NCBI GenBank assembly: GCA_021613535.1
Contig: CP075497.1
Location: 2,604,001 to 2,668,000, forward strand
From: Adineta vaga
Taxonomy: Eukaryota; Animalia; Rotifera
Reading direction: 5' to 3'
DNA length: 64,000 nt
The notes under the pieces: model-generated
What the model was told of the DNA's origin: nothing
Seen by the model: only the letters and a program-made list of their open reading frames with translations
Database searches by the model: none
Translations under genes and position numbers: made by a program
Shown here: piece by piece, positions 1-64,000 of the stretch
Layout: the number at the start of each line of letters is the position of its first letter
Numbering within the stretch: the first letter of the stretch is position 1

Positions 1-3000
1 CGACAAAATTTCGAATTGTTCCACTATGACATTGAATACAATAATCAGCTTGAAGATATTTCTTTATATTTGAAAGGCCCGAATCTTTTATACAACATAG
101 AACATAGATTGGTGGACGTGGAATGATTGTTCCATTGATTTCTTGATTTTCATCCGCTTTTTTGGATAAATCAGTAGGTAATGTTCTCGAAAGATGTTTT
201 TCCAAGTATCTAAACGGAAAAATTTCATTTGAATTTTTCAATTTTATTCAATTTTTACGTCATTGTATTGACTGCGGCTTTTCGATCTCGATCATAGAAT
301 AAAATAAATCCATCAAAATCAGCTAATTTCACAGAAAATAATGAATGGAATGAAACAGGAATGAATTCAATCTGAAAATAAAAGATGAAAATTCACTTTC
401 TTTTATTTTTGATCAATTACTTGTCGATTAAGATGATCGAGAGATGTTGTTATGAGAAATGATGTATCTCCATATTGATTCGTAGTTATTAAAGAAAATC
501 GAGATGATAATTGAGAAATAAAAATTTCAACATCATTCGTTTCTCCTCCACACATAAAACAAAGAAGAATTCGAAGATCTGTTTGTTTATTCTTTGAACA
601 TTTTCCTTCAACGGATAAAAGTTCTTCAATTGATAATCGAACTTGATTCATTGGAATTTCATTCGAAATATTATTATCAGACCTACAAAATCAACAAAAT
701 TCTCCTCAATCCAATTAAAAATTGACCACTTACTCATTAGATGTTTGACAATTTACTTTCACAATTGGCATATCTAAACAAAAACAACGTATTTCGTTTA
801 TCATCAACGAAATAAGTTTTTAATTGATACATACTATCAATATTAAGAGAAATCTTTTTCTGAGAAATATAATCTTCTAAAATCTCACGACCATTGAATG
901 ACACAATAAGACAACCTAAATAACATTTCATTGAATTCATTTTCTAATGAAAATCTAGTTAACTAACCATCAATGGATTGAGTTTTGACATTATCTAATG
1001 TCCATAAATTGATTGCCAATGTATTCACTAATGATAAATCGTTCTAGAAATAAAAATCAGACATAGACAACTATAAGGGATGAAAACGTAGATTGAATTT
1101 TGATAGTTTCTCTATGACCTTTACAAAATCGTTCATTAATAATAGTACGCCACCTTGAGACTCACTTATACAGATGACCGAACGATTCATAGGGTAAATA
1201 AGCTCATCCTTCGGCATGTATGAGAAAAGAATGATTTTAACTTTGTAAAACAAACATAATTAAAAACTAATCAATGATTTTTAGACTTTTCAAGAAAAGA
1301 AATAGGTTTTATAAAATTCTTACCGAAAGATTTCGTAGATAGTTATTCATATCATTTTCACTTCCACAAAGTAAAATATTCCTAAAAGAAAAAGAAAATT
1401 CTCATCATCTTTCAATTCAATGCAATATCTTACTTATTAAGAGATTTTTTTGATGGTAATCGTGAGAAAAATTCATTCAATATTCGTACATCGGCACATG
1501 TTTCTTCCATTGGACATCCAATTTCAAATTTTCTTTTACTTAAATTTTCATTATCATTCGTTGTATTCGATTGAATTTTTCTTGTATAGGGACAAAAATT
1601 ATCATCAATATTAAAATTATTATTGAATAACGATATTGATGAAGATTTTCGTCGTTTGAACGAACGTTTACGTTGTTTGATCAAACGATTTAAATTTCTT
1701 ATTAATGGATAATAAATACAATCGTATAAAAAATGACAATGACACATGATTAATCGATGACGATCAGTTTCTCGATTATTCAATGCTTTATATCTTAAAA
1801 ATACAATTGAATATAAGTGATTCAAATTATTTATTTCACTTACCGTGAATCATATTTTATTTGTTGAATTATTTCTTTTTCAAATATATCATCAATGGTC
1901 AATGTTGTGACATTTTTATCATTAATTCCTTGATTGGTTGTTGCTGAATTCATTTTATGAAATGTATCAATAAAAATTTCTAAGGATTCAAATAATAATT
2001 CAACAAATTTTAAACATATGGAACGATAAAGATAAGATTGATGGAATGCAAACACACGTAGACGATCTTGAGCAGGTAATGATTCATAACATTCACGACC
2101 CAAAAAATAAACACAATCTTTTTCATATGCATGACCATATTGAACAAGACCAGCATCAGAAAATCGATTGAGTAATTCAAAAAATGAACGACAATTAGAT
2201 CGACGAGTTTGTTCTAATTGACGACTAGTTATATAAGATTCAAAACAAAGACGAGCTTCAGGTGTATCAAGTAAATCATCAGGAATGATTAATGTTGAGG
2301 ATTGAGTTCCATTGTTATGCTCAGCATCTGACCACATCGAAGATGGTATCACAGTTGATGAATAGCGAGGATGTTTTTGCATCTGTGAACGTACGTAATC
2401 CCAATTTCTAAACAAATATTCATTAGATATAAAAATGTTACCTTAGAAAATATCGAATGGTGTCTACTACAGACAGGTTTCAATAGAGGAGAGAAAAAAA
2501 AATTGAATCGATACTGACGATCATCTTTCCTTCAAGACAAATGTCACGTATGTAAGATAGTATTTGTAATTCTAAGAATGATCTACTCGATCACATCTAT
2601 TCAATATTGAGTTTTAAATTTCGAAATGAAACATATAATTTGCACGTTAAGAACAATAAAAACTTATTGAAATTCAGAATAGTAAACAATTGTCTCGAGT
2701 ATGAACTAGTATTTATATTATTTGAAAACAAAATTCAATGAATAACTTGACAGATGACTGAAAATATGATTTAAACTTTCGACAGGAATAATGTTTATTC
2801 TGTCCTATTTGTCGGTGAAAAAAAAAGTCTTGTCCTGTTCTCACCTTTGATTGGTAATAACGGACAACAATCGGCTACCTTTTGAAAAGGTTTGTTTGAC
2901 TTTTTCTTTTCTAATGTCTATCAAACGAGGACAACATCAAAATCATAATTATAAACTCGTATTCGAATGAATGTCGTTGGGTATGAGAGAGAGAGAAAGG

Positions 3001-4225
3001 AATGTTTATATTTGGATATTTCGATCAATGTAGACTTGGTATTGATACCTCAGAAGTGTGTATTATTTTTTCAATTCATTAATTCTGCATATAAATTTCA
3101 ATTAACTAAGTTCTATCGAAAAAAAGATCATTTTTCTTCTTACCTGGATAGTTTCGTTTTTTGATCTGTTATAAGGAATTCAATAATCGGAATTAATCTT
3201 TCATCGATTAATTTTTGTCTTGAGACTCGTTTTAATTCTTCATTATGTTCATTGTAAAGACGTTCAGCTTGTTGTTGACCAAACATATCAATAAATGTTC
3301 GAATACTTGTATGATGTTGCCAAGTATTATAAAATCTATCCCAAGACATCGATCGAAAATCTAAAACATGTCGCGTTAATAATGTTCGAAATTCAGCTTG
3401 TGTCACATGTTTTATTGATTGTTCATTTCTATATGCATCTTCATAGGTTGGTGGGAGAAATTTTGTTAAAGATAGAGTTGCTTGAGATGCTTTTCGTGAT
3501 GATAAAATATTTGGTTCATCACATACATAAAGAGCAAGTTCAAGAATAGCTGGAATGTTAATATGTTCATCAGCTGATGTATGTAGAATTGGAATATGAG
3601 ATAATAATTGTGAATCATTTGAAGATGCACGTCGAATGGATTGTTCAAATTGTAATGCTAAATTTGATTGATTGTCGATCAAATTATTTTTTGTTGTTAT
3701 AATTAATACTGGACGACGAGTTTTAAAAAGAGAATGTAGAAGAAATAAAAGATCAGAGATTTGTTTTGTTGATGATAAATCATGTATACATAAAAAAGCA
3801 TCAATGGTTATTTTATCTTTTGGAAATGTTTTCACTTGTGGATAATCAGCATCATGGAGAAATTTTTCTTCACTACGTAATGTTAATGATGTAATACGTT
3901 TAATATAATTATCATATTGTTCATTATCATCAATAGCTATAGTTGAATGTTCAATTAAATGAAATAATGCTTCACGTTTTTCATCTGACCGTCGATGTTT
4001 TACTGAACCCCAATAAAACCATGTTGCATTTTGTTGCGAATGTTTTAATGATTGATTTTTCGATTGAAATAATCGATAATTATCAATATTTGAATCAATT
4101 AAACGTTTACATAATGAAGATTTACCTGACAATGGATTAATACTAACTACAGCAAGAGTATATGTTGGTGGTAATAAAACTGAATTAGGTAAACCGCTTG
4201 AAACGATAGCGGTACTTTTAGACAT
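1..4225 (-). CDS. p190 RhoGAP-like protein (ARHGAP35/ARHGAP5 family), 5' part; continues beyond the left edge
   Basis: Exon 4225-3144 encodes the p190 N-terminal GTPase-like domain (PTYTLAVV..GKSSLCKRL, WFYWGSV, YIKRI, IDAFLCIHDLS) and FF-like repeats. Phase-consistent exons follow at 2407-1844, 1793-1434, 1381-1324, 1043-968 and further left. The RhoGAP domain is not in the window. Confidence 0.8.
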
Positions 4226-5253
4226 GATATATTATCCATTCAAGGACATACCGAATGGATGCGTGTATAATACGAAAAAGAAAAAAAAATCTAAAAATAT
4301 ATACGTGAATTATATTTCGTTTCTTTTTTTTTCTCTCTCGATACAATCTACAGGTGTTGTTAAATAGAAACGAAATCAATTATACGATGAAAAGACGAAA
4401 AAGAAAAACGAAAGAGAGAACAATGACGCGACGCGATATTTCTATGTATTCATAATTGTCATATTCATTTTTCATCGATTTGTAATATGAGTAGAACGAA
4501 TGTGATAAATGAAAAATGAGAACAATACATTTTCTTACTTTTGTTAAAAGACAGAAGTCTCAACAAGATATTCAAATAGAAAGAAAAACAAAACGATGTC
4601 AGATTTCTTTCTATTTCAATTGTGAACATAAAATAATAAATAACAGTTAGATATGGTTAAGAATGAATGTAATCATTCCGATAAAATATTATTCTTTTCC
4701 AGATTAGTTAAATAGTTAAACGTCGAAAGAGAATATGTTATGAATTAAGTAATTTATCAAGAGAATTCTTGTTGAATACATGCATGTATGCACGCCCTTT
4801 GAAAAAAATAAAAACAAACAAAAAATTGTTGACAAGTTCAAATCAGAATAATCTTTTTATTGGATAAAAAATCTATCCTAATGATGCATATTTTAACGAT
4901 AGATGGCGTTAGATAGATCTAAGATAAAAATAATTGAATTAAGAAAAGAATATTGTTTTCATTCGAAGAAGAATATTTCAGATTAGAAAATATTTACAGA
5001 GAAGGAATTTTTTCGAAAACCTTCAATCTGAAAAACTGGACTGATGATTCGTTCCGATCCTCTATCCATAAGATCGTTAACGTCACCATTCCAAAGCTCA
5101 TTACAGTTTTAGAAAAACGTGATTGGTTCGATGATTTACCATCGCAATAATCGACCTGCATCATCTATCTGATGCAAAACGGATATTTCCCATGATGTCA
5201 ATATACTATATATATATTTCAGAAGTTTTCTCAATTTTTAGATAAATTTGAAC

Positions 5254-7446
5254 ATGGCTTCTGGTGGCAAAGCTCCTCAAGAAAATCAACAGGTAATATT
5301 CTTCTCAAAGACAGAAGAAGAAGACTTGATGTCAAGGTTTCTATGAACTTTATTCTATTTATATGATTAGAATACAAATTCAACGACAAACGAAGAAGAT
5401 TGTGCTGAAGGTTGCTACGGTATTTTACCATTAATTCAATCGAAAGAGAAAGTTGATCGTCAATTGCTTCCTGTACGTAATGTTAATGAAGCATTAGCTA
5501 AACAAATAATATGGGTACGTGGACGACTTCATACAAGCCGTGGTAAAGGAAAGCAATGTTTTTTTGTAATTCGACATCAATCAGCTACTATACAAGCTGT
5601 TCTCTATGTTAATGAAAATGTCAGTAAACAAATGGTGAAATTTGTTACAAAGTAAGATTTTCATCAATGAATAGAAATGCTCTAATGAAACAACGTCTTT
5701 TTTTAATTTCATATAGTATTTCTAAAGAAAGTATTATCGATGTTGAAGGTGAAGTTTCATTAGCACCATCACCTATTGAATCATGTACACAAAAGACTGT
5801 GGAATTACAAGTGAAAAAGGTAGATTTAATTAAGAATTTGATTTATTTTCAAAAGAATTTTTATCATATGATTTATGAATTAGGTATTTGTTGTTAGTGC
5901 AGCAGAACCTCGTTTACCATTATTGGTCGAAGATGCTATGCGATCAGAAGAGGCAACTGGTCCCGATGCTCAAGCAGGACCTCATGTGAATCAAGATACA
6001 CGTCTTGACAATCGTGTGATAGATTTGTAAGTTTACTTGATCTCTTTTCTCTAAGAAGAAAAAGGAGATTCAATGATATGTACTTTTCTAGACGTACGCC
6101 AGCAAATCAAGCTATTTATCGTGTTGAAGCAGGTGTATGTAAATTATTTCGCGATACCCTTGATGCAAAAGGTTTTGTTGAAATTCACACACCAAAAATA
6201 ATCTCAGGTTGGTAGATTGATTGAAGAATTCTAGAGAATTAAATGGAATATCTATTCATTATTGTTTTTAGCTGCATCGGAAGGCGGTGCGAATGTTTTC
6301 CAAGTAACTTATTTCAAATCGAATGCCTATTTAGCACAATCACCGCAATTCTATAAACAAATGGCAATTGCTGCTGATTTTGAGAAAGTTTATACCATTG
6401 GAGCAGGTATAAACTTTGATTTGTTCTCTGAATCGTATGAATTTGTTTTATTTGATTGAAATAGTCTTTCGTGCTGAAGATTCTAATACACATCGGCATT
6501 TAACAGAATTCGTTGGTCTCGATCTTGAAATGGCATTTGGTTATCATTATCATGAAGTCGTCGATACAATTGGTGATTTATTTACACAAATTTTCAAAGG
6601 TCTTCCCGAACGGTAAGTTTATATTTGTTCTTAATCTCGTTTGAATTCATTTTCGTTAATTACGTATAGATTTGCTACAGAAATTGCTATTATTAATAAA
6701 CAATATCCTTGTGAACCTTTTGAATATGTTGAGCCTGCGTAAGTTTCTCGTGACAATTAAGTAGTTTTGTCATGAAAACAATATTTTGTAGTTTACGTCT
6801 TCAATATAAAGATGGTGTTGCATTACTTGCTGAAGCTGGAATTCAAATGGGTTCAGAAGATGATTTAACAACTGAAAATGAACGTATTTTGGGTGGTATT
6901 GTAAAGAAAAAAGTTAGTTTTTATCGATATTTATGTATTCTATGTCTCTATATTTATTTTGTTTTGTTGTGTTTATAGTATCATACCGACTTTTATATTC
7001 TCGACAGATATCCATTGGCTGTTCGACCATTCTATACCATGCCTGATCCAAACGACCCTGTACGATGTTTTTTTTCTTCGTTTTTTCTTATAATTAAACT
7101 CTTTTAATTCTTAGAAATATTCTAACAGTTATGATATGTTCATCCGTGGTGAAGAAATTCTTTCAGGTGCTCAACGTATTCATGGTAAATTTCGACATTA
7201 AAATTCATTTCCAATATTTTAATTCTTATGTATATTCTAGAATATAAATTATTACTCGAACGAGTTAAACATCACAAAATTAACGAAGACCAAATTCGAT
7301 CTTACCTTAATGCATTTCAATATGGTTGTCCACCACATGGTGGTGGAGGTATCGGTTTAGAACGTGTTATCATGCTTTATTTAGGTTTGGGCAATGTTCG
7401 CAAAACATCAATGTTTCCACGTGATCCCAAACGTATTACGCCATAA
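5254..7446 (+). CDS. DARS1: Cytoplasmic aspartate--tRNA ligase, multi-exon
   Basis: OB-fold ([16 protein letters not shown]), [33 protein letters not shown], motif 2 [15 protein letters not shown] and motif 3 [26 protein letters not shown] at 5254; first intron 5293-5370. Confidence 0.97.
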
Positions 7447-8866
7447 ATGATGATCTGATCCGTTTTTTTGATTTTTGCTTTTACAAATCGTTTACTTTTT
7501 ATTTGTCGGACAGTTCATCTAAGACAAAAAGAACAAGAACAGTTAATCATTTTGTTAAATGATATAAAATGTTAAAACTTAAAACATATTTTATAAAAAC
7601 AATAATTTATTTCATTCCTAGACCTATCGATCATAGTTGATCATTATCTCGAGACACGTACGTGAAAAATTAAGCCTAGAAGAGCTTATCATTAAATGAT
7701 AACGATTTCTATTGAGATATTTAAATGAATAGATTGACTCATTATGAGTTTAATAGAGATGTTCGCATGTAAATATCAGATGAAACGAGACAATGCTCTC
7801 TCTTTTTTTTCTAATATAAACTATTCTTTTGTCCGAAAGTAATCAATACTGATTTATGTTTGACAAGCGTTGTTGAATAGAGTACGTCATAGTTCTCTTT
7901 TGTTGGCTATTATTTGTCCACGCTTGTTAAATGCTTGAGGATAGAGGAGAATTATATCTAGATAGGTAAAAGCTCGTTCGATCTCTTTTCAAAGGTCACT
8001 GTATCGATATGTTCTTCATGTCGCCGTTCATTCCTCGCGTTTCTTTTTTTTTATTTGCGTAGAGAAAAGAATTACACATGTATGTAGTCAAAATGAGGAG
8101 ATGCTTGGCCTTTCTTCTTCTTCTGCTACATTATATCTACATGATAGCATACTATTTTATAAAATGTATACATATATACATATAATCTAGATGTTCTAAT
8201 TCAGGGACGACGTTGCACTCCACTAACTCTGACATTTGCTTATTACCTATACACTTACGTCATTTGAGCGCGACAGTTGATTAGATATCTTTGTTATGCA
8301 AAATTGATGTTTTTTCTTCTGTTGAATCGATATTATTTAATCTTTTTTTGGGTATATTGCGATGAATATTATTCTAATATAAGTTTCTTTTTTTCTACTT
8401 TCAAATGAGAAATAGTTTGACTGATTTCGAGATGAAGAAAACAAAGAAAAGTCAAACTAAAACTTTATATTCGCATGGTTAGTCCTTCTCCTTTTTTTTA
8501 TTTTATTGAAACTTGCTTGTTCGTTACATCTCGCGTCGTCTTTCTATTAAATATTCATTTTTTTTACTTCTGTCTAAGTTTAACAACGGCGGACGAACAG
8601 GAGTAGAAGGTGACTAGTAGAAATAAAAGAAAAGAGAAGAGAAGAGAAGAGGAGAGAAAAAAAAGCGGGTCTTAACTCTCGTTTTTTTGTTATTCTTTCT
8701 TCCATCATTCATCGTTAGAGATGTATTACTCACACACGCATACACATAAATATATATATGATAATTTTTCGAAAAATATCAATATACAATTATTCATAGG
8801 AATTTTATTTATATTTTAAGATTTCAAAATTTTTCGTCTACTTTAATATGATATAAACATAACATC

Positions 8867-11800
8867 ATGTCGAGAATGACACAGCCAAATTATTGCAGTT
8901 GTACTGGTAAGATCGACTTTTTGCTAATGATTTTGAAAGGAAAATTTTTGTTTCTTTTTCTTGTGAAATAGTACATCAAGCTCGAAATTTACCAGATAAA
9001 GGCAAGAGTAATGGTATGTGATTTCTTTGTTTGATTGAATAAAAAAATGATTGTCATTGATTCTTTTTTTTTCTTTTCAATATTGAAGGAATTGATGCTT
9101 TTTGTACAATATCAATGGGTAAAGAGAAATTCGTCACTGCTGTACGAGAAAAAACTCGTACACCTGAATGGCAAGAACAATGTGAAATGTGAGAGAGTTT
9201 TTTTTTTCAACAAAAAATTATTTTTTTTATTCACATTTTTATAGGCCGATTGTTGATGATGCTATTATTAAATTAACTGTTTATCATAATACAAAAAATG
9301 CCCTATCAAAAGGTGATTTTGTCGGTCGTACTTACGTTTCTTTACGAGATTTACAAGATTATGATCGTATCCATCGACGGTAACAAATCATATCTCATTG
9401 ATTCGATCTAATTGATTTTTTATTTGCAGCTGGTATAAATTGACAAATAAGGATGGTAAAACCGATAAAGAACGAGGAGAAATCGATGTTTCCTTACAAT
9501 TCTTTTCGAAAAATGATACAACTGGAAGTGTATTGGATTTAGCGACGAAGAAAAAGCATCTTTCATTGAAAGATATTAAACATTCGTTAGGTGAGAAAAA
9601 GAAAATATAACATTTCAATGTCTAGGAGAAAACAGATCTCACGAGAATAAAGTTTTTTTTTCACAACCTTGAAATAATTCTCAAAGGGATGAAGTTGAAA
9701 AGGATTAATTTTTCTTTTATGACATGTTGCATTTGAGATTATTCTTAGCAAAACTAACAAAATAATGATTGTCAAAGGTTTCTGTTGCCAATGAATGAAT
9801 GAATGTGAAAGGGAAAAGATGAAAAATTTAGTTTACGAAAACCGTCGACTTTTTCTTGTGTCAATGGGACGAGATTGAATAGTAATGATGATGAAGTACC
9901 GATTAGATTCTTTTCATTGAGAATAATATTATATAGTCAAGGTGGATTTCAAGATCAATTTACATTTTCTTTCTATTTCCATCAGTTTAACGATGAAAAA
10001 TATTTGTTTTGATAAGATCAATTTTTTCCTTCTTTCAGGTGGTAAATTAAAAACAGCCTCGAAACATAAAAAACAGGATAATTATAATGGCGATAATCAG
10101 GTATGTATTCGATTTTTCTTCTTCTTTTATTATGAGAGCAAAAAAGGAAACGAATGAATTTATTCTAAATAATCTTTTTTTTGTCAATGTCAAAATGGAT
10201 TAATTATTTTTCAGTTAGCGGAACAGCGTCGCCGTCTAGGTGGCGGCGAGGATAGTACGTTTAACGTACGCGATTTTCTCGATGATTCAGCATCGGAGGT
10301 GAGAGAGATCACTCAATATACTATCGACAATAATATGCATTCACTTAACTCTTAGCTTTGTATCATTATCTTCTTCTTCTTCTTCTTTGGTACTAATTCA
10401 CATTTTAATTTTACTTACACAGCTTTTTTCTCTAACTATTCATTGTAGTCACAAAATTCGGATAGACTAACTTGGGATGCTTCTTCTCTTCAAGAAGAAG
10501 ATAACGGAGAGGTTTGCATTCAATATTGCTGCTTCTTTTCTTCGATTAACCTAATCAATTATTTAATTTTTGATCGATCAAAAATAAAATAATCGTTCCT
10601 TTTTTTTCATTTTTATTCTAGTCAACATCATTTGCAGGATCACATATGTCTTTGAATAGTATGTCCTATAATAATCATGTCGAAGCACAACATAAAAAGG
10701 TATGTTGAAAACTTTTTATCAATAAATTTATTCATCGAAGTTTTTCTATTAGTCCATGTCTTTGAATAGACGAGAGGATGATGTAAGTCAGCATTTATTT
10801 TATCCCTTCATATGCATGTATATGTATCTATTGTTCTTTTTGATTATTGCATTTATCTGAAAGATATGCATGTATGGTTTATTTTTCTTATTTAAGTTAA
10901 AGATTTCTTGAGAGTATATGTATGTATGTGTGGGCGGGTTTCATGACATTTCTTTTTCTTGAGAAAGTTTTAGAGATTTTTCGATCGATTTGGTTATTCT
11001 TTTATTGTTGGGATATAAATAGAAATGAAAAACATATCTTTTTAACAGATACCTCGTGCACCGAGTAGTGGACTCGGATCGATCTTAGGTACAGGCACAC
11101 CACATTCATCACGTCGTTCGATTACATCCGATTATGATACATCATCCATACTTGATTCAGCATCAATGTATGGTGGTGAAGAACCATCTTCTTCATCGCC
11201 TCCAATTCGTTCTCAAGTACAACAGCAGCAACAGCGTGAAGTGTATGTTGGTGATGATTTACCACCACGAAGTAATTCGACTCGTAAAAAGTCGAAAGAA
11301 CCTTCACCCTCAACAACATTACCAACAATCGTTACACCAAAAACTACCAACAATTCTCCACCATTACGAAGCACAGACCATAATCGAAGTTTTTCCGTTA
11401 CAGGTGATGATATCGAAGCAGCATTTGATGCAATTAATGATTATAAAACATCGAATAATGAATCGAAAGATTATGACAATTCAGCACATGATTCTTTATT
11501 TGGTTTATCAACAATAAAAGAAGCGACTGATACAGATGAAGTTACTCTTGGTATCAATTCACCTATAACACATACCGATGAAGAAATGGATGAAATCGAT
11601 TTTGATAATTGCTTCAATAAATACAAACAAAAAAATCAAACAAAAGTTATCGAAGAAAAACCACCGAAAGCATCAGCTCCATCGACACCTGTTCATCAAA
11701 AAACGTCCAAACCGTCCGAAACAAAATCAGTTCGTCATTCCAATGAAACAAAACGTCCAGCACCTGTCCAAACAGAAGAAATTCGTACTCCATTAGCTTC

Positions 11801-13380
11801 CATTCCAACACCTAACGTTACTCCCTCTTCATTAAAACTAAAAGACACGATTGAAAATGATCCCAATGATTCTGGTGATGAAGATGTTGATGAACTATTG
11901 GGTAAACTCGAGGTAAGTATTTCTCTATAATTCATACACTCACACATACATACATACACATACATACATATACACACAATAATAACTTTTAGTACTATCG
12001 CTTTTTCTTCTTCTTCTTCTTCTTGCAAAATATTTAATCACTTCTTGTTCATATAATCTCTTGTAGAAATGCACGTCTATAGATCTTGCACGATTATTTA
12101 CCCCTTAGAAATACCTTTGCTTCATTTGTTGCTTTATGTAGAGATATGTATACATGTATGTATCTTTATGTGCGTGTGTGTGTGTGTAGTGTCCCAAAGA
12201 TCAAAAGACATAAAAAAAAGAACCTAATTTCATTTAGCGAATGTCCAGCATACGTTCGTCGGTAAAACGAAAAATTCAACCCAAAGACGATATAATGCAA
12301 CAATCATTTTCTGAGGTAAACCTATTTAGTATTTCACTTGCTTTTTTTATTAAAACGACACACCTTTCCGTTTTTTTTCCCACTGTAATTAAAATGTCTT
12401 ATTGAGAACAATTGTCTATATATATATTTCCAGCTATTATCCTCTGAAAATCAACATCGTCCGATTAATTTGAAGTATTCAACACTTCAAACAAATAAGA
12501 AAATTCAAAGTCGAGTTTTATCATTTGATGATATTGATGATATAGCCACGCCAAGTATCGATATTGAACCTAATCATGTTGTAAGAATAAATGCATGGAG
12601 ATATATTCTAAGACGACATATCTATATCTATATCTATATCTATATTATTTTAACTTTTTGTCCCCATTGATATGCATGCAATGACGGTGCGCTCTCGATA
12701 TAATCTGTATTTATTTGTTTTTAATCATCGCATGTTCATGTTAACTGTGTCGTATTGTTTTGAAGATTGATTTTTCTTTTTTCAATTTGAATGAAATGTA
12801 ATTTCTTGTTTAGCTTGATCCACCGAATAATAATCAAATTTTCAATGGTTACGCACAAAATCAATCGTCACCATTTATGCATCGAAATGATCGAAATAGT
12901 AGTACAACACTACCAGATATTGTTGGTGAGCAATCAACGAAAAGTAAAATGAAACTTTCTTTTGAACCGTTGAAATAATTGATTCGATTTTGTTAAGATT
13001 TACGTCCAGGACCCAATCGAAGTTCCGTATCATCGACGATTTCAAACAATAAAAAAGCAACTGATAATGGTCTTTGTGTACTTGGTTATGAGAATGTAAA
13101 AAGTGCACCTGTTCATGCAAAAGTTCGTCAAGAACTTGATTATCTCGATCGTGAAGTAAGATAGTTTTCATTGAATTTTCATTACAATGAAAAAAAAACA
13201 ATTTCTCATCAATAGGAACTTCTTCATGTAATTGCTTATCAATCAGATTTATTAAAAAAACGTGATACACGATTGAAAGATTTAGAAAATTATACGGATA
13301 GTTTACTTGTTAAAATTCTTGAACAATGTCCATCAATACTTCAAGTAGGAACATCTTCATCAAGATCAAAATATCGATAA
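8867..13380 (+). CDS. Class I Rab11 family-interacting protein (N-terminal C2 domain, C-terminal FIP-RBD)
   Basis: Spliced N-terminus reads CTVHQARNLPDKGKSNGIDAFCTISMGKEKFVTAVREKTRTPEWQEQC (Rab11-FIP1/2/5-type C2). A long S/T/P-rich middle follows. The last exon reads LKDLENYTDSLLVKILEQCPSILQ (RBD), with TAA at 13378-13380. Confidence 0.9.
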
Positions 13381-14344
13381 TTCTTACATTCACATGCTTT
13401 CACTAATTCTCTTTCTTTTTCTATATTGTCGCTCACATTGCACATACAATACTTGCTGCTAAAGTTAACTATGCGCTCCTTTATGCTTTGTCTTTTTGAC
13501 CTATAGTGTCTTTCTTGATGTTAAACGACGATCATCAACGTTCCATCTTATTCTAGAACGGACCTATCAAATACAACAGCAAATGAATATTGATATGTGA
13601 ACGTGAGCGTCTGTACACTTGTTCATAATCAGGGAGCAGTCGTATGGTTCTATTATAGAAATTAATGTTCTTTCTACGTTCTCTTCATTTTTTTTCTTCT
13701 GTTATAACCTGTGAAAAAAAAGAATCTGCTGTTCTACTTTGATGAGCCGGTGTTTTCTCCTTTTTTTCTAAAATTAAATAGTGCCTTTTTTTTGTATATA
13801 ATTTCTATTATTATTTAATTAATATCTTGCTATTCTATTTTATTTTCTTTTCTTTTTCATATAAACATATATTTATATTATATGAAAGTTTCTATTCAGT
13901 TCTCTTCTTTTCAGTGTATTGAATAGTTATCATTTAAGCTTCTCTTCTCTATTTATTCATTTGTATTCTTGTCTTTGTCTCCTTTTTACATACAAATCTT
14001 GTGACATATTTATCACAAGAAAAATAAATGTCCTAATGAATCAAAACATCAATTGTTAATAGTACAAATGTTGATGAACTTCTGTTGAGTTGAGAAGGAG
14101 CAAAGAAAAGGATAAGAAAGATATATATATATGCATTAACATTGAACGCCCTCTCCTCCAATGAAGAGGTCATGTATAGGCACAGTGTAATGGCGATTCT
14201 AATTTTGATACATGTACACACACATTCTTTATGAAAACTCAGTGAATGAATCATCGATTTTGTTCTTTCTCTATTATTAGATCAATACATATATTTATGT
14301 GAAAAAAAACAGATCGTTTGTATTGGTTAATTGAAAAAGTCGTG

Positions 14345-15841
14345 ATGGAACCATCTCCATTTCAAGATCTTGCATTTATTCTCAAAAATGAATTACCATC
14401 ATTGAAAGGCAATCTTTCAGAAAATATTCTCAATCTTGCTAAAGTTGCTGATTTTTGTGAAAACAATTATTTAAATTCATCTCATCATGATAAATCACGT
14501 GTCTATGAAGATACAAAAAATTATGCTATTCAAGCAGTAAGATTCTTTTTTCTTTGTTCAGTCTAAATCCATCAACATCTATAATTTTAGTTAGCCAGTG
14601 TTGCATATCAAATCAATACAATTGCAACATCATTTTTACAATTATTAGATCTACAATCGAATCAGTTCAATGAATTAGAAACCAACATGAGTGATTTAAG
14701 TGAAGATACAAATGTACACAAAGAAAAAGTTGCACGAAGAGAAATTGGTACATTAACAACAAATAAAACATTAGGACGACAACCATTATTTATCAAACCA
14801 AGTAATCCAGAAAAACTTGTTCGATATGTTCGAAAACCATTAGACTATTCAATTCTTGATGATATTGGTAAATAAGAAACATCTTTTTCTTCTGTTCATT
14901 TAAACAATGATTTATTTGTAGGTCATGGTGTTCGTTTGTCACCTCAAGAAAATAAATCTCGTCATATGATTTATAGTAATGGTCTTCAACAACAGCAGCA
15001 ACAACAACAACCATCAACACCTCCATCAATGAAAAATACAAATGCTAGTTTATCAAAAGCAACAGGTGCTAATTCATCTATGATTTATGCTCAACGTTCA
15101 TCCCTTCAACCAGCTCCACCTGTTGTTGTTCCACCAACTGATTATGCTAGTCGACATGATCTTATTATGAACAATGGTCATCAATATAATGGATATGGAA
15201 ATCGACAACAGAATGCATACAATCAAATGTCAATGATGATGAATAACGAAAATGTATATGCTACACGTCATAATGGAATTTTAAATACAAACAATATGAA
15301 TCGATATACTGGAGCAATGATGGAAAATGGTGGATCAGTACGATCAAGAGGAACAAGTCAACCACCAGGATCAGCACGAATTCCAATTCATATGGATGGC
15401 TATGATCCAAATATTCAACCACAAAATGGGAGTGGTGGTGCTGGTGGTGAATCACAATATATGTCTCAACAATCTTATCTTCCACAATTTATTCCAGCAG
15501 CTCCAAATCATTTCTTTGAAGCGACACAAACATTACCAAGAAAAAGTACACGAGGATTTCGACGACGTTTTGAAACTCATGATTGGGCACCAGAACAATA
15601 TCTTGAAATGGCAATTGCTTGTTATGATTATGAAAGTACTCGAGAAGATGAATTAACATTTCGTGAAGATACAGTCATTTTTATTGTTGCTAAAAATGAT
15701 GATGGATGGTTTGAAGGTGTTATTGAACCTGGTATTCGTGGTCTATTTCCAGTATGTATTGTTTTTTTTAATCTAATTAGTAATCATTTGATGGATTGAT
15801 TTTCTTTGTAGGGAAATTATGTTGAACCATTATGTGAATGA
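14345..15841 (+). CDS. Abi: Abl interactor (Abi), WAVE-complex subunit with C-terminal SH3
   Basis: VADFCENNY, TKNYAIQALASVAYQIN, VHKEKVARREIGTLT, YVRKPLDYSILDDIGHG; SH3 (ACYDYESTREDELTF..DDGWFEG..GLFPGNYVE). Four exons; last exon 15812-15841. Confidence 0.93.
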
Positions 15842-17151
15842 AAAATTTTACGAATTTTATCCTAGTCATATCACTATATATGTGAAGCATTTCATGTCAT
15901 TTAATCTTTATTGTGTTCACTATTTAAACATGCTTCCAAACACTATTCTGATCAAATCTTTTTTTCTTCTAAAAATAAAACAACAGTGAATTATTCTTTT
16001 CTTATTCTGTTGTACTCATTGATATAATCAATTTTTCTTTGCATGTTTGTGTATAAACGATGGGAAACTCTTCTTCTCCTTCTTTTTGTGAGCATGTTAT
16101 TTGTCGTTGTTGTATAAAATCGTTCATAGCGAATAAATGTGTGTATATGGATTTTCTTCTTTTTCTTCTTCAATAAAGAAACGTACGAAATGAAAGAATT
16201 CTTTTTTATTATATTCCACATGCTATGTTATCTCTGATGAACATAAAGAAGAATTGGAAATATTTTTCTCTCATCGGTTCAGTCGTATTGAATCAGCATA
16301 TACACGTGATGTAATATACTATGTATGAAAAATCCTTCGTGTGCCGATACAAACGACTAAAAGAAAATTATTTCGTTCCGCTTAAAAATTCTTCACACGA
16401 ATTACGCTTAGTATGAGCTCGTGTTTATGTCATCTTTTTTTTCCTTTCTTTACATTCATACAAGAAATAAATAGAGAAAAGTATTACGCACCTAAGTTCA
16501 TTATTTTATATTCATAAGCAAAAAAAACAAAAATGCGACTAATATGGGCACACCAATAAGTCCTTTGATCCTTATTTGGAGGTGATCTATTTGTCTAGTG
16601 ACGCATGGTAATGGTAGATGGTATTGCTAAGATATCTAAGCATTTTACATAACTTGTCACTGTCTTTTATTGACTTTTTCTGACAATACAAGTTCAAAAC
16701 TAGCACTATGCTATGTCTATGAAGTAGAAGAAAATAAATCGAAATAAAGACTATTATATTTTCGTCAAAAGAACATTGCGATTATGGTCGTTAATGACTA
16801 ATTGGTTAGATAGGACGAAAAAGGCGATTAGGTGAATAATATGATTAATAGACAAAAAAATGATATTAAGTAGAAATTTAATGGTAACCAACCACATAGG
16901 TTATATTTACGCATGACTGAATGATTGTCATCAATACTAGATATTCGTATGTCCGATAAAGTGATGAAATTTTGTTGAGTGTGAAATAAGCGATACAAAA
17001 ATTGTTCGAGCGAAAGTGAACGAAACAATTGGTAAAGAACATTAAAATCATTCGAGAGTGTACATTGAAAAAAATATATAAATTTATTTTACTTTTCATT
17101 TGATCTATTCATTACATATTATACATAAAGAACGGTTGTGTTTTTATTCAA

Positions 17152-18827
17152 ATGAGTGACGATAAAGAAATGAAAATGGAAAGAAAAGGAAAATCTTCTG
17201 TCGAAAAACCTAAATTAAGTTTAATGAGTGGTATCGCATTATTAGTTGGATCAATTATTGGATCAGGAATTTTTATCTCACCACGTGGTGTTCTTCTTGG
17301 CACAGGTAATTATTTTCGTTATTTATGTATTCGAATTGCATCTTTCTTAGGTTCCTATGGTTTATCTGTTCTTGTATGGATTATTTGTGGATTAATTTGT
17401 ATACCAGGTTGTATGTGTTATGCAGAATTAGGTACAATGATTCATAGTTCAGGAGGAGATTATACATATATTAAAATGGCTTTTGGAGATTGGGCTGGTA
17501 AACACAATTGTCTTCTGATTGAAATCAAATGAATTCTACTTTCAATTGCTTTTAGGTTTTTTACGTGTATGGAGTGAAATATGTTGTGTACGTCCAGCGA
17601 TCATTGCCGTTTGTGCAATAACAGCATCAATTTATCTTCTTCAACCAATGTTTAGTCCATGTTCACCACCACATTATGCTGTACTTGCTCTTGCTTGTTT
17701 TTTCATTTTGACATTAACATTACTCAATCTATCATCTACTCGTGGATCAATTATTTGGCAAAATGGTACATTTTATACTAAAATAGTAGCATTATTTCTT
17801 CTGATTGGTCTCGGTATTTATCAATTAATACGAGGTCATTATGATACATTTATAGAACCATTCGCTAATACACAAACAAGTGTCAAAAAATTATCTATAG
17901 CATTCTATATTGGATTGTTTCCGTATTCAGGTTGGAATTATTTATCAAATGCAGTTGAAGAATTGAAAAATCCGGAAAAAAATTTCCCTATTGCTATTAT
18001 GTCTTCAATTGTTGCTAGTACGATACTCTATACACTTGCTTATAGTGCATATTTTACTGTATTAACTCCACATGATGTAATGACAGCTGATGCTGTTGCT
18101 GTTACTTTTGCAGAAAATATCTATCGGCCATTACGAATTCTCATGCCTTTGCTAGTATCGATCTCTGCTCTTGGTGGTCTCAATGGACGTATGAATATCA
18201 ATATGTTAATTTCAATCTCTTCATATTAAATTTCTCTTTCTAGAAATTTTTTCCATTGTACGTATGTTTTCCGTTGCTGGTCGAGATGGTCTTCTACCAA
18301 CAATTTCTGCTTTTCTTCATATTCAACGATTAACACCTGTTATTCCATGTCTTGTCGAAGGTCTACTTGGTAAATATAAGCATTAGATACTTACGAAATA
18401 AGTTTCATTTCATGAGTTGTTCATGTGTATTTATTTATCACATCTAGGAGTTCTTTATGTTCTTGTTGGTAATGCTGATCGTCTACTTGGATATTTAAGC
18501 TTTAGTACATGGCTAGTCTGTTTAAGTAGTGCAGTCAGTACACTTATCTTTCGTCGTACAATGCCTAATGCTCATCGTCCATTTCATGCTGGTGTCATTG
18601 CTCCAACAATATTCATCATTGTCATGGGTCTTCTTACACTCGTAAATATTATCTTTAATCCAATAGATATATTGGTCGGTATGCTAATTCTTGTTTCTGG
18701 TCTTCCAATCTATTGGTTATTTGTTTGGAAGCGACCAAAATCAGTAGACAAGTTTAGTGAAAGAATTACTATCTATTTACAGAAACTATTTCTTGTTGCA
18801 CCAGAGAATAATAAACAAGATGAGTGA
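17152..18827 (+). CDS. SLC7 L-type/heteromeric amino-acid transporter light chain
   Basis: VGSIIGSGIFISPRGVL, CYAELGTMIHSSGGDYTYI, YSGWNYLSNAVEELKNPEKNFP and GLPIYWLFV. The extracellular Cys in QPMFSPC is at the usual heavy-chain disulfide position. Confidence 0.93.
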
Positions 18828-19981
18828 ATTGAACTAAATAATAACAGATCTTTTCCTTTTTCGAAACTAAGCAAATGAAAATAATCATTACTCTTCGATA
18901 CCATTTATATCGATTGACGTTTAAACATACCTCTTCTCAAATGAAAACATTCTGATGTTATGCATACGATGAAACAGAAATGATTTATTCATCGATTTTC
19001 TGTTCTTTATATTATCGACAAAAACAATGGAAATCGAGGGAATTAAGATGAGGCTAATATGGAAGAAAAGAAGGAAGTCGATTGATTAGTGTTATTTTTG
19101 ATCAGCTCGTTTGTTACAACAAAATAACGAAAGAAACTATGGTAATAAAAAAAGTGTTATTTAGGTCTGATATATTGTTAATATCTATTCATATCATATG
19201 ATAAGAATTCATTGTCAAGTACACTTTTGCAACAGCATGACTCACTTATATCGAATAAACGTTACTCCGTTAACAAGTCTATATTTCATTCATTATGAAT
19301 TATTTGTTCTAAGTTGAACAGAATGAAATAAGAAGTTGAGTGAGTTAATTGGTAGTTATTTAGGAGACGATTGAATCTGGAATATAAAGAACGAATGATT
19401 TTGTTTTACACACACATATATATATATATGTATATATATATATATTTGTATTTGTTATAACAAGAAGGAAACTAAAAATAGCAATCTTGAATATACAGAG
19501 TAAAGTAAATTGAACTATTTAGAAAAACGACAAGTAGAAGAAAAGAAAATACTGAAGAAAAATGAGAACAAAGAAAAAAAGCAAGTAGGCACTGATTTGA
19601 TTTATTCCGCATCTCTATCGGTGTATTGAGTTTGAATAATTAAAAGAAAAAACTCGTTCGGGCTTTAGCTTTGTCTTCTTCCTTTCCTGGAATTGTGTAT
19701 GTTATGATGAACGAAGAAAATGTTGAAATGAATGAAGGTAAACTCTCCATAATTAAATAACAACAGAAGAAATATTTCTTCTGTTGTCATTCTCATCGAT
19801 TTCTTTACTTACTCTTTTTCTCCCTCCCTCTCTCTCTCTCTTCGTGCTACTTTACAACTCTTGTTCGCTCGTTACTCAATAAGAAAACATTTCAGGAAAC
19901 AACACACATGTCACTCGTTTTTGTTATTGACAATGGCTGGCGATTATCATTCATATTAGTTAGTTAGTTAGTTTTCAATAG

Positions 19982-22900
19982 ATGAAGGCTATTAAAATTC
20001 CAAATACAGCATTACTTGATGTTTTTGGACGTACAGTCGCTGTCAATAGTCATGATCTTCATCGACCACCAGCTGTTTCACGTCCATCTAATATTGGACA
20101 ATTGGATAGAAACTTAACCAACAATGCATCTGATACTAATCATAAGAATGGATCATCAATTCCTGCACCTCTTTCTCCACTAGAAGATCCCGAACAATTA
20201 ACTGTTATAGGTTAGTACATGTTTTTTCTTAAATTTTCTCTTATGAATATTAATGACCGGTAACATAAATCTTTCACTGATCAAATAACCAGAAAAAAAA
20301 ACAAATAGAGCTGATTTAATTTACAGTTATTACATTCAATTCGATTGTTGAAGTGAAAAATTAGCAAATAATCAATCTTTTGCTATATAGGTGAAACTCC
20401 TCTTCATATTGCTGTCGTTTACAATGATTTAAATTCTGTAAAATTGTTAATAAAACACGGTGTTGATGTTAATAAACGTGTTGTTGGAGATTTTAATTCT
20501 TCAGACCAAAATAAAACTATAAATGAAACTAAAAAAGGAAGAAGAAAAACATTTCATCGATCTGAACCATCAGTAAAGCAGTTCAATCCACAAAGCGGCA
20601 CTCCTGAAAGTAACCACAATCTCTTTCGTTTTAACCGTTCGTTTAAATTTCAAAACTTGATTTTTCTGCAAAAGGTCATGCATATTTTGGTGAATATCCA
20701 TTAGCATTTGCTGCAGCATTTGGTTATATAGAAATCTATGATTACCTCATCGAACATGGTGCCGATCCAAATATGCAAGATACATATGGCAATACAGTTT
20801 TACATATGCTTGTCATTCGAGATGAAATGGTAACGTTTTGATGACACTGTCGTAGTTTGTTTCTTTTTTTTTCATTTGTAATTATCGATACTTTAGGATA
20901 TGTTTAAACATGCTATTCGACACGCATTGAGAAAAGCTCGTACGGATATTCGTAATAATTCCGATTTAACACCATTAACATTAGCAGCAAAACTTGGTCG
21001 AAAACAATTATTTCTTGAATGTTTGGAATTATCTCATGTGGTAATAATTCATTGAAAATGTTCTTTTATTTTCTTAGTTTTTCATCATTCTATATGAGAC
21101 CAATCAGTTACTGTAACTGTTTTTTGTTTAGGAAATCTGGCGTTATTCCAATATTAAATGTTGTACATATCCTCTTCGTGGTATTGATACTATAACTGAT
21201 GGTGGTGAAATAGGTTTGTTTGTATTTGGATTATTTCTATTGGACATGAACGTTTTCTTTTGCATAATAAAGATTGGAATTCTTCATTAATGTCCATTGT
21301 TAGTGGTAAAACAGAAAATCATCTAGATATGCTTGATAATATGGTCATTGAACGTTTATTAAATGACAAATGGTCATCATTTGCTCGAGTAATTTACAAT
21401 TATTACTATTTTGTTCAATATATATTCTTTTTGGTATCTTTCGTTTTCAAAGGTTAATTTCATACGTCAATTAATTTTACTTTGTTTACATTTATTCGCT
21501 TTAACTACAGCTATATGTTTACGCAATCCAAAAGATGATCAAACTTTACCAAGAAAAATCATTTGTCATATCGCTGAAATATGTGTTCTATGTGGTTGTA
21601 TTATAAGTATATTTGCATTACAAGCAAAAGAAATATATCTTCAAGGTTTAAATTATAGTTTACAAAATTTAGTAAATTGAACTTCAATAATCTTCTCCAT
21701 AAGATAATCGTGTTTTTTCCTTTAGAAAAGTTATCCGGAGAAATTACTTTATCAATGTTCATGTTTACTTATTATTCTTGCTGTACCATTTCGTATATTA
21801 TATTTAATAACAAATAATATTACATTTGGCTATGTTGAAGATGGTCTTGTTTCCCTTGCTGTTCCTGGAACGTTTCTATTTTTTCTTTTCTTTGGACGAA
21901 TTTATGCATTAACAGGAGCATTTATTGTCATGATATTTGAAATGATTACAGGAGATATTGCAACATTTGGTGTTATCTATGTTATTGTTATAACAGCATT
22001 TGGACAAGGTAAGAAGAGAAAAATGAAATTGAAGAGAATTTAGAAAGTGATCTTGAATTTAGTCTTTTATCTGTTATTTCGCGATACTACAGAAGGTGGA
22101 AATTGTGTACAAGTTACATCAGATAATTTATGTGAAATTGATAAATTATGTTCATTTCAACATTTCGAAGCTTGGATGACAATGGTTCATTTTACCATGG
22201 GAGAATTTGATGTAAAAATTGTCATTTAAATTTTTTCGTTTCTTATTCTTTCATAATTCTAGTTTTCACTTTTTGATGTAACACCATATTCATATTTAGT
22301 GAAAAGTTTATTTATTGTTTTTATGATATTAACACCAATACTTTTATTGAACATGTTAATCGCTTCGATGGGTAACACATATCAACGTGTTATTGCAATT
22401 AGTGAAAAAGAGCGTATTCGACAGGTTTAAAAAAAAAGAAAGAATTTCTTTAATTGTGAAATGATTTGTTTCTTTTCATATTCAGTGGGCTCAACTTGTA
22501 TTAACTATTGAGAGATCTTGTTCTGCAAAACAACGATTTGATTATCAAGGTTTATATGCAATTGGTGCTGATGATAAACGAGATTTAATGGTTATAAAGC
22601 GTGCAACGAAAAGTAAAGCCGTTCAAAGAAAAGGAGCAATTGGTAATTGGAAGGTAAATATTTACGGAGTGAATATGATAAGAAGATTGTCTTTCAAGGT
22701 TGTTTAAAACAACAGATTATAAAACCGAGTCATGTGCCATCATAAATGATTTCTTTAATCTTTATTTCTTTATAATCTTTCTCTTTCTTAGCGAGTTGGA
22801 AAACTAGTTCTTTATTTACTCAAAGAACAGGAAACAACTGCTGAACATCTTCGACTTCGTCGCGTTTCACATCAATCTGTTGTACTTAAACCTAAAGCAC

Positions 22901-23448
22901 AATTTGATCATATGTTAGAAACGTTAGCATGGGAACGTGATATTGATCTCTCTGCGCCTAAAGGATTAACATCATCGAATCCAAATATCAATTTGAGTTC
23001 AACACAAAATACTGCAGATTTAAATCCTTCACTATCTCGTCCACCATCACCGCCACCTCCTCAATTTCTTTCGGGCGAATTTCCTGCACCATCATCGATC
23101 CCACAACGATTAACGGGCGACCGAAAAATCTCACGCCGTTCGGAATTAGCAGAACTTCGTTCTCGACCATCATTTATTAATTATGAAGATTTAGAAGTTT
23201 TCCGTCACACAGGACATTTAACTCGTGCATCAGATGTTTGGCATCCTCAACCTATACGAAGAGTTTCTATGATGCCTGTTGATGCTGATGGATATAAAGA
23301 TTTACTCCTTGATGTGGATAATAGTTACCAACAACGACAAAAACAAAATAATAATAATAATAAGCAAAATCTAACCAATCAGATCATTTCACATGGAACA
23401 TCAAATATGAGTATCAAATCGAAAATAAGTGAAACAACTATCTGTTAA
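19982..23448 (+). CDS. TRPV cation channel, Inactive/OSM-9 type
   Basis: Ankyrins ([40 protein letters not shown]), [33 protein letters not shown], pore FTMGEFD, S6 [15 protein letters not shown], and the Iav-type tail [21 protein letters not shown]. Confidence 0.92.
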
Positions 23449-23769
23449 TTACTTTTCTTTTGACATTAATTATAATTGATTCTTCTTTATTCTTACGACT
23501 TCTTTTGCACATTTGTTTTTAGTAAGAAAAAACCACGTGTAGAAAATAATAAAACATGTATAAAGACACACATATATATATATGTATATGGAATAAACGA
23601 ATTTCTTTAATTACATTGCTTTAAATTTGCGAATAATAAAACAAAATGAGAGGCTACACAAATACAAACAGATAGCTTAGTTATATAATTTTGTTCCAAT
23701 AGAAATCATTGAGTAATTAGCAAAGAGAAAAGAGAAGGCATAGATATTGTTTATTTCTATGATAATTAA

Positions 23770-24455
23770 TTAATGACCAGTTTTAAAACCTTGAACATAA
23801 CCTGTTGTATCTGCGTCATCAGATCGACCTTCTTTACCTTTACCATGACCCTCTTCATCAAAACGTTCTTTATGTGAACCTCTGAAAAGAAAATAAAAAG
23901 AAGAACAGATATCTTTTTATCTGAATGATATATTAAACAATTATGATCTAATTACGTATATTGTGATGTATCTGTCATTCGATCGGTTATCTCCTTGTTA
24001 CTTATTTCCGTTACATTTGTTAAACTTGGACCTTCATTTTGATTAATTTTAGCTAAAATTTCATCATGACTAACTCCTTTTGATTCGGCAATACGATCAA
24101 TTAATAATTTAAAACCTTTTATTTCGAACGTTTTCCTAGTAAAAAAGAAATTAAAGTGATATTAATTTTGCTGACATATAATTAATTTCACTTACGTTCC
24201 TTTGGGATAATGAACAGAGCCAGGTTCTGATGAACCAGTTGTTAATTTACCAAGTACACGAGCAATGTCATTATCTAATAGTTGAGATGTATATTTAGAA
24301 TTAATTAAAGAGCAATCTTTCATCATTTTTTGAATTCCAGCCGAACCAATGCGAAGTTCATTATGATCTGCTAGTTGAGCATGAGTTTTACCAAATTTCG
24401 AATATTTATCAAATGCTTGACGTAAACCTGAGGGTGCAGATGATTTTGATGCCAT
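23770..24455 (-). CDS. TPPP: Tubulin polymerization-promoting protein (p25alpha family), 3 exons
   Basis: C-terminal signature [37 protein letters not shown]; N-terminal [15 protein letters not shown]. Confidence 0.92.
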
Positions 24456-25781
24456 TATTAGAATGCTGATACAGCTATCAATGTGGTTAGAACTTTGGAT
24501 ATTTATAAGTGAAGAAAGCAGAGCAAAGAATATGTCAGACTTTGTCGTCGGTCTCTATATAATTGCAATAGAGCTTTTTCTCGTATTTCTCTTTCTTTCA
24601 TGGAAAAAAGAGAGAGAGAGAGAGCAGAAGAAGAAAAAACGTCGTTTTTGTCCTTGGCACTGGCTTGTTGATGCCAATGTTCTAGTTCATTTCTTCGTTT
24701 TCTCTCTTTTTCTCCGTCGGTTTTATCGTCTGTTCTTATCTCTTACTGTCTTTTTCTTCGTCTATCCCTTTGTCGTCTTTTTTTTTGAGAAGCAGCCAAG
24801 GAAAATGAAACAGAAGACAGAATGATGAAGAGAAAAGAAAAAGGAAAAATACAAAAGTTTTAGTTCTACAACTAACATGCAACGACTCGAACAAATCACC
24901 AATGCTCGGGTGCATTAGAATAAACAGTCAAAGTTTTCCTTTTATCGGATTATTATAAATGATCAGAAAAATACGACAGAAATCGATTTACAATGAATTC
25001 ATGTCAAATACATTTTTCACTTTAAAAATATCAAAGAATATCACCAATGAAAGTCTCTTGAAATCAAGGATGGGCGATAATAACAATAATCAGCTTTTCT
25101 TTTTCGTATGTGACTTCGTATATGTCGATCTGAATGTAGAATAATAATAAATCATCATGATTAACAAAAAAAAACACATACGAATAATCGATAAATCTTT
25201 TGTCATTGAAAGAAACGAGAACATGGTCATAAAAAACGTAAATCTATGAAGAATAGAAAAAAATAGTTTTTATATTTACAGTTCAATGATTACATGGAAA
25301 GTTGACTAGTTAAATTGAATGAAATTATTACATAAGAATTTTTATAAAAAATAAGTAGATTTGGAATTTGTGAAGAAAGAGTTGCAATAGTCTTAATTCG
25401 ATGGATAAAATGGTGATAAGATGGTTCAATTGATGAATAAGATAAAAATGTTTGTTCTGTTTTATTTATAGCAATTAATATCATTTGAATGAAGGGAAAA
25501 AAGAGAAGAAATTAGATCTTCTTCTTCGTTTTTCTATTATTGATTATTGCATAAAATAAAAGCATATTGAAAGAAATAATTCCATCGAGAAATTAACCTA
25601 TTATTTTCCTTTTTATTATAATCAATATTTTATTATTTGTCAAATTCAATCGAACAACACATCAATTTCTGTTTCTATCATCTACTTTTTTTGGTCATAT
25701 ATACACGCAAGTAAGTTTTAGACGATCAACAAAAAGATTTCCTTTCTCCTACAATATATACAATCCTTTTATACATCATCT

Positions 25782-26183
25782 ATGGCAAAGTTTTCATTAG
25801 TATTTCGACTATTATGTCTTATCTATTGTTTTATTGCTGTAGTGAGTAAACTTTTTCTTATGATTCGTGAAAGTTTCTCCATTTGGTCATTTGATTGTTA
25901 GACATCGGACAAGATCGATCAACGTTCTTCCATTAAAGATCGAAATAAACGAGCTGTAACTGAATGGCGTTTTCGTCGTAATCGTCTACCACCCTACTCT
26001 TATTTTCTTCGCAATCATGTTCTTGTAAGTTTGTATTTAATTAAAACAATTGTTTGTATTTTTGTTTTGTTTATTTCGAAGGCACATAGTTGGGCAAATG
26101 ATGATAGTGATAGTCAATCCAATGAACGAAACATGGCTATCCTACAACGGAATTCTTTTCCAAGTAAATCAGTAAAGCAATGA
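25782..26183 (+). CDS. Small secreted prohormone/neuropeptide-precursor-like protein (94 aa, 3 exons)
   Basis: Exons 25782-25841, 25902-26024 and 26082-26183 are all phase 0 with GT-AG introns of 60 and 57 nt. Hydrophobic signal peptide, RNKR and RR sites, and AATAAA at about 26221 and 26232. Confidence 0.75.
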
Positions 26184-26719
26184 CTAAATATTATTTAAAA
26201 TACTTGAGAAAACGTACAAAAATAAACATACAATAAAGAATAATATATCTCTATCAGTTTTATTTGCTGTTCTTCGTGCTTGAAATTTTATAAAGTCATC
26301 AAACTATGAAGTATCAAGTACAACAATTGTGAAAGGAAAAAAATGAAACAAAAAAAAATATTTATTAATGAGGATGATGATGATGAATAGACAGGAGAGA
26401 GAGAGAGGGAGGAGGGTAAATGTATTGAAGAACAAAAGAGAAAAATTGTAAAGTGAAGAGTTTCATATTGATGAGAATGTTTACCAATAAGCATTTCAGC
26501 CGGCAGGCGTACAGACATGGCAATCACATCTATATGTACACTGTGTCGAAGAAAAAAAACAAAGTTTAGTGCTTTCAGGTGAGTGTTGACGACAAGCAAA
26601 TGAGAGAGAGGCGAGCGGAGAGAGAGAGAGAAAAGTATACATGTATATATGCGAGAAACTATGCTCAGAATACAAAAGAATGATGATTTTTTATACGAAA
26701 CTAAATTAAAAGAGAAATC

Positions 26720-26825
26720 ATGTCAAATCCTGCCAAAGTTCTATCGAGACATCGAAAAACACCGTTACCACCTGTAAGACCATCTCGACAAACGATCATA
26801 TCATGGACAAGTGGTCATCAAAATG
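26720..26825 (+). CDS. PDE alternative first exon 1a ([35 protein letters not shown])
   Basis: Open from ATG to a G|gtaggt donor in phase 1, matching the 31730 acceptor. Confidence 0.65.
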
Positions 26826-29800
26826 GTAGGTAAAAGCGAATATGATATTTGATTGACTAATCTGAATGACAGAAAGTTGTTTATTATCAGATATTTATCT
26901 ATGATAAACTGAAAGAATGAAGAGATAAACAATATATTACTCTCGTCACTTGATGTTGTTGTTTTGATAATAGTTTCTTTTACGTAAGGTAAATAGAAGT
27001 GAATCCTGAGTTAGAAACCTGTTTCTAACGTGTGTTTTTTTATTTTATTTGATCAAAACGTGATTATCATTGAGTACTTTCGTGAGAATATTGTTTTTTT
27101 CTTTTACTAAATAAATTTTCATCAATGAAAAAAAGAAATATAAATATGTCATAGTATCAATAAAGTTTGATCGTCTGATGTTTTAATACTTAGAAAAACA
27201 ATTGATTTATCTATTAGTTCTTAGAAATTCTTTTCATATCGATACATTTTCTCATGTCTTGATCTTCTCATTGGAATATAAATTATTAATATATTGTATA
27301 TAAAATCTGTTTTCTGTTTTTATTATCTCGTCTCGATGATTATTAACAAATATTTTTTCAATGAATATTAGCTAGAAATATTAGATAAATGAAATAAAAA
27401 CATATTCAGTGCATACTTAGCTAAAGGCCAATAGCAGATGAAATGGCATCCTCTCTATTGTCATTATCTATTCAAAATAAAAATGCCAATATAACAATAT
27501 AAGTATGACTATATGATGCCATTTTAATATGAAATCTCGAGCTCGCTCAGTATATATTAAATAAGAAAACTTTTCTTCTTGTCATGCAATTCTTCTTCGT
27601 TTTCTCCTTATTCTTTTCTCTTATGTCGTCTTCTTTTTCTCTTTCTTCTTCTTCTTCTTTTATCGCGTAGTTTCAATGTATCTATGTGTGCAGGTTTTTC
27701 TTCTCATTTCTTCTTCGTTATACTATTACGTTCAGTATTTTTCATTTCCTCATATATTCCTCGTTGTCGAGTTTTGACTAATATATACCGTTGGTTCAGA
27801 TCCGAACGTTTAATAACTAGTGTCTCTCTGTTCTTTTCATTTAGTTTGTTTTCTCCTTCTGTCTTTTGCATTACTTTGCCTGGCTCTCCTTTCTCTTTTC
27901 TACATTCATCTGCAATGATTACAACAAAAACAAGAGAATGATGACGTCGATGACGAAGAGTGGTAGAACGCATACACACACTCTCCCATATATATATTCT
28001 ATATAGAAGAGCATTCTCTTCGTCGGCAGCGACGTGGCGACCATCACATGTATTAAATTCGATCAACATTACTATTTACCTCAGTCAAATAAATTGATTA
28101 AAGAGAAGGTAGAAATACCAATTATACTAAACAAAGTATATTTATATATCTCGAAAACGGTGCCCCATCGATTTGGAACGAGTTGGTGGCTGGTGGCCGA
28201 CAGATATGATGATGATGATGATTGGAATTATATGACCGAAGAGTCGAATGATATCACTCATTGCTCTTCACCACCGCTCAAGCGTATTAAATTAGGTAAG
28301 TAACTTGTAAGATAATAGAGAGATAAATAATTAATGCGTTTTGATCAATAAATCTTCTCTTCCAGTTACATTTAAAACGAGAAAGAAAAAACGATCCATT
28401 AGAAGACAAACTTGACTAAGTTTATAATGTTTAAGAAAAAAAGATGCTTATAAAAATGTGGCTCCCTCTGTTTAATTCATTAAGATGATTGTCACTTAGT
28501 CTATGGAAATGAAGGAGACGGATATGCGTGTGTATCTTAGCGACCATGTCGCCGATGATATTCTTATATCCGGATTTGAGTCTAGCACGCATGTATACCC
28601 ACAGATGACTGGTTAGTTTTTCTCTTCGTAAATTGTTTTTACTTTCTTTCCTTTTTTGTGTATATTTATAAAGAAATTTTACTTGAAAAATTTTCGCCTC
28701 AAACAAAACTTTGAACTAAATTATGAAAAAACGACATGTGTCGTTAACCAATCATAATAATTATTTATTTCATTAGATTAAAAACTATGTTCTTTTTTGT
28801 CTTTCAATCGATATAATGAGTTTTTTATCTACAAAAATTCGAAATTTTCATCATATTTTTGTCTATATAAAAATTAAAACCGTTATATCCAGGTGTCTAC
28901 TTATGTTTGTCCTTAAATAACATATAGTATCGTTTTTCTCTTTGTTTCTTTCGTTGTGTTTAACTCGTCAAAATAGTATAATCTGATTCTCTAAGCATTT
29001 CAGTAATTCATTGAATATAATTTATGACAGTTACCTGTCATGGATAGTAACTTGTATGATTTCTTTTTTGTTTTACGACTATACAGTAAATCATTCATCA
29101 TTCTAGTACTGATTGAATTCGTAACATGTTAGTGAACGATTACGCACAAGTGTTGTTTTTACATTCGAATAGACTCCATAAAAACGGTAATAGAAGGTTT
29201 CAATTCTTTATGATCGGAAAGAAAATTTGCACTGACTTTCTTTCTTTCTTTCTTGAAATGTTTCATTTTTACATATAATCGGAAGAAACAATTGATTGTT
29301 AAATATTATCTCGATTTTATTAGTTGATTCAATTATGAAAAACAAGAATTTCAATCGATAAGATTAATTACAGATTTGTCTTTTTTTTCCTCCAAGTACT
29401 TCTTTTCCTTACAGGACAAAAGATTAATGAACGAGATTGATAATCAGATATCGAATGATTGTTTCGTGATAGATAAAGTTAATAGGGCAATTATCTTATT
29501 ATTCTCATCATTTCGGATCTCATGTTCTTCATTTACATTATTCTGGTATGTTTCATCTTTTGTTTTCTAACAAATTACTTTTGCATGTCTTAGATACTTT
29601 TTTTCTTCATCTCCATGTAATATGACTATTCGAAAACGAGAGAGAGAGAAAAAAAAGACTTGAGAATAACGATTAGATCGATTTGTTTTCCTTTGTATAT
29701 TCTCAATTAGTTATTGCGATTTAATCTTGATTTTTCTTTTCTTTTCTCTTCTTTTTTTTATTATTCATCTCTATATCTTATCAAATAAGTTCGAGTTTTT

Positions 29801-32800
29801 GTTTTTGTCGAGAATATTTTTGTTGTTATTGTCTCTATTGACATTCTCTATGGAGTTAAATCTTTTTGACCTGGACTGTATATGTTAAGATTTGAATTCT
29901 TTTATTTAGTTTGCCTTATGACACCTTGTTATTATTGATGAAATAGGTTTCTTTTTTTATATAAATCGATTCTATACGAAATAAATAGAAGATAATAATA
30001 AGAGATAAGAGAATAGAAAGAGTTTTTACTCATTATTCATTGTCGGTAATCGACATTCTCTTTTATAAAAAAAAGTTTAGTCGGCGTCATTGTTGCATTA
30101 TTATTGCGTTCATCCTTAATCATAATTTGTAAAGCTTCTTCTGCTCTGTCGCATCAAGCAGTAGTATGTAGTAACAGCACGAGGCGAGCTCTTCTTCTTC
30201 TTCTTCTTCTTCTCTTTCCTTTTACCAACGGGCTGAGTCAACGAGAAGAGAAAGAGAAGGACGGAAACAAGAGGGCTGTTGTACTGCTAGTGTTACTTCT
30301 TCTCTCTTTTCTTCTTTCTCTGCTTTGGTTATTCGTCTTCGGGCTAGCTACCCTAAGAGTACGTCAGCAACTAGTGCCTTAACTCTTAGTAGTAGTGTTG
30401 GTTTATAGACGCAACAAAACGTCCACGCGCCTCGCCCGCACTATCGATTGCCTTTATACAATTCTTTCTAGTTTGCTTGCGCCTTCTAATAAAGACGCTC
30501 GTTCTTCTATTTCTTTTCCTCTCATCAGAATCATTGCTGTTGCAATCGCTCGTACGCCATCGTTACACATATTTATTTTGGTCGTTATTGTCGTCGGTGG
30601 TGGTCGCATGTTTTTGTTGTTGTTGTTGTTGTTGTTATTGCAAGACGAGGGAGTTTGCCGACGATGACATATGTCACAACTCACTACCGCGACGGCGTCG
30701 AATCAATTCTTCCACCATTACCATTATCATTATCATTATCATCAACAACAACAAAAACATTTCTTTCGTGTGATATTCGTCCTCGACGACATTCACGAGT
30801 TTGTTCATCATGAATCTTATCAAATGTTGTACCTCGACTCGTTCCTCATCCGATCATCAAAATCTAATAAATAATAATAACAACAAGAGTACATCAAAAA
30901 AGAAAACTCGTCATCGTTCCCCTACCAAATATGGCGGTATGTTCGGTATTCTCTCTTTTTTCATGTTCTTTCTTCGTCTTCGTCTTCGTCTTCTTCTTCT
31001 TCTCCTCTTTTCTTCATTTACCGATGCTCTTTTCTTCATATTCTAGCTCTAAGGTAATCCTTGATAGTTAAATCTATATCTAAATTGACAATTACATATT
31101 AGTATTCTCGAACATCACTAGCTTTATATATATATACATATGATCAAATATACATACATATGTAGATGCATACATAGATGAGAATATAGAAGTCTGTAGG
31201 TATACGTGTCTTTCACAATCTTACATTTTACCCTAGTGAGAAGGTATTGCATGTGTCTACTTTGCGTGTTATTAATTGATGCGTATGTATATACGTGCTT
31301 GCATATATGTTTCATGGTTTTTTTTGTTTTCGAACATGGTCACATAAAATAAGATAACATCAAGTCATCGTTATTACTACCTCATGTGCAATGATAGTTA
31401 GCTATTCAGAAACATAGAGGAAATGACAAAGGATGCTTATTATATTGCTGAACATGGAGCGAAAAAAAAGGGAAATAGAGAAATTGAGAGGAAAAAAAAG
31501 CTTTTTGTAATATGATATGATCTAAAAGAAATGCAAAAGATGATGATGAGGATGAGAATAATGTCAAAAAATTAACAATGAAATAAAAATGAAAGATTAA
31601 TAATAACTATAAGCATGAAAGAAATGGAATCTTATCTTTGACAATCTTTACATAGAAATTATGTATAATATATGCATGAAATTGACAGACTAAAGATTTC
31701 CTTTCTTTATTCATTTTTTCCTTTTCTAGCCAATTCTGAACCATTACCATCTTCGGTCACAGCCGATACAGTCAAAAATTATCTTTATGAACATCCTGAA
31801 TTTCTTGATTCATTTGTTGAACAAAATATCAATTCAAATACTATCAAACAATGGATGTCGAAAAAACCTCAAACAACGCAAGTTCAAGAACAATCAAGTG
31901 CATCGACATCAACTCATCTGCCTCGTTCTTCCCCTCCAACACCTCCATCATCATCATCATCATTATTAATACCAATAATTCTACCAGAACCAAACAATAT
32001 TTCATCATCAACAACAGACTTTTTATTATCAACAAATCCTGGTAAATAAAAAAACTAAGAAGAAAATTTATCATCATAGTTTGGTTATGTTTAATCATTT
32101 CGATGAATTTTCATATGATTTATGATAACATCTGTTTGCATTTTTGTTTCTTATGAAAGATCTTTATCGGATTTGTTTAGTTGGAATGACGACTACAACA
32201 ACAACAACGACTTCAATCGAACCATCATCTTCAACAATGTCATCTACAACAGCAAATTCCATGAGTAAAGTAAATAAAAATCTTCTAGTAATTTCTTTTC
32301 TTCTCAATTTGTCATGATTCTATCTTTTATTCTAGTTGACAGAATTAAGTAATCGACGTCGTTTATTACATGAATTAACAGATGAAGTTAATCAGAATGT
32401 AACGAAAGCTCAAGTTCTATATGAATTATGCAAATCAATTGCATCGAGTATAGTCAAATGAATTTCCTTTTTTTCTTTTCTATGATTTTTTAATTTACAT
32501 TTAATGTTTTTAGCAATATCAGCCGATGGATTTAATTTGTATTTGGTAGATGAAACTGGAAATTATATGCGATTATTCATTGCAGAAAATGATGAGTAAA
32601 TTTCTAATGAATTTCAAATGAAAAAATATCGAAATCGTTTCTTTTAGTGAACAAGCAGCTTCATTTGTTCCCATTGAAATTGGAATTGGTCGTTGTATTG
32701 CAGGTTATGTTGCAGCAACTAAAGAAATTGTTCGCATAAATAATACTGCTTTGGTAAAGAAAATATATTCGATATAAATTCTTTTTTCATCTCTTTATTT

Positions 32801-35800
32801 TTAGTTAACATCAGAAAAATATCCTGATGGTCTCTATATTAAAGATGATCAAGTAACTAGTGTTATGGCACATCCCATTGTGAATTCTCAAGGAAAACTT
32901 CTTAGTAAATGAAATATTCTTCTGAATTTTAATTCAATCTATTTGAAAATTAGGTGTAGTGGAATTCTATCGAACTGATGGAATAACTCCATTTTCTGAT
33001 GAAGATGAAGAAGTAAGTTTCTTATTCATATGAGCATTTTTCGTCGTTGTCCAATATTGTGAAGTATTGGTACTAAAATAACCTAGCTTTTTTTTCTAAT
33101 TGTCTATGCAAAATGATCTGCATATTATGAAGGAAAACAAATCCTTGTTATATGATAAACCTCTTTTGAAGAATTTCGTGATGCTTCAGTCGTAATTAGT
33201 GTTTTCCAACAATTAATCAGCTTTATATATTTTAATTAAACTTATTCTTTTATTCAATGTAGTCAATAATTTCATTCTCTTTTGCTTCAGGAAATTGTAA
33301 AATGCGTGAATGAGCTTTTCACCCAAACATATTACGAGGTATTAAATATGCACATCCTTTCTTTTCTACATTGTTTGATTCTTATATGTGTATATCTGCT
33401 TGCTTCGATATAAATCTTTGGTTTTTTTTTTGATATGTCACGAACATAATTCAATTTCATAATGCATGAATAACTAGCTCGTTTCAATTCAATTTTTTTC
33501 ATCTTGTTGCTTCGAAGAAAAAAACACAATGACAGAAATTCTGTTTTATTCTATTCTTTAGCTTTATCATACAATGACACGAGAACGACGTTTGAACGAT
33601 TTTCTTTTAACTGTGACGAAATCAATTTTCCAAGAACTTGTTAGTATGGATGTTGTGATGTTGAAAATCATGGTAAGAAAAGAAATACATAAATATTCAA
33701 ATCTATTCGTATGTTTTCTTTTAGAGTTATGCGAAAAAGTTAGTCAATGCTGATCGTGCTTCATTATTTATGGTTGATTCAAGAACAAAAGAACTTTATG
33801 CACGCATCTTTGATATTGGACGTGAAGAACATGATATGCTTGATTCATCTGCTATTAATGATAATGATGGAGAAAAGCGTTCAGCATCGGATGAACGTCC
33901 TTGTATACGTTTTCCTATGGATAAAGGAATCGCTGGTTATGTAGCAACAACAAGAGAAACATTAAATATTCTTGATGCTTATAGTGATAGTCGATTTAAT
34001 CGGTAAAGAATGAAAAATAAAAAATTGTTTTGTTTAATTGAAATGTCTTTATGTAGAGATATTGATCAGAAAACAGGTTATAAAACGAAGACACTTTTAT
34101 GTATGCCAATTATGATTCAAGGAAATGTAATTGGTGTTGTTCAAATGGTCAATAAAAAAAATGGACATTTTACTAAAAGTGATGAGGAATCATTTGAAAC
34201 ATTTGCTGTTTATTGTGGACTTGGTATGTTGAACTACTGAGAAATGAGTCTTTTTCTCTTATGAGATATAATCAAATTTTTTCTTTTCCATGTCATTTAG
34301 CTCTTCATCATGCATCACTTTATGATCGTATTCGTCGTTCGGAACAAAAGTGTAAAGTATCACTTGAAGTTCTATCGTATCACGCATCATGTACTGATGA
34401 AGAATACGAACGAATGAAAGCTTGTTCACTTCCTGAAAACATTCCATATCTCGAACGATTTGAATACTCACCATGGGATGTAACGAATGATCTTAAACCA
34501 ACTTATGTTCTATTTATGTTTCTTGATCTTGCTAATGTTGATCCATTATATGCGTATCGGTAAAATTAACCCAAAGAATTTGTTTTTAATATTTATTTGT
34601 TCTGATTTTATTTAGATTTGATATTGAATGTTTAATGAGATTTATATTAACTGTACGAAGAAATTATCGAAATGTTCCATATCATAATTGGTCACATGCA
34701 TTCAGTGTAGCACATTCAATTTATACTGTGATAAAACAAACAAAACATCAATTTTCACCCAATGATGTATATTCGATTTAGAATTACATTTCATAAAAAA
34801 AAGAAAATGAAACTTTTCTTTTAGTGTATTGCTCTGTTTGTTGCTTGCCTTTGTCATGATCTTGATCATCGTGGTAAAACCAATGCTTTTATGGTCAAAA
34901 GTGCATCAGCTCTTGCTTCAATTTATACAACTTCAACAATGGAACGACATCATTTCAATCAAACAGTTACCATCCTTCAAGTAAAGAACACATTTTCCAT
35001 CATATTCATCAATTAAATTCGTATATTGTTTTTAGACTGAAAATTTGAATATCTTTAAACATTATTCTTCGAAAGAATATCGACAAATGTTAGATGAAAT
35101 TCGTCATTGTATATTAGCAACTGATTTAGCATTGTTTTTTGAAAATCGTCCAAAACTTGAACGTATTGTTGATATGACAGATTTTAATTGGCATAACAAA
35201 GAACATTTGTAAGTTATGAAATGAAACACATTGTCTTTCATGCCTTATTTTAAACAACAAACAAAAAATAATTTTATAATTTGATTTTCGAAATCTGCCG
35301 CAATAATCCCTTTGTTTTAATATTTTATTTATCATCCTTTGTCACTGATTGTATTTGTGTGGTGATAGTGCCTGTTTTTCTTGACCTTGATCCTTTTTAA
35401 TACCGTGTGTTTGTGTGCATTATATTGACACATAGTTAGCACAGATTTTGACACTTTGGAATGATAATATCAACAAAGAAAAACTATTCTTTGATTATTT
35501 ATTGCACACATATGTTTTCGATTTATATTAATTCACAAATTCTTTTCTCTGTAGGCTACATTTGATGGAGCTCAGTATGACCGCTGCGGATTTATGTTCT
35601 TCATATAAGCAATGGGACGTGCAGCGGTCGAATGTGAGCGTCATCATGGAAGAATTCTTCCAGCAGGTGATTGAAAATTTCATACCTTTCCACTGCTTTA
35701 TCTGTCTCTCTTTCTGTGTATTCATAATTCACGACAAGAAAGCAGCACTTACTTTTATAGATGAATAGATTTCTCCCAGTATAGACACGCACTATTATCA

Positions 35801-36843
35801 CCACCAAATACAATTCGAGCAAATTGGATGTAAAGAAGAAAAAAAACGAAGGGAGAGCGGCTAAGAATTATTTTTGAACGAGTTTTATTCGTAATTTTGA
35901 CGTTCGATTGTTTATTTTTCTTTTTCAATTTTTACTTCCAGTCGACGATTACAATCAATAGCAATGACATCTGCCGATTTATGTGCTATGTATAAACCAT
36001 GGCAAGTTCAACAAGAAGTTGTCAGTACAATTATGGACGAGTTTTGGGAAGAGGTGTGCTTTTTTTCTCTATGTATCTGTAATTGCTGCTTTCTTCTAAT
36101 CGATAGAATGAAAAAGAGAGAGAGAAAGATGCATCAATTCTTCTTTTTTTGCTTTTGAATTTGATTTTATATGTTAACTATATTCTTTTCATGCAGGGTG
36201 ATGAAGAAAAAAGTCAAGGTCTTCAACCACAATCATTAATGGATCGATCTCTTGCTCATGAATTACCAAAAAATCAGGTAAATCTCACTTCTTTTGTTCT
36301 TTGAACTAAAGATAAATTCGTGTTACATTCTATAAGGAAAAAAAAAGATCATATTTAGTTGTGTTTATCTTGGGACTAACAACAATGATAGAATAATTTT
36401 ATTCTCTTCCGTCAAATGACAAGGGATTAAAAAGTAGAATGAAATCTTTTAGTAATCAGATTAAGATTTTCTCGTACTATTCCATTGAGACATTCCATTT
36501 TCTTTCTCTTTTTTTCATTAATATCTAATAAATCTTTTTTATTTCAGGTGAACTTTATTAAAAGTATTTGTCTCCCATGTTATTCATTAATGGCACGTAT
36601 TCTGCCAGAAACAATCCCAATGCTCAACGGAGCGAAGTAAATTTCAAATGAATCTTTGACTTTTTCATTCTGCTTAATTCTTTGTCTTTATGTAGAAGTA
36701 ATCTTCAACGATGGCAAGAATTAGCCGATGAAACTTTACAAAAAACTCAAACGAATAGAACTGCTACTGCATCAACGGATGATATGTCCAAATCTTCTCT
36801 AATTTCTCCAGCTAACAATAACGGTCAGCCAGCATCATCGTGA
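26720..36843 (+). CDS. PDE10-like GAF-GAF cyclic nucleotide phosphodiesterase with alternative first exons and mutually exclusive catalytic exons
   Basis: The common exon from 31730 encodes [27 protein letters not shown] (PDE10 N-terminal motif). Two GAF domains ([36 protein letters not shown]). Catalytic motifs [39 protein letters not shown] and [12 protein letters not shown] at 36841-36843. Confidence 0.92.
28232..28295 (+). CDS. PDE alternative first exon 1b ([21 protein letters not shown])
   Basis: Perfect AG|gtaagt donor in phase 1; ends in a monopartite NLS-like motif. Confidence 0.7.
28503..28611 (+). CDS. PDE alternative first exon 1c ([36 protein letters not shown])
   Basis: GC-richer open stretch from an ATG (in-frame TAG just upstream) to a G|gttagt donor in phase 1. 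Confidence 0.55.
30810..30936 (+). CDS. PDE alternative first exon 1d ([13 protein letters not shown]...[17 protein letters not shown])
   Basis: G|gtatgt donor in phase 1; N-terminal Cys-Cys plus a basic cluster. Confidence 0.7.
35297..35861 (+). promoter_or_regulatory. Intronic imperfect inverted repeat (arms 35297-35377 and 35783-35861) enclosing PDE exon A; candidate splicing-regulatory RNA duplex
   Basis: Nested complementary blocks: gccgc/gcggc, tccctttgtttt/aaaacgaaggga, tttatcatcctttg/caaattggatgtaaa and attgtatttgtgtggtgatagtgc/gcactattatcaccaccaaatacaat. Confidence 0.75.
35555..35666 (+). CDS. PDE mutually exclusive catalytic exon A (112 nt)
   Basis: ctgtag acceptor and CAG|gtgatt donor, phase 2-0; encodes [37 protein letters not shown]. 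Confidence 0.85.
35942..36053 (+). CDS. PDE mutually exclusive catalytic exon B (112 nt)
   Basis: ttccag acceptor and GAG|gtgtgc donor, phase 2-0; encodes [37 protein letters not shown]. Confidence 0.88.
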
Positions 36844-37176
36844 TATGCTTTTCGTTTTCTTTTTCTCAATCGGTTTTTTTTTGCTACAAAAGAAATGAAA
36901 TATTTTGAAAAAAATGATGTTTGTGTGTATTTTATTCTTTTGTTGTTTTTGTGTTTATTTTTTTCCTTATTTTTTTTTCTTCTCTTCGTTTCGGTTTTTT
37001 TTTCTCTTTTTTTTTATATACACAAAACAATGATGATCTTAATATTTCTAACTGCATCATTCTCCAAAAATGAACGTTTTCTTTTATTTTCACATAGAGA
37101 CAAATGACAATAACGATACATCTTTGTTTTTATGAAAAAACACACAAACGCAAATGACTAAATACATATTATGTAT

Positions 37177-37209
<33 letters not shown>

Positions 37210-37530
37210 AAAAGAGCGACAAGAGGACAATAAACGATGAGAAATAAGATAGAGGACAATGTTTTGTTTTCTTTTCATCAAAGAATTACTGATATAATAA
37301 TAACAACAACAAAAACAAAACAAACAATGTTGTCTAGTATAAATTTGCTTCTTCTGTAAATATGTCAATATATGCGTATGTGTGTAATGAAGAGAGAGAG
37401 AAAGATATGTATTCGTGCGGAATTGGTCAGCGCGCGAAAGAGAGAAATGATGCTTAAAACATCAAACAAACAAGAAAGAAAAAAAGAAAGTTTAGAGGAA
37501 AAAAAACAAAACAAATAAATGAATGAATGT

Positions 37531-40500
37531 TCAGGATGATAAGGGTTCATCATTATCATCCGCATTTCTTGCTGCTGGAGGTGTTCGGAGATCTACAAGA
37601 CCTTTTTCACGTATTACTTTCAAGGCAGCTTGTTCAGCAGCACGAACAACATCTTCACTATGATCAACTAATGATATGATATTGACACCATCCCATTGAA
37701 CACCACATGAATTAAGTAATTCATGAACCTACAAAGAAAGAAATATACAAATCATTATTTGAATAAACTCTACCGAAAATGCATCTTTTGAATGCGGTTT
37801 TGCCTTAAAATTCATCGACGATAATGTAAGACGTATCTTTCTATTTGAGGTGCTAACTTATCATCTCTTCAGACAGAAAATAATCTTCTCAACATAAAAA
37901 ATGACATCTTCATATACTCTTCTACTTATTATTAGCTACGTTAGAGGATACAGTAAGACATATATCTGAATTGATGCTCAAGTTCATAGAGAAAAAACCA
38001 AAATATCATAGTAATCTTACATCACTGTCTGTAACAGGTATTTCCTGTGTTCCACCTGCTGTTGTTTCTAATAGCATTCGTACATCAAAACCAGCTGCTT
38101 GTTCATCGTAATGTATAGCTGGATGTTTTCCACGATAAAAAAGAATTCGAGCACGTTCGTTTGCTTCTCGCCAACTTAAACCTCGACCAACACGATGTGA
38201 TGATGTACTACTATTCAATGTTCGATCACCGTTGATAGATGTTGATAGATAATGTCCTGAATCATCATGACCATGTTTTGATGTTCCAAATGCACCTGCA
38301 CGTGGTGGTAATGAAACATACATTTCTTTAATAACTAAAGCTAAAAAGCCAAAAAAATAAAAAGTAAAGATGAGTTTCTCTCTCTCTCTCTGTCTAACTT
38401 ACGCTTTCCATCAAGTCGATCTCTCATCAATGTTTGTACTTCAGGTTTATCAATATCATCAAATTGATTTGTTGCATGTGCTTGTTCAATAACATCAACA
38501 ATTTGATCAATTAATTTTTCATGATTATGTTTAAAATCTTTCTTTAATTTTTCTTTAACATCATTATAATCTTTAAATTGACCAGTTTTTTGTCCTTCTA
38601 AATAATGAAATGTTTTATTAACATAACTTTCAATTTGATGTTCATTATATAAAGATTGATTATAATCTAATAATAAAGCTGTTATTGATGCAACAATTTT
38701 CTTTCGATTGCTTTTTAAATTTTGTCGTGCACGATCTGTTATTAATGATGAAACACGTCGTTTTCCATTGGTATTGATGATATTAATTGATGTGACATCT
38801 TGTTGAGCGGCATTGGGTGATTGTTGTAATAATAATAATCCATCTTTTTGTGCCTGTTTGATTAATTGAACTGCCCGATCACAAAGATCATGTGCTTTGG
38901 AAAATTCTCGTCTCAATTGAGAATTTAATTCATCCCATGTATAGATTAGATTCAAGGAAAGAAGATCTAATGCACGAGTGAGAATTTTACTTAATTCCTT
39001 ATTTTGTTTTTTGGTTATTTTCTTTTCTTTTAATTCATTATCAATTAAATATTGATTTAACCATGCTAAATGATTGGATTTTAATAAATTTTGTTCTTCA
39101 GTTGTTAATAAATTGACTCGATTCATTGTTGGATTATATAAATTAGCTGTTTGAGTTATATTTGAATCGAGAATATCAAGATTGGTTTTTTCATTCATTT
39201 GTGTTATATCACAATGATCAAATGTATCACGAATGATATCAACTGTGGGATCGACAAGATAGAATGTTTGTTTGTATTCAGTTTTTAAATCATTACGAAT
39301 TTGTTCATAAGAAAGTGTTTTGGGTTGAGTAACAAGTGTTAATGTTTTACGGATGATTTTTTCAACTTCTTTTGTATGTTCAGGAAATTGTCGAATTGCT
39401 GGTTGACTTGCTTGAATATGATCACGAAGAACAGTACCTAGTTCTTGACGATGTGTATTTAATTGTGAACGACGACGATCATCAAGTAATCCAGTATTTG
39501 TTATTGTTGTTGGAGTTGACGGTGGAACTTTTGGTTTCGATGCTTTTGATCGACCACAAGTTAAACAAGAATGTGTAGTTGATGATTGTTCTTTTGTTAT
39601 TTGAGGCTTTTCTCTAAAATGAATGAAGAAAAAGAATGAATGAAAAACTATTCTATTATTTATAACATACTCTGTTATGTCTTTGTTAAAATATGTAACG
39701 GTGTCAAATGTTTGTTTAGCCGGAAGACGTACCATCTAAAAAGAGATGAATAATTCATGAGAATATTTTAAAAACCATTAATCATAACTTACATCACGAA
39801 TAGCTAATGGAAATTCAGGTTTATCGAGATTATCTAGACCTTGTTTTTCAATTGTACAATAAAGTGATCGAACAACAGGATCGACAATAAATGCATCATT
39901 TTTATGTTCAACAATTAATTTTTGTTTCAATTCAGGATATGTTGCAACTTTTTTATCTTTAATCAAATCGATTGCATGTGTAAGAATCTTATCGAGAGAT
40001 TTATGATCCTTTTTCGCATCAAACTCATCGATTGATTTCGAAATTTCACCTTCTAAACATTTCTTTAAATCATTTTGTCGAAAGATTAATTTCGATCGTA
40101 ATTCATCATTTATACTGATTCTACGAGTAAAATCATGTCGTGAAAAACTACTTTCACGTTTTGGTAAATTCGTTGATTTTTCAACATGAATATCAGGCAT
40201 TGTTGATGATTTTGTTGTTATACTGGCGAGTGTATCACTACCTAAACCTGAAGTAATGGACGGATGTTGATTAAGATTTTCAATTGTTTGATTTGTTGAT
40301 GATGAATGAAGATGGGATGAGATTATTGCCTCAAGACCGCTATCTGAACGAGATTGAGTTGTGATTGATTCTCCATGTTTCAATGAAGATATATAGGAAT
40401 CACTTTTAGGTGGACCTGATAAATCCAGTTCAGGAATATCCAATGCTGGTGCTTTGATTTCAAATGATGAATGCTTCTTTAATTCACTGTGTGATTCCTA

Positions 40501-43500
40501 GAAAGAAAGAAAATCAATTGTTTCTTTTTGTCGTAGAGCGAGTTGCTTTTCCTTCCTCATATCCATCATGAATATAAATTAAACTATTCTCTCAAGCTGA
40601 AAATAATTCTTTGTTCGTTCCTGTTAATACTTTGATCCAGTTCTAACAAGGAAATCAATTTTTAAGCTGAATAAAATAGTTATTATGTATACTGATCGCG
40701 ATCGAAACATTCCTAAAGGTATCAAGGTCATATAATTTCTATTAATAAATGCTTTTATCGTTGAAAATCAAAAGAAATCCTTCAATCAAACGGAAATCGA
40801 AAAATTCAAGGTTCTTATGTATTTTATGAAACCTACCATATTTCTTTTATTTTCTCAATTTTAATAATATACTTGAGAAAATAATTGCAATTCGAAGTTA
40901 ATTAGAATGAAAACTTAACGTACTTTAATTTCTTCTACAGGTTTCTTTTCCATGGTTGATTTTGAAATCGATGATTCAGTTTTAGTTTCTTCAATTGGTT
41001 CTTTTTCAATAGGTGAAGTAACTAATATCTCTTCGACAGGTTGTGCAGTATGGATAGGTGTCGGACTTGGTGGTCGATCAACAATAAGTTCTTCAGATTG
41101 TTTTTCGACAAGTACTGGCGGAGGAGTTGGTGAACGAATCGTTACTTCTTCTTTTTCTACTGGTTTTTCGTCCACATGCAATTCAGTTGTATGTTGTTCT
41201 TGAGTTTTGGTTTCTATTGATTGCGTAACAACAATTGGTTGTACATCTACTTCATTCACTTTTGTAGGTACAACTGCTTCGGGGCTGGTTGTCTCCGATG
41301 TAACTTTCTTCTCTTCATGAACTGCAGTTTTTTTCGGTGCTTTTCGTTTCTTTTCATGAGTTTGAATACCTGGTAGATGAACTGGTTCTGTTTCAGGTAA
41401 AGTTAAATCAACTGGTGGAAGATCATTACTTGGTGCATGTAGTGAACCTTTAGTTTTCAATGTCGAAGAAATGTTTGATGTTGGAACAGACATGTCAACC
41501 TCGGGTAAATCAACTGTGGGTGCAGTGATTGGTTTTGTTTTTTCTTTTGGTGCTGGAAGAGTTTTTGTTTTTTGAGCATTTGATTTGTTACCAAAACATG
41601 AGCATAAAGCAAGAGTGGAGGATTTCTTTTTGGCTTCTGTTTTTGTTTCAATGACTTCTTTTTGTGCAGTTTTTGTTGATAATGGAGCAATTTCTATGGC
41701 TGGAACGATTTTTGATGTAGCCGATGGAACATCATCGTCGAATGATGGTGGAGAAATAGTTGTATCTTTCGAAAGGATATCGACGGGTTCTTCTGATGGT
41801 AATTGAAAAGTGAAATCAGGAAGTTTTGGCGGAGATTCAATATTTTCACTTTTCTGTACCTAAAATTGCAACAAAGAAAAATATAGAAAAATGTTTATCA
41901 TGAAAAGAAAATTTACGTCGACAATTGTTGGTAGTTCCGGTGGAGGTACAAATTGTGTATCAGTAATAGTATATTTTTGTTCAGTTGATAATAATTCAAC
42001 TTTAGATGACATATCATTTTCATCAGTAGAGAATTGAGGTAATTCCGGAATCGGCTGAAAGACAAATCAAGAGATATAAGTTTAATAAGAAGACGAATTA
42101 TCATGTTGTAATCTTACTGATTCAGTTTCGATTTTATAATCAGTTTCAATTGGAAAATTCTTTTGATCAGTTTGAATATCTAGCATATCTTGAACAGGTG
42201 ATGCTAATGTTAAACCTGCTTCTATTGTAGGTACATGTTCGGGTTCTTTTTCTTGTTTAATTTCTGTAATAATCGGTGTTTTAATTGGTTTTTCTACATC
42301 ATTCAAAACAATTTCTTGTTTGATTTCATTTGATGTAAATTCGAGTACAGGTAATTGAACACTCGGAATTTTCATTAAATCAACATTTGTATCAATTGTT
42401 TGCTGATTATTTTCAGGTAATTGTAGATCTGGTATGAGTGGTAAATTAACACTAGGTATGGCAAATTCTGACGATGTATTGGATACGTCCAGTTGCCATA
42501 TTTACCTCTGGTTTGTTATATTGAGGTAATTCAATATCAGGGGTAGGTAAATCAGTATTTGGTACACGTAAAGGATCACTATCTTGACGATGTGGTGAAC
42601 GTAATTCATTATTTGGTGATAGATCACGTTCGACCGATGGTAAATCAAGTCCTGGTGCTTTCGGTTTACGACCACTATGACAAAACATATTGGAAAATAT
42701 GCCAGGTTTCTTTTCACCTTTCACTTTTGGTTCTTTAACTTTGAGTTCTTTCACTTTGGGTTCTTTAACTTTCTTTGTTTTTGGTGATTTTGCTGGCAAT
42801 GTATAAGACCCTTTAGTACTTGATTCTTTGATTTCAACATTCGGCATTGTTTCAATTTTTGTTTCAATTGTTGATTCTATTTTCGGTTCTTTTAAAACAA
42901 CATCATCACTTGTATCTTGCACGTCAGTTACTTTTTCGTTATTCAAAATCTAAATAAAGTTGACATATAGATTAAAGTACAATTCAATGAAGTTCGACAT
43001 ACTTTTTCTTCAGTATTGAATTGAAGATTTTCCACACTTGGTGTTTCAATCGAACGAGGAACATCATATGTATCATGTATAGGTAATGAATATTCATTTT
43101 CAATAATAGTTAGCGGCACTGGCTCGCCTGATGGTAATTGATAATGAGGTTCTTCGGTCGGTACTATCTTTTCAATAGTAGCATTTAAACGATCTTCTAA
43201 TTGTGGAAGATTCTAATTGAAAACAAAAGACATAAATTATTTTACAATCAAGTTAAAGTTAACTTTTAATATTTACTTCACTGCTCTTTTGAAAAGTTCG
43301 TTCTTGGTATGTGTCAATATTAACACTTGGTAAACTGATCGTTTCTTGAGTGGATACTGGTTGTGGTTGTTCGGATGATTCAATAACTGTTGTAGTTAAA
43401 ATTGTAGTTGTAGCTGGTTCATCTTTTTTTTCTTCTACAACAACTTTGCTTTGTTCAATTGGGGCTTTAACACTTTCAGATGTTGTTGCTTCTTTTTTCT

Positions 43501-46500
43501 TTTTCTCAGCCGCTTTGGCACCAAAACATGAAGCACATAGACCAACACTTGGTTTTTTTATTTTTACCGGTTTTTCAGTTGTTGTTGTCGGCGTTGTTTT
43601 AGCAATTGGTTCTTTCGATTTTTTATGTTTTCCTTTAATAATTGGTAAGGTTGGTAGTGGTCCGGGTTCGACCAACTCAACTTCTGGCAAATCAACAGCT
43701 GCCCCATGGAGATCTATTGTGAGTGGTGATGGTGTTGATTTTGAAATAGTCGATTCTTCATGTTTAGTTGCATGAACAATAATAGGTGGTTCATCAGGTT
43801 GAACGTCAACTGGTTCAATAACTGGTGATCGTGGTTCCAAATGAATATGTGGCTTTTCTTCAGTAACTTCAGCTTGAACATCGACTGGTTCAATAACTGG
43901 TGATCGTGGTTCTAAATGAACGTGTGTCTTTTCTTCAGTAACTTCAGCTTGAACGTCAACTGGTTCGATGATGGGTGATCGTGGTTCTAGATGAACATGA
44001 GGCTTTTCTTCGAAAGTTTCAACATGAATATGATGTTCAGGTTCCGCTGTTGCTGATCGTGGTTCAAGATGAACAATTGGTTTCTCTTCCATTGTTGGTG
44101 TTTGTTCAGTATCAGTTGGCGTCATCGCTCTTTCATATTCGTTGGTTGATTTTGCCTAAATACGATTAACAAAAGTGATTAACAGAATTAACATTAAATG
44201 AAACAAGCATGCATAATCATCGCCTTCATTGACAGATCAGTCTAAACTAATTTATGGATACCCAAGGCAATAAGAGAAAATGCAGACGATTACGAACTAT
44301 TCAGAACGAACACGTTTGTGTATGTATATATATAAACTAGCTTGAAGGATAAATAAGCAATAGAAATCAAAAGGAAATAACCATGCAGAAAAGGTCAACA
44401 GATGCAAATAGATTTTTAATGAATTCTTACAATAGGTAGGACAAATTGAGTATCGAAATTCTCTGGCGTATATGACATATTAAGACCCGGTCGATCCCGA
44501 AATGCATCGATGTAAATGCGTTTACCATCAGGTAAAATCGTATAATCAGTCACTGGTTTCTCTTCAATAGTATTTTTTGTTTGCGAAACATTTGTTTCAT
44601 TAATCTCGACAGCAGATGGTGCTGTTACTGTTGATTGTCCATGTTGTTCAGTTGATGCTTTCGCTTTTTTATTTCCAAAACATGACAATAATCCAGTTGA
44701 CTTTCGTTTTTTTATATAAACAGGTGTTGATGGTCGATCCTCTTTCTTTGCGACTTTTTCAGATGAAACATGAATTGAATCTCTTTTTTTCTCGAGATTT
44801 TCCTTCGTTTCTGCAACTGTTATCGGTTTAGTATCAGTCGAATATGAACTCTCCAGATGTCCATCGTATGTTACATTAGCTTGATCTATAGTCTGGAAAA
44901 AGCGTTTCTTTTTTAAGTTGTATTTATCTCATATTGATCTTCATGATCAAAAATAAATTTTAAAAAAAGAATGAACGGACTCACCTTATCAGATTCATTG
45001 ATTTGATCAGATGTTGGTTCGTTGATAGTTTCAAATTCATTTTTAATTTTACCAACTAAGCTTTCATATGTTCCCGTTGTCATTGAATAGCCCGAATCTG
45101 ATTGACTAAAATCATTTGTTGAAGATTCTTTCATATCACCAATTGGTATTAATGATCGTCCAATATCGAATTGTAAACTTGAATATTCTGTTTTATTTTT
45201 GAGAATTGCATCTGTCAATGAGCGAAATTGTTTTTCATTGAAATCCAGTGTTGGCTCAAAGGATTGTTGTAATTGATATATGAATGGTTCGGATAAATGA
45301 AATTTTTCAAATGTATTCGTTTCAGCAAGATTAAAATCCGCTAAATATTGACCAGCACGATTAATACGTATCAAATTTAATGTTGATTCATCATCTTTTG
45401 AAAGAGGACGAAATAAATGTTTAATTCGTTCAATGGTATCTGGAGATAGACCAAGTTTAGGATCATCAAGATCAAGATATTGATAAGCTATGGCTTCAGC
45501 TAAAGTTATTGGTTTATCGAGTGAAATCTTGCCGAGTGCTTTGCCTAATTGCTCTTCATCGTATACAGGTGTATTTTTCTCCACATCATCAGACATATTG
45601 ATTTCTTTTGTATGCACTAATAGTTCTTGTTTTTTATGTTCGCTGTTGATCACTAAAATAGAGGCATAGAAAAAGCCAGGTTTTTTTTTCGATATATTTT
45701 TAAAAGGATTTGTCGTTCTCTATTTCTCTACCTCGTTTTTTTTTGTTAAATATATGTGTACACAAACGAAATCAACAGAGTTGCTATTGATGTTCTGTGT
45801 TCTGTCAGAGGGAAGAGAGAGAGAGAGAGAGAAAGAGAGCGAAGAAGAAGAAAAATTGAGAGTAAGTAAGTAACATAAAGACAGTACACATCGTCAAATA
45901 GTTTGACGTATAGACAGGTAAAAGTAAGTAATCAAAAGAAAGCACGAACGAACGAACGAACGAAACAAGTAAAGCAATAAATGGCATCTGAATCAAAGCC
46001 GCAACCTTCATTGCTTCCACCCTCATATTTACCAATGACGAACTCAAGTGATTCTTATGATGAAATAACTCTAGGAGTTTCACGCAAAACCAAACAACCA
46101 AATGTAGTTCAGCGATTTCTTGGAAAATTACATGCGACACCATTTAACTACTGATGAACTCAAACCATACTCTATTAATGGATGCAATATCAACAAAACT
46201 GGAAGAACAATGCTAACAAAGAAATAAGAACAGGATATATCTATCTCTATAATATATGACTATTATCTAATCGTGATTATATTTGTACTGTATAATGTAC
46301 TCGACGTATAGTTTTATATATAGATATATAAATACATCATATTCTCTCTTCTATATGCTGAATATTGACATATATGAGTATTAAGATGAGGAATAAGGAT
46401 CAATAGGATAGTGTAGCAAAGGATGATTATTAAGAAGCAATCGAATACCGAAAGAATAATCCTTAAAGATATTCTTATTCGATTTCGATCTGATTATAAC

Positions 46501-49500
46501 TTACCAGTTGGATCAGAATAATGTCCTGGTAACGTCCAACTGCACTTAGACAAAACGTATCGTCGAAATCTCATTGTGTCAATGTAGTGAACTGTTCATA
46601 CATAGACGATCACTCCTTTTTCTATTCACTCGTCCTTAAACAAACACCTTTGTTCACATACATGTGTCACCAATGTATGTGTATATGTCTTTATTGTTTG
46701 TCCAATGGTCATGTCGAAAAAAGGCATGACCTCTCGTTCGCTTGTCAAAAGTGAATACGTGTATAAAAGAGCCTTTCTTTTATTTTCTTCTCTTCATTTT
46801 TTTTACCTCGTGATGTTATTAATTGATCATGATCATCATCACCGTTAGTACTCGAGATAATTAAGGATGACCGAATGCCCGCACATACTTCTAGCCTTTT
46901 TTTTCTTCTCCTCTCTCTCCTTGTTCTTCTTTCTTTCCTTTCTGTTTGTTATAGAAAATAGTAAGACCATTAACAACCACAAATAATGGCAGTCAGCCAA
47001 CTAAATATTCAATGAGCTATAATGATGCAATGGCAAATAGTAAAAGAAAGAAAGAAATCCGATGGGGGTAAGGGCTTATTGTGATTATCTTTCTCCTTCT
47101 CATCTCAGCAATCTATTTATGTATAAGACAAGCAAGAAAAAAATGCTTATAGGAGAATTTTCTTATTATGATTAGGGAAAGAAGTTGTTATGTTAAAGGA
47201 AAAGTCAACTAAGCAACAAGGTTAATGTACGACATTGATCTGTCCATCAGCGTTATTTGTTCATGGAAGTAAAAGAAGGAAAAACTATGAAGACTTATGC
47301 TAACCTTTTTCATCTGGTTGAACATGATGTTGTAAACGTTCAAGTGTATCTTCAATATTTTCGACAAATGGTTTTGTAATAACAGAAATATTCGGTTGAT
47401 TATCTCGTTCATTAAGATATGTTTGAACAATTGTTACATAATCATGATTTTCAGGAAGATTTTTAATGTCTTTCTCATTATGAATTGTTGAAAATGCATT
47501 TAAAATATTAGCTTGTTTATTTGTAAATAATTCTTGATAAGTTTTGACCATTGGTTGAATAAATACATTTGGTGCTAATTCATCGGAATATTCATCGGAA
47601 AGTTGTTCATATAAATTGGTCCATGATGAACAACGATCATGTGATAAATGTTCATAAATTCGTGAAGAAACTTTTCTTCCTTTATCATCTTGATCTTGAG
47701 TAGCAAATAATTTTGATGGAACGAAGATTTTTGAATGAATATATTCAATTAAAAGAGCTTTCTTCTCAGCAATTAAGTGTTTTATATCATCGGATATTAA
47801 TGCTTGATTTTGATTAGATGTTTGAAGATTTGTCGATGTAAGAAGTGCATTTGTTGTTGTAACAGATGCTTTCTTTTTTTGTTTCGATTTTTGTTCAACA
47901 ATAGTTGCAGCTTTTTGCTTACGTTGTTCTTCATCATGATCATTGGCTGTACTACGAGTACATGAACATAAATTGAGACTAGATTTTTTCTTTTTCTTCT
48001 TTGTTTCAACTTGTTTTTGTTCAACATTTGTCGATGGTGCAGTTGTAATTGTTGAAGATGAAAGTGTTTCAGCAACAGGACCACGACCAACAGTTGTTGC
48101 ATCGGCTAACGGTTGATCGATTCTATTCGTTTCTTTTTCATTAAGTTCCATTGCCGATGAATGTTGCTTAATTGGACTATCAGATGGAAAATCACCCGAT
48201 GTGACAATTTCATTCGATGGTTCATAATATTTCTCTTGCACATGTGTTAAACGTGGATGATCAACCCATGAAGATGTTGAATGATATGTTGCAGGAATAT
48301 TATAGATAATTTGCGTTGATGGTAATAATTTATTAACATCATCAATGCCTAATTCTCGTTTAGCACGTTCAAGATCATGTTGATCATTAATAGTTATTGT
48401 TCGAGTTATTTCTGTCACTTCAGTTTTGACAACTTTTGTAATTTTATTATGTGTTTCAGGATCTTGAGCAACAGTTTTTTTCGTTTCAATTTTCTTTTTA
48501 ACTTTACATTCAAGATCTTTGTCTTCTTCAACAGTTGTAACGATTTCTTCAATCATACCTTCATCATCAGATTGAATAGTGCCATCTTCATCTTCGGGAT
48601 CACCACGATCGATACTTCGACCACCAATAAAACGAGCTTTTGCTTTATCAAGTTCATTCGATGCAACTTGTTGAACAGCTTCAATCGTTGATTCCATTTT
48701 TTGTTTATTGTGCTTTTTATTTTTCTTTTCACTTAGTTTTAATTCTTTGCCACTTTCCATGTTTTGTTCAGTAGTTGATAAATCATAAGATGCCAATGGT
48801 AAATTAACACTTGGTATTCCTTCGGAGCGAGGTTTGTCAACGAGAATTCTAAATAGATAAAATAAAATAGATCACTTAACAAAACGAACAAGAGAAGAAT
48901 GACTGATGATGCATGGCACCAACGTTCTTTCTTTCTCTCTCTCTCTCTGTCGCTCTCTTTCTTTCTTTCTTTCTTTCTCTCTTTGTCTTTGTCAAAGGAA
49001 TTCATTTAGAACCAATGAATGATTGAAAATGAAAGGTGCCATACAGTTGTGATTTTGATTAAATACAAGGTTACTTTTGTTATTCTTTTTTTTCTCAATC
49101 AAATATTTTGAATACATACATTTTATACAATAGAAATATGTCGATGATTATTATTAGAATGTTTATTAGCGACATCTGGATTATTAAAGAAATCAATCAA
49201 GGTTAAGAAAACTGTACCTATTCAATATTTGTCGAATGAAAATGAAGATTTTTGAAACACGAAATTAATTAAAAAATGAAAGAAAACAACTGTTCTTCCT
49301 TTTCTTTTCTTCTTAAACTAAAAACTAAATCACATAATCGTCTAGAAATCCAATCATCTAGTGGTACTCATTACCGGAAATAGTCAATTTCAGTTTGATT
49401 CCGTATAGGAATGTCTAATTCTATATTCAAATGTTATTTATATATAAAAGTATGATCACAAGCTTACGGGTTTATTTCACCCAAAGCAATTGTTGACTGA

Positions 49501-50378
49501 GTATAGAGAAAAAAAAACGACCGGAAACACTGTTTCTTTTTATTTTCCCTAGAACACTTTGGTGATTATATACTAAGTCATCACTAGCAATCAGAAGAAC
49601 GTTTTTTCTCTCTTTTTCTTAGAAACTGTAAAATAATAATGATAATAAGACATCGTCACTAGACATGTGTCTTGTTTATTCGTAAAGAATAGAAGAAGAG
49701 AATATATTTTTCCAATTAGTATTTCTTAGTCTTTTCGACAGAATTTTATTTAAGTTTCAATGATCATAACATTCGACTGATTGATCTTTAGATTTCTTTC
49801 CTCTCTAGTTTTTTCTTAAGTGACCTTATATGTATATACATACACGCAAGTGCTTGCCATCGAATAAATGAGTTTGAAATATGAAGCAATACATACATAG
49901 CATTCTTTCTGCTCACTCTTCTAACCTCTTGAACAACTAATTTGATTGACTAACAATAGGTTATGCATGCAAGCATGCATATAAAAGACTACAATATCGA
50001 CTGCACTTATTTTTTATTCATTCATCAAAGGATGAAAAACGCAATCATCTCTGATTATCATTAATTTTCTTACCGAAATCGTTTCTTTCGCAGTACATAG
50101 GGCATTAACTGTTTATGAGTTCTCGGTGTAAGTAAAAGCGTATACGATCCATTTCTTTCAACAACAAGATCAACTCCGGTTAGATGCATTCGTGTTGTTG
50201 TCGGATTTGTATCTGTTGCAGTAGCAGAAGCAGCACTGCCCCTTGCAGTTAGATCATTGGGCAGCACTGCTACTGACACTGAGTTTGGATTGAAAGAATT
50301 ATTGACATTTAAATTGGTAGTATTATTTGCTTCAGAGAGTGGTGTTTGCACCAGTAAACGAGCATTTGAGCAACCCAT
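37531..50378 (-). CDS. Very large uncharacterised protein (roughly 2,800 aa, ~14 exons) with MGC N-terminus, repeated Cys/Lys motifs, P/E/V/K-rich linkers and helical repeats
   Basis: Phase-consistent exon chain: 50378-50074, 48848-47305, 45652-44985, 44892-44431, 44155-43277, 43212-43003, 42949-42118 (contains a frameshift), 42054-~41917, ~41859-~40924, ~40497-~39792, 39735-39671, 39613-38403, 38340-38021, 37728-37531. No known domain recognised. Confidence 0.75.
43798..44089 (-). repeat. Coding tandem repeat, ~75-nt unit x ~4 (EEKPHVHLEPRSPVIEPVDVQAEVT)
   Basis: Visible in both DNA (ggttcaataactggtgatcgtggttc recurs) and protein. Confidence 0.9.
46505..46574 (-). CDS. Candidate internal alternative first exon of the large gene (MRFRRYVLSKCSWTLPGHYSDPT)
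   Basis: 70 nt from ATG to a CTG|gtaagt donor in phase 1, matching the 45652 acceptor. Confidence 0.45.
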
Positions 50379-53300
50379 TTTTGTTTGTTTTTTAGGAAGA
50401 AAACGTTTTTATAATCCAGACCATAAGATACCTTCACGTGAATTGGAAATATTAGAAGAAAAAGGTGCAGTAGTAGTGACTACAGCCGTTATGCTGTCTA
50501 TAAGCACACCGAGAACGGGAGAAAGAGAGAGGGAGAGAGAGAGAGAGCAAAAAACTCGTTTGTCAAGCGTTGATAAAATAGAAAGAGAAGAGAAGAAAAA
50601 AATGAGGAGAATAGTGAGCATAGAAGAGAATGCGCACAGAAAAGGAGAGAGGAAAACAATTTTCAAATGTCAAAGTTGGCATCGACTATTGTGGTAGGAG
50701 AATCTTCTCTTTTTTTCTGTCGTTGTTAAAAAAAAAGGAAAGAAGACGACACTCGAACGACCCACCGACCGCCGACCGACCGACCGACCGATGGCGACGA
50801 AAAAGAGAAAGAAACAAAACGACAACGCAAGAATAGCACAGGAGAAGAATTCTTTCTCTTTTCTCTGCTTTTTTTTACACATCAGCACTTTTTTTCTTGG
50901 GCATTCGTTTGCACGCAGCTTTTTTTCAGTTTCTGTAGAAAGCTTTCTATCACCACAAAAACGCCTTGCATCCGTGTAAAAATAGCGAAAGAGAAGAAAG
51001 GACACGACGTCGTCACCACTTCTACGTTCATAGATACAATAGCTTTTCTATTGACGATAAAAAAAGAACTGACAAAGGCAAGGAAAGAAAGACATTCATC
51101 TTTCATCAACAACCAAGGAATATTAGTTCTAAAGATAGATACACCTTTTTCTTTCTATATTTTTTTAACGTGCTCGTTTCCTTTCTCATTCTTTCTAATA
51201 ATGTTACTATTACTATTGCTGCTGCCACTAATAATAGTGATGATGATGATGATGATGATGTAGTACAAACAATTGTGCCGATTAAGTTACGTAGCTTTGT
51301 ATACAAAACGACGAACGGTAGTTTTACATATTATATTGAGAGTAATTCGAGAACACTGCAAGCATGTTGAAAAAAAATCAAAAGCAAAACAATTAATTGT
51401 TACTATTGTTGTTATTGTTATTATGTAAAGCAAAAGACAACATCTCTAGTTTCTATTCTCTTTTGATAATGGTAATGCTAAATAAGTTCTATTTTATCTA
51501 TTAATGTATATATAATGAACATCTGTATATTCATACAAGCACGTATGTAAGACAAACGACAAGTGCTTGTCTGTTGACAAATGGATACAGGCACGTCCTT
51601 CTCCAAGATATAAACAGCACCGATGATAAGAACAAATGAGATTTCGTGTCGTATTAGATGAATATAATTAAATACAGCAAAGTCTTTCCTATCATCTGTC
51701 TTTTATCCTCAAGTACTGAGGAAAAAAACGATTGATAATAACGATCAGAATTTACTTCAGTTTCTTGTCCGTGTTATTCATAGACACGCGTAGACATGTT
51801 ACATCAAGATAGATAACTAGATAAAATTTCTGTTGACAAATGTGTTTCTTCTTCCTTGTTGCTCTGTATAAAAGAGAACTTTTTTTGATGGTTATACTCT
51901 TAGATCAAATACCATCAATAATGGTGATAGAAATGATGATGTAAGTCTATGAAGTATATAAAACAATTGACATTTCTCGTTTCTCTTTTCCTCCCTTTTC
52001 TCATTATTCTAGTGGACCATAGATATGATTTTACATGAAAGTATTAGTGCGCAAGGTGTTGGCACCAATTGTCTGAGAACGTATCTATCGTTAGATCAAT
52101 ATAAGCAAAAGGGAAAGAAGAAAAAAAGTTCGACATAGGAGATATTTTCTCGCTTTCCTACTGTGCAAGATGAAACGTAAAGACGCGACTTCTGTATATA
52201 TCCAACAGTCTCATTGAATTTCGATTAGTTTTTCGAGCTGTTCGCTCAATCAATTGCTTGTTGTATGTATAAGATTAATCTTTCCTCTCGTTTTTTTTTC
52301 TTTTCCTATCTGCTTTTCTGCCCACCCTCCTATGTAGGTACACATGCGCACGCCCGTTGCGGAAGTCAATTAGACCGTACACGAAAGCACATAGAACAAG
52401 AAGAGAAAAGCATGTGGTGATTGTCGGTAGTAAAGGTCAACCGTTGGTCACCTGGCCGACACCCCCCTGTGTCGCATTTTTTTTTGCTCTTGCAACTTAT
52501 AATACAATACTACAAGAGGATATAGTCAAGTCAATAAGTGTGTATGTGCTGTTAACAATATAAGAATGGACTTTTTTTAGCCAGCAGGTTATCTTCATTA
52601 AAGGGCGATTTCATTTGTTTTCTATATTGTCATCAAACACAAAGAATCAAACAAAGAATGAAGTCAAGTATAAACATATCCTAACTAATTTCTAAACAGA
52701 ATAAACATTGTCATCATACTTCACATTTGACCACTTCATTTCTCTTTAACATAAACTTATTTCTTTTGATTTCAAAGAATAGATCTACTATGTTTTTCTT
52801 CTCGTTGTATATTAAAGCTTTTGAATGAACAGTATGTCCATCATTTAGATATGTTATTAAATTAGACAACGATAAATACTGTCTATATATGAACCTTGAC
52901 AACAAATGGGCTGATGAGATACAGCTCGATTCGATTAATTATTAAAATTTCTTTCCTATTGCTAACAAATGTCACATTAGTTTCATCTCGACAGTTGGTC
53001 CTCTGAATCACTAGTTAGATTCTATTCTTCATACATATACATACATATATGTATATGTATACATGATTAGAAAAAAAACCAAAGCGCAGATGGTACCCCG
53101 TCGGACATTTTTTCTTCATCAAAAACAAAAAAAACGGAAAAAAGACATACAATCAGAATATTATTCGTTTAATGTTGACATTTCAAAGAAACATTATCGA
53201 CAATTGAAATAAATTCTAGTAGAAGAAACATATTTTAACTTACCAATTTATTTTTATCAAAAAAAATCAAATAAAAATCTTTGTCGGTTGCTTTTCTATT

Positions 53301-56300
53301 TTCTTGTTAAATGATTGTTTTTCGAATGCATACAATGGCCGCAGATGGTATACTAATATATATTTAAATACGTGGATGTCGGATTACTCACGACGGATGA
53401 CTAATTTCAAAGCATAGAGAGAAAAGAGAAGAGGAAAAAACGATCTAAAGAGTATACTCAAGAGAATTTCAAAATAAAATAACGAAGAAAGTCGTTCGTA
53501 GGAAGATCATAATATTCCCCAGTAGAATACAAGACATACGACAAGTGATAGATGACACTATTGATCTGATCGAAAAAAACAAAACATGACTTTTCTCGTA
53601 TCACATTCAATCTCAGTGATGATAATCTTACACAATTCTGTTTTTAATCCATATTATATCTCTTTGCTATTCGTCTTTCTCTTCCCGTCTCACTCTGATT
53701 ACATTAACATTACTCATGTGCATTTTTACTTGATTGATCAAACAAATAAACATTCTACTCTGTTTCTCGAAGATAAGATTCAATTGAACAAAAATAATCT
53801 ATAGTCTATGATGATGTATATATATATATGACAGGAAAAAAATCATTAAGATGAAATCTTATCTTACCTTTTTGTATATATAGGTGAACGAAAATGGAAG
53901 TATTAAGTATCTAATATGAGAAAATTAATGAATCAGAAGACTTGTACAAGGTTGATGGAGTTAGATATGAACGCGACAACAATACACGGATGATATATGA
54001 ATGAATGAGTGAATGAATAGGAAGGGTGGAAAGAAGGATACAAATCGTCCGTATATATGTATGTATGTATATGTATACGAGAAAAGACGAGCGAGAGAAA
54101 GAAAGAAAAGGAAAGAGAGCACCAAACAATAGATCGATGGATGGATGGATGGATGGATGTCACATTAACAGTGGCAAACGTTGTACAGTGTTCACAAGGA
54201 GCAAGAGTCAAACGATCAGCGGTACAGAATGAACGAATGCACAAGACATGAACATTATCACAATGTGATTACTTTCTCTTTTTTCTTTTTCTTATTCTGT
54301 GTGTCTATCTTAAAATCAATGAAGGAGATATGCTAGCACAAGCTGTCGATAGATTCTCAGCGATCATTCAATGTGAATATCGATTGAAATTATCTCAACA
54401 ACGATCGAAGAAATTAATTGCAATATAAATCAATGCACTTGGACGAACATGCACACATCTGGTGTTGTTCATTGATTGAGTAGAATTCTTCTATTACATA
54501 ACTAAATAATGTATCATCTTTAACAATATATATATAAATAATAGTATAGGTCAAGCGAAGAAGATGATGGCGATTAATGACATTCCATTTACTATATCAA
54601 TTGGATAGTTAAAAATTCTTTATGCAAACGAAAATTCGACTAAACTCAATCAGCTTCATTCATTTTTTTTTCAAAATGAACTTTCAAGTTAGGACAAACA
54701 CAAATACATTTCTCTGTCTCTTTGATCTTCTATTGCACTTATGTCTTAATCCATCGACGCGTGCTTATATATAGTTTAAAACAAAAAAGAAAAATAACGA
54801 TATACAAAAATATAACTTACGGGATATTCTTCTCGTATAAAGACTTTTGTTGCCTTTTTTTAATGTTCGTCAATAAAAAATTGATAGTGATGGAATGATA
54901 CGTTTCGTCTTGTTCTAAAATAAATGAGAAAAAAAGATGATAATGATTAATGAGATATAAAGTAGAGGTCTCTGATAGACATTTTGACAAATATCTTCTG
55001 ATATTCGCTTCTCAGTGACATACACCCCATGAGTATATATATATATGTAACACTCTTTCTCCTATCTAATATTTTAATGAATACGAAAATGTATACGATT
55101 GACGTCGTTTCTTTTTTTTTCTCTTAATCTTTTCACGTAATCGTACCCGACGATAGATAAAAAGTAAGTTCAATCAATGATGGATGATTTTGTGAAAAAA
55201 AAATTTTTGACCTAATTCCTCTTTTCAATCTTTATCATTATGAGTGTATGATGAATTCTCATCTTACCTTAGATATATATATATATTCAAATAATGAATA
55301 TTATTGTTGTTGATAGAATAGAAAAAGTTTTGTTTACTAGAACACGCTTTTAATAATAGTGCAATGTCCTAATAGTTGAAATGATTTTCGTTGTTATTGT
55401 GATTGAAAAGATAATCAAGGTTGTTTTGTCAGACTCCTTGAAAGAGAATCGAATGGTTGTATTCGATGTAAATCGAGATGAAATATGTTGTAAAATTAAA
55501 AGAATAAAAGAACAAGACAAAAACGATCGAATATATTTGTGTTCGATTTAATAGTTGATGTTCAATGAAAGAAAAGATAAAGAGCCAAGAATATGATTCG
55601 TTGAAGTGAAAAATTGATGCGTCAATTCGAGGCTAAAATGAACAAGAAAAAAAAACTTGAAGATAAAGTACAAGTAATCAAACAAGAACGAAAAGAAGAA
55701 TGAATGAAAGTATTTTATGATCATTAACATATGTTGAAAAGGTGAGAAGCAAGTTAGAATTGTTCTTCATGGTTCATTGCTCGATTTCAAATGTATATAT
55801 ATATATATGTATACAAATATAAAGAGAACTATAGAAAAATTAATTTTTTTTCTATTCATCAATAAGTAACTAGTAATGTTAATTGTTTTTTTATATTAAA
55901 TAGAAAATATTCGAGAATAAATACACGGAATGTTTAGTATCGCTTATTTTGTGATTAACTCACCGTAAAACAAGAGTTACTATTATTTTCTTATCTTAAC
56001 AGGCTATTTTTTTTTACACTCAATTATAATATAACCGATGAAAAAATATCACGATGGAAACACATTGATCTCGGCCGCTTATCTTCTCATTGTGTCTTCC
56101 GTGTATATATGAATAGATGTGCGTCAAAGCTTCTTTGTGTGTATGTCAAACGATAATACAAAAAAAAAGAAGAACGAGAGTGCAAGAGAAAACATTAATA
56201 TCTAAATGACGTTGCCCGCTGTAGCCAATTTGCGTCAACCGATCTCATCCATACTACAATCGAGAAAGCGAGATAGAGAGGGAGAAAAACGACATCATGT

Positions 56301-59300
56301 AGAGATAGGGAATCTATACATACAAATACATAGGAATAACATGGGTGCGTACGTGTGTACAATGAATGAGAGAAATAGACAAATGAAGATGTAGTAGAAC
56401 ATTATATCCATCGATTTTGACATGTTTTTTTTTCGTACGAGAAACAAGGAAACCTCAATAAGTGAACGAGTTTTATATGCACTTCTATATTCACTATTCT
56501 ATTCGGTGAATAATAGACGTACTTTAATAAGAATAAGTAGATCTATTTGAATGAGAAAATATGCTACGATAGGCAATCACTGGCTCAAGGGATAGATTGT
56601 CTTGATAGGATAGACATACAATTGACTTCCGACTCTTTTATTTCTTATAGAATATAAGGAAAAAGAGGTTACACATATAATATGCAACCTTCACACTCAT
56701 TCGGACCAACCGGTCTCATTGTCATTTCTTATCATCATCATATCACCACAATGAACACCAAAGTACGCGTGCGAATAACTCATCGATGAGAAAGTGTACA
56801 AACTGAAAGATTACACAATATAATTTACTATTTACCTTGACTTGACGTTACTTAAAGGCAAGGAAAAGTCTTTGTCTTTCCATTGCTTTATGCTTATCGA
56901 ACTTTACCATCTTGACCCTTTCCTCCTTCAGATGTATTACCGTCACTGAACTGATATTGCGATGATTGTATATATACATATATATATGTATACGTATATG
57001 TATATGTATATAGAAGCGCTATCTTGATAATCATGGAAAATCGTCGTCTTCGTCGTAAATTAGCTCAACTCTCAGACGCTTACATATATGCAGACAGAAA
57101 CAGGCAGGGCAAAACAGTATTGTAAATATAATTACTATCACCAGACCTTTTCTAATCGATCGTGAGTGGATCAATCAGCAACGGTATATAGACAAATGTC
57201 TAATACCATTATTATTGACCACTTTCAACAAGCAATAACGAAAGATTTATTCATTTTAATTGTTATTACTAACTATTATTTAGATTTTCATCATACTTAC
57301 TTTCGATCGAAGGAATGCAACAATCCCTTGATACTAACCTCTTACATAAATACTCAAGTTTTTTCTCCTACTTCTGACAAACCAACGAAATCAATTAGAC
57401 TGACTATGTAAAAACTAAAAGAAGAATACGTGTCTACATATAAGTGTGTATAAGTAGGATCAAGATTTTTTTTATTCTGTTATACAGTCTGCTTGCCAAA
57501 TTTTTTTCTTCTTCAATATTTCAATCCTCCTTACTATTCAATTGTGTACTTAAGACCTTCTAGTATAGAGACAAGCAAACAGGCAATACTCAAGGTTATG
57601 ATTTAGCAATTGATGAGATGAAATGCGACACGACTTTCATCCTGTTGTTTCTGCATCATCGTTAAACGATAACAGTAATATTTATATAAATACATCTTTT
57701 GGTTTCTTCTTTCCAAATCTCCTTTTTTTTCTACTCTGCTGATCAACAAAGTAATTTAAGAACTATATTTTTTTCTTATACTCTCAATTTTCGTTACAAA
57801 AAGAAAAAGAGAAATCTCTCTGTATATTCATCCGATTATTAACATATACTGATACATGTTTCATTCATGTTCTTTCAAGGAAAATTCTCAAATTCATCTC
57901 AATCAATCTAGACATTTAACAATAGTTGCATGTTCATGATTTTTATTTTCTCACGTCATCTTCTTTTTTTCCTAAGGATAAATGAACTAATTTATTCTTA
58001 ATGAAATATGTAATAAAATTGTCTGTAACATACCTGATTATATCTCTTGATAAGGAAACTGTTTCGATAGTTTAAGAACAACCTTACACTCGTACGTATA
58101 TATGATCAAGTGGCGAATAAAGAAAAGATTATTTCACAGATTTTGCCGAAACAAAATAGGAAGAATGAAGAGGCGTAGGTTTATACTTGTTGAAGAGGAG
58201 AAGAAAAAAACGCGTAACAAGAAATATAGTTTTCCTTTCCTTTCTCTTTCTCTTAATGCCTCATATTTATTATACATAATCATAATAAATATTCGACGTG
58301 TCTAATTCTATTCTCTTGTAGCCACTCGTATTCACATATCTTTTTTCTTACTAATTGTACATTTGCTCTCATTTGTCGACTCTTTTTTCATTCCCATCAT
58401 CATTTTCCACATGCTACTTTCCGACAGTCTAACTAGACTTTATTTCTGCATCACTAACCCTTCTTAATCTTTCACGTTGGCTTTTGTTCACATCAGTACG
58501 GACGTTGATCTCGAAACAGAATAAAAGAAAGAATAAACTCGATCATTCACTGACTTCCTGACGCATATTCTGACAAGTATATCGAAGAAAAATACATTCT
58601 CTTGTTAATATTTGTATCACTGATATGCGAGTGGTTCCAAACTTCAAAGAAGAAAAAAAAAGAAGAGAAGTTCTGCTTCTTCATATACAAATACATCTAT
58701 CTGGATGGAAGAGAGAAATCGTTGGATTGAAGAGAAGATGGAAAAAGTCAAGAAAAAAAAATGTATGTTATTGATTGTGTAAAAGGTGACAGCTGCTGTA
58801 TTGATTCAACAGAATAATTGCCTCATAGACCGGCATCAGAATGATAGAGGTTTGATGAAAATTGTCGATAACTAGCTTGACTCCTGCTATGTTCTATTGC
58901 ATAATATGGAAGATGAGACGTTGTTCAAGAATATGTTTGTTTATTTCTCAGCTCAATCTATGTCTATTGGCAACATTTAAGAGAATAGCTGGAAGAAGAA
59001 GAAGGAAATAAGACACGAACAAAAATAATCAAGCACTTTATATTAAAAAGAAACTAGTAACTTTTCTTTCTTCTGCTATTAGAACGATGATGAACATTAT
59101 CTTAATACTGTTGACCGATTAGTTGATCTTTTTCTTCATTTTTTCTCTCTTAGCTTCTTTTTTTTTCATACCACCGCTGAAGAGGAAGAAAAAGAAAGAA
59201 GAAGAATTTTCTGAATAAATGCACGTTTAAAGATATGATAAAACAGACAAGAAAATGATTCAATGAAGAAGAAAAAAAAAGAGTCTGGAAAAAGAAAAGA

Positions 59301-59548
59301 GATAGTAACTTTCGAATAACATCTAACAGTGAAAAGAAAGAAGAAGAACAAGAGAGCAAAACGGAAATCAAGTGGAAAAGAGAATCGTTTTTCTTCCTTT
59401 TCTTTTGTGTGACTATTCTTACTGTACGTATGTTTTATCATCATTATATAAGAGAAAATTTGTTTCATGTAACTTAAATGGACTTGTCCAGACAAATTAA
59501 CAATGATTATAGAAGAAATGTATCGAATTTTATTAGTTAAAAGATTTT

Positions 59549-60412
59549 TTACCACCATTTTTCATAGAAAATATTTTTAACATGAAGATTTTTTAAAATA
59601 GTTTCTGTCCAATCAATAAATGATGATGGTCCACATAAATAAGTGGTAACAGGTTTTTCTAACCATTCGGTTGCTTGTTGTAAATCGGTTATATTGATAC
59701 GACGATTATTAATCTTAATATCATCATTAATATCTCTTGTTACAAAATAATTAGTTCGTAAAACATTATCTTTTATCATCTGTTGACATGATAAATCGAT
59801 GCTTGGACGAAATACTAAATCGTCTTTTGTTGATGCTGTATACAAGAATTGAACTCGATAGGGAGTGCTTGATGAATTCTTTATTTCATATAAATCACGA
59901 ATATGTCGAAGTATTGAAACAATTGGATTTGCTCCGATACCAGCACAAATAAGAAGTATCGAATCATTATTTGTTAATGATGAATGATAAGTAAAATTTC
60001 CACCGGGTTTTATTGAAAGTTTTTCATTGGTTTTACATTGATGGAACATGTATTTCGTGGGAGGATAATCAGTTTCTTTAATAGCCAATTCAATTAATCC
60101 TGTTTCCGAATAATCAATTGGAGAATTACAAATAGAAAATCCCGTTATAATCGATGTTATTGATGATGGAAAATAGAAATCCAAAAACATTCCCGGTTGA
60201 AAATGAAATGTTTTCAATGGATCATTGATAGATAGATAAAATTGTTTGATTGTTGGAGAAAGAGTTTTAATTGATTGAACAGTTGCTTCATAAATTGGAT
60301 CTATATCATTTGTACCAAATGAATTCGAACGATTTGATCGATTAGAAGATGCCATACGTAATGTTATATTGATGATTGATCGATTCGTTTTTTGATAGAT
60401 TAAACGTCTCAT
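59549..60412 (-). CDS. OXNAD1: Oxidoreductase NAD-binding domain-containing protein 1 (FNR superfamily), single coding exon
   Basis: FQPGMFLDF, GFSICNSP, IELAIK..YPPT, LLICAGIGANPIVSILRH, YLCGPSSF and C-terminal YEKWW. The probable start at 60412 gives an Arg/Ser-rich mitochondrial-type leader. Confidence 0.85.
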   Translation of the reverse strand: MRRLIYQKTNRSIINITLRMASSNRSNRSNSFGTNDIDPIYEATVQSIKTLSPTIKQFYLSINDPLKTFHFQPGMFLDFYFPSSITSIITGFSICNSPIDYSETGLIELAIKETDYPPTKYMFHQCKTNEKLSIKPGGNFTYHSSLTNNDSILLICAGIGANPIVSILRHIRDLYEIKNSSSTPYRVQFLYTASTKDDLVFRPSIDLSCQQMIKDNVLRTNYFVTRDINDDIKINNRRINITDLQQATEWLEKPVTTYLCGPSSFIDWTETILKNLHVKNIFYEKWW

Positions 60413-61497
60413 TAAAAACTTTCTAGAAGAAATAAACAATATATTATTGTCTGATGTTAATTCAAGTAGAAAAATTTTCAATCATCTTCAAATAAATTTG
60501 TTTTCTCACCGTGAGATTTTTTACTTTTTTTTGTTAATCAGAACAATGAAACTGTCAGCATGATGGATCAAATTTACATCTTAAGTTACGTGTCAATATA
60601 TAATGATTGATTGTGTTGAGAGGTTCTATGTATGAACTAAAATTTACTCATGGTCAAATGAATATAATGAATTACTTAACGGGTGTTTGAAAGGAGAATC
60701 TATGTTTGAAGATAAAGCATAAGCTTCTTTCAGATTGATATTCAATTTATATTACATAACTTCAATTTCAAACTGTGATTCTTAATCAAAATGAAAATTG
60801 AAATTCTTCTTCTTCTCTTTTTCTTCTTATCCTTGAATTTCTTCTCATCTGTATATTTCTCAAGGTAAAGTCTAACTACTAAATAGATACAAGATGCGTT
60901 ATTCAACATTCGAAGAAGGCCAAAAATATCTTTCAGATTGAATAAAGCATAAGACTGTGAATAAACATTATTAATATAATCTTTTCAACAAGGTTGTTCA
61001 ACAAATTCGGTAAATATGCTTTTCATTGATGTTAGCTTCTTTTTTTTGAATAAGATAAATAGCACATAACTAGACGACATGAATTATTAATAACAGAGAG
61101 AAAAGCATTCTTACATTACCCTAAAGATATCTGTCTAGAAGAGAAAATCGGCGAAGATTTTGTTAATTACCGTATCCTATTGTTTATTTTTAATAGAATT
61201 TCATTTGTAATAGAAAAGAAGAAAAGACGCCGCATGTAAAATGATGACATTCTTTTAAAATTAACCGAAAAATGAAAAAAAAGAAAACAAACAAACAAAC
61301 AAACGAGTAAACACATTTCGTCCTAATGATTTCTAAGTTCACCTAAATACTGAATATTCTTGTCATAATTATTTTGATATTGATTTCTTTGTTGTTTTTC
61401 TATTCTACGAAACAAAGCATACACGAGAGAAGAAAAAAAAGAGAGAAAGGAAACAAGCAAAAGATACAGAGAAAATATAATAATTAATCGAAGAGAT

Positions 61498-62862
61498 TTA
61501 TTTAACATCCGTTGAACTTGTGGCTCGTATAGCTGATCCATTTGATGTTGGAGGAAGTAAAGGTTTATTATTTTCCACATTTGTCATTGACATACTCGAA
61601 GTGAACTTTTTCAATTTCTCGATTTCAGTTGGTGATAAACTTGTTGGAGAAGAATTGGCATGATGAAGAATATTATTAACATCGGTTAAAGATAACGATA
61701 ATGTCGAATAACGTTTAATATGTTTAACAATATCTTTAACACGAATTGATTTGGCTCTTGAGGCAGCTGAGTCACCACGATAACTAAGAATATCTGTACG
61801 AGCGCCTTTGTCAATTAATAATTGAACGATTTCCGAATGGTCACGATCAATACCCCAATGAAGGGCTGTCCAACCTTGTTTATCAGTTTTATTAACTGCA
61901 CAATTTGATTCCAAAAGAACAAGTGCAACACCTGGATGATTATGAAAAGCAGCTAAAAGAAAAAAAATTCAATTTAAGTTACAAAAAAAAAAACATAAGA
62001 ATCATTTGAAAAAGAGTTTCTTCGATATAATAAACCTACCATACATTAATGGAGTAAAATTATCATGATCAATTTTATTAACATCAGCTCCAGCTTCAAT
62101 TAGCATACAAGCTATTTCAGCTAATGTTGCTTCATTATCGAATCCAGTATTATTTACTAATGATGTTGATGATGATGAATATGATCGTGGAGGTGATCGA
62201 CTAAAATTGAACAGAGAAAAGAAAAGAAATTGGTCTTATTTTGAAAGAAAAAAAACGAAATAATTTACCATAATTCATGAAGTGCTGTACGGCCTTGTTC
62301 AGTTTCAGCATCAATATCTGCACCGGCTTCTAATAATGTTAAGATAATATCCGGATTGCAAAAATAACATGCTTTCATTAATGGTGTCCAACCGAGTTTA
62401 TCTGAAAAGATGTTAATTAACTCTCCAAAGCATCAATCAGTCTTGTTGATCAACTTACCTCGAGCATTAACGTCGCTTCCTGCATGTAATAGTTTTTTCG
62501 CAATTTCAGTATAGCCACGTTGAGCTGCATGATGAAGTGCTGTTGCATCTCGAGCATCTTTTATTGCAATTTTAGCATTATTTCGTAGTAAAACTTCGAC
62601 AACAAGATCATGTCCATTTGCTGATGCCTATAATAAAAAAACAACCAAAAGGCAATCATATTAATCAAGAGATTTTATTGATCAATCGATCTTGTTTTCC
62701 TCTTACAATAAGTAATGGTGTTGATTGCGTTTCGAATGCTACCCAATTAACATTAATTGTATTTAATGTTCGATCACTTTCGAGCATTTTTTCAATTAAA
62801 TGAGCTTTACCCAATCCGCAAAGATTGTAAAATCGTTCATTTCGACTGTCAATATTACCCAT
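61498..62862 (-). CDS. Ankyrin-repeat protein (~6-7 repeats) with MGNIDS N-myristoylation-like start
   Basis: TPLLIASANGH, TALHHAAQRGY, GWTPLMKAC, GRTALHELC, FTPLMYAAFHNH and GWTALHWG across five exons. The exact 3' end is uncertain. Confidence 0.85.
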
Positions 62863-64000
62863 TTTGTTCTATATAAACATTAATATATTTATGAATGAAA
62901 GAAACATCATCTTTCTTCTAGTTGATAGAAGATGAAGACGAAGAATAACTTACGTAATCGGAAAAGAAAAGAGCAAGAGAAAGAGCGACAGAGAGAAAGA
63001 TAGCTTAAGAGTTTATATTTGCTTTCTCGATATAGGATGATGATGATGATGACAACGTTGTTGTTGTTCAATACTCTTGGCGTTGAATATGGTTAGTCGA
63101 AAGGACAGGAAAAGAGTTGATGAACGCCATCATCATCATTAGATATATAATAGAAGTTTTGTTATCTACAAATATAAGAGAGAAAAAAATGAATGAATGA
63201 AAAACGTTATGTGATCATGAATAGCACCTTATGTCCTTGTTTAATCAATAGGCTATGAAAAACGCGACAGAGGAAAAAAATCGAGTGGAAGAGATCTATT
63301 GTTGTCTAGGGAATATGCTTACGTCTTTTCTTCCATTCACTACGATCGAATAGCTATTCAGAAGGTGTATCTTCAAAATAATTTTCCTTCTTTTGACTTT
63401 TCTTCTTTTCTCTACAGTCAAATCGATCATCAGACATTTGTTTTGTGGTTTCAAAGGATTGAAAAAGAAAGAAAAATCCGGTACTGTTCTTTAGTGTTTT
63501 TTTTTCATATATATATATATATACGAACGTTTGTTAAATTACGGAAGAGATATAACTAAAAGAGAAGAGGAAATGCTGTAGGATATGCTGCCGTTACAAA
63601 ATCTTACCTTGACGATAATTTGTAACAGAAAATCGTTAGGTTAATGAGGCCAATTTTACGTCATTAAGTGAACAAAAAAGAAACGAGAATGTAGACTTGT
63701 CAAAAAGCGTTTCTTTTTTCATTTTCTCTTTCGATAAGAATAGAAAGAAAACCAAATAATTCACCTTCGCTTGTGCGATTTTTCATCTATTTTATATTTA
63801 AAAGTCTATCAACAGACTCAAGGTAGTTATTGTATATTCAGGCACATTCACACCATGACAAAAGACATAAATCAAATATATACTTAAACCATCTGTATAT
63901 GAGAACAACAAAATATGAATAGTTACTAGCACAAATATAAAAGTAGAAGCAGGAAAAGAAACCGACGACCTTTGCCTGTCGTTGTCGATGAGTCAGCCAG

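Follow-up and report, generated by a model that had tools for sequence, protein, structure and literature searches.

A gene of a bdelloid rotifer (probably of the genus Adineta, to judge by the nearest hits), predicted to encode a PDE10-type phosphodiesterase, carries, within its catalytic domain, two homologous exons (A and B) that are a real mutually exclusive pair, chance being ruled out by the same arrangement in seven further gene copies. It is very probable that an ancient duplication in this GAF-containing gene left two exons of which each mRNA takes A or B, and that both resulting variants of the catalytic domain are maintained by selection. The window is the whole stretch of DNA that was analysed (64 kb).

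The exon pair and its host gene

The gene and the parts of it that surround the pair are as follows.

31730..36843, forward strand: PDE10-like GAF-phosphodiesterase gene, given from its common exon 2 up to the stop codon; with B in the mRNA it counts 19 exons
35036..35208, forward strand: constitutive exon 14, ending after two bases of a codon, with the strong donor GTAAGT; PDEase_I positions 86-140
35209..35554, forward strand: intron 1 (exon 14 to A), from RNA contig data
35555..35666, forward strand: alternative exon A, 112 nt (DLCSS...EEFFQQ type; donor GTGATT, weak)
35667..35941, forward strand: intron 2 (A to B), whose 5' half is predicted to pair with intron 3 and its 3' half with intron 1
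35942..36053, forward strand: alternative exon B, 112 nt (DLCAMYKPW...EFWEE type; donor GTGTGC, weak)
36054..36196, forward strand: intron 3 (B to exon 16), with the arms to which elements of intron 2 are predicted to pair
36197..36277, forward strand: constitutive exon 16, beginning GDEEK and ending at the invariant Gln; acceptor for both A and B

The original prediction of two homologous 112-nt exons with intact splice sites and no stops holds in coordinates, lengths and sites. Each exon lies between an AG and a GT and has one open frame of the three, and the two agree without gaps at 62 of 112 nucleotides and 18 of 38 amino acids. Both match positions 149-183 of the Pfam PDEase_I profile, A with 28.6 bits and B with 27.9 bits (gathering cut-off 24.8 bits). 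That exactly one of them is usable, as also predicted, agrees with the transcripts, which carry A or B, and with local translation, in which A alone or B alone continues the open frame into exon 16, while A and B jointly, or neither, lead to a frameshift and stop codons (this check used a local join of about 200 nt around the pair; other searches were run exon by exon). One segment of the catalytic domain is thus alternative, so the gene yields two catalytic-domain variants.

The exons of the gene are supported by joints in the RNA contigs of four runs, with GT..AG at the intron ends, and all are open in phase. PDEase_I (PF00233) was matched on exons 12-16, with 70 bits for exon 13, which contains the HDLDH motif, and A and B both have the Asp of the DLC motif. 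Exons 10 and 11 gave matches to GAF (PF01590); exons further upstream are too short to score singly, and GAF-A was not detected there in the exon-by-exon profile search. Among solved structures, exon 13 matches PDE10A (2e-17), PDE2A (2e-15) and PDE5 (4e-11), and PDE10A is the sole match of exon 17; the constitutive exons therefore fit PDE10A best, in line with the PDE10-like identity first proposed. The closest full-length proteins are invertebrate 'pde-5' proteins, and we take C. elegans pde-5 to be PDE10-type. Searched alone, A and B place PDE6/PDE5 slightly ahead of PDE10, and the PDE10 assignment hence rests on the constitutive exons. Read in this way, the gene probably encodes a PDE10-type class I cyclic-nucleotide phosphodiesterase.

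Conservation and selection

The A-then-B pair, with both exons 112 nt long, flanked by AG and GT and in open frame, is found in eight gene copies in all, the seven others being these.

G000, contig C3, 12447506-12447854: the ohnolog pair, A' and B', both exons 112 nt
L017, L020, L021, L022 and L027: environmental bdelloid contigs, both exons 112 nt
L024: Didymodactylos carnosus, both exons 112 nt

Residues are shared at 30 of 37 positions between A and A' and at 24 of 37 between B and B', as against 16-19 of 37 between types. For the ohnologs, dN/dS is about 0.10 for A/A' (dN 0.083, dS 0.85) and 0.34 for B/B'. Among the copies of A and B, synonymous change is high or saturated and non-synonymous change low, neutral evolution is rejected at P<0.05 in 14 of the 15 pairwise comparisons for A and in as many of the 15 for B, and exon A (dN/dS about 0.03-0.16 in most pairs) is more conserved than exon B. 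Identity among copies is 69-88% in exons and 21-63% in introns, and the A-type peptide is common to all 26 of the 26 database ORFs with exon A, whose intron read-through tails diverge. A search for copies in relatives, which the original prediction had called for, thus finds A intact, at 112 nt and under purifying selection in the ohnolog, in bdelloids and in Didymodactylos. Purifying selection on A and on B argues that both are translated and useful. Judged by these comparisons, the pair is an ancient tandem exon duplication that selection has kept in the two ohnologs and across the range between Adineta and Didymodactylos.

A polarity in which A is derived and B ancestral was rejected, the pattern being mosaic across the two: over its whole length A resembles the mollusc and annelid proteins of this type more than B does (22-25 of 37 residues shared with Ostrea proteins, 18-20 of 37 for B), and B retains the AMYKPW and EFW motifs.

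Intron complementarity and exon choice

Conserved complementary intron segments, an addition of this analysis to the original observation, bracket each alternative exon and are candidate stems for splice choice.

35736..35752, forward strand: intron-2 arm with the 12-nt core AAGAAAGCAGCA, pairing with 36079-36095
36079..36095, forward strand: intron-3 arm whose TGCTGCTTTCTT is exactly reverse-complementary to that core, pairing with 35736-35752
35697..35715, forward strand: CU-rich intron-2 arm of an outer helix, pairing with 36115-36133 (dG -20.2)
36115..36133, forward strand: GA-rich intron-3 arm of the outer helix, also able to pair with other CU tracts
35251..35377, forward strand: intron-1 arm of a long stem, interrupted so that it consists of 12 helices, which encloses A in the MFE of 35209-36196
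35783..35914, forward strand: intron-2 arm of the same 12-helix stem enclosing A, in the MFE of 35209-36196

Each mRNA very probably takes A or B between exons 14 and 16, both or neither truncating the protein. In the mechanism that we propose, the choice would be guided by long-range intron pairing. The conserved intron-2:intron-3 stem would loop out B and draw the A donor towards the exon-16 acceptor, the intron-1:intron-2 stem would loop out A in C6-type copies, and the weak, conserved donors of A and B would fit regulated use. Two other grounds for exclusivity were rejected, namely steric exclusion (the A-B intron measures 110-313 nt across copies) and U2/U12 incompatibility (all sites are GT-AG).

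An alternative, to which we give a substantial but less than even chance, is that these complementarities have no role in exon choice and are by-products of CU/GA low complexity, protein-binding motifs or an old inverted repeat. Strong duplexes also surround constitutive exons 16 and 17 (z -7.7 and -5.0, within the window). The CU and GA tracts could, we suggest, be sites for splicing-regulator proteins. The outer helix has a homologue in L027, and CU/GA duplexes occupy the same places in the ohnolog, L017, L020 and L022. The GA arm can pair with several CU tracts and its partner is therefore ambiguous. The intron-1:intron-2 duplex is strong (dG -119, shuffles -71.6 +/- 7), as is its core at 35348-35376/35784-35813 (dG -31.8 vs -17.2 +/- 2.2), whose arms are conserved in L021 and L027, and the stem is absent from C3-type copies and Didymodactylos. 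Given the similar duplexes at exons 16 and 17 and the several CU partners of the GA arm, the link from stems to exon choice is one that we infer.

What speaks against mere by-products is the inner helix (17-nt arms, 94% complementary, dG -20.3). Its non-repetitive 12-nt core and the exact reverse complement bracket exon B in four copies (this locus, L021, L024 and L027), at like positions although the introns have otherwise diverged, and neither occurs anywhere else in the 64 kb window. Moreover, Adineta-type copies and Didymodactylos extend the helix on opposite sides of the core, and in Didymodactylos it reaches 19 perfect base pairs. The core is missing from C3-type copies.

Residues of the nucleotide pocket

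The alternative exon encodes a stretch of helix with the metal-binding Asp, the positions three and four residues past it (Asp+3 and Asp+4) and the Ile, Met and Phe that form the floor of the nucleotide pocket. Residues listed for the active site of PDE10A include Asp674, Leu675, Ser677, Ile692 and Phe696 (PMC11007772), and the equivalents of all five, by their spacing in P0077, fall within the alternative exon, as expected from the claim that this segment provides pocket residues as well as the metal-binding Asp. The PDE10A and PDE5 strings given for that claim agree with database proteins P0077 and P0098, and comparison with database proteins likewise upholds the statement that both exons have Met at the place of the PDE10A pocket Tyr, 19 residues past the Asp.

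Differences between A and B that are fixed in all eight copies include Asp+3 and Asp+4, which are Ser-Ser in A and Ala-Met in B, while the pocket residues Asp, Leu, Ile, Met and clamp Phe are identical. The original wording, that the exons swap the substrate pocket, thus overstates the case: it stands for one listed residue (Asp+3, Ser or Ala) and its neighbour Asp+4 (Ser or Met), the other listed residues being the same, and RSNV/QEVV and F/W, which had been given as pocket differences, are absent from the cited PDE10A list.

Do these two residues amount to a specificity switch, in which the A and B enzymes differ in preference for cAMP or cGMP? We consider this doubtful. In its favour are the fixation of both differences in all eight copies, the place of PDE10A Ser677 on the active-site list (PMC11007772) and the fact that its equivalent in PDE4D, Asn321, three residues past the metal-binding Asp318, hydrogen-bonds adenine (PMC12839185). 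However, the invariant Gln (exon 16) and a clamp Phe are encoded by constitutive exons, the pocket Ile, Met and Phe do not differ between A and B, and Ser and Ala at Asp+3 are both found in single-exon PDE10-type proteins of other phyla. The A/B difference could equally bear on kcat, inhibitor or regulator binding, GAF coupling or stability.

Use of the two exons in transcripts

The joint from exon 14 to B (35208 to 35942) is present in all four RNA runs of this genome, and one contig of run X4 joins A (35666) straight to exon 16; loose contig ends at 35667 and 36054 share the same 14 letters of exon 16. The junctions originally proposed as a check were therefore recovered for B and for the 3' side of A, but the joint 35208 to 35555 is absent among the 15 of 22 RNA-contig joints listed for this genome, so that the evidence for A in this genome is one contig end together with coverage. 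No A-to-B joint occurs among the same 15 of 22 joints or in database transcripts (contigs drop rare forms). In related bdelloids, L015 and L026 are spliced exon 14-A-exon 16 transcripts from two samples, and A is joined to exon 16 in L016 and P0207 as well, which brings A spliced to exon 16 to five contigs from at least four samples; B is carried by L025, P0206 and P0202-P0204, and it is also the choice of most gene models in the database. In bulk RNA of this genome the main assembled path runs through B and A is a minor form, contig depth being unable to quantify A:B isoform ratios.

A is often seen with its preceding intron unspliced, which bears on the possibility that inclusion of A is mainly unproductive, i.e. 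that this intron is kept, a stop follows just past exon 14 and PDE output is lowered. Unspliced RNA contigs (35181-35584) span intron 1 at low depth, the region 35209-35941 has RNA depth where other introns of similar size have none, and in another species L016 likewise retains the intron ahead of A. Three A-type transcripts extend back to exon 14, and each has a defect, which in L015 and L026 is a minor break of the frame within a run of T at another place in the transcript, probably an assembly error. Such a role for A is nevertheless improbable, since its amino acids are conserved while synonymous sites are diverged or saturated (the low dN/dS given above for most pairs), and exon 14 is spliced to A in L015 and L026.

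The view that A is a duplicate in decay or without any use, and that every enzyme molecule is made with B, has next to no chance, B's dominance on the assembled path in four runs and in most database models notwithstanding. A keeps its 112 nt intact in eight copies, Didymodactylos among them, shows stronger conservation than B and is spliced to exon 16, and selection plus transcripts likewise led us to reject a pseudo-exon; the finding named at the outset as refuting the pair, an A unused and decayed, is not what the data show.

Comparison with known systems

Vertebrate PDE10A and invertebrate PDE10-type ('pde-5') genes likewise combine GAF and PDEase_I domains, and the PDE10A motifs GDE(E/M)K...PCY...NL..W recur in the rotifer protein; the pocket Tyr of PDE10A is replaced by Met in both rotifer exons. 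The rotifer gene differs from the PDE10-type genes compared in that its catalytic pocket segment is alternative: all isoforms examined (15 in Ostrea, 9 in Gordionus) have a single identical exon at this place, with no alternative pair. The isoform diversity known for phosphodiesterases is N-terminal (targeting, regulatory) and does not concern the catalytic pocket. In a full-text literature search no report of alternative exons for the catalytic pocket of a PDE came up, the papers returned appearing to be unrelated, and we know of no catalytic-site isoform switch in any phosphodiesterase.

The fullest version of the story, in which a PDE10-type gene has toggled two pocket residues since before the bdelloid radiation, guided by RNA structure and giving different cAMP/cGMP handling by cell or state, is on present evidence rather unlikely, and if true would be new among phosphodiesterases as a catalytic-site isoform switch. 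More generally, the system offers (i) a natural pair of catalytic-domain variants, hence a ready test of the role of Asp+3/+4 in a PDE10-type pocket, (ii) conserved intron stems, which may be a compact and testable case of structure-guided exon choice beyond insects and vertebrates, and (iii) an asexual host animal, whose two ohnologs allow internal comparison. The general mechanism is already well known, which keeps the surprise moderate.

Mutually exclusive exons in an enzyme are known from exons 9/10 of pyruvate kinase PKM. Exons 4a/4b of OGDH are described as another such case (PMC7969005). In both, as in the rotifer, tandem-duplicated exons of equal size are used one per mRNA; their isoforms are enzymes with different properties, whereas the rotifer pair belongs to another enzyme class, and its two variants may differ in function. 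As to the choice itself, competing intron RNA pairings guide mutually exclusive splicing in insect Dscam exon 6, 14-3-3xi and Mhc and in mammalian dynamin 1, and no rotifer case was found in the literature searched. Unlike in Dscam-type systems, no single shared docking site is evident in the predicted rotifer pairings, and separate intron-2 segments would pair with introns 1 and 3. As in Dscam exon 6, 14-3-3xi, Mhc and dynamin 1, conserved complementary intron elements bracket the alternative exons.

The phosphodiesterase gene and its two alternative exons

The gene comprises 19 exons running from 31730 to a stop at 36843, every one open in phase, and its GT..AG joints span the whole gene in contigs of four RNA runs over 31500-37300 (exon borders being derived with the small shifts permitted by the aligner's 'cut' notes). 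A GAF domain is encoded by exons 10-11 and a PDEase_I domain by exons 12-16. In searches made exon by exon, the solved structure closest to constitutive exon 13 is PDE10A (2e-17, followed by PDE2A at 2e-15 and PDE5 at 4e-11), PDE10A is the sole solved-structure match of exon 17, and among 1.8 billion representatives invertebrate 'pde-5' proteins (Ostrea, Nucella, Ridgeia, Gordionus, Opisthorchis) are nearest at full length, with vertebrate PDE10A next. The label PDE10-like, given in the original prediction, therefore holds.

That prediction also described two homologous 112-nt exons with intact splice sites and no stops, and the coordinates, AG/GT borders and single open frames agree; the two lie between constitutive exons 14 and 16.

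Alternative exons of the PDE10-like gene
35555-35666, forward strand: exon A, 112 nt, pyrimidine tract and AG before, GT after, one open frame only
35942-36053, forward strand: exon B, 112 nt, pyrimidine tract and AG before, GT after, one open frame only

A and B share 18 residues in 38-residue translations (which include two bases carried over from exon 14) and 62/112 nucleotides, and both match positions 149-183 of the PDEase_I (Pfam) profile above its curated cut-off. Local translation reaches exon 16 in frame with A alone or B alone, while A and B together, or neither, give a frameshift into stop codons, so that by reading frame exactly one can be used, as had been proposed.

Two side observations concern the 5' part of the gene. 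At least three different upstream sequences are joined to the common acceptor 31729/31730 in RNA contigs, two mapping to about 28263-28295 and 30906-30932 and the third not found in the window; they look like alternative first exons. In addition, the Thr-rich exon 2 shows a 6-nt in-frame deletion at 32204 in one run only, which, like several run-specific single-base differences elsewhere in the RNA contigs, is probably allelic or strain variation.

Age and conservation of the pair

In the genome, searched as six contigs (100.8 Mb), the gene occurs a second time on C3, in a collinear copy that has its own exons A' and B', 112 nt each and flanked by AG/GT. Identity is 30/37 for A/A' and 24/37 for B/B', above the 16-19/37 between types, so the exon duplication is older than the gene duplication. 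Nei-Gojobori estimates are dN 0.083 and dS 0.85 (ratio 0.10) for A/A', and dN 0.196 and dS 0.58 (ratio 0.34) for B/B'.

The pair also extends to relatives. A query with the open frame that contains exon A found 26 database ORFs; the A-type peptide is present in 26/26 and is followed by intron read-through tails that vary among them. Further genomic copies come from five metagenome-assembly contigs of environmental bdelloids (L017, L020, L021, L022, L027) and from Didymodactylos carnosus (L024). The order is exon 14-A-B in every one, with exon 16 next wherever the contig extends (L021 stops short), and both exons are always exactly 112 nt, open and AG/GT-flanked; exon A is thus neither decayed nor absent in the relatives examined. 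Among the first six copies, synonymous sites are diverged or saturated and non-synonymous change is low, neutrality is rejected in 14/15 pairs for A and 14/15 for B, and identity is 69-88% in exons and 21-63% in introns. When the window is compared with L021, its closest relative, A shows far less synonymous change (pS 0.20) than B (pS 0.66). RNA-level constraint or gene conversion might explain the low value in A, although the numbers are small.

Four other PDE paralogs of the genome match the exon only once each, with a single exon at this place, and the pair is therefore specific to the PDE10-like ohnologs. No second version was found at this place among 15 Ostrea and 9 Gordionus isoforms, which all share one exon.

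Single matches in other PDE paralogs
C2:14556361-14556459
C5:5799138-5799245
C3:6516159-6516263
C6:10136557-10136661

Use in RNA

The joint 35208 to 35942 (B used, A skipped) is present in 4/4 RNA runs of this genome. In one contig of run X4, 35666 is followed directly by 14 letters of exon 16, an A-exon 16 joint with B skipped; the identical 14 letters come after 36053 in run X1. Of the junctions proposed as a check, these were seen, but no exon 14-to-A joint is among the joints listed (15 of 22). Unspliced low-depth contigs span 35181-35584, starting in exon 14, crossing intron 1 and ending in A, and there is some depth over all of 35209-35941 and none over 270-280-nt introns elsewhere in the gene. 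At 35161, contigs of X1 and X4 cross into exon 14 of the C3 ohnolog (L014, G000:C3:12442000-12451999), which is therefore also transcribed.

In related bdelloids, two JGI samples (L015, L026) provide spliced exon13/14-A-exon16-exon17 transcripts, each of which has, in a T-run at another place in the contig, a small break of the frame that is probably an assembly error. A is also joined to exon 16 in P0207 and in L016 (a Logan run), in which all introns are spliced save the 77-nt one before A. L025 and P0206 are B-type, and no A-to-B joint occurs in the transcripts examined. Inclusion of A in RNA is borne out by these A-type transcripts and the X4 contig.

Gene models contain B in A. steineri, Rotaria sp. 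Silwood1, R. magnacalcarata and Didymodactylos, and part of A in Adineta ricciae (P0208) and Rotaria sp. Silwood2 (P0027). The latter two use the equivalent of a consensus-like donor inside exon A (AAT/GTGAGC, at 35633/35634), which shortens the product in frame by 11 residues and removes the Ile/Met/Phe pocket floor; none of the transcripts examined uses it.

Consequences for the catalytic pocket

The exon was said to carry the metal-binding Asp and pocket residues and, by the spacing in vertebrate PDE10A (P0077), it spans Asp674 (metal-binding), Leu675, Ser677, Ile692, Tyr693 and Phe696, of which all save Tyr693 (five of the six) belong to the PDE10A active-site list (PMC11007772). In a column comparison of six A and six B sequences, no residue is shared between the types at positions 2, 4, 5, 15, 16, 26, 32 and 35 of 37.

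Residues at three of these positions
Position 15 (Asp+3): A Ser, B Ala
Position 16 (Asp+4): A Ser, B Met
Position 35: A Phe, B Trp

The predicted difference in the pocket stands for Asp+3 and Asp+4, but Asp, Leu, Ile, the clamp Phe and the Met that replaces Tyr693 (as foreseen for both exons) are identical in A and B. In PDE4D, Asn321 (Asp+3 after Asp318) hydrogen-bonds adenine (PMC12839185), so that Asp+3 can matter for base recognition. The proposed contrast of a PDE10-like Ser in A with a PDE5-like Ala in B is correct as to the residues, but other phyla have both among their single-exon PDE10-type proteins. Mollusc and annelid sequences are overall nearer A, whereas it is B that has retained the AMYKPW and EFW motifs, a mixed pattern that rules out one exon being simply ancestral. 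Judged from sequence, long-term retention of both exons argues for some functional difference, of which a cAMP/cGMP switch between the A and B enzymes would be only one possibility.

Intron pairing and its possible role in splice choice

Introns 1 (exon 14 to A) and 2 (A to B) of the window form a duplex of dG -119 (shuffles -71.6 +/- 7), and in the minimum-energy fold of 35209-36196 (z -4.4), 35251-35377 pairs with 35783-35914 in 12 helices, enclosing exon A. The core arms are present again in L021 and L027 and absent from C3-type copies and Didymodactylos. Around B, pairing of intron 2 with intron 3 (B to exon 16) exceeds dinucleotide shuffles in 7/7 copies where intron 3 is present in full; in L021 the contig ends within that intron, and although the two core arms are there, the best duplex is not above shuffles. 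In the window, L021, L027 and Didymodactylos, a 12-nt core of non-repetitive sequence is found 58-80 nt past A's donor and its exact reverse complement 27-53 nt past B's donor, and the 64 kb window has no occurrence of the core beyond these two. The side on which the core helix is extended in Adineta-type copies is opposite to that in Didymodactylos, whose helix reaches 19 perfect pairs (dG -31.7 vs -17.7 +/- 0.8); C3-type copies have a CU/GA duplex in corresponding places. Both helices are nested in the window and L027, and the weak donors (GTGATT for A, GTGTG(C/A) for B) are kept in 7/8 copies.

We infer that exon choice may work by looping-out: each alternative exon could be excluded as the loop of a stem of its own, and the stem around B would draw A's donor toward exon 16. 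The specificity of this argument is weakened by comparable duplexes that flank constitutive exons 16 and 17 of the window (the 14 exons upstream have none), and the GA-rich arm in intron 3 has several possible pairing partners.

Complementary segments flanking exons 16/17
36101-36129 with 36498-36526: dG -29.6
36417-36445 with 36662-36687: dG -28.0

Relation to known systems

Mutually exclusive exons arising from tandem duplication are a well-known kind, and A and B are such a pair. Full-text literature searches found no paper on mutually exclusive exons in rotifers or within the catalytic domain of a PDE. The possible control of splicing in this rotifer gene is similar to the RNA-structure-controlled splicing of insects and mammals.

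What the first reader, a model, noticed from the sequence alone, without database searches (positions are those of the whole stretch)
35297..35861. Nested long-range RNA duplex loops out exon A: a likely structural switch for the exon choice
Seen: the introns on either side of exon A are complementary in nested order. 35347-35377 pairs with 35783-35815 (nearly all of the 31 nt paired; small bulges, one mismatch). 35328-35343 pairs with 35817-35834, 35307-35318 with 35843-35854 (12 bp including one G-U), and 35297-35301 with 35857-35861. The G-U wobbles on the sense strand suggest selection at the RNA level. These introns (346 and 275 nt) are far longer than the ~55-nt norm. A local hairpin (tgtgtgca 35412-35419 / tgcacaca 35503-35510) sits just upstream of the exon A acceptor. 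Established: intronic pairings control mutually exclusive splicing in Dscam1, Mhc and 14-3-3. Inference: duplex formation favours B, and melting it (by an RNA-binding protein, temperature or stress) allows A.
Basis: partly seen in the sequence, partly recalled or inferred. Interest (0 to 1): 0.85.

Follow-up and report, generated by a model that had tools for sequence, protein, structure and literature searches.

The report
RNA bridges steering a rotifer exon choice
Matching sequences in the introns around two alternative exons of a bdelloid rotifer phosphodiesterase gene are real, unique in the genome and conserved in related rotifers, so they most likely fold the pre-mRNA to steer which exon is used, a mechanism proven so far only in a fruit-fly gene.

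Summary
Window 35294-35377 (intron 1) and 35783-35866 (intron 2) form a nested, imperfect duplex of about 64 bp around exon A. It is the strongest such complementarity in the 64-kb window (z about 11). Both arms are single copy in the 100.8-Mb genome, so it is not a MITE.

RNA contigs show that exons A and B (112 nt each, same PDEase_I segment) are both spliced in. B-joined forms appear in more runs.

Seven diverged orthologous loci from environmental bdelloids keep both arms at the same positions. The arm blocks are 61-90% identical, against about 40% for the rest of the introns. The arms pair in every locus, and each lineage's own arms pair better than arms swapped between lineages.

Column covariation is only suggestive.

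Elements just downstream of exon A (35693-35753) pair with intron 3 (36079-36130) and loop out exon B. This pairing occurs in nearly all 18 loci, including Rotaria.

The four-element, interleaved layout matches the experimentally proven bidirectional pairing of Drosophila srp, so this is a new member of a known kind. Function is inferred, not tested. This scan noted a similar layout in this genome's NTE gene.

The parts
35036..35208 (+). Upstream constitutive exon of the GAF-phosphodiesterase gene (PDEase_I profile positions 87-140)
   Evidence: RNA joints 34980>35036 and 35208>35555 / 35208>35942; Pfam
35209..35554 (+). Intron 1 (346 nt, GT..AG)
   Evidence: Joint 35208>35555 in X1 and X3
35294..35377 (+). 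Upstream docking arm (Ud), the left arm of the exon-A loop. It has an outer block aucugccgc and an inner block ccuuugu..guggugauagugccugu.
   Evidence: Duplex of -71.7 kcal/mol with 35783-35866. Blocks are 84-90% identical among 7 loci against 42% for the rest of the intron. Single copy in the genome.
35409..35434 (+). Small local hairpin (gugugug / cacacac type) just 3' of the left arm
   Evidence: RNAalifold consensus columns 278-284/298-304, one compensatory pair
35555..35666 (+). Exon A (112 nt), the first of two mutually exclusive exons. It is itself a stable hairpin (gaccgcugc / gcagcgguc).
   Evidence: Joints 35208>35555 and 35666>36197; PDEase_I profile positions 149-183; exon fold of -45 kcal/mol, conserved in 15 loci
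35667..35941 (+). Intron 2 (275 nt, GT..AG) between exons A and B
   Evidence: Joint 35666>35942 in one X1 contig; borders conserved in all loci
35693..35753 (+). Upstream selector (Us), the left arm of the exon-B loop. It consists of a CU-rich block at 35697-35715 and aagaaagcagcacuuac at 35736-35752.
   Evidence: the repeat finder I1 (17 nt, 94%) and I8. Duplex with intron 3 in all 15 distinct loci drawn. Blocks are 77-94% identical among long-intron loci.
35783..35866 (+). Downstream selector (Ds), the right arm of the exon-A loop. It ends about 75 nt before the exon B acceptor.
   Evidence: conserved blocks gcacuaucaccac and agcggcu; single copy in the genome
35942..36053 (+). Exon B (112 nt), the second mutually exclusive exon
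   Evidence: Joint 35208>35942 in X1, X3 and X5; PDEase_I profile positions 149-182
36054..36196 (+). Intron 3 (143 nt, GT..AG)
   Evidence: X5 contig joins 36051/36053 to 36195/36197; borders
36079..36130 (+). Downstream docking arm (Dd), the right arm of the exon-B loop. It consists of guaauugcugcuuucuu at 36079-36095 and a GA-rich block at 36113-36130.
   Evidence: the repeat finder I1 and I8; blocks 75-76% identical against 38% for the rest of the intron
36197..36277 (+). Downstream constitutive exon (GDEEK.., PDEase_I profile positions 184-209)
   Evidence: Joints 35666>36197 and 36277>36548; Pfam

Best explanation
The stretch is one half of a two-helix, srp-type 'bidirectional RNA pairing' device. 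The device steers mutually exclusive splicing of two duplicated 112-nt exons in the catalytic domain of a GAF-phosphodiesterase gene of a bdelloid rotifer.

Helix A pairs Ud (35294-35377, intron 1) with Ds (35783-35866, intron 2). It loops out exon A and brings the exon B acceptor next to the upstream donor, which favours B. Helix B pairs Us (35693-35753, intron 2) with Dd (36079-36130, intron 3). It loops out exon B and brings the exon A donor next to the downstream acceptor, which favours A.

The four elements are interleaved (Ud < Us < Ds < Dd), so the two helices are alternative or pseudoknotted conformers. Their relative strength would set the A/B ratio. In this gene copy helix A is unusually long and is transcribed first, so B should be the default.

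What is shown:
- the complementarity;
- its uniqueness in the genome;
- its conservation and retention across lineages;
- the use of both exons.

What is inferred: that the helices form in vivo, and the direction of their effect on exon choice. That direction is taken by analogy with the mutational work on Drosophila srp.
For: 1. Real and non-random.
- Fold z is -4.9.
- The strand-neutral alignment scores 65 against a background of 24 +/- 3.7, maximum 47.
- z is 11.1 against dinucleotide shuffles.

2. Not a repeat family. Each arm finds only itself in the 100.8-Mb genome at E <= 10.

3. Both exons are spliced.
- up>A: depth 20.5 in X1 and 12.5 in X3.
- up>B: 60.3 in X1, 45.8 in X3 and 8.3 in X5.
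- A>downstream exon: X3.
- All with GT..AG borders.
- A and B cover the same Pfam profile positions.
- At 112 nt each, taking both or neither shifts the reading frame.

4. Positional conservation.
- Seven diverged loci (window, L005, L006, L007, L014, L015, L023/24) keep the arm blocks at 61-90% identity.
- The remaining intron sequence is 40-42% identical.
- RNAalifold, run without guidance, predicts both the outer and the inner helix.
- Every locus has its own duplex of -53 to -76 kcal/mol, and I1 x I2 z is 2.6-11.

5. Co-evolution.
- Cognate arm pairs beat swapped pairs: sum -429 against -388, with 2 of 5040 permutations as low.
- Examples are GCCGC/GCGGC changing to GUCGC/GCGAC in L014, a C/C mismatch becoming U-A in L005, and gauag becoming ggugg kept as G-U in L005.

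6. The second helix.
- 17 nt at 94% plus 16 nt at 88% in the window.
- It can be drawn in all 15 distinct loci, including Rotaria and the short-intron copies.
- By I2 x I3 shuffles it is significant in about 13 of 18 loci.
- Cognate sum is -638 against -543, with 19 of 200000 permutations as low.

7. Alternative conformers. The MFE of 35209-36196 (-241.5) contains helix A only. Blocking Ud gives -205.8 with helix B. Blocking both gives -173.5.

8. The same four-element layout was proven by disruptive and compensatory mutations in Drosophila srp (PMC4691838).
Against: - There is no experiment or structure probing for this gene.
- Column-wise covariation is weak because the arms vary little. There are 6 compensatory pairs against 3.6 expected from column shuffles, and 134 of 2000 shuffles reach that number.
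- Strand asymmetry of G-U is absent and the antisense strand folds equally well. The sequence alone therefore cannot separate RNA-level selection from DNA-level homogenisation of an inverted repeat.
- Helix A is not significant in most short-intron relatives. The genome's own ohnolog has z of only 2.0 (14 of 300 shuffles reach its score) and lacks homologous arms. Helix A is therefore lineage-specific.
- Contig depths are a poor measure of isoform ratio.
- One X1 contig joins A directly to B, so exclusivity is leaky.
Confidence: 0.7

Rival explanations
1. A selectively neutral DNA inverted duplication in the two introns. It would be kept similar by occasional gene conversion between the arms and would have no effect on splicing.
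For: Both strands fold equally well. There is no G-U strand bias. Column covariation is not significant. The genome's own ohnolog works without homologous arms.
Against: The arms stay at exon-like identity (61-90%) in seven lineages whose introns are otherwise about 40% identical. That is purifying selection, not neutrality. The arms are only about 85% alike within a locus and carry many indels, which argues against recent conversion. The arms also sit in a four-element layout that matches a proven splicing device.
Confidence: 0.08
2. The conserved blocks are binding sites for splicing regulators (intronic enhancers or silencers). Their mutual complementarity would be incidental or secondary.
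For: The left inner block (ccucuguugcuaauuguguuugu) is more conserved than its partner needs it to be, and its partner varies between lineages. The CU-rich and GA-rich blocks resemble common protein-binding motifs.
Against: Four separate blocks would have to be complementary in nested order by chance in every lineage. Cognate arms pair better than swapped arms. Lineage-specific insertions in one arm are matched in the other, in the window and in L023.
Confidence: 0.08
3. The flanking inverted repeat mainly promotes back-splicing of exon A into a 112-nt circular RNA, as Alu pairs do in mammals. It would not mainly choose between A and B.
For: The geometry is the classic one for circular RNA biogenesis: complementary arms in both flanking introns of one exon.
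Against: No backward joint 35666>35555 was reported, although assembled contigs have little power to show one. A 112-nt exon is short for efficient circularisation. The partner helix around exon B and the srp parallel fit exon choice better. The two roles are not mutually exclusive.
Confidence: 0.07
4. The arms are terminal inverted repeats of a MITE or foldback transposon, or two opposed copies of a dispersed repeat.
For: Long imperfect inverted repeats are typical of such elements. A true foldback insertion sits in intron 1 of the Rotaria ortholog.
Against: Each arm matches only itself in the whole genome. The arms enclose an ancestral exon that is also present in the ohnolog and in Rotaria. 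They are positionally conserved across lineages.
Confidence: 0.02

Closest known systems
Bidirectional RNA pairing in Drosophila serpent (srp) exons 4.1/4.2 (Yue et al. 2016, PMC4691838)
   Same: - There are two tandem mutually exclusive exons.
[quoted passage not shown]
- Ud-Ds loops out the first exon and Us-Dd loops out the second.
- The elements are interleaved, so a pseudoknot is possible.
- In srp, the outcome follows the relative pairing strength.
   Different: - The phylum differs (Rotifera, not Arthropoda) and the gene differs (GAF-phosphodiesterase catalytic domain, not a GATA factor).
- The upstream helix here is much longer (about 64 bp, nested, with bulges).
- It is lineage-specific, while the downstream helix is the widely conserved one.
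- No mutational proof exists here.
Docking site / selector competition in Dscam1 exon 6 and 14-3-3 xi
   Same: Long-range intronic base pairing brings one alternative exon next to a constitutive exon and excludes the others.
   Different: Those systems use one docking site that competes for many selectors. Here each docking site has a single selector, and the competition is between two different helices. A shared-docking variant (Us2 pairing either with the exon A acceptor tract or with Dd) is only hinted at.
Competing long-range RNA structures at vertebrate mutually exclusive exons
   Same: Intronic complementarity around duplicated mutually exclusive exons sets their ratio.
   Different: The genes and the arrangement of the helices differ.
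Interleaved intronic pairings at the NTE/sws mutually exclusive exons of the same genome (scan note s1-508280)
   Different: Another gene on other DNA. I did not check that note.

Membership tests
srp-type bidirectional RNA pairing at a two-exon mutually exclusive cluster | Two tandem, homologous exons of which exactly one enters the productive mRNA | tested here: met
   Both exons map to PDEase_I profile positions 149-183. Both are 112 nt, so taking both or neither shifts the frame. Joints up>A, up>B and A>downstream are seen. One leaky A>B contig is also seen.
srp-type bidirectional RNA pairing at a two-exon mutually exclusive cluster | Four conserved intronic elements: one upstream, two between the exons, one downstream | tested here: met
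   Conserved blocks are 61-94% identical against 38-42% for the rest of the introns in 7 loci.
srp-type bidirectional RNA pairing at a two-exon mutually exclusive cluster | Ud pairs with Ds and Us pairs with Dd in all species surveyed | tested here: met
   Within the long-intron lineage both pairings are found. In short-intron relatives only Us-Dd is clearly significant.
srp-type bidirectional RNA pairing at a two-exon mutually exclusive cluster | Compensatory substitutions keep the helices | tested here: inconclusive
   Six pairs have double changes, and cognate arms pair better than swapped arms (p about 4e-4). The column-shuffle control is not significant, 134 of 2000.
srp-type bidirectional RNA pairing at a two-exon mutually exclusive cluster | Disruptive mutations shift exon choice and compensatory mutations restore it | not testable with these tools
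   This needs a minigene or edited animals.
Dscam-type single docking site with competing selectors | One docking sequence is complementary to a selector next to each alternative exon | tested here: not met
   Ud and Dd are different sequences, each with one partner. Only a 6-bp alternative partner of Us2 at the exon A acceptor tract is predicted.
MITE / foldback transposon | Dispersed copies of the inverted-repeat sequence in the genome | tested here: not met
   Each arm finds only itself at E <= 10.
Inverted-repeat-driven circular RNA locus | A back-splice junction joins the exon's donor to its own acceptor | tested here: inconclusive
   No backward joint appears in four runs of assembled contigs. 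Contigs are ill suited to show one.

The most novel reading that the evidence does not exclude
The two ancient gene copies (ohnologs) of this phosphodiesterase may have split the A and B isoforms between them by changing only intronic RNA helices. The window copy grew a very strong upstream helix and makes mostly B. The chromosome-3 copy lost that helix, kept the downstream helix and makes mostly A.

In addition, the element aagaaagcagca may toggle between masking the exon A acceptor tract and pairing with intron 3. Together with the conserved hairpin inside exon A, this would give a three-part switch.

If so, bdelloid rotifers would offer a natural series of helix strengths, in the long-intron and short-intron copies of many species, that links RNA structure to isoform ratio.
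Probability: 0.2. Interest if true: 0.75.

Novelty: new member of a known kind. Interest (0 to 1): 0.55.

Why it matters
Structure-guided mutually exclusive splicing has been proven mainly in arthropod genes, with a few vertebrate cases. A clear, conserved example in a bdelloid rotifer would show that the bidirectional-pairing solution arises repeatedly after tandem exon duplication, in a third animal lineage and with very short normal introns. This scan noted a second example in the same genome.

The exons swapped here encode the segment of the phosphodiesterase catalytic domain that carries a metal-binding aspartate and part of the substrate pocket. The helices would therefore tune cyclic-nucleotide signalling.

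The many environmental bdelloid contigs, and the paired ohnologs with strong and weak upstream helices, give a ready comparative series for testing how helix strength sets isoform ratio.

Tried and rejected
- **RNAduplex background.** Computing it over the whole window timed out twice. I replaced it with a fast local-alignment statistic.
- **G-U wobble asymmetry as proof of sense-strand selection.** Rejected: 24 sense against 19 antisense.
- **Column-shuffle covariation on 32 pairs.** Not significant. I did not use the count of structure pairs, because it would have needed a dot-bracket string of about 1000 characters typed into the call.
- **Homologous arms in the genome's own ohnolog.** Absent. 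Its introns are 137 and 132 nt and its own I1 x I2 complementarity is weak (fold z -2.45; z 2.0).
- **Short-intron loci.** A cognate-versus-swapped test looked significant (4 of 40320), but per-locus shuffles mostly are not. I do not claim helix A for those loci.
- **MITE reading.** Rejected.
- **Rfam.** Only a chance-level match.
- **A-to-I editing.** No A>G cluster in the arms in the few intron-retaining RNA contigs. This has low power.
- **Literature.** Searches for rotifer or phosphodiesterase examples found none.
- **Anchor contigs.** Two lacked the gene (L041, L043).
- **Spliced protein model.** The exons were searched one by one by reference.
Full report
**Setting**

The window is G000:C6:2604001-2668000 of a 100.8-Mb genome in six contigs. 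The genome has about 30% G+C and introns of 55-59 nt. I take it for a bdelloid rotifer, and other notes of this scan name it Adineta vaga.

The finding lies in a + strand gene whose exons match Pfam PDEase_I. The Rotaria ortholog is annotated with two GAF domains plus PDEase_I. Each exon was searched by reference on its own. Read laying was given 2,901 letters.

The minimum-energy fold of 35209-35941 contains the whole stem: -184.6 kcal/mol against a shuffle mean of -146.6, z -4.9.

A strand-neutral local alignment of intron 1 with the reverse complement of intron 2 scores 65. For 1545 equally spaced segment pairs of the same window, the mean is 24, the sd 3.7 and the maximum 47. Against dinucleotide shuffles z is 11.1.

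The core has 63 matches, 4 G-U, 7 transversions and 12 gap columns. The arms alone give -71.7 kcal/mol.

**The exons are truly alternative**

Exon A (35555-35666) and exon B (35942-36053) are both 112 nt. Both align to PDEase_I profile positions 149-183.

RNA-derived contigs of three runs give these GT..AG joints.

| Joint | Meaning | Contig depth |
|---|---|---|
| 35208>35555 | A taken | X1 20.5; X3 12.5 |
| 35208>35942 | A skipped, B taken | X1 60.3; X3 45.8; X5 8.3 |
| 35666>36197 | A to the next exon | X3 15.9 |
| 35666>35942 | A and B both taken, out of frame | X1 19.7 |

Contig depth is a poor measure of level. Still, B-joined forms are seen in more runs and at higher depth. A more diverged contig in X1, which fits the chromosome-3 ohnolog, joins its exon A' to the downstream exon at depth 99.7. 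A spliced contig of a relative (L020) also carries up-A-down.

**Relatives**

I used the neighbouring 464-aa ORF (38341-39735, minus strand) as a synteny anchor. I also ran one metagenome scan with an alignment of exon A peptides. Together these fetched more than 25 bdelloid loci, among them Rotaria sp. Silwood2.

All complete loci keep exon A, exon B, their 112-nt length and the GT..AG borders. They fall into two groups.

- The long-intron group has introns 1 and 2 of 316-415 and 266-344 nt. It holds the window, L005, L006, L007, L013/14, L015, L021/22 and L023-25.
- The short-intron group has introns 1 and 2 of 77-260 and 104-169 nt. It includes the genome's own ohnolog on contig 3 (L004: 137 and 132 nt) and the later-fetched L040, L042 and L044/45.
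- Rotaria (L010) fits neither group: its intron 1 is 1159 nt because of an insertion, and its intron 2 is 224 nt.

**Conservation of the arms**

In the seven distinct long-intron loci the introns are almost unalignable, at 40-42% identity. The arm blocks stand out against this.

| Arm block | Pairwise identity |
|---|---|
| Outer left | 90% |
| Inner left | 84% |
| Inner right | 71% |
| Outer right | 61% |

RNAalifold on the seven full regions, without any hint, predicts both the outer helix (gccgcu.cu..cccc with gggg..ag.agcggc) and the inner helix (guggugauagugc with gcacuaucaccac). Each locus forms its own duplex of -53 to -76 kcal/mol. Each also has I1 x I2 complementarity above shuffles, z 2.6 to 11.

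**Co-evolution of the arms**

Arms of the same locus pair better than arms exchanged between loci. The cognate sum is -429 against a permutation mean of -388, and only 2 of 5040 permutations are as low. Examples of kept pairing:

- GCCGC/GCGGC becomes GUCGC/GCGAC in L014.
- The window's C/C mismatch is a U-A pair in L005.
- gauag becomes ggugg in L005 and is held by two G-U pairs.
- Lineage-specific insertions in one arm are matched in the other, in the window and in L023.

**Limits of the evidence**

The arms vary little, so column-wise covariation is only suggestive. Of 32 pairs, 89% of cells are paired, against 31-60% when the partner is slid. Six pairs show double changes against 3.6 expected from column shuffles, and 134 of 2000 shuffles reach that number.

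There are 24 G-U pairs in sense duplexes against 19 in antisense duplexes, and the antisense strand folds as well as the sense strand. That the relevant molecule is the pre-mRNA rests on the gene being transcribed from the + strand, not on wobble pairs.

**The missing half**

The repeat finder already listed two further pairings.

- 35736-35752 (aagaaagcagcacuuac, intron 2) pairs with 36079-36095 (intron 3): 17 nt, 94%.
- 35700-35715 (CU-rich) pairs with 36115-36130 (GA-rich): 16 nt, 88%.

They are nested and loop out exon B. These blocks are 75-94% identical in the long-intron loci, against 38-40% for the rest of the introns.

A CU-rich/GA-rich helix, often with a non-repetitive core such as cucuugcucu/agagcaagag, can be drawn in all 15 distinct loci compared. 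These include the short-intron copies, the ohnolog and Rotaria. Cognate partners beat swapped ones: -638 against -543 +/- 26, with 19 of 200000 permutations as low. Part of that is a class effect. I2 x I3 complementarity is significant against shuffles in about 13 of the 18 loci tested.

By contrast, I1 x I2 complementarity is mostly not significant in the short-intron loci, and the own ohnolog has z of 2.0. The downstream helix is therefore the old, general one. The upstream helix, which is the finding, is a strong, lineage-specific addition, and the window has the longest version.

**Mechanism**

The order of the elements is Ud (35294-35377), Us (35693-35753), Ds (35783-35866), Dd (36079-36130). 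The helices Ud-Ds and Us-Dd are thus interleaved.

Nested folding of 35209-36196 gives these energies.

| Constraint | MFE (kcal/mol) | Helices present |
|---|---|---|
| None | -241.5 | Helix A (64 pairs), no helix B |
| Ud blocked | -205.8 | Helix B (45 pairs) |
| Ud and Dd blocked | -173.5 | Neither |

This is the layout of Drosophila srp. There, four conserved intronic elements form two pairings, and disruptive and compensatory mutations showed three things (PMC4691838).

- The upstream pairing directs inclusion of the distal exon.
- The downstream pairing directs inclusion of the proximal exon.
- Exon choice follows the relative pairing strength.

By that analogy, helix A favours B and helix B favours A. 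Both arms of helix A are transcribed before exon B is, and helix A is the stronger helix here. This agrees with B being the commoner form in the contigs. These last steps are inference.

RNAalifold also pairs the pyrimidine tract before exon A (gcuuuu) with the aagaaagc of Us. All six pairs are essentially invariant, and the helix is present in the MFE together with helix A. If real, Us would mask the exon A acceptor in the B-choosing state and release it when it pairs with Dd. I rate that as a lead only.

**Rivals**

- A neutral inverted duplication does not fit the exon-like conservation of the arms.
- Protein-binding sites alone do not explain nested complementarity that co-varies by lineage.
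- A circular RNA role cannot be excluded with contigs and could coexist with exon choice.

**Novelty**

I found no paper on RNA-pairing control of mutually exclusive exons in rotifers or in a phosphodiesterase gene. The mechanism itself is known, and tandem duplication is thought to generate it readily (PMC6071210).

This scan has already noted a similar interleaved pairing in the NTE gene of the same genome (s1-508280). I did not check that note. The finding is therefore a well-supported new member of a known kind. Its interest lies in the phylum, the conserved comparative series and the contrast between the two ohnologs.

Noticed in passing
window 35562-35660 (inside exon A): Exon A folds into a long, stable hairpin (gaccgcugc/gcagcgguc plus gaugg.gcuca/ugagc.ucauc). 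Its MFE is -45 kcal/mol in the window and -29 to -46 in all 15 loci, against -16 to -30 for exon B. Paired changes appear in L009 and L018: a V-to-I change or a gua codon on one side is matched by synonymous auc>auu/aua on the other. It may weaken exon A or bring its splice sites together.
   Followed up: partly
window 35540-35549 with 35734-35741: The pyrimidine tract before the exon A acceptor can pair with the aagaaagc of the Us element. This is a 6-bp helix, essentially invariant in 7 loci, and it is present in the MFE together with helix A. It may mask the exon A acceptor.
   Followed up: partly
window 35666>35942 joint: One RNA contig of run X1 (depth 19.7) joins exon A directly to exon B. 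Taking both exons adds 112 nt and shifts the frame, so exclusivity is leaky and such transcripts are presumably degraded.
   Followed up: no
L010, minus strand, about 16390-17360 (intron 1 of the Rotaria ortholog): An insertion of about 970 nt with long terminal inverted repeats, flanked by TATATA, sits in intron 1 and makes it 1159 nt long. It looks like a foldback or MITE-type element and is unrelated to the arms of the window.
   Followed up: no
window 38341-39735, minus strand: A 464-aa single-exon ORF without any Pfam domain on record is conserved at 52-88% identity in many bdelloid contigs. It is syntenic with the phosphodiesterase gene in Adineta-like contigs and in Rotaria. One source labels a relative as eIF-2 alpha, which looks like a mislabel.
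   Followed up: no
L044 minus-strand PDE locus, intron 3 (and L045): This short-intron relative keeps the Dd block (cugcugcuuucuucuaaug) and the Ds core (cacuaucacca). It lacks the Us2 partner aagaaagcagca in intron 2. The elements are therefore older than the long-intron lineage and have been lost piecemeal.
   Followed up: no
window 36278-36547: The next intron downstream is also long (270 nt against the 55-59 nt norm; joint). I did not examine it for conserved elements.
   Followed up: no
window 36680-37420: Low-complexity pyrimidine-rich and purine-rich tracts at the 3' end of the gene give the only background complementarity score (91, with wobble) above that of the finding. It looks compositional.
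   Followed up: no
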